DNA of 63,439 nucleotides, counting the filler, from Perkinsus chesapeaki ATCC PRA-425 (Eukaryota; Protista; Perkinsozoa), in assembly GCA_013115145.1 (NCBI GenBank). It is 6 parts of 6 records of this genome, joined end to end, with 100 filler letters (N's around TTAATTAATTAA, not from the genome) between each part and the next. Parts side by side here need not be neighbours in the genome. Positions count along the whole stretch, not along the records: positions 19,017 to 34,306 come from JAAPAO010000729.1; 5 more parts are not named here. One strand, written 5' to 3'. Positions 1 to 63,439 of this stretch are shown one piece after another. Made by a program: the position numbers and the translations under genes. Below the pieces are notes generated by a model. That model was not told where the DNA came from, did no database searches, and was given only the letters and a program-made list of their open reading frames with translations. Numbering within the stretch: position 1 is the first letter of the stretch; each line of letters opens with the position of its first letter.

Positions 1-464
1 GGCAGCGGGCAATCAACGGGTATGGCGATGTGGTAGGCCTGGGCTATCTTGTCGACGAGGGCCCTGCATATCCGCTTGGCCGTAGGGTTGACCCACGCTG
101 GAATATCAGCTCCGAGCATGTTATCATCAGCCAGTTGCACACAGATCTGGGTCATGTCCTCGAAAGCTGTGTAGATGTCTGTTGGGGTTTCAGAGCCGCT
201 CTGCTGAGCATCGTCGTCGGTAGGGGTTATGCCGCTTCCCGCGACGCCCTCCCTGCTATCTCTGAGTGGGGTGGGTACAGTGATAGCATCGATGTGGTCA
301 CGCATGATTAGTCTGTAGTCCCCGGCACCATTCTCGAGGTCGAGGAAGCACTTAGCAATGGCAGTCGAGTTGGAGATTAACAGTTCTCGGCTGGCAGCCC
401 CCAATGTCAGGAAGGCCCCTCGAACTGTGTCACTCAACGCTGATGATGACGATGATAATACCAT
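1..464 (-). CDS. Hypothetical protein, 3'-truncated by the window edge (probably the last visible exon of a spliced gene)
   Basis: Manual translation of the minus strand from ATG at 464 is open to position 1 (MVLSSSSSALSDTVRGAFLTLGAASRELL...RICRALVDKIAQAYHIAIPVDCPL). It is absent from the ORF track because no stop is in the window. Confidence 0.55.
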   Translation of the reverse strand, partial: MVLSSSSSALSDTVRGAFLTLGAASRELLISNSTAIAKCFLDLENGAGDYRLIMRDHIDAITVPTPLRDSREGVAGSGITPTDDDAQQSGSETPTDIYTAFEDMTQICVQLADDNMLGADIPAWVNPTAKRICRALVDKIAQAYHIAIPVDCPL

Positions 465-1066
465 AGCAATAGTGGGATGAATTAACAATCAATCGTGACT
501 CATCTTCAAGTGCAGTTAGCGACGGTTTCAACCGTTATATATATGATGCGCCGACAGTGGCGCACGCCGACAATGATATACAATAATATCTCCACAGCAG
601 AATTCCAGAATTCGGTGTAGGGGTTGTTGAGATAAGTACACGGAGACTATCCGGCAAGCCGCTAGCAACTCAATACCACCGACGAGTGGTTTAAAAGGCT
701 TATATACGGATGAATGTGTACGCAAGCGCGCTGCGACGTCACTTGCTATCTTGAGTGTTTTTCAACGCCTTGGCTTTCAGTGTGGAACACTGAATTGCAG
801 CAGGCGCCGGCGGTTCGAAGGGATTAACGCAGCCCGCAGCATCACAAATGTCAAACTCTGGTGTGGACGAAACGAGCGTGTACATGAGAAAAGTTACGTC
901 GCTGGTGACGATATTGATGATGGTTTTAATGATGACGATTCGTATCATAGTTATGATGATGATAGTTATACCGTGAGAAAACTAAATTTTTTTTATCCAG
1001 CTTTTTCAAGTTGCGTTATGTTCATCTTGTTATTATTTTAGTTTGTTTCATTCCAAATGCCTACTT

Positions 1067-1250
1067 TTAAGGGAATTCGCAACAGTCTAGACAACAATAA
1101 CAACAACAGTTATCACAGGATGTTTGATGTGCTTCTGCAACTTCTCGATCCAGACGTCTCGTCATGCGTGTTCGATTTGGAAAGGGCTGCCGTGAAGGCA
1201 TGTGATTACATGCCTCTTTCATTTCGGACAAGCACTCTATCGCAAGTTTG
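1067..1250 (-). CDS. Terminal exon of a small protein with a Cys-rich tail (...EAHQTSCDNCCCYCCLDCCEFP*), copy 1
   Basis: Open minus frame ending in TAA at 1067-1069. Differences from the paralogue at 1792-1921 in this tail are synonymous or conservative. Confidence 0.45.
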
Positions 1251-1791
1251 GCGCCCTCGAGCTGTGGACCTCGACAGACGATTCACTTGAGGGCCTCGAG
1301 TTGAGGCGAGCCGTGAGAAAGCTTTGTATAACCTCGTGTTACCAACCTCGAAACTGTTGATCGGTTTCCGCTTTGTATGTGCTATGCTTCCACACTCTGA
1401 GTCTGAGACCATCATGAGTCATGATTCATGACTTATTTCCGGTCACAGTATGGTTTTCTCGAGTTCTTTGCACCTCAGTTGTGTAGCCAGCTGAGCGCGT
1501 GCTGGGGGACTTACCACGTACTAACAATGGTCAAGAGGGATTCCACAGATGATGGAATGGTGGATGGAATCCACGTGGGGCGCCGGCGCCGCTTATTTCA
1601 GTGGGCTCTTCGGGACCCAAGGTGCCGCCGCGGCACCGCCGCGTGTAAGAGCGCCGGCGGTGGGCAGCAATGTACGAATATTATTTCGCAGTGCGAGATT
1701 CGCACGTAGCTGCGTCCTCATCAATTTTTTCCGAGTTGCGTTATTCTCATACTGTTATTTTTTTAGTTCGTTTCATTCCAAATGTCTGCCT

Positions 1792-1921
1792 TTAAGCGAA
1801 GTCACAACACTCTAGACAACAATAACAGCAACAATTATCACGATCGATGTGTTTCTGTAACTTCTCGGTCCAGACGTTTCGTCATGCGTGTTCGATATAG
1901 AAAGGGCTGCCGTGAAGGCAT
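1792..1921 (-). CDS. Paralogous Cys-rich tail (...KHIDRDNCCCYCCLECCDFA*), copy 2; frame upstream is shifted relative to copy 1
   Basis: Alignable with 1067-1200 and shares the stop position. A 5-nt indel lies just upstream of the Cys tract. Confidence 0.4.
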
Positions 1922-2534
1922 TGTACGGCATCAACGCGTAGATCATCTTGACTTTGAAATAGTTTCGTGTACAACATGGACATTGGACAACATGAATCCA
2001 TGTCATGGATTCTAGAGATCTAAAGCCGGGTCTAAAATTATCTAGCAGGGAATAGAGAATAAAAGATACTGCGGATGAGGCAAAAATCGTTCAGACGTAA
2101 AGAATTACTTGGAAGCTTTTACACAGCCTAAACCTACTGTGCTTTATCTGGTTATGACATAAACCGTCATGATGCAGCAAAGGTAAAAAGCAGGATAGTT
2201 GAGTACATAAACGGTGGGTGAAATTCGATTATTGGGACGTTCAAAACTGCAGTCGACGAATTACAACTTATATATACAACTTTCAACCAATATAAGTCGT
2301 GACATATCGATATGTAGTATCTTCTGAGATGCTTCGATCGGTACTAAATTCATCATGGTTTAAAACGGCCATCAAAAGAGATTAGGTTTTTAGGCTAAAA
2401 ATTTTAGCTAGTGAAAAGTTTTTATCGATTATATCGGCGAGCGGTTATTTATTGGTGAAAATAGGGTTTGGATGAATAGAGGCACTACGCAACAGTATGG
2501 TGAGGGTGAACAACATAATGAACATGACGAACAA

Positions 2535-5500
2535 CTATTTAGGGGAGGTAAATCTTGCTTTGAACTCGGAGTACTCAATCAACCTAATAAAGTATCTTTT
2601 AACATTTCACCTCCTAACATTTCACTTACCCATCTCTATCGGTGTCCATCTCTTGGATGATCGCATCGATTTCCATTTGAGCTGGTACGAGGCCCATATG
2701 GCTCACCTCACCGCACCTGACCAAATAGAATCGGAACGTTCGGGGGGAGGAGTAACAGCTTACTGGAGGAGTTTGCGTATCTCATTTCGGTCGAGTTTGC
2801 CATCACCGTTGAGATCGAGCTTTGAGAATGCCTTCCAAAGCCTCTCATCAAGGTGGCTGTCATAAACGCACAGGATGCCCGCCACCAGCTCGGTGTAATC
2901 GATCCTAAGAAGTCATGATCCAGTCGACCAGTTGATCAATAGTCTCACCTTCCATCTCCGTCCATGTCCATGGCATCAACGGCTCGAACAGCGGTGCTTT
3001 GGGGAACTCCTAATCTAAAGAGGAACGGCTGTGAACTGAGAACGAGGAGAGTTCCTACTTCACGAGGCCGTTCACGCAACTGTGCTTCGATATGATGCCG
3101 AGCCGCTCGGTGTCGAGTGATCGGAATATCTTATTGATTTCTTGGATACTTACAGCATGAACCTGAAGGGTATCCTGGGAAATCTACGTAGTGCGAAGCC
3201 GTGCCTGTGTGGCGATGTCCAAGAGAACGGTCCTCTCGAAGATACTCCGGCGAGAGTAATCGACAAGTCCCTGAAACAGAAAATGGCACGGCTAAAAGTG
3301 CTAGAAAATAACGTACTTGCATGACATTATCGCCAAGCTGACGGACGTTCTCATTCGGCGCTAACTCGAACCATGGGCTCGTCAGACATTGAGCGCAAGT
3401 CGGCCTCAAACGGTCAGAGTAACTGCGAATTCGAATGCAGTCGAACAACCGAGAATTCAGGTACGTCATCATTTTCTTGACCAACTGTATCGCATGAGGC
3501 GACACATGTTTTAATAGGCGCCATTCTGGCCCGATGCTGATCGCCTTCAACCAATCCTGAGCCTTCATCGATCTGGCCAGTACCGGCGGCTGAGAGGAGG
3601 TGTCTGCGTCGATCACGCGGATGGGACCTTACTTTGCCGCAGAACAAATGGAATAAAACGCAGCCGAGACTATAGACGTCGCATTTGAGACCGAAAGTGT
3701 TGCTTCGACTCAAAGTGGCATTCCAAACCTATCAGAGAGGAAATTAAAACGACAAGAGGTGAGCAAAGGTGGACCTCGGGAGCCATAGTGTAGGGCGTGC
3801 CAGCGACGTGACGCGACACAAACGGTCGACCAGGATCAAAGGCCTCGGCCAAACCAAAGTCAATGAGGACAACATGAGGCGGTGTGTCGAATGGATCTGA
3901 ACAGGTGTCATCAATCTGACCTCTTGAGAATCTTACTTTTGCTGGATTTGTCTTTGGTAAGTAACATTATATTTTCGGCTTTGATGTCCTTGTGTATTAT
4001 ACCGTGGTTGTGGCAATATGAAACAGCTTCCAAAATTTGTTCGTATCTGATCGCCCCTCACTTTTCCGAGAAAAGGGAGCTGATCGTCGTACAATCCGGC
4101 GATCCACCCTTCGGTTAAGGATTTCTTGCCTCTGCTCTTGATGTAAGTGTCCTCGATGACCTGAAGTTACACCACAACAATAGCGGTCGATTGTGAAGAA
4201 GAAGTTGCAAATATGAAACGATCGCAGCACGGTCTCGTTACCGTCTCGAACCCTCACAATACAAAATATGAAACTTCTTGGAGTTTCCAATAACTGTCAA
4301 ATGAGTAGAGTTTTAAGTACATCTAGAAAACGCTGTTATGAACATGACGGGATCTGTTAGTTGACCTGGGACATCGTAGTTCACAGAGTTCTCGGAAGTT
4401 CGAGTCTAACGCAGTCGAGAGACAGTCGTCACCTTCATAAGTTCTCCACCTTCGCAAAGCTCCAGTATGAGATAGACGTTATTGTAATCTTCGAAGTACC
4501 TAAATAGTGAACCATGCATCCCCACTAAGGCACGCCTCAGCATTTTAAACGGTTCTATGGTGTAACGATTAGCACTCCAGACTCTGAATCTGGCGATCTG
4601 GGTTCAAATCCCGGTAGAACCTATTCTAAAACTTACTCGAAAAGCTTTAAAATGTGAGGATGGTCCATTTTCTTCATATTCTTTATTTCTTGTTCCAATT
4701 CTTGTGGGTCCATATGGCTACTCTTTTTATTGATAACCTTCATTACCTAAACCACATCATCATTTAATATGTCTACATCAATAAATTTCAGTATGGCTTG
4801 CACGCATGCGCATCGACCGGCGCAGCTTACCCGAGCCTCTTTAGTCTTCTTATCAACCACTCGTTTTGCTACACCAAATGTGCCTTGCCCGAGTGTCTCC
4901 TTAACACTGTAATGAGCATCGGGACGGCCTAAAGGAAAAAAGACTGAGTTCATCGGTCGCACCTTTGGTCGGCAATTTCCGATTTCTGCCCATCACTGGG
5001 GCAAATTTCACATTATTAATGGTATTGGATGATATTCGATACTACTCTACTATACATTTAGAATTACATTATCAAACTATCAATAAATGTTCAAGGATCG
5101 TCACCAGAATCAAACCATCACTGTCACTCGTTTTTCCGGATTGCTACTGGTAAATTTTCACATTTTCCAGGTAGTTTTACTCATCCCGAAGCCAGCAGTC
5201 TTAACTTAAGCTAGCGAATCTTACCATGCTTCTTATCAAGGAAGAATTCACGACGGACTTTCACCGGAGCGTATTGTGCCCTGAAAATAACGTGTGCAAC
5301 TTGGCGATTTTGTGGATTTTGTTTGCGATTTTGTCTCACTTCACTTTGAGCAACAAGCGGAAATAAAGGTTGATGAACTCCTGTTGGTCAAGCATCTCAT
5401 CACCGTCCGCATCAAACTTCTTCAAACACTAGACAAGACGATACAGCCATTTCACGCGCCATGAAATTGCCTACCTGCATCACTGTTGCGTCGCTGACCC

Positions 5501-6780
5501 CTGGAATTTGCAAGTCCGAGTTTAATCGGGCGCACAAATCGACCAGTTCGGTGAAAGAGAGAACACCTGATGGAGCATATCGGCAACGTCTCGTAGGGGC
5601 ATTGCTTACCATCATTATCGCTATCAAACTTCCTAAACCAAGCCGCAGCGTGAGAGCACAGCACCTCCCGCTTGTCAAGGAGGACTTGCACCTGGAACTT
5701 GAAATAAGGTTGGCAAGATACCTCTAAAATCGTCACCTTTCGGAGCATCGAAGGAGATGGCCCAGTCGTGACCGCTGCGCCTGAAAATTACGAGTAAAAA
5801 TTTATGACGGTTCTCCGGCTCAATAGGTCACAAGACAGGCCTTGCTGAGATCTATCTTTCATCAAATTCTCACCATGACGTTCTTCAGCTTGTTCACCTT
5901 CCTTCTCCTTCGCCTCGGCCTCCAACCGACCACCATAGCAATCAGAACACACATCATAATCGCATTTCCGACAGGAGTATCTATGTCACCCTCGCTGGCA
6001 AGTTGAGCTCGAAAATATCTTACAGTTTCACGCCTCGTTTGATATCTTCTCTATGGCACACATTGCACGCATACCCTCCAGTAGGCGTCACGAAGGATGT
6101 TAAGGGGTGCATTTTCGGGCACGCTCGAGTGTTGGCCTTCACATGGGCGACAACTGGTCGAACCACTGGGGCAGGCTGTGCTGCCACTCCAACCACTGCC
6201 GCACTCACTAGAGAGAAAGAGTTTCCTGCGCGCCACGGATTGATACCCTACCTGGACGAGGTAGTGCCGGCCCCAAAGGCCTCTGTTGGACTCGGTGCGC
6301 TGCGTGGTGAATCTGAAAGGTTCAGAGCTGCAAACCAAAATCAAAATAAGAGACTCACCAATCCGATTGTTCCTATGGAGAGTCCTCGATGGTGCTGCTG
6401 GTATGGCTCTACTCTGGGCAGGAAGGCATTGAGGCCGACTGCGAAGGGAGAGGTCGTGGGTTCGCTCCCCGTCTTCGGCATCAAATGATGTGCTCCTTTA
6501 GGGTCATGCATCAGGGAGTAGTTATTAACCTGGAACATATCTTAGGTTCATGCGCGAATTACGCAATTTCCCTACCGGTGCGGCATTATGTTGATGACCA
6601 TATGCTCTTTGCACCCCAAATCCCACCGGAGCATTGTCAACCTAATCAGGAATAATAAGATACAATTAACCTCCACAGTGGTACGGCAGCAGTTGAAGGC
6701 CTCTGATAGGCCATATTGTTGTTGTGCACGCGTGCAAAATGATTCATACCAGCTCCTCCCTCTGGTAACCCTTGGAACAT
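2535..6780 (-). CDS. Calcium-dependent protein kinase, CDPK6-like architecture: N-terminal low-complexity region, Cys/His Zn-finger, 2 EF-hands, kinase, 4 EF-hands (multi-exon)
   Basis: Spliced reading gives CPKMHPL..CNVC..YSCRKCDYDVCSDCY; EF loops DSDNDGVLSFTE and DADGDEMLDQQE; kinase motifs GQGTFG, VMK, HKDIKAEN, DFG, GTPYTMAPE; C-terminal EF loops DTERLGIISK, DMDGDGRIDYTE, DLNGDGKLDRNE, DTDRDGLIEYSE; stop TAG at 2535-2537. Phases of the junctions I checked are consistent. Confidence 0.85.
4551..4622 (+). tRNA. tRNA-Gln (anticodon CTG), antisense inside a CDPK intron
   Basis: GGTTCTA/TAGAACC acceptor stem, CCAGA-CT CTG AA-TCTGG anticodon arm, GGTTCAAATCC T-loop; 72 nt. Confidence 0.95.
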
Positions 6781-6854
6781 ATCTTAACTTCTGTCATGAC
6801 ATTACATTAACAACTCGGATCATACAAAAGACTAAGATACATTATTCACTGAAA

Positions 6855-9800
6855 CTACTCGGCCTTCTTTTGGACAGCATCGGTCGGAGGCGGTGAACCC
6901 GAATCTTCCTCTTGATGTCGCCTGAAAGATAATTTCGTGGCGCGTGAACAATGATGAAACGTCCGCACTAAATCATGAAATTACCATTCCATCATGGTAA
7001 GTAATCCGAAAATGAATGACACGAATTTCGCTGCTGTAAAAACTGCTTAAAATTTTTCATCTTTTTCTGGGTGAAAATTTCTATTTTTTCCCCGTAATTT
7101 CTGCCCCACTTGGACATACCTTCCACGATAGATCCATCTTTGATAGCAACATATAATAAACACAATATCGTCACGGAACACCGAGAACTTGTGAATCTCG
7201 GGCATCCTAAAAAAGCACGCTTCAACCAAAGATACTCCCTGTTTCACACTAAATTCTTATAGGCACACAGAAAATCTTTCCTATTACAACCGAGGAGTTC
7301 TTCGCCTATACTTCAGAGAGGAAGCTAACCCTCGCCTCGAAGTCGAGGTAAAATATACTATTTTTACCAACTTTGATAGATACAAATATTTATACACGGA
7401 ATTGATTTTCGGCCGACTACGGCAGGGATTTGTCCGGTCTTTTTCTCCAAGAGGATTGAAAATGTTTCAAATTCTCAATATTTTTCTAGTCCAAAAATAG
7501 ACACGCCCTTCCTAGGGAGCTCCATGCCGCTCTCACATACCTTATCACCAATGTGAACACATCATCTATAAAAGTATTGCATGCTTGATAAGATAATGCA
7601 CGCCATGGCAGATGCTCCACTGATTTAAGCCTGTAATTAAGGAACACCTAATAACAGCAAAACAACAGCACTGAGATACAACAGAGCGGCGGCGCCTCAG
7701 TGGGACACTTTCCTCACAGAATCGTCATGGATACCGCGAAAACCAGCAAGCAGAATTCAGCGATTTTGTTCTGTCCTCAACTTATTTAGGCTTCGATGGC
7801 ATGCACACATTTCAGCAGTGATGAAAGATAAAGATATTTTAGAGCTCACTTGAGGTGTCATGACCACGAAGCCAAAGACTTCGGAGCAGGCTGCCAAGCT
7901 GAGGATTACGAATGAGTACCTACTCAAGTGAGATGGTTATTGGGAGTAGGTAATTCCGAGCTCAGCACACGTATGATTAATAATATTAGTTTAATAGTAG
8001 TTATAAGGCGATTTCTCGTAATCAGAAGGTCTCCGGTTCAAATCCCAGGGTCGGCATTTGAATCGGTATTATTCAAGCATAATACTTCAACACTCGTAGC
8101 GGAAGGTAACACTACTACCTTAATAGCTACTGTTATTTATTGGGACAAAAGAAAAGCAATAGGTGGCTGTAAAATGAGCGAATTACCCCGGCGGAGCGAA
8201 GCGTTTCGTGATTACTGAATTTAATTTCTTACCATGATCTAAATTTATAATTCATCAATCGATACGTACAGAAGGACAACACAATAGGTAGTAGGACCAA
8301 CCCAAGATACTTCATACAACGGACCTACGAAATAAGGCGGAGCGAAGCGTTTCATGTTCGACGTTTTTCAACTTACCTCGTCGTTTGTGATGCCTTGCAT
8401 TTCCTCCAGCTCCGCCAAAGACGTATCTTTCGATTTGCTCATCTTAACAAGCTTCCATCCAGAAAAAACAATACGAATAGCCTACGATGCAACCGATGCC
8501 CACGACCGCGCGCCACGAAATTGGCAGCTCACCAAGAAGTACAGGACTATTCGAGACTCATCTTGCTCTAAAACGTACAGGCACGAAATGAAGGACATAA
8601 CTGACATGAAAAACAGCATGAGGACTTTTCTGACACCTCTAGCCTATTGGTGTACCCATGTTCATGGCAATGGAACCTCGACTGAGGCCTTCAAAACTCG
8701 TACGCTCCTTGAAAAACTTAAAGTCCGATCGAAGGGAAAGGTATCTTAGGTTGAAGCGAGGACAAAGGGACAGAAACTGTGTTACTTACTCAAAGAGTAT
8801 ATGGAGAAGACTGACTCCATACACCACAAGGAGACGCCAAGGACCGCTAGATCCCGACAGGAGCATCTTGAAACTGTCCAGATCGTATTCGTTAACCTAA
8901 GATACTTCTCGGCAATCTCATGCTGATTTCCAAGCTGACCACCTTCATGACATCTTCCATATGCTCAAAGCCGTGAAGTAGAGACTCACTGACCATCCAA
9001 TAGCTCATACCAACTTTATGGAACGAAATAGTCATTTCGGGCAAGGGGTCAGACGATCCCACAGGAGGCACAGGTTCGAACCTTGGCAAGGGTGTTCCAT
9101 AAATCCTCACCGTCCTCCGCTTACTCGTCTCTCGGTGTAGCATGGGTATTCATGAAGAGTGGTAACTATAAAAAGGTGTTCATTTACTCGTCAGTGACTG
9201 GATTCCAGTCACCAGGATTAGGCTGGCGAATTTGTAACCTAACCTATGCTCCCTAGAAGTTAGTCCTCGTTAAAACCATACTACTTTTACTGGCTTCATC
9301 TAATGAGTGCGAAAACCGACCGAAATTCGGGCAAATTTTCTTGCTCGACGAGGCTTGTGGGGTTGACGTATTGCTACTACAGCTAGAAGTGTCAGACAAT
9401 TGTGAACGCGGAAAAAAATGAGTCGAGAGTCCCGACTAGAAAAGATATAAACATATAGATAAAATAAATCCCATCTTGCTGACCCAAGAGATTGTCGACT
9501 ACCAATTCATCTACCAAGCTCTCATGGAATCTCATTCATCTTTACCCATCACACCCTAATTCGCTGGAGTTGTCTATCCAATCTACAAAACTACCATCAT
9601 CAAATCCACGACGACACGCCTACCGCTCCCCCTCCCCTCGGTGCTCACCTCAAACGTACGCTCTCTCATATCGATGAACTGGCCTAAACCTTTCTCATAC
9701 ATTTTCTTACCATCCAACACTCTTGTTTCAATAATCATGCCAACTTCCATCTTACGTGGCACCGACAATTGCGGCCTCGGAGGAGCCTGAAATTCACGTC

Positions 9801-10504
9801 TCAGGTGAAATAGTTTTTTTTCGTGAATCATCACCGCATCATCGATTGCCTGAGCATACGTTTTATTAACCAAAGCTTCGACCAGGTAATGTCGTCCATC
9901 TTTGTCATCTTGCGGTATGTTAAAACTCGACAGTTGCATCACACGACTGCCTAGAATATTGCTCGCCTGTGGAAAAAAATTAGGAAAATTTCCGGAAAAT
10001 TTTCCTACTTTTCTGTGACCCTTCAATCCACCTTTTCGTAAAATAACATGCGCGAAAATGGATTCATTCTTTGATCGAAAACGTTCCGGAATCCAATCTC
10101 CCTGCAGCTTCACTTCTCGGCCCTGAAATCTGCACGCATGCACATTAAAGGGGCACCGAAGCAACCTCGTGAGAATCTTTCGTGGGTAAGCTGCTCCAAG
10201 CGTAGGTAAGATTCTCAAACGTAGCCACCCGAGCCATTCGACTCCACGGGATGCTACTCGCAGACGGTGGCCTTTGACCCGAGGAAATGTAAACGTCCAT
10301 GTCGAGGAGGGTACCCTAAGCCACGATCAGAGCAAAGTGTGGTATGAAAATGATGAGCACCTCGGCAATCGCTGGAGCTATTGCCACAACATCATTCGAT
10401 GAATCTTCTAGTGCCGGAATCTGGGCCATCTTGTAGAAGGTGTGACAAATATGACCGATATAACCGGCAAAGATAATACCAATGAGGTGGTTGGCCAAAC
10501 CCAT
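6855..10504 (-). CDS. CLPTM1: Cleft lip and palate transmembrane protein 1-like (CLPTM1/CLPTM1L family), multi-exon
   Basis: Exons give LLHILFEYLSLRSDFKFFKERTSFEGLS, FGFVVMTPQVFLNYRLKSVEHLPWRALSYQACNTFIDDVF and MPEIHKFSVFRDDIVFIICCYQRWIYR, the family C-terminal signature. ATG at 10504, TAG at 6855. Confidence 0.9.
7983..8056 (+). pseudogene. Decayed tRNA-Thr(CGT)-like sequence, antisense inside a CLPTM1 intron
   Basis: The 3' half CT-CGT-AA-TCAGA-AGGTC-TCCGG-TTCAAAT-CCCAG-GGTCGGC-A is tRNA-like, but the 5' strands of the acceptor, anticodon and T stems do not pair. Confidence 0.5.
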
Positions 10505-10825
10505 TTTAAGGAGCAGGGGAAAAACTAGAAAAATGACGGAAAAATTGGCGAATTTTTTTATGTTTGATCAAGTAAACGAGGAGCATTACGGGAGAGAAGG
10601 TGATTAGAAGTATCTTTGAGGAAAGCGATGCAGCGATGCTGTGAACTCAAACCTTGTCGGGGAACAACTTAATACTCACACCACATGGGAAATAACATAA
10701 TAAAGGTAAAATATAAATATGATTATCATTCTTTAACACTTTTGCCTTATCCTCGGACGGAGCGATGATAAACCAGTTAAAATTGAGGTAAATGAAGGCT
10801 TATACTAGACACTAATAATGCTGCC

Positions 10826-11884
10826 TCACGATAGATCTCGACGAAGGTGAAAAGTGGGACAGTTTTGTGTCACCGTGCCGCCAGGACAAAACATAACATC
10901 AACAATATTAACATCCTTTCCATTTTGTCGAATGAACATCTCATCATGCTTCAGCTTTAAATCCTTCAGTAAGACCCTAGATGTTCTGAGGTCATCCTCT
11001 ATCCTCGAAAGCACCTTATCCAGCTCATCGAGGTTGTTCGAAATTGGACTTACTCGGGACAGTTGACCATACTGACAGTAATATGGTGACAGAAGAATAC
11101 ATCTCGCCGTACCGGCGAATCTTTTCGCTTTCATGTAGCTCAGTGTCATTGTAAAGCTATCACCTTCTGGTCTGATATAGAGTGACATCTCTCTTGGCTT
11201 TGCGCTCGCGTCAGACGGCGGCAAAAGCCGTCCAATGTACAGGCCAGAACAGATTGGAGCCCTGATGGTTCTGACTCCACTATTTCCCGTTGCGTCACAC
11301 TTCTGAGCTTTCGCAGATGGAGACGGCCCATCGCCGCTCGACAAGCTCATCGAACGTTTTGCCGACTTCGGCGTGAGAATCTTAGGTTGATCCGTGCCTC
11401 TTGGGAGTGACTCATCCTCACTCTCGACAGTGTCAGTTATGGATTCTTCGCTAACCATAAATATCTCGCATTTTTGAGAGCTCTCGAGCTCTACTGTGAG
11501 ATAGAACGAAGCCTCGTCACCGTCGCCGTGTACGCTACGGATGCTCAACGAGTTAAGCTGCGAAATGCCCGAATGTGTGCGAATATCCTCAATTGTATCT
11601 TCGGCAGACAATGCCAACCTCACCACGCCCCCCAAGTCGGGCTGTGACGCCGTGACAGAGAACGAGTGATCAGGCGCGAAGGAGACGGTCGCTACGTTCG
11701 AATTGGAGACGAAATGCAGCCTTGTGTGTTGAAACTGCTCATCACATCCTCCCCAAGATGGACCTTGTTGCCGATAGAAACCGTCGAGAGCGCCGAGGGT
11801 AAGGTCGACGGTAAATGCAGACGACAGCAGAGGCAGATAAATCGACCTCAAAGATGGCATACACTGGCGAACCACTGGAAACAT
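10826..11884 (-). CDS. Intronless predicted secreted two-domain protein, paralogue A (352 aa from the Met at 11884)
   Basis: Long ORF in the track. Hydrophobic N-terminus, acidic/basic linker, and a C-terminal domain alignable with paralogue B (ICSGLYIGRL / LDKVLSRIEDDLR / HDEMFI / FHLRR). Confidence 0.75.
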   Translation of the reverse strand: MFPVVRQCMPSLRSIYLPLLSSAFTVDLTLGALDGFYRQQGPSWGGCDEQFQHTRLHFVSNSNVATVSFAPDHSFSVTASQPDLGGVVRLALSAEDTIEDIRTHSGISQLNSLSIRSVHGDGDEASFYLTVELESSQKCEIFMVSEESITDTVESEDESLPRGTDQPKILTPKSAKRSMSLSSGDGPSPSAKAQKCDATGNSGVRTIRAPICSGLYIGRLLPPSDASAKPREMSLYIRPEGDSFTMTLSYMKAKRFAGTARCILLSPYYCQYGQLSRVSPISNNLDELDKVLSRIEDDLRTSRVLLKDLKLKHDEMFIRQNGKDVNIVDVMFCPGGTVTQNCPTFHLRRDLS

Positions 11885-12153
11885 TGTTATTATTGTTAAT
11901 TTCAAAGACTTCGAAAGTACCGTAAGTTTAACACGCTCCACAAGGGTAGTGCTGCATTCTACAGATAGGGTTCGAATTGGATTATTGTTATCGGAGAGTA
12001 CAAAAAAAATAATTTTAACGACTTTCCGAACAAGTAGCGGGAAAACGTGGACGGCGTCTGAAACCACAATATTATCGGAAACGCAAGAGGATGGTCATTC
12101 TTAACACACAACCACATCTTCATGGCAAAACATCTTCTACACACCACCACCAC

Positions 12154-13284
12154 TTACATCCGACCGCGGCGTAGAGTAAGCCTGAACAAGGTCTGAGCTG
12201 CTGATGGCCCACCATTGAACTCCATCACAATCTGCGAATCGTTTTCATCGTCATGGGTGATGAAAAGATTCTCGTGGTTGAAGATACCTTTCTCAAGATG
12301 CATACCAGCTTTCCTCAAACTGCTCTCCATTCTCGAAAGTATGTTGTCCAGAGCTTTGGTGCCGTCAGATGGGACACTCGATGGGCGAAATCTTTGCTTC
12401 TTCCCATCGTAACGGGGAGCTAACTTCACCGCGCCACTTCGAGACCCGAAGACTGTGCCCCTATGGTCCGTGTAACTAATCAAGGCACTCCAAGTCAAAG
12501 ACTCCTCCAGTTTGAGATATACCTCAACCTCCCCCAAAATGCGATTTTTGAACTGTAGACGACCTTTGTACAGACCAGATTGGATCATCGTTTGACCCTT
12601 AACAGGGCAGTGGCAAGCAGCCGACGTCGTCGTCGTCGTCGTTCCTGTCTTAGTGGCCTCCTTTACTCTTCGTGACTTCCTCGAAGGTTCTTCGATTTCG
12701 TCATCACCGGAATCGACTTGTATAACTTCACCACGTGACCTTTTCACTCCACCCTTAGACGACGCTCTCGCTTCCCTCTCTTCGTACTCGGCAAACACTT
12801 TCAGGATGGTTGAATCAATGTAATCGCGGTACGTCACCATCATTTCTTTCGGGGTGACAGAACTTGTGTCCTCCTTAACCATCAACATTTCACAGTTCTC
12901 AGCACCCCCATTATATCCGACCAACACGAATGTAGAGCCATCATCGTTAACATTTTTTATTCCCAACTTCACCAGCCCTGGCCGGTCTAACGCTCGACTT
13001 AGGGAAGGTAGAACTTGTTCAAGCCGTTTCCCAAATTGCAGTTCAACTTCACCGTGACCCTCCCGCTGAGGTAGAGTAAAATCGAAACAAGCTTCTTCGG
13101 AAATGAAGAACATCCCAGTGGTAAGATCTCCCTTGCAAAAACCAATAACAGGTAGGATGTTCTTAGCTCCACGATGACCGGATAAGCTATTCATATAATA
13201 AACCCCCGAAAGGTGAGGAGTGCCGAAAATGCATTGAAATTGGATCGTCCATAGAAGGGAGATCGATACCTGCTGCCCTTTCAT
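12154..13284 (-). CDS. Intronless predicted secreted two-domain protein, paralogue B (376 aa from the Met at 13284)
   Basis: Long ORF. Signal-like N-terminus MKGQQVSISLLWTIQFQCIFG, linker KRSRGE...RKSRRVKE, C-terminal IQSGLYKGRL / LDNILSRMESSLR / HENLFI / LTLRR. Confidence 0.78.
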   Translation of the reverse strand: MKGQQVSISLLWTIQFQCIFGTPHLSGVYYMNSLSGHRGAKNILPVIGFCKGDLTTGMFFISEEACFDFTLPQREGHGEVELQFGKRLEQVLPSLSRALDRPGLVKLGIKNVNDDGSTFVLVGYNGGAENCEMLMVKEDTSSVTPKEMMVTYRDYIDSTILKVFAEYEEREARASSKGGVKRSRGEVIQVDSGDDEIEEPSRKSRRVKEATKTGTTTTTTSAACHCPVKGQTMIQSGLYKGRLQFKNRILGEVEVYLKLEESLTWSALISYTDHRGTVFGSRSGAVKLAPRYDGKKQRFRPSSVPSDGTKALDNILSRMESSLRKAGMHLEKGIFNHENLFITHDDENDSQIVMEFNGGPSAAQTLFRLTLRRGRM

Positions 13285-13419
13285 CCCTAATAAAAACGCT
13301 AACAAAAAACAATTTTATGCCTAATTCTAGTGCTGCCTAAGGCACACTGATGTCGCGCGGCGGCGCCGCAGAACGAAAAACGAAATTTCTTTCCAGGTCG
13401 AGTTAGTGCGGAACAATTG

Positions 13420-14100
13420 GGTCGATTCATCAGTGATCAAGTATTGAGAACTCAATATAGGATGAGCCAACTCCGACTTGGAGTCTCAAAGTCAGCCGAT
13501 ATTTCTTCCCGTCTGCATCTTGCCCCAAGATGTCGTCGAGTATTGTATTTCGGTAACGAATGCATCTCAATGGTCTTAGTTATCCCAACTGTAATGAGAT
13601 GAGACATGAATGTCGTCTTATAAATTGTTGGAAATTATTATTATTCTGAATCATGATACCTACGACTACCGCAAAGTTTTTAATGTCATCACCACCACAC
13701 TGGTTAGAAATAACGTTACATCAATGTAGAAGATGACCCTGTTCTCAGCAAACAAAACAACAACTGCGAGGATCGATAAAGAAATGTTATTTATTTTTTC
13801 AACATGCCTCCCTCGCCTCCCGGCGTGACATCGCCTATGAAGACCAAGACCGCGCGCCAGGAAATTATTACGTTCCTTACATCGACAGAGGCCTGTCATG
13901 ACGCTTGGCATCTGACCACATGTTCGGCAACTCCAAAGCCAGATACGATCAGTTGTTAATGTCACACCAGGAAGAGATAATAGAGCTAATCGTAGACACC
14001 CAAAACCATAGTCACTCGCCACGAAATTACTACCAAACCTGATGACCATTTAGAGTGGTATCACCCCAAATGGGCTCGAGCAGTGTTGTTGAACATTCCA
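13420..14100 (-). CDS. Possible unidentified spliced gene; no clean model obtained
   Basis: Canonical-looking 46-nt intron at 13835-13880 (GTAAGG...CATAG) carrying the shared intronic motif; the flanking frames are open but unrecognised. Confidence 0.25.
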
Positions 14101-15444
14101 AGATGGTTCGCGAACGGCAAAGAAATGATCGAAAAGATATGAAAAAATATATCTTATTTTTATTTTATATCCCAAATATCATCTATTATCTTCCTTGCCG
14201 ACTCACTATCATTCCTCCAGACTATCATCAAAGTGACGTCACTTATCGCAGATAGTTTATCACTTCCAGCAGACGACGACGAATCTTTATCAATTTGTTA
14301 GTATCAAACCACAAATACTGCTACCTCACGAGAAAATACGACACGGCATTTCGCACAATGTCGGTTAGGCCTTCTACGTTTTCAACTAGACTCGTAATTC
14401 CAACTCTTCTCGCAGTATTACTTTTTATTATATTCTCCCAAGAATCTATCCAATCGTATATTTCCCTTAAACCCTGCCAGCAGCCTCAAAGTATTCCTAA
14501 CAACCTCCTCCGGCACACTTCTCAGTGTTGCCGTCTCCGCTGGTTTTACACAGGTCAAGCCTGGTGGGATCGATGGCTCCTTACATCGCTGGCTCGATAC
14601 CTAATACCTCATCGCACTCCATTGCACAGATCATGACGAGGAGTAGAGCGAAATTCCGACCAAGTTGCGCGATCCTCTTTATTGATGATTTATATGAGAA
14701 TAGAGTAACGTGGCGCGCAAGAATCTGCTACAGTGCTTTGGTACTTAAAGCAAGACTCGACGCAAAGATAAATTATTTAAAATGTAAATTCTATTTCAAC
14801 CATCCCGTATTATAAGACAGATGCCTACGCTGGGAATTCTACCGGGTGTGGTAGCGTATCTCAAGATACTATACGAGAATTCAACCTTGTGCGTTTGAAA
14901 TAATGACCTGCAAACCTTCAAGGATCTGTCCTTGACCGCAATAGCATGAAGAAAATTGATCCAACCTCAGCAACAACGTATATTGTAAGTACATCTCATA
15001 CGAACGTTGGGATAGAATTAAGTTGTGAAATATGATCCTAGAAAATGACCTGACCTCACACTACAACCATTTGACCCTTTTTAAGAACTCTCTGTAAAAA
15101 AATAACCCTTCGGATTCCCCCTGTCGTAGCTGTACTGTTACCTTAAGTGTTCTACTATCTTTTTCCATGCCTTCACCGAACCCATCAGCAGCCAATAACT
15201 TATCCAGTGTCAGTACCTGTTGCATTTCAAGTGACATTATAATAACAACCACCAACCGCAATACTCCGGCTTAACGAACTCAAAGCGTGCTCCACGCAGA
15301 TAAAAAGATATTTTTACTTTATCCTGGATGAAAAATGGTAAACGTGCTCTCTTGGAGCCCAGAAATGGACCTCCATCCCACCGAATAGCGGCCTAGACAG
15401 CGGCGGTGATCCGAGGAGGAGGATTTACAAAATAAGTTGAACTA

Positions 15445-16557
15445 TTAGTCTGATGATGCTGAGCCTGGGAATAAGAAGTCCGACAACTTTGGATTCCTGT
15501 GGCACTGAACTTTACCTGCAACACATATTAACAACTCATTCGTCTTGGTTATTCCAACCTACCATCGGCACCCCTCAGAAATCTCCTCTCCTGCAGCTCG
15601 TCGTGATGCTGATGACCTGCTGCTGCTGTATCATCATCTTCATGTAGATAATAACATGAGGTGCCAAAAGGGCATTGCTGTCCATTGGCTATAAACTTAC
15701 ACGGTATTCTCGATAAAGCCTCCTTGTACCCTCGTATAGCCTCATCCTTTTCAACACCATCAGGGAGATAAATGTCCGATGGTGTTATTAGGAAGCTTTC
15801 GACTCGACATAGCGGACAAAGCCGCAAGTTCAATCGATCTTGGCTTCCTTTTTGATCTCGCCAACGTCTTATACAATTTAAACAAAAGGGATGAGAACAG
15901 TTCTCAAGGAGACCGAAACGTCGACCGCGCGCCACGATATCTTCATCACAGATGGAGCAAATCAAAGGCCCTTCAACCTGCCAAAAATGTCCGCAATTTC
16001 CCACAAGTTTTTCCTACCGTATAGGAGCTGACCGCGGGAGCATCGTAACCGTACTGGGAATAACCGTAAGGATTGTTGCTGGTTAATTGAGAGGATATCT
16101 CATTGTTATAGTAGTGCTGATGATGCCAGACATCAAAGTCATCAGTTTCAACTCTTAAATAGAATAACTCTCGCGAACTTCTATCATCACTGAAATCATC
16201 TTCCGATGTATTGTAATGATGACTTGGTGGCTCTGTCTGTTCCCATAGATCTTCATCACAATACACCCCAGAGGCACAAGGCGTGAATGGCGGGGAGACA
16301 TCGCTTGTGACAGGTTGCACGAAGGCTGCTGTTGAGTCTCGAGACAACACTTGGTCGATATAATAACTATGTCCAAGAGTTCGTTGATGAGGTGATGATT
16401 CCTCTTCACATTTTGGTGTGAAGTATTTGCAATTTTCTTGGCCGCGAAATAACGGTCTTCCAACATAGTAGATGTTTTTGCAGGAGTCATCACCATCCTT
16501 ATCGCAATTCTCACTCGCCTCAGAATTGGTCCTCGGAGGGGAATCATAAGTGCTCAC
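15445..16557 (-). CDS. MKRN: Makorin-like RING/CCCH E3 ubiquitin ligase (multi-exon; true start may be further upstream)
   Basis: CSICDEDI...RFGLLENCSHPFCLNCIRRWR...CPLCRVESFLITPS (makorin C3HC4 RING), then YKEALSRIPCKFIANGQQCPFGTSCYYLH (C-terminal CCCH). Last exon ends KLSDFLFPGSASSD*. Confidence 0.88.
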
Positions 16558-17993
16558 TGAAATGAGGTCAAACTAGCACAATCTACACAGTGCGATAAAA
16601 TCATCTTTAAAATACTCCTGCGACTTCTCACCAGAAAGATTCCATTGACCGGGGGGCATCTTATCAGTATAATCTCGAAATGTTGTTGCAGGATCTCGCC
16701 AATACATTGTAATTGTAAACTAAAGTCAATAATGCTGCTGAGACGACGGAAATGCAACGTTGCGTGCAAAATGGTGAGAGATGAGAAAATGCAAGAGTGC
16801 AAGATCTAGTCATCAGCATGAAATCTCATCGAATATGGGATTACGGGAGGGAACCGCAACTTGGCCCGAAGCCCGGGAGCCGGGATCTTTGGGTTCACGA
16901 GCTGAACTCCATAACAATCTCGTGCGCGCCCAAAGATGGTCAAGTTTTGTGTTTCCAATGTCAGTCTATTGTTTCAATGTTGATCTCAATTTGAGGTCCT
17001 CAAACGAAGCAAGTGTGTGGCGACGAACCAAGGTGTCCGTCGGAAGGAGCTGGTGGCGGATCCATAATGAACACAATGCAGAAGACGTAAACCAGATACC
17101 AATAGTTGATGAAGTATAGCGCAGAGGGCCAATGGGAGCAGATAGCAGATCTTGTGACGAGAGGGATCAGAGGGGACGAAGGGACGGTCAAAGAGAAAGA
17201 AGGAGACAGAAGAAGGAAAGAAGGGCACTGAGAAACATTATCACTAAAACGCACACTACATCACGGACTAATGATTGCAATACTTAGATCAGTAGCTAGG
17301 ATATAGCCTAGCAGTTTCTTCTACACAAAAAGATATCTTGGCGAGCGAGAACGGCGGTGAGCCTTCGCACGCCACAAGTGATGTAATTCCAGTTGCGAAA
17401 CATTGTTCAAGGTCTTTGGTAATAGACTAGACATCGCCGTATCCAAGAGATTAAAAAAAATTGTCCTTCGAGTACCACTCGATATGTCTCCAGGCATGGC
17501 TCGGCCGGTTCGGCCGTACCATCTGTACCAGTTGTACACAATCCTAACTCAGTAATCTGCACGCATCGCCACCCTGCACGCATGCGTTGTGTCGTTTGTC
17601 TACCTTGTGTCAGGCTGTGCAATCAATCTTACCAGTGCGCAATCCCTCCTTACGCGACATTTCACTACCGCTACAGTCCTATGTCCTTCCGCTAACCAGC
17701 TGTTGTTGTCCGTAAACTACAACTTGTAGTCATTGTCAAGAACTTGTTGATCCCCAATACGGTGTGGCAATCACTCATTTATGTGCCTGCTGGCAGACTG
17801 CCACTGAGTGGGTTTTGCTCGCCATAGGATAGTATCCTAAGGATACTCATTTTGAGTCAGTCGCCTGTAGCGGTGCTGCAGTTTCTTACCCAGTTTCTTA
17901 GTGTGGCTAGTAAGTCTACACCTTTTCCCGTGCAAGTTTGATAAATGTCTAAGCAACAATGTCAATGTCTTTCCCAAGAATGACAATAAGTAT

Positions 17994-18238
17994 TCATCTT
18001 TGACACACCCTTGATTTATCGGGTCCAAGTTTGACAGTATGCAATCATCTTTGACACACCCTTGATTTATCGGGTCCAAGTTTGACAGTATGCAATCATC
18101 TTTGACACACCCTTGATTNNNNNNNNNNNNNNNNNNNNNNNNNNNNNNNNNNNNNNNNNNNNNNNNNNNNNNNNNNNNNNNNNNNNNNNNNNNNNNNNNN
18201 NNNNNNNNNNNNNNNNNTTATCGGGTCCAAGTTTGACA
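17994..18238. repeat. 51-bp tandem repeat, copy number unresolved (spans a 99-N gap)
   Basis: Unit atcatctttgacacacccttgatttatcgggtccaagtttgacagtatgca, about 2.4 identical copies before the gap and a partial copy after it. The minus frame reads (LDPINQGCVKDDCILSN)n without stops. Confidence 0.9.
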
Positions 18239-18295
18239 ACATCCCAACCAAGAATGATAATAAGCGGCCAACTTTTGATATTACTATTACGCTTT

Positions 18296-18346
18296 AATAT
18301 TATCCTTGACTTTGTCAACCCGGTTGACAAAGTCAAAGATAATATT
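18296..18346. repeat. Near-perfect palindrome, 25-bp arms (1 mismatch) with a 1-nt centre, extendable imperfectly to about 18285-18356
   Basis: aatattatccttgactttgtcaacc-c-ggttgacaaagtcaaagataatatt. Confidence 0.9.
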
Positions 18347-18916
18347 GAAGCTAATACTACCGATTTAGTAGTTCATCCGGGCCAGTCCATCAATTTGTAG
18401 GATCATATTCGTATCGCAGCTCCATGCTTACTCCAAACGCGGACGAGGAATTATATCTACGCTAGTAGAGCTCTACAGCCTTCAGTACAGCATTGATAAA
18501 GTTCATTCACTTCGGTTCAACGCGACAACAAAAACACTGAAAAACGGCTGGAGTGAACAATCGGTTGGGTGAACCAGCTAGAGTATGGAGCACCGCACTT
18601 TGTGCACGTGCGTAGAATTTGTGACTAAGAGTGATATTTAGCAAGACCTAAGACTGCATGTTTAACGACCACCATTACTGAGCATAAACAGGACAATAGC
18701 CAAGATCTGGGAACTGGGGCTTGGCGCGTAGTTGACTCCAGTTCTTGTAGCTCACAATCTCCTTATGGATAGGAGCTCTTTCTTCTAGACTTCTAGCCCA
18801 CATATTCAAATGTTTATGAGGAGGTATACTATAGAACTGACGAGGCAGAGCATTTGGTCCCAAACGATCCGAAAGACCGATATTCCACGTGAATCTTGCT
18901 CGGACATTGGCAGGGA

Positions 18917-19016
18917 NNNNNNNNNNNNNNNNNNNNNNNNNNNNNNNNNNNNNNNNNNNNTTAATTAATTAANNNNNNNNNNNNNNNNNNNNNNNNNNNN
19001 NNNNNNNNNNNNNNNN
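18917..19016. other. Artificial contig linker N44-TTAATTAATTAA-N44 (also at 34307-34406, 53861-53960, 60409-60508, 62073-62172)
   Basis: An identical six-frame-stop 12-mer is centred in exactly 100 bp at five places. Confidence 0.95.
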
Positions 19017-19051
19017 CTGTGCACACACACCCTCCTTGAAGAATATCGTCG

Positions 19052-20780
19052 ATGAAGGCTCAACAACTTCCGGCTTGTCACTTGATACTACTCGTAGCCA
19101 AAGTACTTTCTATTCACGTAGAAGAAAGGACGTACGACTTCGATATTGTCGAGAAATATAATGCTTTTAAAAAAAGTAAGGATTAGGTCACCTCCGTTAA
19201 CCCGGCAACTCTCTCTTAGCTTCGATTACTCAGGTATGCCATAAGCTTTGACAGTATGGCTGAGGACGCATATCGCCTCGGAAGTATTCAGGAAGAATGT
19301 GATGTTTATAGAGGAAACTAATAGAAGAAGTGGGTGATACATGTCAACGATGCTAATGTTTCTTAATACTTCCCATATATTCGAGCGATATGAGTACGGC
19401 TGAGCTGAGGGTAGAATTCGGTGCCTCATCCGTTTCGGTAGCGACGACAATCTTATTTTCATCATGCAACGTCTGGTTCATGTCGCAAAAACTTAATTGC
19501 AACGTGAGATCTTTAGATTTATCGTATACATTGGAGGTTAACGAGTTCGCCGCCATGACCCAAGACGAGTTCGCCAGAGAGAAGATGGCTTCACCAGATT
19601 CGTTTCCAGTGCATTCTGGTCTGTTAAGCATTATTCTGAAGTCCGCAAGTCGTCTTCTTTAGTAGACATCCCGCTAGGGAACGAACATTATATGAGGAAC
19701 GACTCGCTGGAGGACTTCCCATCAGACCTCAGCTGGGTTGAAAGAGGTGCCGTTAACAGCCCAATTCCTCAGGGTTTATGTGGTAGCTGCTACGCGATAG
19801 GGACATTAGGTAAGAACTGGCTTACTTTGAGGTTATCAATTCCCATTTGATAGCCTACTTGGTGATATCCATCGGATGTCTTATCCTCTAGGTGCTTTGG
19901 AAGCAGCATGCTGGGCTAAAACTGGTACCCTACCCAAACTTTCGGTACAGCAAATAGTTGACTGTTCACGGGAAGAAGGCAACTTGTGAGCGCCTTTACC
20001 AGAAATTTTCTTGCAGAAAATATGTCAATAAGGTTTTTTGTTTTAGGGGTTGTGTGAAAGGCTCATCAGGAATCACCCTGAGGTATATTATCAAGTATGG
20101 CATAGTGTCCGATGAAGACTATCCTTATGAAGCCAAGGAGCAACAGTGCAAGAATGACGTCGTATCTGATAAGACCAAGCAATACTTGAAGGTGAGACCA
20201 GCTCTTCAACACCGACGGTTCTCATGTCATGTGATTCTTTCAGCCGAGAACCCTACGAGTAGACGATGTCGTTCAGGTCGCGGCAAACGATCTCAGAAGT
20301 CTTTTCGTGCAACTTCAAAAGAGCCCCATAGTCATTATGGTTGACGCTAGCGAGCCTGAGTGGCAAGCATACAAGGGGGGGATTCTTGAATGTGAGCCGC
20401 CGATTTCGATAACGTCGAGAATCAATTTCAGCCTTCCCTTGCCAAAAGGAGCCTAATCATGTGGTTCTCCTTGTCGGTTATGGGGTAGAGAAAGGGAAAA
20501 GGCAAGTCTATCGCCCATCCTAAACTTCGTTACTATCCGATAGTTACTGGGTTATAAGAAATAGCTGGGGCACTGGTTGGGGGGAAGGTGGGTATGCTAG
20601 GATTATTAGAGATCCCAACGCTACACAAGGACCTGGTAAGAATACTATATTTCATCACAGATGCTGATAAGACCTATCATCAAGCATCTTGGCCAATCTC
20701 AGGCTTCTGCAATATGATGTATGATTGTGCCGTCCGAATACAATTCTCGGACTCAGCGTCACCACATGCGTGCCGTAAAG
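19052..20780 (+). CDS. Cathepsin L-like papain-family cysteine protease, copy 1; two frameshifts near the 5' end (pseudogene or sequencing error); 3' end approximate
   Basis: Signal [20 protein letters not shown]; I29 propeptide ([30 protein letters not shown]); [10 protein letters not shown]; [10 protein letters not shown]; [10 protein letters not shown]; [18 protein letters not shown]7 run at about 19169-19175 and an extra G at about 19281 relative to copy 2. Confidence 0.88.
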
Positions 20781-21899
20781 GTAATCTAATTTCAACAATC
20801 AAACTGAGTATCGGCGTTCCCCTTAGGTTCATATTAGGTGGCTATATAATCCTGTCGGGCTCAGTCTTTATCAATCCTCCATCTTTTCGAACGCCATGAA
20901 GTCGCGATTAGTCGGAGCGCGCACATGTGCTTTCGCTCCTTCTGCTGTTAATCACCTTTATTAAATGGGCTATAACGGGCCCCACAGGCCTTGACAAAGT
21001 GGTTATTGTGGTTTCACCTAGTCAGTACTTTTCTTGTTCTAATAATGGCGATGAGTTTAATGCAGACCCTGGTGGGCACCGGATCAATTACAAGGTATTT
21101 GTTCATCGGCGATGAATCATCGCACTTCAAGTAAGCGAATTGAAATCTACAACACTCGTGATATCAACAGTTCCCTTGTATCAAAGCACCTCGTCATTCC
21201 CGTGTATCTTGCCGCTTTTCCGGATTTCGTCTTCAGTACTCCGACGTTCCAGGAGTTCGGGGTGCTCCTGCCCTTGTTGTGTTCACTTATCTCACAAAAG
21301 TTACTCATTGCTTTACTTTATCCGCATGATCTCTTGCTTGTAGCTCGCCTATAAATTTAATCGAACTGCTAAGTCTTAGCCGCTGTCTACCAATGATGCT
21401 TTCGGGTCGACACATTAACCCACCTCACTTTTATTATGTCGTGAGTAGATATTATGGAAGTCATTCTGCTTTTAGTAATGTGGAGGATAATCGAATTGAA
21501 AGAATGATTTGAACATTATGTTTTACTATTCAAGTTACAACCTCTCGCTAGCTATTGAGTATAAAACTAAGTCTAGCAGAAGTTCTTGGCACATCCCAAA
21601 TTCTCTTCCACGAATTCTGTGGCGAGTGACGAGAGCTTCGTGTGCGGGCTAAAGAGAGGACAGATGCATATCGCATTCCCATGCTTTATCAAAGAGACGT
21701 TGGTTGCAAAGTGAAGCTCGATGTACCGAATGAACGATTCGAGAAAATTGCAGAAATGGATTACAGCGGCCTTTGAACTCCACGGCCTCTACGGAGCAGT
21801 TCAACCGACCAGCTTTGGATTAGAAGTTTAATATCTCATCCAACTCCCATCAGAACGATCGAGTGTATTCTCGTTCAGTTTTTATCAGAATTCACCTCA

Positions 21900-24320
<2,421 letters not shown>

Positions 24321-24495
24321 GCGGCTTCGCTCCGCTGTTTGCCGCCGCGCCGTTGAGGAAACTCAAGCTCTCGTAAGTGCGCAAGATTAAGAGACAAGTC
24401 TCGTTTGGCTCGGTTCCAGGGCAAGGAAAGGCGTTGGAGTTAGTCAATTCTAAAGCGGGGGTTGTCCTTTGCCTGGCATTTGAGGGAAGTGCGGT

Positions 24496-27400
24496 ATGGC
24501 TCAGTTGTTACTAGACTTGTGGCTCATGTTGATAGCGGGAGAATCTCGCCGCAGCGCTGCGTTCCTTCTTGGAAGCCTTGTATGCTTTGTGGGGGCTGTT
24601 CAAGGGGGAGGCAACTTCTCTCCAGATAGAGTAGGTGATATGATCTTATAGGGAAGGGAGGCGATGCTTTCAGACCGGTGATGCCATTGCAGATCAGTGC
24701 AATCATGTGGACTTTACTGGGGACCATTTGGTAAGGGCTCAGCTGGCTAAAGCTGTGTCCACCAGGGAGCACCCCTATGCGTTATGGGTATGAGGGTATG
24801 CTCATCTTCTGTGTAGAGGACTCTTGGTTCTCTTAGACTGTTGGAGAGGACCGTGGAGCGTTCGCAAGGCACTCCTGTGAAAGAGTTGTTGGCTCGCCAA
24901 GGCGTAACAAAGACATGCAATACGAAGTTCTGACTAAATGTGATGGCCTGCCGACGACGGCCTACTTCCCAGACGAGGAGGGCGCGGTTGATTTCGCTGT
25001 TCAATGGGGCCATCTGCATAAGGTAAAGGAGACGGGCAACGTCATCGGGGCGCGAGAGTCGTCTTTCTTAGTACGACGTCGACTCGGAAGTCCTCGGCGA
25101 TGGATGGGTCGACAAGAATCCCTTCTCCCGTTTCGCTGTCTTCAAGAAGAAGCTTTCAGCTGCTTACGTGGAGTACGATGCTAATCAGAAGCCAAGCAAG
25201 AGGGCGCTGAAGGTGGGGGCGGAGACAGGGGGCACCGATTACTGTGGCTCAGATCGGCACTAAGACTCGAGTCCAGTGCGATGAGGTTACCTCGGGCCCC
25301 ACTGGGTACAGCGATAAGTGGAAGGTGCTGGTAACTTGCACAAAGGAGAAGTCCAAACAGACTAGAACCTTTGATGTCGAGTTTAAGGACAAGACAAGCG
25401 CCATGAGCTTTGCCACTATATGGGGCGGTTATGCGACTGAAGTGAGGGAATTTAGTGGCGCAGTGACGGTGGTTGCATCTTCATTTCAGGTTCCGATGTC
25501 GAGCAAGATGATTAAAGGATCTAACATTAAAGCTGCGGAGCTGCTTGTCAGTCCAGCAACTGGGAGAGCTAGGAAGCGTGTTCTCAAGGTAGGTCCGGCC
25601 TGCAATATAGTGGCAGCCAAAAACCTACGAGAGACAGGCATCCGCTCACCTACACCAGCTCATTTTTGGGCTGCGTCGCGCACCCCAATTTTGTTTGAAT
25701 TCCGCATATGATAACCATTCGGCAGCAACACTTATATGTGCTCGTCTTGTACGGGGTAGTCAGTCGATGAATCGTTGGCAGCGCTCTGCACACTAGGAGT
25801 GGTCTCGGTGGTGGCTTCGTCCTCGAAGCCTTGGTCTGGCAGCAACTCCTTTGCCCATTTTTTTGCTGCTCATTCAGCTCGAAGACGATGTGCCTAGGAT
25901 TTGCCGTGCTGTCACTGATGTGGTCTACAAGGAGGATGGAGTTGCTGCTGACGTCATTGCACAATGCGACGGCGATGATCTGACCATACCCTTCACAGCA
26001 TACCAGAGAGCTGAAAGATTCGCGGCGCGCTGGGGAGGTTTTAAGAAGGTGAAGGGATAGTCATTGGAGCTGAGTGGCCTGGATTTGATTCTGATCAGGT
26101 TGATGAGGATATTGTCAAGAGCTGCCGTAAGATGGACATCGCTGGGCATTCCGGTGAGCTTGTACGGGCTACGGCAGACGTGGCATCGATGGGCAGGAAG
26201 GTTATCGCCGGCCGTCTAGAGGTGAGGCTTGCAAACGGCTTATGGGCTCAGTTCGGTCACACCTGAGGTATGGGCCTTGCCTCCATTCTGCTTCGGTGGT
26301 GACAGCTCAATAAAATATGGCAATTCAGCGCCTCTTGCATTGGAAAAATACATTCGCTTTTGCAAGTTTCACGTACCCGCCTAGGCCGAACCCCCCGACT
26401 CGGGCCATGCTGGAGCTCGGCTTGAACATTCTGGTCTGGTTTCCCTTCAAAGATTGGATGTTTGCTCAAGCATAGGCCGTTACTTAGGCACTCGACGGGT
26501 CCAAGCTCCGCTGTGACCGTGTCAGCGAGCCGGTCATCTACGAGGCTGATACCGATAAGTTCGCTGTGGTGACTAAATGCCAGGACCGCACCACGAGAAT
26601 AGTGTGTGATGATGAAGACTCCGCCTGGAGGTTCTCCGCCCAATGGTCCAACTTCCGTGCCGGGGTGAGCCATTTCTCGGCTGGCGGTCCCGACATCCTT
26701 GCCAGCAGATCTCAGTGAATCTAGGGCTGGTCAGCGCCTCCACTCGCGTAGACGTGAATCACAATGACAAGCTCTTCCCGTTCACCCTGGCCACAGCTAA
26801 TATTGAGAGCCACGTTAAGACACCGAGCGTCCGCATGCGCTGGCTTGGGGTGAGCTGCTTATCTTTCTATGCTTCCAGCTCGGGGTGCATCGCTATCTTC
26901 AATTCAGCTTCACTACGCGGGCACTTCCCCCAAGGACGATGTGGAGCTATCTCGACAGTGGTTCCTGTGCTCCAAAGTTAAGACCATCAGGGAAGCTGAA
27001 AACGGTACTGTTTGCTCGCTAACTGTTCGCGATTCGTGCGCAGCAGGCGAGTTCCAAGTGATGACGGTCTGCGGTCTGTCCATCCGTAACCGCACCCCGA
27101 CTCCGGAGCACCGCGATAACGAAGTTGCGGTCGTCTTCGCTAAGAGGGAACAAGCAGAGGAGTTCGCTATCCAGTGGGGCCAATACAATCCTGTAGGCAC
27201 CTTATGCACAACGGTAGCCGAGCAAGAGCTAGATTATGTCAGATGCACACTCATGACGTCGGAGCTATCTACAATACCGATCCTCTCGTCGATGTCCAAA
27301 CCGCCGCCTACTACCGCGATTCCTTCTCGGGGCAGCGATCGGGGAGAACCTTCACCGTAGGGCTTGTAGACTGCAGCTTGTTGGCTACCGTTGGTCTTTA

Positions 27401-30400
27401 TCGTAGACACGCGATGCTTCTTATGACTGCGGCGCATTGACTGGCATGGAACACCAAGTCAACGGCAACGTATACATATATACGAAGTGCTCGGGACAGA
27501 GGAACAAGGAAGACCTTCCCTCTGCTGAGGTAGATGCTCGGTGGGCTCTCGAGCAACTGCTGGATTTGCGATTTGCTCTGGCAGACTCAGCTGGTATTAA
27601 TGAGGGCCGAGACAGCTGTTAAGTGGGCGGTGAAGTGGGGAGGTGATGCTACTCCTGAAGTAAGTGCCTGGTTGTGTTAGTCTGTAGTCTAGCCCTGTAC
27701 GACCCGATCAGATCCATATGTCATCCGACATTATTTCGGACGCCACAGCTAGTGTTCAGGGCCAAGTTAGTGGCAGCGTTGCCGTGGCCAAACTCGTTTA
27801 CGCCTCTTCGGGAACCCTCGATAAAAGATTCCTCGAGGTGGGAAATGTGTAGACGTGCTGCGGGTATATCTCTGAATCAGCTAAGCGATGGCAGCGGAAA
27901 GTCCTTCGTTTACACCTGTGAAGGCGTCTCTCCGGAGATCAGCGTCCACGGTGAGAGCTACACTGTTAAGGTAGACTGTCCCATTGGTAACGGTATTGCG
28001 AAACCTACGGCCAGGCTTTGTGCGGTACCTCTACCGTTGAAATAACCTTCCCAAGTGAGAAGCTCGGAGTTGCCTTTGCTCGTTATTTTGGGGGCCTCCA
28101 CAGTGCGAGCGTAAGTGTGACAGAACATCAATGCTGCGCTGGTAGCTCGTAAATTCCCAGGTTGATTCGGATAGCGAGTTCATTGGCTCGTGTCGCAACG
28201 TTGTGATTGGAACGGCAGGCGGTGTCCATGAACTTAAGCACGCTCGCCTTCGGGAGGAACTTGGCACAGGAGAACTGAAGAGGCTTCTAGTGGTAAGTGC
28301 GATTCCTGTGCAGAAATGTTTCAGAAATGTGTGTGCTAGGTCCAGGGAGAACAACAAGAGCTAAGCTGCTCTCCGGTCACGAATCCGCCGGAGTTTGACG
28401 AAGGCGTTTACAAGCTTACCGTCGTTTGTGGCGCAAAACCCGTTACCATTACCTGTACCGAGTCTGATTCGGCAGTGCTCTTCGCCACTCGTTGGGGTGC
28501 ATACCCGTACTCAGAAGTAAGGGTTTGCAATAGGAAGTCGGCGTGCTTCATGGGACGCTCACATTGCTCTCTTTCAGCTTGGTGTCAAGCTTTCTTCGGG
28601 GGTGTGCTCGAATGCCCGGCTGGATGGCGACGCAGGTTGGATGGTGAAGAGACAAACCGTTGCCATAACGGGAACAACTCGAAGCTTCATGGTGAGAAGA
28701 TCGGGAGGGTACAGAGTTTCAATGTGGAAATGCACGGCTCCGGTGGCTCAATCGGATAGAGCGTTGGACTTCTAATCCAAAGGTTGCGGGTTCAAGCCCC
28801 GCCCGGAGTATTTTATTATTTTTTACCGTGCCTCAGAAGCATGTCATGGATTTGTGTGCAGGTTGAGAAAGGAGGCGTTTCAAGACGCGTGGAGTGCAAT
28901 GGCTTGACAAACAATCCTCAAGTGGGGCTAGGCGAGATAGAGATATCAATCGACTGCCATGACTCCGCCGTCCATGGCAAACCCCTGAAGGTAACCATAC
29001 AATCACCAACAAGCCACTAGTATCCCTACTTCAGTTGGAGTTGCTGTGCTTAAGCCCACCAGATGCAGTCCAAGTTTGTAAGGGACCGCTGTTTGAGAAG
29101 AATGATGCCATCGTGAGTTGTCGGATATGAGCAGGGTAGATAGTCGGTCCTACTACTACTAGGTTGAGATCAGCAGTCATGTCCGCCTGGCATGTGATGT
29201 CGTCACAGTCTCTGGGCAGTCAGATGTGATGCAGGTGGCATCGGCCAGTATTCAAGACTCAGCAGTGGTGGTTGAGGTAAGCTTTATGATCCTCATCAGG
29301 ATGTGATAACTCTCCTCCAATCAGATCTCCGGACTCGGTCAGTCCAACACTAGGCAGTTTTCCTGCTCTCACTTGCTCGGTCCGCCGGAGACTACAGATC
29401 ACCAGACACTTATGCTCCACGCTCAATGCGAGGGCGAGGTAGAGCATTTCCCAATTGAACTACCTGATCCGCCCGAATTGACCTCGAAATCCCCACCACA
29501 GGTGCTCAATTTTGAATGCAAAGACCCCGCGGCCGCCCTGCAGTTGGCATCCTGGGGACAGATAGAGCAGCCTGCGGTATGTTACCCTGGGATGAAGTTA
29601 TGTCTCAATGAGCCCTTTAGATCGCTCTTCAGCAAGAGGTGGTCAGTTCTTGTCCTGAGGTTCGACAACAAGGCATTTCAAACGGCTTTTCGCTCACCAG
29701 GGTGAGTTTGATAAAGCGCCAAACACGCGTGCCATACTAAAAATATCAGGCCACATACAAGCCGAGTTTCGTGAAGCAGTCGGGTGGGGAACAGAAACGT
29801 TGGTTGACGGTACGTCGGTGCGGCTCGGATTGTGTCTGACATGCAGGCCATCAGATAACCCTGAGAAACGAGGAGCCCAGTTATGAGGACTCAGACTTTT
29901 CCCTCGCCTGCAGTGCTGTGGCGAGCACGCCGGAGCCCTTCGTTACACTCAACCGAGATGTTGAGAAATATAAAGTGATTGTAGAGTGTGATGGAGCTGA
30001 AGGCATGGGTGGCAGCACTAAGGTTGAAGTGAGCCGCCGGTGTTGGTCTCCTGAATACAAAAGGCTCTCGTAGGTATTATGTGACGATTTCCACAATGCA
30101 ATGCAGCTCGCTACGACTTGGGGCTCCCTGGAAACTTCCCATGCGGTAAGCTGAATCGGTTGAGGGTACGTGGTTGGGCTGATGGCGGATGGTGTAGGCT
30201 ATGATTGAACTCACTACGCTGCACACTCACCTGAAGGCGGCCTGGCTAGATGGTGCACAAGTGGACACTAACAAGGTTCATATGTTCGTCGCGCGCCCTA
30301 AAAATACTGAGGCCCATGGATCCAGCTTCCTACAAGTACAGGAGAGTCTCGAAGGAAATATGTTGCAAGTAAAACGCTTTCTGTTTTGGTTCCTCCCTGA

Positions 30401-31697
30401 CAGCCGGCTCTGCTTAGATTGGTACCATCTCCTACAAGTGCGACTCGAATGCCCAGCACCGTGTCTACTTTAAGCAATTCTTCTATTATGTCACAATGCA
30501 GTGCAATGAATACGCACCCGATAAGACTAGTCTGGAGGGCTCTCATAAAGTGACTTTAATCGCTAACACTGAGGAGGGTGCACTTACAGTCGCCAAGGCC
30601 TTCGCCGGGATGCGAGTCGACAAGGTGGGTTCGTTTTCTTCGAGCTTCCTCCCTCTGCAAACAGCTGAAGTCCATCCTTATGATGTCCCACGGCTCGCAT
30701 ACCCCCCAGATTACCCGTTATCAGGTATGGATCGATCACACTCTCTACTTTGCCGGTGAGGAGGGTGTCACTAAGATCAGCGACACCAACGCTGATCTCA
30801 CCCAGGCTTACATCAATGTGTTCCCTCGCGAATACATTCTAGATGTAAGGCAGCGGCATCGGCGGCTCGGCATTATCCATTCATCCACTCAGTTCAACGG
30901 TGCATTCCAGTACAGCTGTATCGAGGCATCCCAGGCTCCAAGGTATACCACCGACAACATGTATCAAGTATCCCTCACTTGCGGCAAACGTGTTGAGGAC
31001 TCCGAACCCGAACAGAAGGACCAAGTCGTCACCGTTGGCTTCTCTACGCCCGTGAAGGCCATTGGCTTCTCAAACGGTTTCGGCGGGCTCCTGTATCACG
31101 AGGTGATGATGAATGCGCGAGTTGAGGGGATTGCACTGGTGCTTCTGTAGGTTGATTTTGATCCTAAGATTACACATACTGTCAACTATATCGCTCCTTT
31201 GCCCGAGCAACACATGGGAAGGGAAGAGATTTTCCCGCTCAAGAGGGCCACGGTCAAGTTCGACCTGACTGGTCGTCTCGTCTCTCGCCGGCTTGAAGTG
31301 GGTTGTTAGCTCTGTCTCATCTGGAATAGAAAGTACCTTTGTTCAGTTCCTTCGCGCCGACCACTTTTATGGGAGTGACAATGGTGAGCGCACCTACCAC
31401 GCTGTGAAGTTCGAGTGCGATGAGAAGCTCACTCTCGACCGCAAGTCCGACAAATCCGGCAATCTTATCGCCACTACGCTAACCGCTACGTGTGTCGAAA
31501 CTTACGGTGGCTTCCATCAACAACACGGTGACAAAGTGAAGGTTCTGTTGGCTTTCCTGAGGTTCCCTGATGCTGCCGAACATTTCATGAGTTGGTGGCG
31601 CGGCAATTTCAAGCCTGTCGCTGTTCAAGAGGATTCGCCGATCAACAGCGCTCAGGCATCTGGATGGTTGAAGGATATCAGATACTTACTCGGATAG
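24496..31697 (+). CDS. Giant multi-exon predicted secreted protein with about 14 diverged tandem copies of an unrecognised two-Cys module ending F-x5-A-x2-FA-x2-WG
   Basis: First exon gives a hydrophobic signal (AAFLLGSLVCFVGAVQG). Successive GT-AG-bounded exons each yield C-x(n)-[YFW]xVxxxC-x(n)-strand-helix-WG; stop TAG at 31695-31697. I found no internal terminal exon, but not every junction was resolved. Confidence 0.7.
28737..28810 (+). tRNA. tRNA-Arg (anticodon TCT), intronless, in the sense orientation inside an intron of the giant repeat gene
   Basis: GCTCCGG/CCGGAGT acceptor, TGGCTCAATCGGATAGAGC D arm, TTGGA-CT TCT AA-TCCAA, GCGGGTTCAAGCCCCGC T arm, T-rich terminator downstream. Confidence 0.95.
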
Positions 31698-32668
31698 ATG
31701 ATGGTGTTAATAACGTGTTTTACAAGGTGTTCGTCTTTCATGCTATGGTGTGATTAAATGAAAATAATGCCATGTTTATCAGTTGTACTGTGGACTCCCC
31801 TACTTGCGTTCCGAGTCACTCGAAAGTGCATGCACAAGACACCTGAGATGACGAGCACCTCTCGATAGCTTCAACATGAGCCAGACCGAATCTCCGCTCC
31901 GAGCCTCCTATAGCAACAGACAAAGTCTAATCTGGCGTGTAACCTCTCTCTGTTGTTGTCAGTGGTATGGAATTCGCTCTCATGATTCTGTGACAAGTTC
32001 AGCACTGTCTCCTGGTATTAGTACAGTACTAGTAGTCCTGACTACAGTAGACCATCGTGGTGCACTCCTGAGCCACATATACCATCATTATCTCTCATAT
32101 ACATAGGCATACTAGATGACTGTGGCATGCGGGAGTGAGAGCAGACGGCTGAACGAAACCGGAGAAAACCTACTGAACAATATGCGAGGAGGCGAAAGTT
32201 ATGATGGAGCGTATCCCCGAGGGTGACGTGTAGTTCCAAAAAACTTTGATAGAAAGCGAATCACAGCCGGTTGGGCACCTCCAGTCACATTAAAAATCAA
32301 TAAGTGCGCATATTTTTGATGACGTCGTCGAACAGACGTTCGACAGGGTCTGTGATTCGTGATGACTCGTATGGAGTCTGAGACCAGTGAGACGCACTGA
32401 GCCTATGACGCTCCCTGTTCATGCGTGTATCGAAAAGTAGTTTGAAACGCTCGCTTACGACGTATTGCTTTATGCGAACGAACAAAACGAATTACGAAAC
32501 AACACAACAAAGGTTTATCCACGGGTTTCGAGGACAGATCGAATGGCGACTTTGTTAGGAACACAGATGGATAAGCGTGATCACATGTGAAAGACGGTGA
32601 TATGGCTCCATTAGTGAAGTATTCTACACGAATGTCATACACGTTCCCTCCCTTCGTGAACATCTCCA

Positions 32669-34306
32669 ATGAAGTCCCAACACATTGCAGCTTATCACTT
32701 GGTCCTCCTCGTAACCAGAGTTCTCTCCTTCCATCTCGAAGGGAAAACATATGACTCCGACACTATCGATAGATATGCTGCCTTCAAGAAGAAGTAAAAA
32801 CTTAACCGCCTCCGCGAAGATGTGGTCCTCTATTTCGATCACTCAGGTATGCCATAAGCTTTGACAGTATGGCTGAGGACGCATATCGCCTCGAAGTATT
32901 CACGAAGAATGTGATGTTTATAGAGGAAACTAATAGAAGAAGTGGGTGATACATGTCAACGATGCTAATGTTCCTTAATACTTCCCACCTACTCGAGCGA
33001 TATGAGTACGGCTGAGCTGAGGGTAGAATTTGGTGCCTAATCCGTTTCGGTGGCGATGACAACCTTATTTTCATCATGCAACCTCTGGTTCATGTCGCAA
33101 AAACTTAATTGCAACGTGAGATCTTTAGATTTATCGTATACATTGGAGGTTAACGAGTTCGCCGCCATGACCCAAGGAGAGTTCGCCAGAGAGAAGATGG
33201 CTTCACCAGATTCGTTTCCAGTGCATTCTGGTCTGTCAAGCATTACTCTGAAGTCCGCAAGTCGTCTTCTTTAGTAGACATCCCGCTAGGGAACGAACAT
33301 TATATGAGGAACGACTCGCTGGAGGACTTCCCATCAGACCTCAGCTGGGTTGAAAGAGGTGCCGTTAACAGCCCAATTCCTCAGGGCCCATGTGATAGCT
33401 GCTACGCGATAGGGACGTTAGGTAAGAACTGGCTCACTTTGAGGTTATCAATTCCCATTTGATAACCTACTTGGTGATATCCATCGGATGTCTTATCCTC
33501 CAGGTGCTTTGGAAGCAGCATGCTGGGCTAAAACTGGTACCCTACCCAAACTTTCGGTACAGCAAATAGTTGACTGTTCACGGGAAGAAGGCAACTTGTG
33601 AGCGCCTTTACCAAAAATTTTCTTGCAGAAAATATTTGTCAATAAGGTTTTTTGTTTTAGAGGTTGTGTGACAGGCTCACAAGGGTTCACCCTGAGGTAT
33701 ATAGCCAAGTATGGCATAGTGTCCGATGAAGACTATCCTTATGAAGCCAAGGAGCAACAGTGCAAGAATGACGTCGTATCTGATAAGACCAAGCAATACT
33801 TGAAGGTGAGACCAGCTCTTCAATACCGACGGTTCTCATGTGTGATTCTTTCAGCCGAGAAACCTACAAATTGTAGGTTGTAGGCTACAATCACACGATG
33901 TCGTTCGGGTCGCGGCAAACGATCTCAGAAGTCTTTTCGTGCAACTTCAAAAGAGCCCCATAGTCATTATGATTGACGCCAGCGAGCCTGAGTGGCGAGC
34001 ATACAAGGGAGGGATTCTTGAATGTGAGCCGCCGATTTCGATAACGTCGAGAATCAAAGTCAGCCTTCCCTTGCCAAAGTGCGCCAAATCACATGGTTCT
34101 CCTTGTCGGTTATGGAATGGAAAAAGGGAAAAGGCAAGCCCGCCTCTCATCATGAACTTCGTGAACTATCCGATAGTTACTGGGTTATAAGAAATAGCTG
34201 GGGCACTGGTTGGGGGGAAGGTGGGTATCGAAGGATTGGTAACGATGGCATCGCCACACTTATTGTTTCTGATGCCAATGCTGACTCGTACGGTGGTATA
34301 CTACTC
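32669..34306 (+). CDS. Cathepsin L-like cysteine protease, copy 2; 3' end diverges and is truncated at the contig end
   Basis: Signal MKSQHIAAYHLVLLVTRVLS; [37 protein letters not shown]; QGPCDSCYAI; NHMVLLVGYG; [12 protein letters not shown]. Near-identical to copy 1 over 32834-34228. Confidence 0.88.
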
Positions 34307-35166
34307 NNNNNNNNNNNNNNNNNNNNNNNNNNNNNNNNNNNNNNNNNNNNTTAATTAATTAANNNNNNNNNNNNNNNNNNNNNNNNNNNNNNNNNNNNNN
34401 NNNNNNACTCAACGATGGTTAGAGACAACAGCTACACTGTCGCACAAGGGCTAGCTTGGAACACCAACAATTGTGGGGCACAGGACACGCTAAGCATCAA
34501 TTGTGTATTCTCACTGTGTCGAAAAGCGTCACGTAAAGTTGAAGCAAGTCACGAGAGATTAGAAATCTCTAGAGCCTCGAGTTCAGTGTTTATGAGTATA
34601 GTCCAACGGCAGAAATGGCGCAGTTATACTATCCATGCCATGTGCAACTGCCGAGAAGGTTTAATACCTATACTGTGCTTGTCACTGTATGGCTTACCCA
34701 GGAGAATGTAGCTGGTGGTAAGAGATCCTACTCCGCCTAGCAGAATTTACTTACGCAACCAAGGGCCTGTATACAGCTACCAAAAGACGACGGCTCCAAA
34801 GGTGCGAGACCACAACCTTGCACGGTTGTGTCTTAATGTTACATCTGGTTCATTTGGCTGTTTAGACAACGAAGGGTAGCGAAGTTCCAAATCCGGTACC
34901 ACATTTCCGTATGTAAACATTTTTCGTTTGCTCATTGCTCGAAGTACAGTACGAACAGCGGAGTGACTCGTACGGCATTAGAAAGGCCCTGGCGAAAGCT
35001 CTCGAGTGGTAGCCGTGTTACCAAAAATTTCCCACCCGTTACGAAATCACAGGGGTGGTCCCTTTTTTGCAGCACCCTGTAGGAAGCGAGTAGGAGCTCA
35101 ATGTGAGACGGGGCATCCTACGCATATCCTAGCAGATAGGAGAGATTTAAAGCCTCCAGACTCTGG

Positions 35167-36084
35167 CAGGGTGTGTTGGCTAAGCAACCCATTTTTGGCA
35201 GGCCACGCTTGGGCCATTGAGGGGTATAGCGCGAGGCGCAGTAGGGCATGGTGCCACTGTTCTTAGAACAGTGTTCTTAGAACAGTGACTGCACTATAAT
35301 CTACATTCGAGCTCTTCCTAATTTTCGTTTGTCAGCCTTGCAGTGTCTTGAAAGACTCTGACTAATAGATTGTCTGGCACAATGATACTGGCATAAGGAC
35401 CTATTGTCGGACCGCTCGAGATCCTGAACTCGAGCTCTCGTTCACTCGATAGCACACTTCTCGCGTCTTAAGAAATGCAGTGCTAAGCATGGATAATGAG
35501 GAATACTGATTCAAGACTCCTCCTGTTTTAAGATGAGCAGAGGCCGGACTAACAAAAGTTACCAGTTGCAATATAGTACAATGTACTAAGTACATGCAGG
35601 ATGATTCGAGTTCGAGGCATAATGCTGCAGCTATCTTCCATTACTGTGCAAACGGAATGTGCGGTTGAACCAGAGATGACGAAGTGACCTTTTCCCGTCC
35701 CTCTTCTATAATCAACCGTCCATCGGCGAATTCAATCAGGCCTCCGCGTCTAGGGCTCAAGAGCTCGAGGGGATGCCGCCTGTTTGTGGTTAATATGATA
35801 TTACTCTCGAAATGCTCATTGTCAAGCCGTTCTCTACTTCCATCGGCTGTCCTATTGTCGTATGCCGGTTCCTACGGTTAAAATCTTGCATTTCCATACG
35901 CGTATTCAACCGTGCCGACATTGCGGCGGACATTGCGCACCTCATCGTGGGCGACATTTCCACCAATAAAACATAGTATTTGTAGTGGATGCCAGGGATG
36001 TGGCGCAGGATCCAGATTCTGGATTCCAGAAGTGTGGGGCAGGGTGCAGTTTGCTCCCAAATCAGGCTTAGCCAACACACTCTG
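35167..36084. mobile_element. Candidate non-autonomous TIR element (~920 bp)
   Basis: 19-bp inverted repeats cagggtgtgttggctaagc (35167-35185) and gcttagccaacacactctg (36066-36084), 1 mismatch. In the paralogous region (about 40745-40850) the two flanks are contiguous and the segment is absent. Confidence 0.6.
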
Positions 36085-36755
36085 GGGTCCAGAGACATAT
36101 CTCGAAGGCCCGTTGCTGACATATTCTGTGCACGAATGCCAAGCTCCAATGCGATACTCATTCTCTTTTTGAGAAATACGTCACGTCGCGTGACTATCTC
36201 CAAATTCAACTGGTCCTTGGACTGCCGGCCAGATACACAGTGATCACTGGAGCTGGAAGTTCAGGCTTAGTATTTTGTCTGCTCAACACGGGTTCTCCTT
36301 TCTCGTACCATCCACTAACGCGCGCCACGATACGCGATGGCCTACTGTATTTTCGTGGGGCAGTCTTGAGTCGTATGGCGGATGCAAGCTTTAGAAATTT
36401 TCCATGGCCGCAATCAAGCTCCACTCAAACAGCGCAGTAACTGAAAGCGTGAACGTGAGGTCCCATCATGGAGTTCCCTGAAATGCGCTCATGACTTTTC
36501 AGAGCATGAGCATAACCGCACTAAATAGTAACACAAAGAACACAATACCATCAGAAAATAGAAGATGCGGGAAGGTATACAATATAATTGATAAACGACT
36601 CAACGTAATAGTATCGAACACTGCTGAGTTGGCAATAGGACGGTTAATAGGCTACTGATAATGGCCCTATTAATAGCTCGGAGTAGATCGCAATAATATC
36701 GGCAAAGGATGACATAAGTCCTACAGCTTCTATCAAGGTCACGAAGTTTCGGCAT

Positions 36756-37598
36756 TCACGTGTCTTGCCAAGGCTGTATTGGTAGCGAGTAGGACTCTGC
36801 CTCCGCGACCCACTCCACTTCGCTGTGAACTTTAGTCTCATTCCACAGTAATAATCTCGTTTGATCAAAGTTCAGCTCTTTGCATGACTCTTGCATTTCT
36901 CGAGGGAAAGCGGTATCCCATCCTGGAATATTCAAATACACCAAAGTCTTCGTTGACACCAAACCAACGCCTTGTCCAAATAAAGAAGGCTCAACTTCAA
37001 CCTCTACCATCAGAGGTATCGAATCTTCAAGGGAGAGGATGTAGCCAAGGCAACGTAAGGCGACTAGATTATCATTTCTTACACGAAGTCGCTGGTGTAT
37101 TGCTATGTTAGAATCACCAGAAAACATTATGTAAGGATTTGAGATTTGTACGATGTCTCCAAGCGCATAATATAAGCGTATGTAACGAACATGCACGTTG
37201 AGCCATGAAGGGTTATTCCGAACCGATAGAGTGAAAGTGAAGTTAACATACTGATCATCAACTCGCGGCAGGTTACGGAAATCTCGCCAAGAGGTAATTC
37301 GCGGCGCAGGTCCGTGATCAAAGCTGGTAACTCCCAACTTCCAGTTCGAAAGGTAATGAAATGCAATGTAATATTTGAATAAAAAAAGTAAGAAGTTGAA
37401 GACCAAGTAGAAAGTGAACATACTGAGCAGACATATAATGGTTAGTTGAAGGTATTTCTCACCTTTCGATGGTGAGCCGAATGCCACAGAACACGGTTGC
37501 TCAAACGCCAGTGAGCCCGCTGGGAAGTAAACCGGCACTCTGGGGGAACCCCGGGAATACATGTGTCCCGTAAAGCTGCACGGTTCTGGCGTAACCAT
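36756..37598 (-). CDS. Type II membrane protein with an LEA_2/NDR1-HIN1-like beta domain, copy A (280 aa, intronless)
   Basis: ORF track. TM helix LQLTIICLLSMFTFYLVFNFLLFLFKYY followed by VNFTFTLSVRNNPSWLNVHVRYIRLYY, which resembles the LEA_2 'L-x-V-x-NPN' strand pattern. The family assignment is by eye. Confidence 0.65.
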   Translation of the reverse strand: MVTPEPCSFTGHMYSRGSPRVPVYFPAGSLAFEQPCSVAFGSPSKGEKYLQLTIICLLSMFTFYLVFNFLLFLFKYYIAFHYLSNWKLGVTSFDHGPAPRITSWRDFRNLPRVDDQYVNFTFTLSVRNNPSWLNVHVRYIRLYYALGDIVQISNPYIMFSGDSNIAIHQRLRVRNDNLVALRCLGYILSLEDSIPLMVEVEVEPSLFGQGVGLVSTKTLVYLNIPGWDTAFPREMQESCKELNFDQTRLLLWNETKVHSEVEWVAEAESYSLPIQPWQDT

Positions 37599-37879
37599 CG
37601 GAGAATAACAGCTGCTGCTTAAGACTGCAGAGATTTAGAGTTTGTTACACTCTGTTCGGCTAATCGAAAGAGCATTGAGCGAAATGATTTGAAAGGCAGT
37701 GACGGAAAAGGGCTATGTGATGCCTCTAGCACCATGGCACCAAGTTGTAGGTGTACATCACCGTGACGAATGGACCGTTGCTGAGAGCTAGTTGAAACAA
37801 AAGAAGATCGTACAAGAGAAACGGAGGGAAGCGCCAGTCCGTCTAGCCCATTCACGCGCATGCACATTGAGCCTCTTTA

Positions 37880-38500
37880 CGCTCCACACTGAGTAGAGGG
37901 CTCTCAAAGAAGTACGTCACCCCACAGGACTGCCTCCATATCAGAGAGTAGGATTTCAACCCGGTGTTTTGTAACTCCGCTCGTGGATACTACACGTCAC
38001 AAACGGATTGTTCAAGATTTACATTCCATCAGCTCCACGCAAGAGGACACCCGAAAGCCAACCATAGTAGAAGATAGCGCACAATTGATGTGGAGGTGTT
38101 GTAGAGCGTACCGCGTTCCTGTGGAGGCGAGAGCCAGGAACAGCTATAGAATACTGGGCAGACTTGTCGTCTCCTTACTAGGTCTTCGATGCCTTTGCGC
38201 AGCGTCTCGTACTTGAATTGATTGCTGGCCGTTACTGAACTCCGTTTTACCGATCAGGCCATATCTCATGTTCATCATGAGCATAAGCAGCTCATGCCGC
38301 TGATAGGTTCTAGAGATAGGGCGCCACCGATTGCCAATCGGTGGCGCGAGATCAATCGAGGAAAGCTCCACGGACCTTTATCGACTAGCCAGGATGGATT
38401 ATCCATCATCTAGTATTGTTGGCATGAAGCTCGAAAGGTTCGCAGATGACAAGCATTCTCACTGAATGATACATCGCCGGTGACAAGTTTTTCCAGTAAG
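37880..38500 (-). pseudogene. Decayed copy of an unidentified ORF family (VTYF motif); other copies at about 36090-36424, 40836-41250 and 42790-43700
   Basis: The motif gagaa(a/g)tacgtcac (minus strand V-T-Y-F) occurs at 36171, 37907, 40908 and 43000 with alignable flanks. All four copies contain stops or frameshifts. Confidence 0.45.
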
Positions 38501-39369
38501 CTTGGCTTCCCAGCACCTATGAGGCCTTATCGGGCTGATACGCTCTCAATCGTAGACCCCTTACATCGTATGAGACCCTTGCGAGTAGGTGCTGTTTCCC
38601 GCCATGAAGGCGGCGCCATCCTCTCTGAGTTGAAGATCCATTCTTGAGAGGTCTTCTTCCAATCGCTACTAACATCATTCCTTCATTCGGCCTATTGGCC
38701 ATGGTTACAAAGTAAATACTTGGATTTCGAGGTCGAGATCGAGCTGTGTATTACATATATTTCGGTAGTTTTTCGGAAGCTGCTCCCACTTTTCACTAAC
38801 CAGAACGAGCAGAGACTTGGAGGTCACATACTGGACTCCCAGGAGTATGTGAACGTATCTATCCGAGTTTGAACCACTGGTGAGCCCATATAGCCGAGCA
38901 TTTCTGAGAAAACGTGATATCCTAACATTAATGGGCGAGCTGTAGTACTTTGGACAGCGCATGCAACACTGCGGTGGCTGGAGGAGGTAAATGCCCAGCC
39001 TTGAACCCTCGGACTTCGTGTAAAACGATTACCGTCGGTAATGATCCTTAAACTTCCTCGAGCATCTCAAGAATGGCGAAGACAAGACGACAAGTTTGGT
39101 TGACCACATGTCAGCTGTTCTTTGCGTTAGGTTTATCGCAACACATGTGGCTTAATCAGTGCCTCGGTACAACGCAAGTTAATATGATACTTCGTCGCGC
39201 GGACTTTATCAAGGAAGCCAATGCCCGTCAAGCTGACGGCGCCAGCGTATGGCTGAACATTTTTTCACAGTTGGGTTATGTCTTCAGTAGTTCAACTACT
39301 AGTTGAACTACCGTAGTTCTGACTCACTTGGTCATGAAAAACCCCCAAAAGTTTCCAACGAAGCGTCCG

Positions 39370-39470
39370 CTTCGTACCCTTGTCAGTTGCTCTGGTTCTG
39401 TGTGGCTTAGCATGAGCAGCTTTTCTACTAGTCTGCTCGACGAAGTTGGCATCCAGAAGTTCACAGACAA
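39370..39470 (+). pseudogene. Truncated 5' fragment paralogous to the mucin-like gene at 45683
   Basis: ctctggttctgtgtggcttag...ctcgacgaagttggcatccagaagttca matches ttctggttctgtgtggcttat...ttcgacgaggttgacatccagaagttca. Confidence 0.65.
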
Positions 39471-39893
39471 CATGAGTGGGTAGTTCGATGATTATTCGGG
39501 CATTACGGTGTGCTCAGTTCTCTCTACTGGCGATGAGTTGCCAATGCATCGATACGCTAATGATACTTCGCTGTCCGTTAGTTTGTAACCAGACTTCTAG
39601 TATCACAACGAAATACCATTTTACGGTAGCACAGAGCATAAAATTATTACAAGGAATGAAAGGGGACGTATACAATATGACGGATAATCGCTTTATGCAA
39701 TAGTATTGAAAGACAGTTTGAGGGCACACAAAACTAGAACGCCAATGTTAATGGCATCCTCGGGAATCTTACATTAATCTTCATAATGGCGATGAGAGGA
39801 TCGTATCGTGTCAGAGGTCTCTAAGGGCCGAGTTTTGGTGAGTGGATCGAAATGTGAGGATAGCATCCTTCTATTAGCACCCGTTCCACTGAA

Positions 39894-40650
39894 TTATTCT
39901 GCGAAAGCCTTCGTCATCGATATAAATACAGGCATTTGCTCTAGTAAAAGTATGTTTTTCCCCAGCATACTCAATGATACGGCATTCGTCTTTTTCAGTA
40001 AGCCTATGTCATGTCTAAAAAAGGAAGGCTCAACTTCAAGCTCCACTCGGACGGGAGCAGAAACTTCGATCGAAAGGATATGACTCAGACAAGCATACCC
40101 GAACTTATTCATATTGTCAGAGTAAAAGCGGTTGTTTACCGTAATGTTGACATTACCATTAAATAATTTGTCAGCATATGGAAGGCGCACAATATCACCA
40201 AGCTCACAATATAATCGTATATACCGAACATGCACATTAAGCCATGATGGATTATTCCGAATGGATAAGATGAAAGTGAGGTTAACGTGTTGATCGTCGC
40301 CGTGAGAGTGTCGATCTGAATCTCGGCAAAGTGTGTTCAACCATGAAGGCGGTGGCCCGTAATCAAAGTTCTCAACCTCCACTTCCCAAGTCGAAATATA
40401 ATAACAGGCTATATGAGACTTGAACAGGATGAGCAAGAAATTGACGACCATGTAATACATAGACATGCCCAGTAGACATACCATGACAAGTTGAAGATAT
40501 TTCGTCTCCTTCCGTTCCGCTTCAGATGATATGATTTCTCCAAAAACCGGACGCTCACTTTGGTGAGGTTGGAGGTGAGTAAACCAGCACTCTGGGAGAA
40601 CCCCGAGGACATACGTGTTCTGGAGAACTGCATGGTTGCCGCGTAGCCAT
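39894..40650 (-). CDS. Diverged LEA_2-like paralogue B; frameshift in the 5' part (or start at Met 40484)
   Basis: ORF 39894-40484 shares KYLQL, VNLTFILSIRNNPSWLNVHVRYIRLY and VELEVEPSFF. The homologous N-terminus (PCSSPEHVCPRGSPRVLVY) is in another frame. Confidence 0.6.
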
Positions 40651-41633
40651 CTGAAAATAACGAATACTTCTCAAGGCTTCTCTGAGGGTCGTATAGCAAA
40701 CTTGGCACCACTGGACCAATCTAAGCGACATCTGAAGAGCACCCGAGGAAGCGAGTAGGAGCTCAATGCCAGGCGAGGCACCCTACGCATATCCTAGCAG
40801 ATAAGAGAGGCTCAAAGTCTCCAAGAGCGGTACCTTGAAGGCCCGTTGTTGACACATTCTGTGCACGAACGCCAAGTTCCAGCGCGATACTGATGAGATA
40901 CCTTTTTGAGAAGTACGTCACGTCGCGTGACTGTCCCCAAATTCGACCGGTTCTTCAGCAGCCGGGTTAATACACGGTAACAACGGAAGCTCGAATTCCG
41001 GCATTTATTTTTCGCCTGCTCAACACGAGTTCTCGTTTGTCATAGCAGCGGGCCTCTGCCAGCGACTAACGTGCGTCACGACGCACCATGGCCTACTGTA
41101 TTTCCCTTGGGCGATCTTGAGTCGGATGGTGGATGCAAGATTTTCAGGACCGCGGTCAAGTTCGACACCAAGTTGACAAACTGCCTTGCGCGTTACCGAC
41201 AACACAGCAGAGTAAAGTCTCTTAGGGAGAGTGCTATCAACATTCTTGCCCACAGTGCAAGATAGTGGCTTTGAGATTGAGTAACGCGATGCTTAACGCG
41301 GAACACTGTGCGCAGTAACTGAAAGCGTGAACGTGAGGTCCCATCATGGAGCTCCCTGAAATGCGCTCATGACTTTTCAGAGCATAAGCATAACCGCACT
41401 AAATAGTAACACAAAGAACACAACACCATCAGAAAATAGAAGATGCGGGAAGGTATACAATATAATTGATAAACGACTCAACGTAATAGTATCGAACACT
41501 GCTGAGTTGGCAATAGGACGGTTAATAGGCCACTGATAGTGGCCCTATTAATAGCTCGGAGTAGATCGCAATAATATCGGCAAAGGATGACATAAGTCCT
41601 ACAGCTTCTATCAAGGTCACGAAGTTTCGGCAT

Positions 41634-42476
41634 TCACGTGTCTTGCCAAGGCTGTATTGGTAGCGAGTAGGACTCTGCCTCCGCGACCCACTCCACTTCG
41701 CTGTGAACTTTAGTCTCATTCCACAGTAATAATCTCGTTTGATCAAAGTTCAGCTCTTTGCATGACTCTTGCATTTCTCGAGGGAAAGCGGTATCCCATC
41801 CTGGAATATTCAAATACACCAAAGTCCTCGTTGACAGCAAACCAACGCCTTGTCCAAAAAAAGAAGGCTCAACTTCAACCTCTACCATCAGAGGCATCGA
41901 ATCTTCAAGGAAGAGGATGTAGTCAAGGCAACGTAAGGCGACTAGATTATCATTTCTTACACGAAGTCGCTGGTGTATTGCTATGTTAGAATCACCAGAA
42001 AACATTATGTAAGGATTTGAGATTTGTACGATGTCTCCAAGCGCATAATATAAGCGTATGTAACGAACATGCACGTTGAGCCATGAAGGGTTATTCCGGA
42101 CCGATAGAGTGAAAGTGAAGTTAACATACTGATCATCAACTCGCGGCAGGTTACGGAAATCTCGCCAAGAGGTAATGCGCGGCGCAGGTCCGTGATCAAA
42201 GCTGGTAACTCCCAACTTCCAGTTCGAAAGGTAATGAAATGCAATGTAATATTTGAATAAAAAAAGTAAGAAGTTGAAGACCAAGTAGAAAGTGAACATA
42301 CTGAGCAGACATATAATGGTTAGTTGAAGGTATTTCTCACCTTTCGATGGTGAGCCGAATGCCACAGAACACGGTTGCTCAAACGCCAGTGAGCCCGCTG
42401 GGAAGTAAACCGGCACTCTGGGGGAACCCCGGGAATACATGTGTCCCGTAAAGCTGCACGGTTCTGGCGTAACCAT
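41634..42476 (-). CDS. LEA_2-like membrane protein, copy C (near-identical to copy A)
   Basis: Same length (843 nt) from Met 42476, with only a few substitutions relative to 36756-37598. Confidence 0.65.
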   Translation of the reverse strand: MVTPEPCSFTGHMYSRGSPRVPVYFPAGSLAFEQPCSVAFGSPSKGEKYLQLTIICLLSMFTFYLVFNFLLFLFKYYIAFHYLSNWKLGVTSFDHGPAPRITSWRDFRNLPRVDDQYVNFTFTLSVRNNPSWLNVHVRYIRLYYALGDIVQISNPYIMFSGDSNIAIHQRLRVRNDNLVALRCLDYILFLEDSMPLMVEVEVEPSFFGQGVGLLSTRTLVYLNIPGWDTAFPREMQESCKELNFDQTRLLLWNETKVHSEVEWVAEAESYSLPIQPWQDT

Positions 42477-45400
42477 CGGAGAATAACAACTGCTGCTTAA
42501 GACTACTCTTAGGAAATTTGATTCACTGAAGAGTCGAACTCTCAAATAAATTGAATTCATTTTGTATTGGAAGCAAGCAAGCCATTCTAATGTCACGTGA
42601 AAGGGAAAATATACTACCCAAAAACCTGGAAACCCGACAGGTTAACTTTGAACCTCAACGCTCGTGAGAGTTCCAAGGAAGGGTTACAGTGAGCGTTTTC
42701 GGATGAGAATCGTCTGATGAGTTGTTACTTCTACAGTATCGCTAGGAACGAGGTAGAAACTATGAAATAAGATTATATAACAAGCGATGGGCTACCAAAA
42801 AGCATATGATGGCTCGGAGAGCCGTTTCGGAAAAAAATTCGGCACCAAGCTGTAGGTGCACAACACCGCGACATATAAATGTCTGTTGCCGAAGTTAAAT
42901 GAAACGCAGAAAGGACATCTAACACCGATGAAGGGCACCGCTGGTCGCACGCAAACACGTAGAGCCTCTTCAAGTTTCAAACTCAAGTGATGGCGCTTAG
43001 AGAAGTACGTCACCCCACATGGGTGTCTCCATATTTGAAGTAGGATTACAGCCCGGTGTTTCGTGAATTTGCCGGTATGTGGGATACTAAGCGTCGCAAA
43101 GGGATTGTTCGAGATTTGACTCCCACCAGATCCATACAAGGTCTGCCTGTTCCGGTGACTCACAAAGACCAACCATAGTTGGAGAGGTTCGCATGGCGCA
43201 AAATTGAGGTAGATGTGTTCTGTGATGTACCACGTTTCCGTGGAGGCCAAAGCCATGACCTGCTATAGACCATTGGCCTGACTCGCTGGTCAATCACTAC
43301 GTCTTCCACTCCATCGGTGCTCTTGCGGATCACCTCGTACTCGACCCCGTTGCTAGCCGTTCCCAAGCTCAGTTTTACGGAGTCCGTAATACGAAGCTCG
43401 TGCCAGCTTATCGGCGGCGCCCTGTCTATAAGAGATAGCTCCGCGGGCAGTGGAGCACTGCCTGATCTCGACTCCTTGGGGTAAAATACGTAATGACTAC
43501 CTCGTAATCTAAAAGTGTCAGTATCATGTTCGAAGAGCTCTCAGGTGGGGAGCAATGCTCCCGGAGCATCCCAACAGAATGGTACATCGTCATTGACGAC
43601 TCGCCAGTGGCGAGTCGCCACCAGAAAGTTACTTTCCGCGAACTTGGCTTCATCACCACCTGTGCGTGGAGCCTCATCGGGATCACATGACACCCTCTCA
43701 GTACTAGGCCTGCGAGTACTGCGTTATTCCCGAGCTTAAAATGTTTGTAGTAGACCAATATTGACGTAAACTAAAAACAGCTTTAGTAAACTAAGAACGA
43801 GTCAGAAACTCTCAGTAAGAGTCTCTCGCTGGCCACGACACATCAATTCGGGTTTCCAATGACGCCTCGAGTGAGTGAGGTTACCATTGAGGTGGAGGTT
43901 TGACATGGTGAAAGATACCGTTTACGTGGAGAGCCGTTATGGTATGTTGGGATAGCATGCGCTTTCCCACGCGCCCTTTAATTATTCGTCTGTCCACAAT
44001 CGATCGCGCTACTTGTACGCGTAGGCCCCGCTAAGAGATTAGATTTAGGTGGATTTGGTAGAATCTACTGCTAGATCATTAGTATTATCATTGTATCTGC
44101 GTACTTGGTCCTTTCTACGAGGCCCTTGTCACTTCTGTAACCACTACGTTATCCACTAAAGCCCGCTACTAGTTGCGTTGCATGAAAGGACGACCCTTGG
44201 CACAACAGGTACTACCGCGACGGTAGTACTACTAGTAGTACTTCGAGGGAATGTTACGCTACGCATGAGCCCCTTGGCTCTCGCAAGACATTAGGCAGCG
44301 CGTGCAACACTGCGGTGGCTTGAGGAGGTGAATGCTTAGTTTTGAAGCCGCAGATATGGCACAAAATACGCGGTTCAGGTGTGTTGAATGCTTCCAGTAC
44401 TCGAACGCCAGGGGCCTCGGATGGCCTTAGGAGCCCCAAGTAGTCTTCATCGGCTGTAAAACGACGATCAGTATTCTCCTAGTCACTATGACGAGTTCAG
44501 CGATATGTCGATTATCCTCACCTCACTTTGGTGAGACTCCTTATCATTACCATCTCAAGGATACAAGTGAATTTCGACAACTACCTTCGTTCATTGCATG
44601 TTAGCTGCTGCTTACTCTTGAAGAGTGGATTGCATATGAGATTGTTCATAACAATTTGATACCTGCCACAGTCGGTGTCTCGGTACATCGCAAATGGTAC
44701 TCGGATGCATTGATATGATACTTAGTCTTGATGACCTCATCAACACGAACTGGTATTCATTACATGAAGTCACTTGTGATCGTTTCGCTGACTGATAGCA
44801 TTGGTACATGACGCCGTCGGTTAGCTGCCACTAAAAACGCAAGTAGATGGTTGCCAGACAACATGGGTGTCACACCAACGACAGCCGGTTCCTCAGCCTC
44901 ACGAATGGAGGTGCACATCGCCGCGTTAGCATCAGAGTTGCTTGGTAAGACGTGCTCAAGCACAGACCGATGGAAACCCATCTTACGGTTTCGTCGTGAT
45001 GGTGCCAAGTTGCGCTTGGCGGCCGAAAATGGAAGAGCGAAATTGCGAATCCGAGTCACGAGTCCGCATCCCTGGATCTATTTATTACACTGGAACGCGA
45101 CGATTGTAGTCAAAGAAACGATAATCAGTGTAAGCCTCATCCAAGGGCACCACTAATTGTGGTCCACAATTCAGGCTGTATTATACAGCGAAGCCGTTTA
45201 ACGACATAGTTACCAATGCTAACTTACCACAAGAGCACTCGAACTTTCTGCCTTCACCGCCAAGAAGTTCCTCTTACAATCTCGCCAATGGCACACAGAA
45301 GAATACACAGGTCTACAACTCAGTCTTGCAGAGCTTGAATATCAGTGTTTGCAGCAGCAGCAGGGGATGGGCCAGTTATCTTATCGTGCGAATCCACACC

Positions 45401-45682
45401 CGTGATCGGCTGAACCAATCGGGACCTCTCTTGAACGCGGGTAACGGTGTTATGGTTCATTTAAATGGATCATGATGATATCTCCTTGGCTCAAGCAAGT
45501 AAAGCTAAATCTACACACTTGTCATGGCGACGTCAAAGCCCGGAAGCTTCTCGCGCGGCACGAGTTCCGTTTGGAGAACACGTCCCGGGAGCGCGTCTCG
45601 CTCGCCCCTCCCCGCGACCGCAACCAAGGCAAGCTGAGAAGATCACTGCCTCGTAGTTATTACAATAGCAGTACTAACAAAA

Positions 45683-46174
45683 ATGTTCAAGCCGTCTACC
45701 ACGTTCTTGGTTATTCTGGTTCTGTGTGGCTTATGTAGTGGTATGTTCGACGAGGTTGACATCCAGAAGTTCATGGACCTAGTAGACTCCGCTCCGTCTG
45801 CTACTACCTCGACTGTAGCGCCAGTAGTGCCGGAGACCACTAAGCCGGTACTGCAGCGCCTGGGGGAGTGGATAAACTTGGAACCGGTGTCAACAACCAC
45901 GAAGTCGGTAGCCCAGGAGTTAGCAGAGATGACATTTGCTCCGGTTCCTACCACAGCTACCTCTACGGCTGGTGTCGCTGCCGAAACGCCAGGTTCATCG
46001 ATGGATCATTTTCTTTCGATGACCATCCCGTTGGATAAGCCTGAGCCTGAGACTCAAAGCACAACGACTCCTCCGACTTGGAATGTGAGCGAGCCAGGTG
46101 TCGATAGTGGCTGTGGGACGGTTTCGTGCAACTGGTTGGTGATAGCAGTGGTGGCGTTACTGGCGGAGTTATGA
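45683..46174 (+). CDS. Thr/Pro-rich mucin-like surface protein with a signal peptide and a C-terminal hydrophobic (GPI-like) tail, 163 aa
   Basis: MFKPSTTFLVILVLCGLCSG; many TT runs; ends DSGCGTVSCNWLVIAVVALLAEL*. Confidence 0.75.
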   Translation: MFKPSTTFLVILVLCGLCSGMFDEVDIQKFMDLVDSAPSATTSTVAPVVPETTKPVLQRLGEWINLEPVSTTTKSVAQELAEMTFAPVPTTATSTAGVAAETPGSSMDHFLSMTIPLDKPEPETQSTTTPPTWNVSEPGVDSGCGTVSCNWLVIAVVALLAEL

Positions 46175-46499
46175 GGCTAATCTGAGTGGAAGTCCCGTAA
46201 TCCGGGCACCGATGAGTCCACGTGGCTGTCGGGAATAATTAATCATCATAGACTATTCTGAACCATTTGCTGATAATAAACACCATGAGTTCAAATGTTG
46301 CGCTATCGAGTTATTAAGTTACTTGGGAATTTATAAAACGTGATGCTTCGGCGTAACTTCATATCTCGCGCGCCCAAAAATCGTAGCGAGCTCTCAGAAC
46401 AAAGCAATCGGCCGCTCCGTAGTTTGGAATCCAAACCCTACCTGCAACGATTTGAAATTCGAACCGATGAAGGTAGTGTCTCCAGCAACTCAATTTCAG

Positions 46500-47140
46500 C
46501 AGTCAGAGATTTAAATTACATCTCTAATTTCAAATAAAAGTTAAATCATCTGATGTTGAGAAAATTCTAATAATAATCCGATGCGGAACACTTGAACGCT
46601 TATACGCGCAATAGAACGGCATCGCCGTTGAACCCCAATGGGCTACAATAACCTCACGCCATTTGTGGTAGTACTCATTATAACACAGTGATTTATGAAG
46701 AATACCACTGACTCAGGAGACATTCACAAATTTACCGCACCTCAACCCAACAGTACTACTTCAGCAGGTACCCAAGCATCACACGAAACAGTCTAATATG
46801 CCAGAAATGATGCACCCACGAACGGTAATGGTACACGAGGACGGCACTGTCAATCACACCAGGCAATTAGTTATAACTCAACCGCTTTCTGAACTGATGG
46901 GCTCCTCCTCTTGGAGCTCCGGCAACCACGGCTCGCAACCTCCATCGTTGGGCATCAATGCGGACTGAAATAAATAATATAACACTCCATCGCGAAGACC
47001 TATACACGGTTATAGGGTTCTTGAAGTAGCAGTGCGCTAAACTTACCAGCACAGACGCGGCGCTCGGAGCTACGGACGTAATCTGCAGTCGTAATCTAGA
47101 CATACGGGTTGCCAAACGAGCGTCAACTCGCCATTGGCGG
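46500..47140 (-). CDS. Possible small spliced hypothetical gene
   Basis: Several GT-AG-bounded open segments (MSANGELTLVWQP / ITSVAPSAASVL / SALMPNDGGCEPWLPELQEEEPISSES); no recognisable motif. Confidence 0.3.
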
Positions 47141-47428
47141 ACATCCTCTACTAGTGTGTTCAATAAGCGAGCGTCGAACTGAAAGGGAACCAGAGAAATT
47201 AGCTAGTGGTTGAGCTGCCTATTAACAATTTTTAATGATACAAGTATAGAGGGATACCAATTATTCCTAGAGATGACTTGTTCCGTTTCGTCAGTGGCAC
47301 ATGCCATGGATATGTGTATGACAATGCTAGTACCGTAACTTCAGAGACATCCAGGATATCGAATGCAACAACTTATTTCATTCACAGCACGAAGAATGGA
47401 ATATATCTATAGCCGCTGTGGCAGGTAA

Positions 47429-49708
47429 TCATTTATCATTCCACCTCCACTGAAATACTCGGCCCCCCTCCCACACTAGTACCTTCCCATCATTTACGAG
47501 CTGCTGAGCCTTGGCAAGAACTCCCACCAGTGGGATATTGGAGCCACCCTGTTCAGTGTGCTGCCGCAAGAATGATACAGCATCGACCGGGTCACCGCCG
47601 TTCAACAACGCTTCAGTGAGAAGCTCTGTCAATCTTGGGCTGGCCGAGCGGGTACTGAGTAACCTCCAAGCCATGTCCATCATACACTGCTGGCTCCAAT
47701 GGACTCCCTTGAGCTTTGATGCCATATAATGCTGCTTCCACATTACATCGAGACGTTCTACAATCTCCATAGAGTCTAGCAAAACGTGGTAGTGAAGCAG
47801 CTGCTGCAGCCAGTGCTGCTGGTGGGCTATGACCGAGAGATCGAACAGGAACAGTTGTACACGTCGGTGAGGGTACACCGATAAGGCCAAGAGTGATCGA
47901 CAGTATATAAGAACCTCCGACAGCAATCTCTTGAGCTTTGTCAAACGTGTCGAGTCAGGAACGTGATCGATGCCATACTGTAGGAGAGCGGTAGAGGCAG
48001 GCGCTAGCGGGGCCTCGGGGCAGTCCGGGAGGATGGAGCATAGCACCGGATGGAAGACATAATCAATGGCATCGACTTCGGTGAGAATGGTCCTATTGCC
48101 AGCAGACTCGAGCAGCCTCGCCAAGCTGACAGTGGCCCCGCTGTCACCACCTAGAAGTGGTGTCCTCTCGATGCACTCACGATAGGACGAATTAGTGGCA
48201 TCAAAAATATATGCCATCTCCTCGAGAGTTGGCGGAGGATCCCTCCCTTTAATGAAGTACTTCAGTGCTTGGCACAGCTCCTCCCGGCATCCCCTACGCC
48301 TCAGCAGCACCCTAACGATCTCGAGCATGCTCAAGGATTCTGAATGCACCAAGTCAGCCGCCAGCGGCCGAGGCCTCAGCTCTAAAGCGTAAACCGATAC
48401 GTGGCTCTTGTCCGCCAAAACTATATAGTTGTTCTGTGATGATTGCCATATTGCCGAGGGATGCATCTTTCCGGGGTACTCGAGCCTGAACGGCGGCACC
48501 AAAGGCAGGGCCCGGCCACTGCCACGAGCGTAGATGTCGTAGATGTACCAAGTCGGCAGGATACCGTCCGAGACCCCAGGGGCTCTACTAACGCAGAGAA
48601 GTCCATCAACTACGTGAGCAGCCACAACTGGTGATGCTCGAGAAGCACCACGGGAGAGAGCCGGTAGCTGGATCACAGCGTCGTGCTCCGGACTGGCCAA
48701 GCCGCTGACAGAGAGGTTCCTCAGTGAGAGTCTGCCAGCAACGTTGTCGGTATGACAGATGTAGGTGCCGGCAACGACCTTATGGGAGGTCGAGCTCGCT
48801 ACCGAGTCTATGCGGATGAGCGAGACTTCATCTACACAATCTTGAGGGTTGTGTGGATCCGCTGGGTAGAGATCAAACTTAGGCATTTTAACAGCAATAG
48901 TGGCCTTCGTTGATTTAGGTGACACAGCTGGGAGCTGAGGGTTTCTAAGATGTGGCTTAAGATCGAATGGTTGAAGAGTCCTTTGATTCAAACACAGCAC
49001 ACAAATGCCGCTCTCCGGCTCATACCAAACATGCCGAACAGTAGTAGACGCTTGAGGCCGACCACCACTAGCACGATTGCTGCTGCTGGATCCAGCCAGA
49101 GGAAAACGCCGCAAAGGTTTGGCAAACTTCAAAGCCGAAGAGAGCCGGAGTACATCCAGTGAGGCATGGGAGACCACTACTAGCATATAAGAGTCCAGCA
49201 CTACGGGGAGGTCAGCCTCCATAGGTAACGAATGATCTGCCGCCTGCTGCTGCGGCTGCACCCAAAGGACGTCTACAATGGTGTCTATCCGCACACCAGG
49301 CGCCAACGGTACCTCAATCATCTGCACGGAAGGATTTCCGATCTTCGCAATCAGCAGTTGCGGCGTCGGACCGCTGGTGGCATAAGCGAAGAAGTTCCCG
49401 CAAGGAGATACCCGTACCGGAACGGTCTCCGCGAGGGGCTGTCCACCCGGTATGGTGACGAACTGCGGCTCCCCCGAATGGCCCTCGCAGAGATTCACCA
49501 TGAAGAAGCCCGCCCTGCCCTTAGGAATGTGTACGACCCTATCACCTCCGTGGTCCAGATAGAGACTCTCGATATCCTCCCGAGATGCGAAGTACTCTGT
49601 AGAGGAATTGAAGGCCAATGGAAGGTCTATCGGCAGGTCAGTTGGGGGCTGCTGCGGCGGCGGCGGAGCTGGTGGGGCATGTTGACTGTCAGTGGATGAA
49701 GCCTCCAT
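47429..49708 (-). CDS. RMC1: Regulator of MON1-CCZ1 complex (RMC1/Mic1/C18orf8)-like protein, ~759 aa, essentially single exon
   Basis: Long ORF with a beta-propeller-like N-terminal half. The C-terminal WLQQLLHYHVLLDS...SQQCMMDMAWRL matches the Mic1 domain pattern (LHQFLQYHVLSDS...QLSLDMLKRL). Confidence 0.75.
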   Translation of the reverse strand: MEASSTDSQHAPPAPPPPQQPPTDLPIDLPLAFNSSTEYFASREDIESLYLDHGGDRVVHIPKGRAGFFMVNLCEGHSGEPQFVTIPGGQPLAETVPVRVSPCGNFFAYATSGPTPQLLIAKIGNPSVQMIEVPLAPGVRIDTIVDVLWVQPQQQAADHSLPMEADLPVVLDSYMLVVVSHASLDVLRLSSALKFAKPLRRFPLAGSSSSNRASGGRPQASTTVRHVWYEPESGICVLCLNQRTLQPFDLKPHLRNPQLPAVSPKSTKATIAVKMPKFDLYPADPHNPQDCVDEVSLIRIDSVASSTSHKVVAGTYICHTDNVAGRLSLRNLSVSGLASPEHDAVIQLPALSRGASRASPVVAAHVVDGLLCVSRAPGVSDGILPTWYIYDIYARGSGRALPLVPPFRLEYPGKMHPSAIWQSSQNNYIVLADKSHVSVYALELRPRPLAADLVHSESLSMLEIVRVLLRRRGCREELCQALKYFIKGRDPPPTLEEMAYIFDATNSSYRECIERTPLLGGDSGATVSLARLLESAGNRTILTEVDAIDYVFHPVLCSILPDCPEAPLAPASTALLQYGIDHVPDSTRLTKLKRLLSEVLIYCRSLLALSVYPHRRVQLFLFDLSVIAHQQHWLQQLLHYHVLLDSMEIVERLDVMWKQHYMASKLKGVHWSQQCMMDMAWRLLSTRSASPRLTELLTEALLNGGDPVDAVSFLRQHTEQGGSNIPLVGVLAKAQQLVNDGKVLVWEGGRVFQWRWNDK

Positions 49709-50530
49709 ACGGCGAGCAACAAAAACTAAGGGAGAGCAAAGTCTGTAACATAATCATATTTACACATATACTACCAATTGGATATAAAAGCCTACAGGTG
49801 TACAGGTGAGACAACATCAACTACATAGTTTGACAAAAGCTAGCTGATAGGTGAACTATATGGCTTATAAGGGAGAGCGGCGAAGTTGACAGAAAAGAGC
49901 AGCCGTCATCATCTACCGCACCAATCATAAACTCTTAAATACAGTCCACCTTGAGAACCCGTAGAGTTAGGAATTTTAGATATCCTATCAAAGTCAAAAA
50001 TGTTATAGGCATTTGGTCACAACGAAATTCATTATCAAGGCTGCTCATAGTTCCAACGGTTTCTATATAAAACAGAGTCACTTATCAATTTTCAGCTTGC
50101 CGCAACCTTATAAGTGTCTAAACCTCCGATTCCGAGAAGCCTCACGGCCATACTGGTTATCTACATTGTCTTGCATCAATGATATGCCCCATAGGTGTAG
50201 ACAGAGAGGCCATATAAGCGGGGGCCAGCAGCAACTTATACCATCTATCACTGGCACTTTAGACGGCGGTCTCACTACTGGTATGTTGATAAGCTATACA
50301 CATTGCAGCACTACTAAGCATCCTATTCTTTATGACCAATGCTGCTCATTAAGAGTTATAATTCAATCACCATTCAGTCAGCTTCACACATTTCGCCTGT
50401 GACTTGTTCTCATCCCCGACAACTTCCGTTAGGGAGCTGCAAGTTGCGCAAGATGTGCAAGAATTATAATCCTCACCAGCGTCATCAGTGGGCGGTGGTG
50501 GCATGGGGGAGTAATCACGTTGTGTAGATT

Positions 50531-51772
50531 ATGTTTCCCAATGGTAGCCTTCCACAAGAGTATCATCTGGCCGCCGAGGTCTGTGCCGCCATTGCAGCCA
50601 CGTGTGGACTAGCAGTATCTTCCAAGCATCTTTGTCGAAAGTAATCCCCTCGCCTTCGTTACTGATCGTACGCCTTTCGTAGTGTCGTGAGCATCTGTGA
50701 GCGGTGGAAGATCCCAAAGGACGTCGCCGGTGCATCATTGCTTTCAATAGCGACTGCTGGCCCAGAGATAACGGTTAGTGTTGTGGCGTCGGTATCGGGG
50801 ACGCAGCGTGGGACAGTGCTTGCCGTATGTGTCATGCTCGGATCTGGGGTCATAGCCTGCCTCCTCATACCTGGCCTCATGTGCTTCCGATCAGTCCATC
50901 CGATAGTCCTCGAAATTGAACCTCTGTTCCGCGAAGTTCGGTATTACTTTATCCTGTTGGTGATCCTCTCCGCGACGACTGTCATGGCCAGTGGCCTATG
51001 GTTGAGGTTCGCAGCTGCCTGCATGGTCGCCGTCTACATCACGTACGTTTATACGTTAACGAGAGCTGCTGCTCCGTGTACCGATGACCGAGAGGAAGAT
51101 CCCCTAATAGTGGTCCGGTCGCCCTCCCATTATATTGATGACTCGGGAGGCTCGACCTGCTCAGGTTGTACGCTCGACTCGGCGACCAGCGGCCTTTCTG
51201 ACCTGGCCCAAGACGACACCAGTACCGTCATGACCGTCGCCTCGTTTGTAGCATGGCCTGTGGATGCTTCTCTAAACACATTGTCACCTCAGCATCGCCC
51301 TGGCCATGATTTCCTAGGTTGCGTGGCTTCCGTGGTGTGGATGAGTGTCAGTGCATTCGTTATTACTAAAGTGGTGGACACGTGGGTGACCGGACACCCA
51401 GGCTTCGTTGCGATGTTCGTAGTGTCTCTCACGGCTGAGCTGCCGGATATATCCAATGCTTTGAGACTTACCAGTATGTCCGAATCCTCGATGGCGATGA
51501 GCAATGCCCTCGGCGCCCAAGTCGCCAATCTCGGACTAGGCCTGGGGCTGGTGTGGCTCCTCCAACCGCCGCATTTCCAAGGCCATCCGCTCTTCCTTCA
51601 AGCCGCCCTGGTTGCGTTGCAATGGTCTCTGCTTGCCTTCACCACTACCTTCGTCATCTCCTGGAGGTTGAAGGGGGCTCTCACCCGCGGAGCTGGAGTA
51701 GCGTTGTTGATGATGTATGGCTTAGTGTTCTTGGCACTCTCAGCGGTTTATGCCCTCGATGTCCTCACATGA
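50531..51772 (+). CDS. Ca2+/cation antiporter (CaCA) family, NCKX/NCX-like exchanger; start uncertain
   Basis: ICERWKIPKDVAGASLLSIATAGPE (alpha-1 repeat) and SLTAELPD...MAMSNALGAQVANLGLGLG (alpha-2 repeat); about 10 hydrophobic segments; one intron near 50640-50681. Confidence 0.85.
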
Positions 51773-52125
51773 ATTGATGTCCTCCTCAGTGTGTTGAGTT
51801 GAGGGCTGCTCAATCTCAGGCCTCATCGAATGTCTGGCGATGGGAGAAATGGATAACTATTTTGTAAATGTCAATTAAGAAGAGGCTGTATCGCTGCTCC
51901 TTTCCTGCATCAATTCCGCCGTATCCTTGTGGCTCCCTATGGGGTGGTATATGTCCTCATCATCATCAATCTCCTGGAGCTATGTCCCAATCCCGTCCTA
52001 CTTTGGAGAAACACTATGAAAGTGGCTTTGTTTCATCCATATCGCCCCTACAATGATAGCTTGCTCCTCTTATAGGGCTGTATTATTTCTTAAATGTTCC
52101 TTTATGTGCAGCATTCTCCCATTTG

Positions 52126-52916
52126 ATGCCCTCATCATCCAGTCGATCTGGGCGGCGGTCGGCTCAGACACCAGAAGGAGCTGCCAGTAGTGCCTCATCA
52201 TCCGAGGAGAGCTCCACTATCACGCGGGAGATCCTTACCTGGGTGCAATGTGACAAGTGTCGGAAGTGGAGGAGAATCTCTGGCACGGAACATCTGCCTC
52301 AGAGATGGTACTAGGGAACACTGCCGTGGCCTTACCATCAGTTGGTCCACGATAAGGTATTGCTCTCTGAACCCGAACCAACGCTATAACAGCTGCGACA
52401 TCCCAGCCGAGCCGGAGTCACTGGACATGGCTTATACTCCCGACTCCGAAGTGGCCCAGGCATCGCCAAGTCCTTTGACCACCACCAGCACTGCCACGAA
52501 GACGGAACCGATAGCAGCAGCAGCAACACCCTCACGAGTAGGCGTCATTCTCACCTGGGCATGACCAACGTGGCTTTGATCTCAGGAAGCCTCAGGCCCT
52601 GTGGCAGCCAGGAAGATGTACACGGCCGAGTATGACCGGGCTCGAGATATGCTCCGTAAGCTATCGGATAAGCAGCTTCAGGACCTGAGTGCCAATTATG
52701 TACGTGTGGTCCGCCGCTCGCTGAGCTTTACGGCCAGGTTAGGTCGATTGGCCGCAGCTGCTCGAGCTCTTTAGAAGAACTCCTCGGGAGGAACCAGAAG
52801 CTTCGCCAGCATGGGCAGCACCCCCGAGAAAAGTGCCGAAGAAGGGCGAGACGCAATCCAGGGCTGATGCCTTGAATGCGGCGGCTCAGGTGGTGCTAGG
52901 CGGGATGGGATGGTGA
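52126..52916 (+). CDS. Small CW-type zinc-finger protein (multi-exon)
   Basis: Spliced WVQCDKCRKWRRISGTEHLPQRWYCSLNPNQRYNSCDIPAE is a canonical zf-CW; stop TGA at 52914-52916. Confidence 0.85.
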
Positions 52917-53170
52917 TCGGATCTCATGGCTTTAGGAATATCTACCTCCTCATGTCGCACGGGAATGCCCGGCAATAATATCTATGCATGATCGAGAAGT
53001 GAGGGTCCGGAAAATGGTCCGGGAAAGCGAAGCAAATCTAGAGGCTGCTAGGGGCAAGTGTAGAGCGAGAAGTCGGGGGAAATTACCAACGTGAATCATT
53101 TCGGCAAAGGAGGGGTTGTGTTGGCCGATGTCAATTGACGGCTGCTGCAGTAGCTCCGGTCGTATTCGTG

Positions 53171-53564
53171 ATGAGTCTCGGCACAGCTGATTCACAGAAG
53201 GACGAGTTCCGCAAGTACTTGGAGAAGACAGGCGTTGTGAGCCAGCTTACTCGTGTGTTGGTCGGCCTTTACGAAGAGCCGGATAGGTCGGGGAAGCTGA
53301 TACTGGTCGACGAATCGAGCTCTATGTTTCGGTCAGGCCGTCAGATGGGATAGACTACGTTAGGAAGTATTTGGGGGCACCAACAGGTGTCGATATCGAG
53401 GAGCTCAGATTGGAAAATGAAGAGCTTAAGAGAAGGAATGAGGACCTGCAGAAACAGGTGAGTGCTGATTCGTCACTCTCGAGCAGCGCCTAGGCTGGCA
53501 CTAGGTTGATGGGCTCATCGAGCAGCTCGAGGCGATGAAGCAAGGCACAGAACAAGGAGAGTGA
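53171..53564 (+). CDS. MYCBP: c-Myc-binding protein (MYCBP/AMY-1)-like, 3 exons
   Basis: DSQKDEFRKYLEKTGVVSQLTRVLVGLYEEPDR...IDYVRKYLGAPTGVDIEELRLENEELK, followed by a coiled coil. Confidence 0.9.
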
Positions 53565-55226
53565 ATCTCGTGATAGCATGTCGTCGAACCTTTCACAATC
53601 GTTGTATGGACTCGCGTTGCTGCGAAGCAATCGAAGCTGTCCGTAATTCTGGAACACGAAGCCAGATGACATTATCCGTTACACACTTTATCGGCGAGCT
53701 GAAGGGTCTCCAGTTGCTATAGTTAGCACTTTTTACAAACACAACGACAAATGGATCAGTTACACAACTCTTAAAATAAAACATTTTTTAAAACACTAGA
53801 GTCGAGTCAGACTGTCAGATAACACCATTTATCAGGCAGTAGTCTCCGGCAAGCTAGTCGNNNNNNNNNNNNNNNNNNNNNNNNNNNNNNNNNNNNNNNN
53901 NNNNTTAATTAATTAANNNNNNNNNNNNNNNNNNNNNNNNNNNNNNNNNNNNNNNNNNNNTGTAGAGAGTGACCCGTCGAGGTGTTTGGTGCTGGCGAGC
54001 CCCCTCGTTGGTGCTGGTGAGCCCTCCACGCACCCTGTAAGCCTAAGAAGAACCCGTTTTATGTTGGGCCATATGATAGACATAAAAAAGGCGAGATTTT
54101 CTCTATCAGAGAGCCCGTCTCAGACAGGGGTAATGAAGTGATATGGTAAGTCTCTCAGTCACTACGCACTTCTGGAGCATCTTAGGGGTACTGTTGAAGG
54201 TTGTACAAAATGCATAACGCAAGAGTAGAAAGTAGTAGGTTAATACTACCTAGTTAACCTTGGGGTTCAAGGCATCAGCCCAGGCTCTATTACAGGGGAA
54301 ATGATGATCGGGGTCCAAGTAATGTGTTGGCATCTCTTCCCCACTGCATTGTATCTTTCCAATGCAAAAAACCGTGTCACTACAGTATCCAGTATGTGAA
54401 TAACAGCTTTCTTGTCCATTACTAACCCATTCTGGTCGTGCTTCTATTATAGGGGTGTGCATCTTCTGTAGTTGATAATCGTTTCATTCAGGAGGTATAT
54501 TAACTTTATCCTCCACGTATCTTCATGCTCTATACAACTTAGACTATATACAACAGAGTAGTTAATACACTAGGGTGCATCACCATCTTTCTCTTGTTTC
54601 AGGTAACTGTTTAGCCGATCTAACACCACATTTGGAGGTTATGCAATTTAACCCAACCTTAGTCTCTCAACGGGGATATGCCACGGGATACGCATATGAC
54701 TGTTATTTTGTGTTACGTGCATCCTATGTGTCATGTCTACGGACATCCCTCATCTTATGCGAAATTCACACTGTGAATAGATTGATAATGTAGATGTACT
54801 CTAGTTCTTTTTATTTTACCATAACTTCCTACATTTCTTCTAGGAGTACACCACACGTCTTACATGCTGTATAATTTTATATTGAGGTATATTCACGGAA
54901 GGTCTGCTTATCATCAAACTCTGATCGGTCCATATATTGGCTATGAATACTAACCTTTAAGCCTAGCTTGGAAAATCGTCACCATGCTCGTCTTGTAGTA
55001 GCTCGTGATCATTCTGTACCTCGATACTACCGAGGGAGGCTAATGTGGCATCTGATGGCGAGCTCAAGTGTATTGTTGTTATGTGGAGCCATGTGTGTTA
55101 GGAATGCCTTATAAATGAGCAGATGATTGAAATCTATCCTCCCCTCACGCTACTACTTCATACAGTAATGGGAATAGAGGCTAATATAATGCATTATAAT
55201 AATAATTATAGTTGTTCCTATTATAA

Positions 55227-55631
55227 ATGGGCCGATCTGCTAAAGCTACACGACAGACATCATACGAGAAGGTGAAGAAGCTACGTAAAAGTAGGGATTG
55301 GAAGAAAAGTGGATCACGGGTAATACGAAAGATATTATGGTGGGGGCTGCTTATAAGTGTATTTAATAATTTATATCATAATTATGTTTATTGTATCTTG
55401 CATTGTTTAGTATCCCTGTACTAGTGGATATAATCGTCATGAAGATGCTCTTCAGTGTATCATTTTCAGTATTCCCTACCTCAGGCCATCCGTAAAGAGA
55501 AGAAGGAGGCTATGAGACAGAGCAAACTTGAAGAAGAGGAGGGGGATCAGCAACCAGTCGTCATGATGGACTCGACTGATGATTTACCATCAACCAATAA
55601 GTCAACAACTGTCAAGATGGATATGAAGTAG
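55227..55631 (+). CDS. Small basic/acidic hypothetical protein, 2 exons
   Basis: MGRSAKATRQTSYEKVKKLRKSRDWKKSGSR | GTAATA...CTCAG | AIRKEKKEAMRQSKLEEEE...KMDMK*; phase-0 junction. Confidence 0.6.
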
Positions 55632-56361
55632 ATCTCTACTTTTTCCAAATACGTAAATAATAGCTCTCCTCTGTAATATTCATCAGAAAGTTATGGTGTT
55701 GTTAAAGTGCCTTCCATAATCATTGCATACAATGAGGAATATATATGATATATTGTTTTTATCTTTCTTTATAACATTAAAGTTTGGGAACATGTACATG
55801 GGTATAATTTATATGTTCTAATATTAGATATGCTACACGACATGAGTATAACTAGCATCAAAATTGAGTCAATGTCGTTGACTGGAACTACTAGATTAGG
55901 AACGAACTACACAGGAAAGTTGAGTAATTCAAGACACTGCTGTAATGAATACAGTACCATTGATGAAGGATCATGTTGATGGTAATTTATGTATTGAAAC
56001 TCACCTGCCAGTTCTTTTAACATTATTTGAATATAATGTAATATGGTTACGGTCAAGCCCAGCAATAGGACATGTACATTAGATGGAAGAGTGAAAGAGA
56101 GCTAGCTTATATGGTGTAGACTGTGTTGTAATCGAAGTCTATGCTGCTCCACTCAGCAACTTCGAACTGAATATGGGTATATACAGTGCTATTGATGAAA
56201 GCCCCATCTGCTGACTAACACTACTCTCAGGTGCCGATTAGACTGAAATGGACAAACTGACTTTGATGATCTCTTTTATAAACTTCATCCTCATCCAGCA
56301 ACATCATCATAGGCAATCGGAGGATACAAAATGCGATGATGGTGCGGATGCTACAGCGCTG

Positions 56362-57180
56362 CTACAGAACTCCATTATGGTTATGCACATCATCACAAAA
56401 TGGATCGTGACAAAGCTTTGATCCGCCATTGGGCGAGATATAGTAATCCTTTCTCAGGAAATCACGATGAGTGACATCGAATAGAAATAGTGATTTCTCG
56501 TAATCTCGAAGGGAGGCATAAACAATGAAATGACGAAGAACCTCGTCCGCACCGACTTCGAAGGCCATTTGGAAGTAGAACTCTTGAGTATGAGCTGTAC
56601 CATTGAAGTTTTCAATGAACAGACGCTCTGTTGTGCCGGCGTTAGCACCTTTTAATACTCTTAGAGAGCTATTCCAGTCGTGTGTGTGGTTACCAAGGGA
56701 AGATACGACTTGAACTCTAATATAGAAGATCTCGTTTTCCTTTAGCTCAGCTCCAGATTCAGTGTTGAAGTCCATAGTGTACGTGAAATTGGCAATAGAT
56801 CCATCATAAGCCGTGTAGGATTCCAGGAATGTCGTCCTTCCAGTAGCACCAGCGAGTCTGTACACCAATTGTTCACCTTCATGGAGTGTTTCATACCAGA
56901 TTGATGCACGTTCTTGCAGGTTACCAACGTTAGAGGGAATAATGATTGTGGTATGGGTGACATTTGGGGCACCGGATGATGGATTGCTGGAGGCATAGAA
57001 GCAGAGCTCTTGGAGGTTCTCATCCTTAAGGCACCCTTCAGGATCTTGAAAAAATGGGACAAGTTCCTCTGCATAGGTTACCACACTTTCGTTGAATAGA
57101 GGAGTGACTACCAAAATAGTCACAAGAGTAGCCAACCTTTTCGGTAGAGATAAGAGAGATATGCCTGTTGTTGAAGTCAT
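56362..57180 (-). CDS. Predicted secreted or membrane hypothetical protein (272-aa ORF; may continue into hydrophobic exons toward ~55900)
   Basis: Signal-like N-terminus (LATLVTILVVTPLFNESVVTYA) and beta-rich sequence with several N-x-S/T sequons. Confidence 0.6.
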   Translation of the reverse strand: MTSTTGISLLSLPKRLATLVTILVVTPLFNESVVTYAEELVPFFQDPEGCLKDENLQELCFYASSNPSSGAPNVTHTTIIIPSNVGNLQERASIWYETLHEGEQLVYRLAGATGRTTFLESYTAYDGSIANFTYTMDFNTESGAELKENEIFYIRVQVVSSLGNHTHDWNSSLRVLKGANAGTTERLFIENFNGTAHTQEFYFQMAFEVGADEVLRHFIVYASLRDYEKSLFLFDVTHRDFLRKDYYISPNGGSKLCHDPFCDDVHNHNGVL

Positions 57181-58613
57181 AATAATAATATAAGTGGGAT
57201 TATTAACTTAATAGCCCTAGCAGAACAAGAACAGTGAGAGGATATATATCAACAAAAACCTACTGTACGACGAGTATAGTCGGATGATATGCTCAGCAGC
57301 AGCTGCTGCCGGCCCATCCACACCAAACTAAGATAATGATGATAATGCTAAGCGTTAACGACGCGGGAGGCGATCGGTTTTCAATAGCGGATTGGCGCTG
57401 CGTGCGCGTCTCTTAGCTACCAGCGATGTGCAATCGTATTCCTTTGAGGCCTTAACTTCATTTATAATAATCATGATTAATGCAAGACAAGTGGTAACGA
57501 AGGCACAATCTAACTATGGTTATCTAACATAGTGCCTGACAGCAATAGTAGTTCAAGACTTGTTGTGTCAGTTCACATCAACTTGCGAGTTCCTACGATG
57601 AGGCGTTTCTCGCATTGGAGTAATAAGGTTAATATAACTATACTGAAATCAGTTGTGTTGTTCTTACAACCTAGCACGAGGAATGATAACTTTGAGCCTC
57701 ATATGAGGATGCCGTAGAGTTGGGGTGAAGCATCTCGTGGATTCTCCAATTCGTTTCAAAGCTATATATTGTTTCCTCCGACATAAATCATGATCTTCGC
57801 GGCGGATATGGCTAATAATTTCCCGTTACTGTTTGCAGTACCAAGCTCCCTAGTTTAGTGGAGCCTGCCCGCTAATACAAATGTACCCACGTAATTGTGG
57901 AAAGCCTCGAGCGGTCCGGTGAAGGACTCTTGAGATGCGTTGAAGGTTAATTATTCTACATCAGAGCTAAGAAGCACGCAAGAGCCCATCTTGCCTTACC
58001 AGGTGTAAATCCCTAGTATTCTAAGTCATAACGAGGGCTTTACCCACGACTACTCAACCTGCCTCCGCCGTCGCCGCCGAGTGTTGAAAGGTGAATAAGC
58101 TGCCGCCCAACCCTAGAATCTTTAGATGGAGTCAACTTGATACAAAAAATGATGCGTGGCATTTCACGCGTCGCTTCCACTCGATCGGCGTCGTTATCCT
58201 TATTATGCGATGAGTGAACCCGGTTAACACCGGTGTCGAACTTGTCAGATGTAATAAATGTAAAATACGTCCTTTCGCTTTCACTGGTGACAAACCTACC
58301 CGACTCGCAAAAGACAGATAGCCTTTTCGTGGTATGGGGTCGGAGGAGGATAACTATGCGTTGTTAATATGCAATTGTGAGCTAATGGGATTGTTACAGA
58401 CTCCATCTACCTACAAACTGCCCCCTTTATTATAGAATACAGAAGGACAGGTACAATATTATAATACTAGTGGAGATGGTCTGCAATAATAACAATGACA
58501 TAACTAGTATTGGTGTATTGAGTTATAGATAGAGAATATGAGCTCAAATATCATCGAGTGTATTAATATTATGATTATTGTTGGGGAGAGATATATACCG
58601 ATTATTGTTGATA

Positions 58614-60334
58614 TTAGTGAGGGTTGGTATTGGTAGTATTGAACTCAGCTCCAAAGCATATTAAAACATTGGTAACATGGTAATATGTTAGCGGTGGCAT
58701 GGTTGTAGCATCATCATTATCAACTCCATTGTCTTCTTCTTTCCCCCGATAATATCATATAAGACTCCATAGTCTTCTCCCTGGCATTACGCCATTGATT
58801 GAATGCTGATCTAGTTATATATCCTATACCATTAATATCAAGGAAATAGAATAACATCTATAAAGCATATATATACTAATAACAATATACAGATAATACC
58901 TTACATTAACAGCATCAGGGCTATCAGTAAACTTTGCTGTACGTGCTGCTGATTGTAGTTTATTTATTGTTACTTTACCACTAGGTAAACCACATGCTCT
59001 ATCTAAATAATCATATGCATCATTAATAGGGCTAAGCTCCTTTATCCATTCCTCAAATGCAATTGTGTACCTATTCTATAATAATACAGGTAACTGTATA
59101 AAGCAACCATGGTTAACTAAGGTTACTCATAGAGTTCCTTCAGCCAATGGTAAAACTCTCGTGCTTTCTCTTTGGTCATACCAGATGGCTCCACTCCTTT
59201 GGAAGGAGGCATTAACCCATCTTCTACTGCATCACCATCATCAACCACTCTCTGTTCTCTTTTCTTCCTTCCCTTTAACTTCGCTGCTGCTGATATCAAT
59301 GCAGATCCACTAAATGCCATTGGCGCTACAGCTTTCCGTGGCACTTCTGTAGTGTTGTTGTCAGTAGTATCATCACCAGCTGCTGCTGGTGGTTGTGTTA
59401 TTAATCTTTTCTCATCTATCCATCTCCTTTCTAGTATTCCACCAATACCCTCTTTAACTAATATAACACCTGTCCTTTTAGGTGAATGACTTCTATTTCT
59501 CATTAATTTAACCCTTTCTGGTGCTGGATCAAATGATGCCACAAATGTAGCACGTCCCCCTCTAGTATCACCTAAGCATACCCATATGGTAATCCTTAAT
59601 ACTGTAATACACTTACGCCATTCCTTCATAAGATCAGCAGCTAAGTCACATTCATCAAAATTAGGTGGTAATGTATTCTTCTTCAAGGCCCCCCCTATCC
59701 CTGCCTCTCCTTTCCCTACTCTCCAACTGCCAACTAATGGTAATAGATGTTTAACAACGAAATGTGTGTATCTACGATAGTGGCGGTAGTATAGTAATGT
59801 GTATGCATGATACTACTGCTTACGTATCAACTAGTGTTTTACTAATGTGATCTTGTTGTTGTTGTTTATGTAATGGATAACAATAATTAGCAACCATTGC
59901 TATTGCCTTTTGAAATCCTTCTAGTCTAAGTCGTCGCATACCCCCAGGTAATAATGACCGATAATGTACATTAGTAGCAACTGATGGCCCTACGAACTAA
60001 ACAAAAGATATAACCGTATTATTAATAATATAGTCAATATTATTACATCTAATACCCCCGCTCGCTTTAATAACCTTCTCCATTGTGTTTCACCAATACC
60101 TAGTTTACATTGGCTCATACATATATTACAATATACGTCAAATACGCATTGTTCAGCTGATACTAGTAATTCTAACTTTGATGGATTCCTACCACCACCA
60201 CCACCTTTAATACCCTTCTTTTTTACTGTTTGTAATGTATTATCATCTACACCTACTGTATACCATGGTTGGTTGTATCCTAGTGTAGTAGTATCCTCAG
60301 CAGTAGCACCAATACCAAAGCATGAGAATGACAT
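58614..60334 (-). CDS. Hypothetical multi-exon protein with a p25alpha/TPPP-like domain and degenerate EF-hand-like motifs; ends approximate
   Basis: IGETQWRRLLKRAG..SVATNVHYRSLLPGGMRRLRLEGFQKAIAMVANYCY resembles the p25alpha pattern (F-x-KL...F-x-K...RI-x-F-x-x-F-x-x-AL-x-x-IA). Later exons give AYDYLDRACGLPSGKVTINKL and GYITRSAF. Confidence 0.5.
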
Positions 60335-61589
60335 ATGTTGTGTCCACTGTCCCTGTATGCTAGTAAGCTAGGCTAGTACGCTAGTGGCCAATATCCCCAT
60401 ATCCATAANNNNNNNNNNNNNNNNNNNNNNNNNNNNNNNNNNNNNNNNNNNNTTAATTAATTAANNNNNNNNNNNNNNNNNNNNNNNNNNNNNNNNNNNN
60501 NNNNNNNNCAAAGGAGATAACGAGATACGCAACGACTTATGTGACAATTACACATAAGACTAAAACTGCAGTGTTGAAATATCTGTCGCCCGCCAAACCG
60601 TTACAATCAATATTTGACCAAATGAAAGCGAGCAGCAGCACATCCACACAGCGCTTCCAGCGCTTATGTTTTATACCTCATGTACGCCACAGCCATGTGT
60701 CTCGAAAGCATTGAACGGCTGCTGAATAATCGGACTATTATAGCACGTCCCTTCAAGATTGCTCAGAGAGAGAGGGACCCTCTCAGAGGGTGAAGCGAGG
60801 TTACGGAAAACAACAATGAAGGAGAATGACAGATGATCATTCATAATATGAATAATCATGAATTTCCTATCGTTGTTTTGAAATTGTGACCGATGGACGG
60901 ATAACCCGTGACGGATTTGGCCGCATAATCAGCATTATTTCTGCGTAAATGATTATAACTATACTGTATATACCGAATGTACTATCAATAGGCGAAACTG
61001 AGCCTGCTTATACGACGGTAATCGCGTGACACAAAAACTCCCCCCTCACCTGATTCAGAGCCCTCAGTGAGTTGATGGGCATCACCGGTGACGCTGAAGT
61101 AGAATGATTTCGTAGATTCGAGAAGAGAGCCAGAGGCTCACCTTCGAACCGTCGAACCTTTTACTCGGATTTCTATTATCTGCAAGCCTGGCAGAGAGGG
61201 AACGCCGTCCTCGGAAGTCCCGATTCGGGACGGTTATACGACAGCTCGATGACTTCGAGCTTGATATTCGAGGATTAATCAATCAAGCTATTAATTCTGA
61301 GCTACATCGTATTATAGCGTCTACGATGTTCTCAGTCTCTTCGCAGAGTCGCCGTGTTCTGACAAGAACGTTCTCCTTGAATGGGATATACAGTTAGCAT
61401 TCAAACTGATTGTAGTTTCTGACGGAGATTGACCTGCGTTGACCTTCCTTGGTCCCCAAGACAATGAGTCCTTAGTAAGGTCACCTTACTCCAGTACACG
61501 TGTTTTATCATTTAGTCTTGTTACTTCTCCACCTTTTTTGCCATTATTTCGGTTGTGCCCATTTGTATTACTGTTGTGCCTTCTCGGTT

Positions 61590-62017
61590 CAACAGATAAT
61601 CGACTGCAGCACATCTTGCGGAAACAGGGGAGCTTGGACAACTGCTAGACGTGGGAAATTGCTTTTTCTTTAGGGGTTGTTATGGTGGGAGAAGTAGGTA
61701 TATGTATGCGGCATACAGTGTGCCTAGGCTCGCAACGAGGGTATGGTAGAAGCCTCTAGCTACCCTTTTGAAGCTAAAATTGTTACCAAGCCGCAGAATC
61801 TGTGCATCAAAATTATACCTTCAGTGATGCCGAGCTCGAGACGAAGATTCACCCATCGTAGGCCGGAGATATAGCACATTTCTATAAGACTCTTCCCGCA
61901 TATGAAGCAAGTATGACGGAGGCTGTTGCACAAGGGCCAGTAGCTGTGAGCTTGTCAAGCTCAATGAATGCTGACGCGGTAGCATTCAAGAAATATAGGT
62001 CGGGAATTATTACAGGT
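61590..62017 (+). CDS. Third, divergent cathepsin L-like fragment (catalytic Cys exon not found; truncated by the contig end)
   Basis: SVQQIIDCSTSCGNR / GCYGG / SSYPFEAK / EAVAQGPVAVSL...FKKYRSGIITG. Confidence 0.7.
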
Positions 62018-62172
62018 TAGCCAACACATTGATATAACGTGCTGCGGATGTACTATGTTTCAGCCAAGGCCTNNNNNNNNNNNNNNNNNNNNNNNNNNNN
62101 NNNNNNNNNNNNNNNNTTAATTAATTAANNNNNNNNNNNNNNNNNNNNNNNNNNNNNNNNNNNNNNNNNNNN

Positions 62173-63439
62173 AACATTGTCTCCCTTTTTGAAGAAAAAG
62201 TAAATACACAGAACAGCTTAGCAGAAATCAAGGGATCTCGTCACAACCTGCGGCCCGACAGCATGGGTGGCACAGGACCCCATCGTAGCGGGTCCCTGCA
62301 AGGCTGAAGACCTCTCTTCTGGAGATCGCGTCAGATGAAGGCAGGCAAAGTTCCTCGCCCTCGACGCATCTCAGTAAAAGGCGCCCATCCTCCGCTCGTG
62401 ACCAATATGCCCCCATGTGGCGAACGGGACTGGGCTGGTTTGGGCTGTCCGGAACAGGCACGTCGATGGAGTCACGTTTTTCTGGGGGGCAGGCTGCACC
62501 GATTAGAGGGGAAATGGCCACTAAGAGCTCACGGAGAGCGACAACCCTGTCGCGATCCCCAAAGAGAGCTATGTCGTCATAGTAGGGAAGAGCCGATACT
62601 CCTCCTCCAATATCCAAGAACTCCTTAGTGTCCCGCCTGGAGACAGCTCGACCAAGAAGCCCGGCATAGGCGCAATTCAGAAGAAGGGTAACCTGGGCTG
62701 CCAAGGCGGCTGGCCCACATCGAATTCCGAAGACAACACGGTCGCAACGAAAGTTGCGACCGGCTGTCTTGATTCAGACGCACGGTCGGCGGGCAAGCCT
62801 GAGCATATAGAAGGCCTTCTGCAAGTCTACGAGCTCCAGGTGGTCCTTAGGACCAACCCGGGCCCGTAGGATACCCAACACTTCGGGCACGCTATGTCCG
62901 CTATAGCTTGCGACAGGAAGGCACAGGTTGGGGCCCCGCATATCGCTGCATAAACGTATACGAGTAGTCTTATGAGAGCCTTGGGAAAGGGGAAAAGTAC
63001 AACAAGGTAGATCAAGAGGTTTCTCATCACTAGTAGGTACGCCTTCCCTCCACCAGTTCCGGTTGATCATGCCAGACAACTCGTCAGTAAAGCACTGGTT
63101 CTCCTCTTGCGATAACTGGCGCAGCATGGGCACTTTGTAATCAACCTTGGATCGCCGCGCGAACCGCTGGTATTCAGTAAGGCGCTTGCCTTCCAAGGGA
63201 ATGTCGTCCCAGTCTATCTCGAACACATATAGTTGGGCAGGATCGTCCTTATGTTCCCCTGGCAGGAGTCTCCGGAGGCGAGCCCGATAGTGTGGCGCTC
63301 CTGGCAGAGGGACCCATACATCTAGACTGTCCACCAGAGCCTTCTTAGCTGTGGATAGTGGGTCGGTATCGTGATCTGAGGGGACGCGTGCTCTCTTAGG
63401 GTTGGGAGTCATACTTGGTGTAACGCAACCAAAGCCGGT
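62173..63439 (-). mobile_element. BEL/Pao-like LTR retrotransposon pol fragment (reverse transcriptase) with an in-frame stop
   Basis: RLCSDMRGPN, DLQKAFYML, RVVFGIRCGPAAL, YYDD, then ISRREVFSLAGTRYD (Pao-like TKRxVLSxxAxxFD). A TGA at 62774-62776 splits two same-frame ORFs. Confidence 0.8.

Follow-up and report, generated by a model that had tools for sequence, protein, structure and literature searches.

The window analyzed here, a stretch of 63,439 nucleotides (filler included) from Perkinsus chesapeaki ATCC PRA-425, carries on its plus strand, at positions 24496-31697, a predicted gene for a protein made of 14 tandem modules. The exon model is our own dynamic-programming splice prediction, which was compared with orthologues; it is supported by pN/pS and by conservation of exons at the protein level in loci L001, L003, L004, and L005. 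It comprises 34 exons and 33 introns and yields a product of ~1,637 aa, within the 1,600-1,900 aa originally estimated, with the stop codon at 31695-31697. Only two small sequencing runs under the same species label came up, with almost no words in common with the stretch, and no RNA read could be placed on 26000-31700, which does not prove that the gene is silent. The introns are short (median 50 nt), have the form GTRRG...YAG, and are in phase 0 in 32 of 33 cases; the reading frame stays open through all 33 predicted junctions. Two intron positions recur in each module. The longest non-coding gaps, of 289, 266, and 170 nt, each interrupt a module at the boundary of its N- and C-halves and none lies between modules. 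The regular phase-0 exon pattern is consistent with growth by exon-block duplication and bears out an earlier observation that most modules end a few codons before an intron donor.

Exon 1 (24496-24630) encodes a predicted signal peptide, as judged by hydrophobicity and by the N termini of orthologues. Module 1 (24674-25022) is encoded by an N-half exon, 24674-24787, and a C-half exon, 24837-25022, and module 2 (25072-25441) by exons 25072-25212 and 25253-25441. The halves of module 3 (25490-26048; exons 25490-25588 and 25878-26048) are separated by the 289-nt intron, and those of module 4 (26099-26664; exons 26099-26221 and 26488-26664), which is of a four-Cys type, by the 266-nt intron. Module 5 (26706-27192; exons 26706-26849 and 26908-27192) has an inserted loop with an extra Cys pair. 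Modules 6 (27243-27659; exons 27243-27356, 27407-27529, and 27585-27659) and 7 (27712-28110; exons 27712-27837, 27881-27970, and 28015-28110) each occupy three exons, and module 8 (28161-28516; exons 28161-28292 and 28340-28516) is again of the four-Cys type. Module 9 (28578-29112; exons 28578-28691, 28862-28990, and 29035-29112) is degenerate, of the four-Cys type with one further Cys, and is split into its halves by the 170-nt intron (28692-28861), in which a tRNA-Arg(TCT) gene is nested (28737-28810, plus strand; found by ARAGORN and matching Rfam RF00005 with 72.4 bits). Modules 10 (29163-29576; exons 29163-29276 and 29325-29576) and 11 (29633-30145; exons 29633-29701, 29750-29783, 29847-30028, and 30074-30145) are of the four-Cys type as well. 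The small exons 29750-29783, the least certain of the model, and 29035-29112, together with the long introns, are uncertain parts of the splice prediction. Module 12 (30198-30624; exons 30198-30335 and 30418-30624) agrees with the annotated P. marinus protein P0001, with which module 13 (30725-31102; exons 30725-30844 and 30893-31102) shares its junctions. Module 14, a tail of ~35 aa, and the stop codon (31151-31697; exons 31151-31297 and 31347-31697) complete the gene, with no C-terminal hydrophobic segment. Over modules 12-14, the predicted junctions agree with those of Pmar_PMAR028364, an annotated protein of P. marinus.

The repeat was assessed with an HMM trained on six cores (modules 1-5 and 8) and run against the piece translated in six frames and cut into 518 stop-to-stop segments. 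The untrained cores aligned with this profile at E values of 1.4e-4 to 0.03. The best 14 matches were all on the plus strand and within 24.8-31.2 kb, and none of the minus-strand or out-of-gene segments fell below E ~2. Iteration of the HMM brought 10 segments to E 1e-7 or better, and full-module HMM matches were found on the plus strand only, in the window and in four orthologous or paralogous loci. Core start-to-start distances range from 397 to 625 bp, pairwise identity among the 14 modules is 9-26% (median 18%), and no DNA-level repeat spanning the gene was found. The original prediction had described just such a pattern, recurring about every 500 bp with no visible DNA repeat. All twelve of its motif strings were recovered on the plus strand, roughly where it had placed them, as were its two degenerate modules (cores at 28886-28990 and 30430-30609). 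The splice model and the orthologue loci also support its overall layout, in which a single long gene starts with a signal-peptide exon and continues with about 14 two-Cys modules.

The modules are ~100-140 aa long and follow each other head to tail. The N-half is beta-rich, with a recurrent h-x-h-x-x-A-x-h strand, and has equal length, equal position, and the same alternating strand-like pattern in all 14 modules. The C-half contains two core Cys that are invariant across all 14 modules, together with two to three strands and an amphipathic C-terminal helix ending in WGG. The helix motif, A-x2-FA-x2-WGG, is degenerate in module 12 (AKAFAG); its end residue is Trp in 10 of the 14 modules and in all paralogues, Phe in three modules, and absent in module 9. 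Classical PH domains (PF00169) have a conserved Trp in the C-terminal helix, which may or may not be the structural counterpart of this residue. An extra Cys pair, formed by positions in the N-half and in the last strand, co-occurs in modules 4, 8, 9, 10, and 11 (Fisher p 0.003). Modules 1 and 9 contain three and five Cys, respectively, and the mature protein has 42, an even number. These Cys would form intradomain disulfides.

A tblastn search with the predicted protein matched L004 and L005 over aa 17-923 and L003 over aa 915-1610. Every module is retained in orthologous contigs of P. marinus and another Perkinsus, with 63-78% aa identity, and pN between orthologous modules is 0.154 against a pS of 0.79 (saturated). 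The species of the locus is neither P. marinus nor the organism of run SRR12548988. As judged from these coding-sequence comparisons, the modules are under purifying selection. Because conservation between species far exceeds the likeness among modules, each module would present a conserved binding surface distinct from those of the others.

A profile search of 1.84 billion (1.84e9) protein representatives produced six true matches, all from Perkinsus and all annotated as "hypothetical"; a profile built from the window only (A1) reached P0007 at E 7e-5 among the same 1.84e9 proteins. The 1359-aa bacterial repeat protein P0004, also returned by the profile search, is a spurious low-complexity match. 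Pfam searches with exon pieces, paralogues, and 39 modules gave nothing consistent: no family occurred in more than 2 of the 39 modules at E up to 10, none of those seen belongs to the PH clan, and no significant sequence-profile match to the PH-like clan CL0266 (PF00169, PF00568, PF00638, PF00640, and others) was obtained. NDUFS4 (PF04800) matched once, at P0009 residues 252-277 (E 0.026; 15.2 bits versus a cut-off of 31.9), and did not appear among the 39 A3 modules. A single Atlas list likewise contained an NDUS4 row, which did not recur, and we regard the resemblance as a motif coincidence. The PDB sequence profile search gave nothing except one chance row at E 7.4, and nothing relevant was found in the literature on the accession numbers, on Perkinsus secretome or wall proteins, or on extracellular PH-like folds. 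We conclude that, at the level of sequence, the module is an undescribed domain restricted to Perkinsus in the databases searched. The family had been called unrecognized and guessed to be perkinsid from the outset; both points stand, and no strong match to a described family appeared in the Pfam, PDB, or 1.84e9-representative searches.

The sole strongly hydrophobic 19-aa window of the predicted protein is at aa 17-40, and a second ATG, at 24526, gives a signal of canonical length. The orthologue N termini in L004 and L005 have the same layout of n-region, hydrophobic core, and small residues, and paralogues P0007, P0008, and P0009 likewise begin with signal-like peptides. Neither a membrane anchor nor a GPI-like tail is present in the predicted protein, which carries a net charge of ~-37. 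Given its signal-like N terminus, the array protein would enter the secretory pathway; once outside the cell, it may serve the parasite wall or surface as a beads-on-a-string scaffold or adhesive protein.

The AF2 model of P0009 (residues 23-285; pLDDT 80.6) has six to seven strands and a C-terminal helix per module, and tandem-PH proteins are among its best Foldseek matches. Atlas shape searches led to Ran_BP1/WH1, and the ESM Atlas model of the P. olseni paralogue also favors a PH/EVH1-like fold. A confident fold prediction was obtained for the P. olseni paralogue only; the paralogue prediction displays the seven-strand antiparallel beta-sandwich with one C-terminal helix, over ~100-120 aa, that defines the PH-like superfold, and the structures nearest to it are RanBD and EVH1. 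The window modules are tied to the paralogue by sequence through their C-terminal halves only, with an hhalign probability of 96.2% (E 2.2e-9) for the window profile A1 versus A5 and of 96.7% for A8 versus A5. N-half-only rows, most of which were misplaced by MAFFT, were excluded from the alignment, and the comparison of A3 with A5 was not counted because rows are common to both sides. Since its C-half is homologous to the confidently predicted paralogues, the module is probably a PH-like beta-sandwich with a C-terminal helix cap, nearest to RanBD/EVH1. On this footing, the original PH/EVH1-like guess holds up.

The tRNA-Arg gene, a Pol III gene lying mid-locus on the same strand, could be taken to mark a boundary between two or more independent genes (e.g., 24496 to ~28691 and ~28862 to 31697) that form a small tandem family. 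The upstream intergenic spacer is only ~330 nt in this genome, so gaps of 170-289 nt might serve as spacers, and the annotated Perkinsus models of the array gene are short fragments. These models, however, stem from 1.2-8 kb contigs or prokaryote-style ORF calling, and every long gap falls within a module. L004 and L005 end with the same tRNA and L003 begins with it, and the gap that bears it splits module 9 in the related species, too. A second gene would begin with half a domain and lack a signal peptide, of which the whole predicted gene has a single one, and the frame runs open, almost always in phase 0, across all junctions. Hence we consider separate genes quite improbable. As to the location of the product, a signal peptide attests ER entry only. 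The protein, which lacks an anchor and a GPI-like tail and has just three N-x-S/T sites, could be carried by or reside in a secretory compartment inside the cell, for instance a wall-forming vesicle, a vacuole, or a zoospore apical organelle. No retention signal is seen at the C terminus, and the paralogues have poly-Thr, mucin-like linkers and long acidic tails typical of exposed proteins, though neither point is decisive; we hold an internal location to be somewhat unlikely compared with an exposed wall or surface.

The fold itself invites a different reading, in which the window modules share with the paralogues only a C-terminal strand-strand-strand-helix unit and adopt as a whole another, or new, small disulfide-bonded fold. 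The window N-half has no significant profile similarity to the paralogue N-half, and AF2 left the N-half of the P. marinus module 13 orthologue poorly modeled or unfolded, with no clear structural match in Foldseek, VIA, or Atlas searches. Yet about one-third of the weak matches of this poor model are PH-like, the N-half is alike in length, position, and strand-like pattern across the 14 modules, and the two module types of the paralogues are homologous over 100 columns and both predicted to be PH-like. Moreover, the covarying Cys pair would join the first-strand region to the last strand, in line with the PH fold, where these elements are neighbors. A non-PH fold thus appears unlikely. Should the modules be PH-like, they might, in the manner of classical PH domains, have phosphoinositides or other lipids as ligands; lipid binding was put forward originally, along with candidate roles as an adhesin or a secreted effector. 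We find this very improbable: the basic beta1-beta2 phosphoinositide-loop motif of PF00169 is not conserved in the N-half across the window modules, conservation falls on core residues (Cys, Ala, Phe, Trp, and Gly), the nearest structures, RanBD and EVH1, are protein or peptide binders, and the net charge is negative (~-37).

Taken together, the locus is probably a single Perkinsus gene whose product, free of any membrane anchor, consists of a signal peptide, 14 tandem PH-like two-Cys modules, and a short tail. Few interaction modules are as common inside eukaryotic cells as PH-like domains; a secreted, Cys-bearing version in long tandem arrays is not described in Pfam, PDB sequences, the 1.84e9 protein representatives, or the full-text papers searched. 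A broader reading, which we put forward tentatively as a possibility, is that the modules represent the first PH-like (RanBD/EVH1-type) domains known to be extracellular and disulfide-locked, a family invented or recruited in the Perkinsus lineage and expanded into giant arrays. Such arrays would cover the parasite surface or its wall and recognize peptides or glycans of the bivalve host, with a specificity of its own for each module. If the prediction is confirmed, it would extend the range of the PH-like fold to the oxidizing extracellular space and add a new genus-restricted protein family. Perkinsus is a major pathogen of farmed oysters and clams, and the family could then provide a marker or antigen of the wall or surface and an entry point to host-parasite contact. 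An RNP-CRISPR method has been published for P. marinus (PMC8062965). The giant arrays considered are the 14 modules described here and a 4638-aa mucin-linked P. chesapeaki relative. The predicted gene of ~1,640 aa has been hidden in all available Perkinsus annotations by prokaryote-style ORF calling and short contigs.

The closest known systems are the Ran-binding domain (PF00638; human RanBP3, PDB 2y8f) and EVH1/WH1 (PF00568; Homer1, PDB 1i2h), to which the Pfam searches revealed no sequence similarity of the Perkinsus family. Proteins of the nucleus or cytosol contain RanBD and EVH1 once or a few times, and these domains have no conserved Cys, whereas the Perkinsus modules keep two invariant Cys and follow a signal peptide in arrays of 14 or more. 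Classical PH/PTB domains (clan CL0266; SHARPIN, 4emo; USP37, 3u12; IRS-1, 5u1m) give no profile match; the window family lacks their conserved basic lipid-binding loop, and its predicted signal peptide, pointing to an extracellular context, sets it apart from cytosolic PH domains (PF00169). The 6-Cys (s48/45) proteins of Plasmodium and SRS proteins of Toxoplasma are alike by analogy only: they are lineage-restricted, disulfide-bonded beta-sandwich modules arranged in tandem in secreted or surface proteins of parasitic alveolates, but their fold and their characteristic pattern of four to six Cys differ from those of the window modules, with two invariant Cys and four in five modules. No Pfam match to s48_45 or SAG was found, and a Foldseek row for Pfs230, at E 1.3, is at chance level. 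The Perkinsus paralogues, namely P. chesapeaki FOL47_003495 (KAF4667532.1) with its 4638-aa neighbor and P. olseni FOZ63_010395 and FOZ62_000844, share the domain family and signal peptides and are all annotated as "hypothetical protein." In these proteins, either two modules are connected through a helical linker or many modules alternate with poly-Thr (as in the P. chesapeaki paralogue) and acidic stretches, whereas the protein described here strings its 14 modules directly head to tail.

All the motifs quoted in the original prediction were found in a three-frame translation of the piece under study (19017-34306, JAAPAO010000729.1). In pairwise phmmer comparisons within a set of 518 segments, five stop-to-stop segments matched each other reciprocally (E 3e-4 to 9e-4). 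A profile trained on six cores recovered the untrained cores among the 518 six-frame segments of the piece (E 1.4e-4 to 0.03); all its matches to E about 0.5 lay on the + strand within the giant gene, and the first match outside had E about 2. The iterated core profile matched ten segments at E 1e-7 or better. The giant gene contains 14 cores spaced 397-625 bp apart, in line with the roughly 14 copies proposed, and a search of the piece found no DNA-level repeat across them. We conclude that the modules are genuinely repeated, at a level well above what chance would give.

Alignment of the 14 predicted modules showed one pattern shared over their full length. The N-half carries a strand-like h-x-h-x-x-A-x-h motif and then a basic K/R-R-x-L end; the C-half reads C, about 12-20 residues, Y-x-V-x-x-x-C, a loop, x-V-x-F, x5, and A-x2-FA-x2-WGG. 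Both core cysteines of the proposed two-Cys module are retained in 14/14 modules. An additional Cys pair is found in modules 4, 8, 9, 10, and 11, with one residue close to the module start and the other in place of the last-strand Phe; the two co-occur (Fisher p 0.003, which is only indicative since modules are non-independent). The mature predicted protein has 42 Cys. Module-to-module identity within the protein is 9-26%, versus 63-78% amino-acid identity to orthologues, so every array position must have stayed distinct from a time preceding the divergence of these species.

The exon model was obtained with a dynamic-programming chainer using codon log-odds, splice-site matrices from clear introns, and a length prior, with one manual correction. 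The predicted gene (24496-31697, +) comprises 34 exons encoding 1,637 aa, within the range first estimated (roughly 1600-1900 aa). Its 33 predicted introns (median 50 nt, mostly 40-63 nt, ends GTRRG...YAG) are in phase 0 in all cases but one. Intron positions recur twice per module, between the halves and a few codons past WGG, where the original prediction had placed an intron after most modules; this symmetry of phase and position is what exon-block duplication predicts. Among the RNA sequencing runs searched, none contained this locus. The annotated P. marinus protein Pmar_PMAR028364 (P0001) shares the module 12-14 junctions with our model. When the predicted protein was compared by tblastn with the Logan assembly of run SRR12548988, contigs L004 and L005 each covered aa 17-923, and L003 covered aa 915-1610. 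In 18 exon pairs, pN was 0.154 against a saturated pS of 0.79. Together, the shared junctions, the tblastn coverage, and the low pN relative to pS indicate, at the sequence level, that the giant gene is a genuine coding gene, on which purifying selection has acted in at least three Perkinsus lineages.

A tRNA-Arg(TCT) gene (28737-28810, +) lies on the same strand as the giant gene, nested in a 170-nt intron that divides module 9 into its N-half (28578-28691) and C-half (28862-28990). The same tRNA terminates L004 and L005 and opens L003, flanked there by the same half-modules, so the tRNA occupies a conserved place within module 9 across species. Modules 3 and 4 are likewise interrupted between their halves, by the other two long gaps (289 and 266 nt), and all three of these longer introns are shorter in the related species. 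Because the long gaps split modules, the tRNA layout is shared with L003-L005, and the predicted protein has a single putative signal peptide, at the 5′ end of the gene, we read the locus as most probably one giant gene, as first proposed, with a nested tRNA; that the locus holds several genes instead is improbable.

Secretion was assessed by eye and by a hydrophobicity scan of the predicted protein, which detected only one hydrophobic 19-residue window, at aa 17-40, and no C-terminal anchor. By eye, orthologue N-termini run from short basic stretches into a hydrophobic core and then small residues, and three paralogues (P0007, P0008, and P0009) likewise start with signal-like peptides, in agreement with the signal-peptide exon noted earlier.

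The piece is eukaryotic in origin, its introns being short and of the GT-AG type. SRP54 exons (22502-24163, +; Pfam match to the SRP54 GTPase domain with E 8e-11 at 22502-22717, further exons to 24163) stop about 330 nt ahead of the giant-gene start codon, pointing to short intergenic spacers in this genome. Both genes are bracketed by papain-family (Peptidase_C1) protease exons at the two ends of the piece (19040-20670 and 32660-34306). These direct copies are 88-98% identical and 13.6 kb apart, the second being cut by the piece edge; they could have arisen by tandem segmental duplication or be duplicated only in the assembly.

Against 1.84 billion representatives, a window-only profile (A1) gave seven matches with E values of 1e-3 or below. 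The orthologous gene accounts for five of them, all fragments, with P. marinus contributing one and SRR12548988 four (three of the latter traced to L003-L005); a bacterial repeat protein was rejected as spurious, and one match, P. chesapeaki FOL47_003495 (P0007, E 7e-5), is a true paralogue. This protein and its P. olseni relatives, FOZ63_010395 and FOZ62_000844, are all named "hypothetical protein," and a full-text literature search found no papers mentioning these accessions. On P. chesapeaki JAAPAO010000209.1 (10001-21421), the two-module FOL47_003495 lies ahead of a called 4638-aa gene. The latter opens with this same unit of two modules, then has acidic repeats and at least eight further modules between poly-Thr (mucin-like) and acidic stretches; it was absent from the matches in the 1.84-billion-representative search. 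Assemblies break at the tRNA-Arg(TCT) inside module 9. L004 and L005, from one run, span the same portion of the orthologous gene, and by eye about one in six residues is changed between their module-1 core peptides; the two contigs may represent diverged haplotypes, recent paralogues, or a mixture of strains.

A structural model of P. marinus module 13 (39 rows) was confident in the C-half only (three strands and a helix), and searches with its fold gave no clear answer, although PH-like rows made up about a third of the weak ones. The model of two modules of P. olseni P0009 (residues 23-285, 35 rows) had pLDDT 80.6, with about 90 for module A; in each module, six to seven strands lead into a single helix. 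Structures named under it were the RanBDs of Nup50 and Nup2, the EVH1 domains of Homer and VASP, the PTB domains of IRS-1 and GULP1, and Dcp1; the best Foldseek rows included centaurin alpha-1 and Rtt106, which are tandem-PH proteins. ESM Atlas shape searches ranked Ran_BP1/WH1 clusters first, both with our own model and with the Atlas's independent model of P0009. An NDUS4 cluster sits low in one Atlas shape list. NDUS4 was rejected as an identity for the strand-helix motif h-h-F-x5-A-x2-FA-x2-WG, the Pfam match being weak (P0009 residues 252-277, E 0.026) and absent from other modules.

Window-only cores matched paralogue module A with an hhalign probability of 96.2% (E 2.2e-9) and module B with 71.5% (E 3.6e-5); an independent full-row set gave 96.7% and 80.2%, respectively. 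Every such alignment is confined to the C-half, which in the P0009 model corresponds to the last part of strand 4 up to and including the helix. The N-half of window modules, compared alone by profile, had no significant similarity to the paralogues. Within the paralogues, homology between modules A and B extends over 100 columns. From the C-half homology, equal length and position, and the strand-like N-half pattern, we infer that the window modules probably adopt a PH-like fold. The PH/EVH1-like fold originally proposed is thus supported through the P0009 model and the C-half, but not by N-half similarity. The extra Cys pair, whose members covary, would link the first-strand region to the last strand; these are neighbors in the PH sandwich, which is a further argument for this fold.

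The conserved module residues are core residues rather than a ligand site, and the structures nearest to the module fold bind proteins or peptides. Lipid binding by the modules is unlikely, since their alignment revealed no conserved basic lipid-binding loop and the predicted protein has a net charge of about -37. These observations favor a secreted, disulfide-stabilized, beads-on-a-string protein that may have a scaffolding or adhesive role in the wall or at the surface, its modules serving as putative position-specific binding units. A less likely alternative to this extracellular scaffold is that the protein resides within a secretory organelle. The family, its extracellular context, Cys pattern, and array architecture are not described in the sources searched; the fold class is already known.
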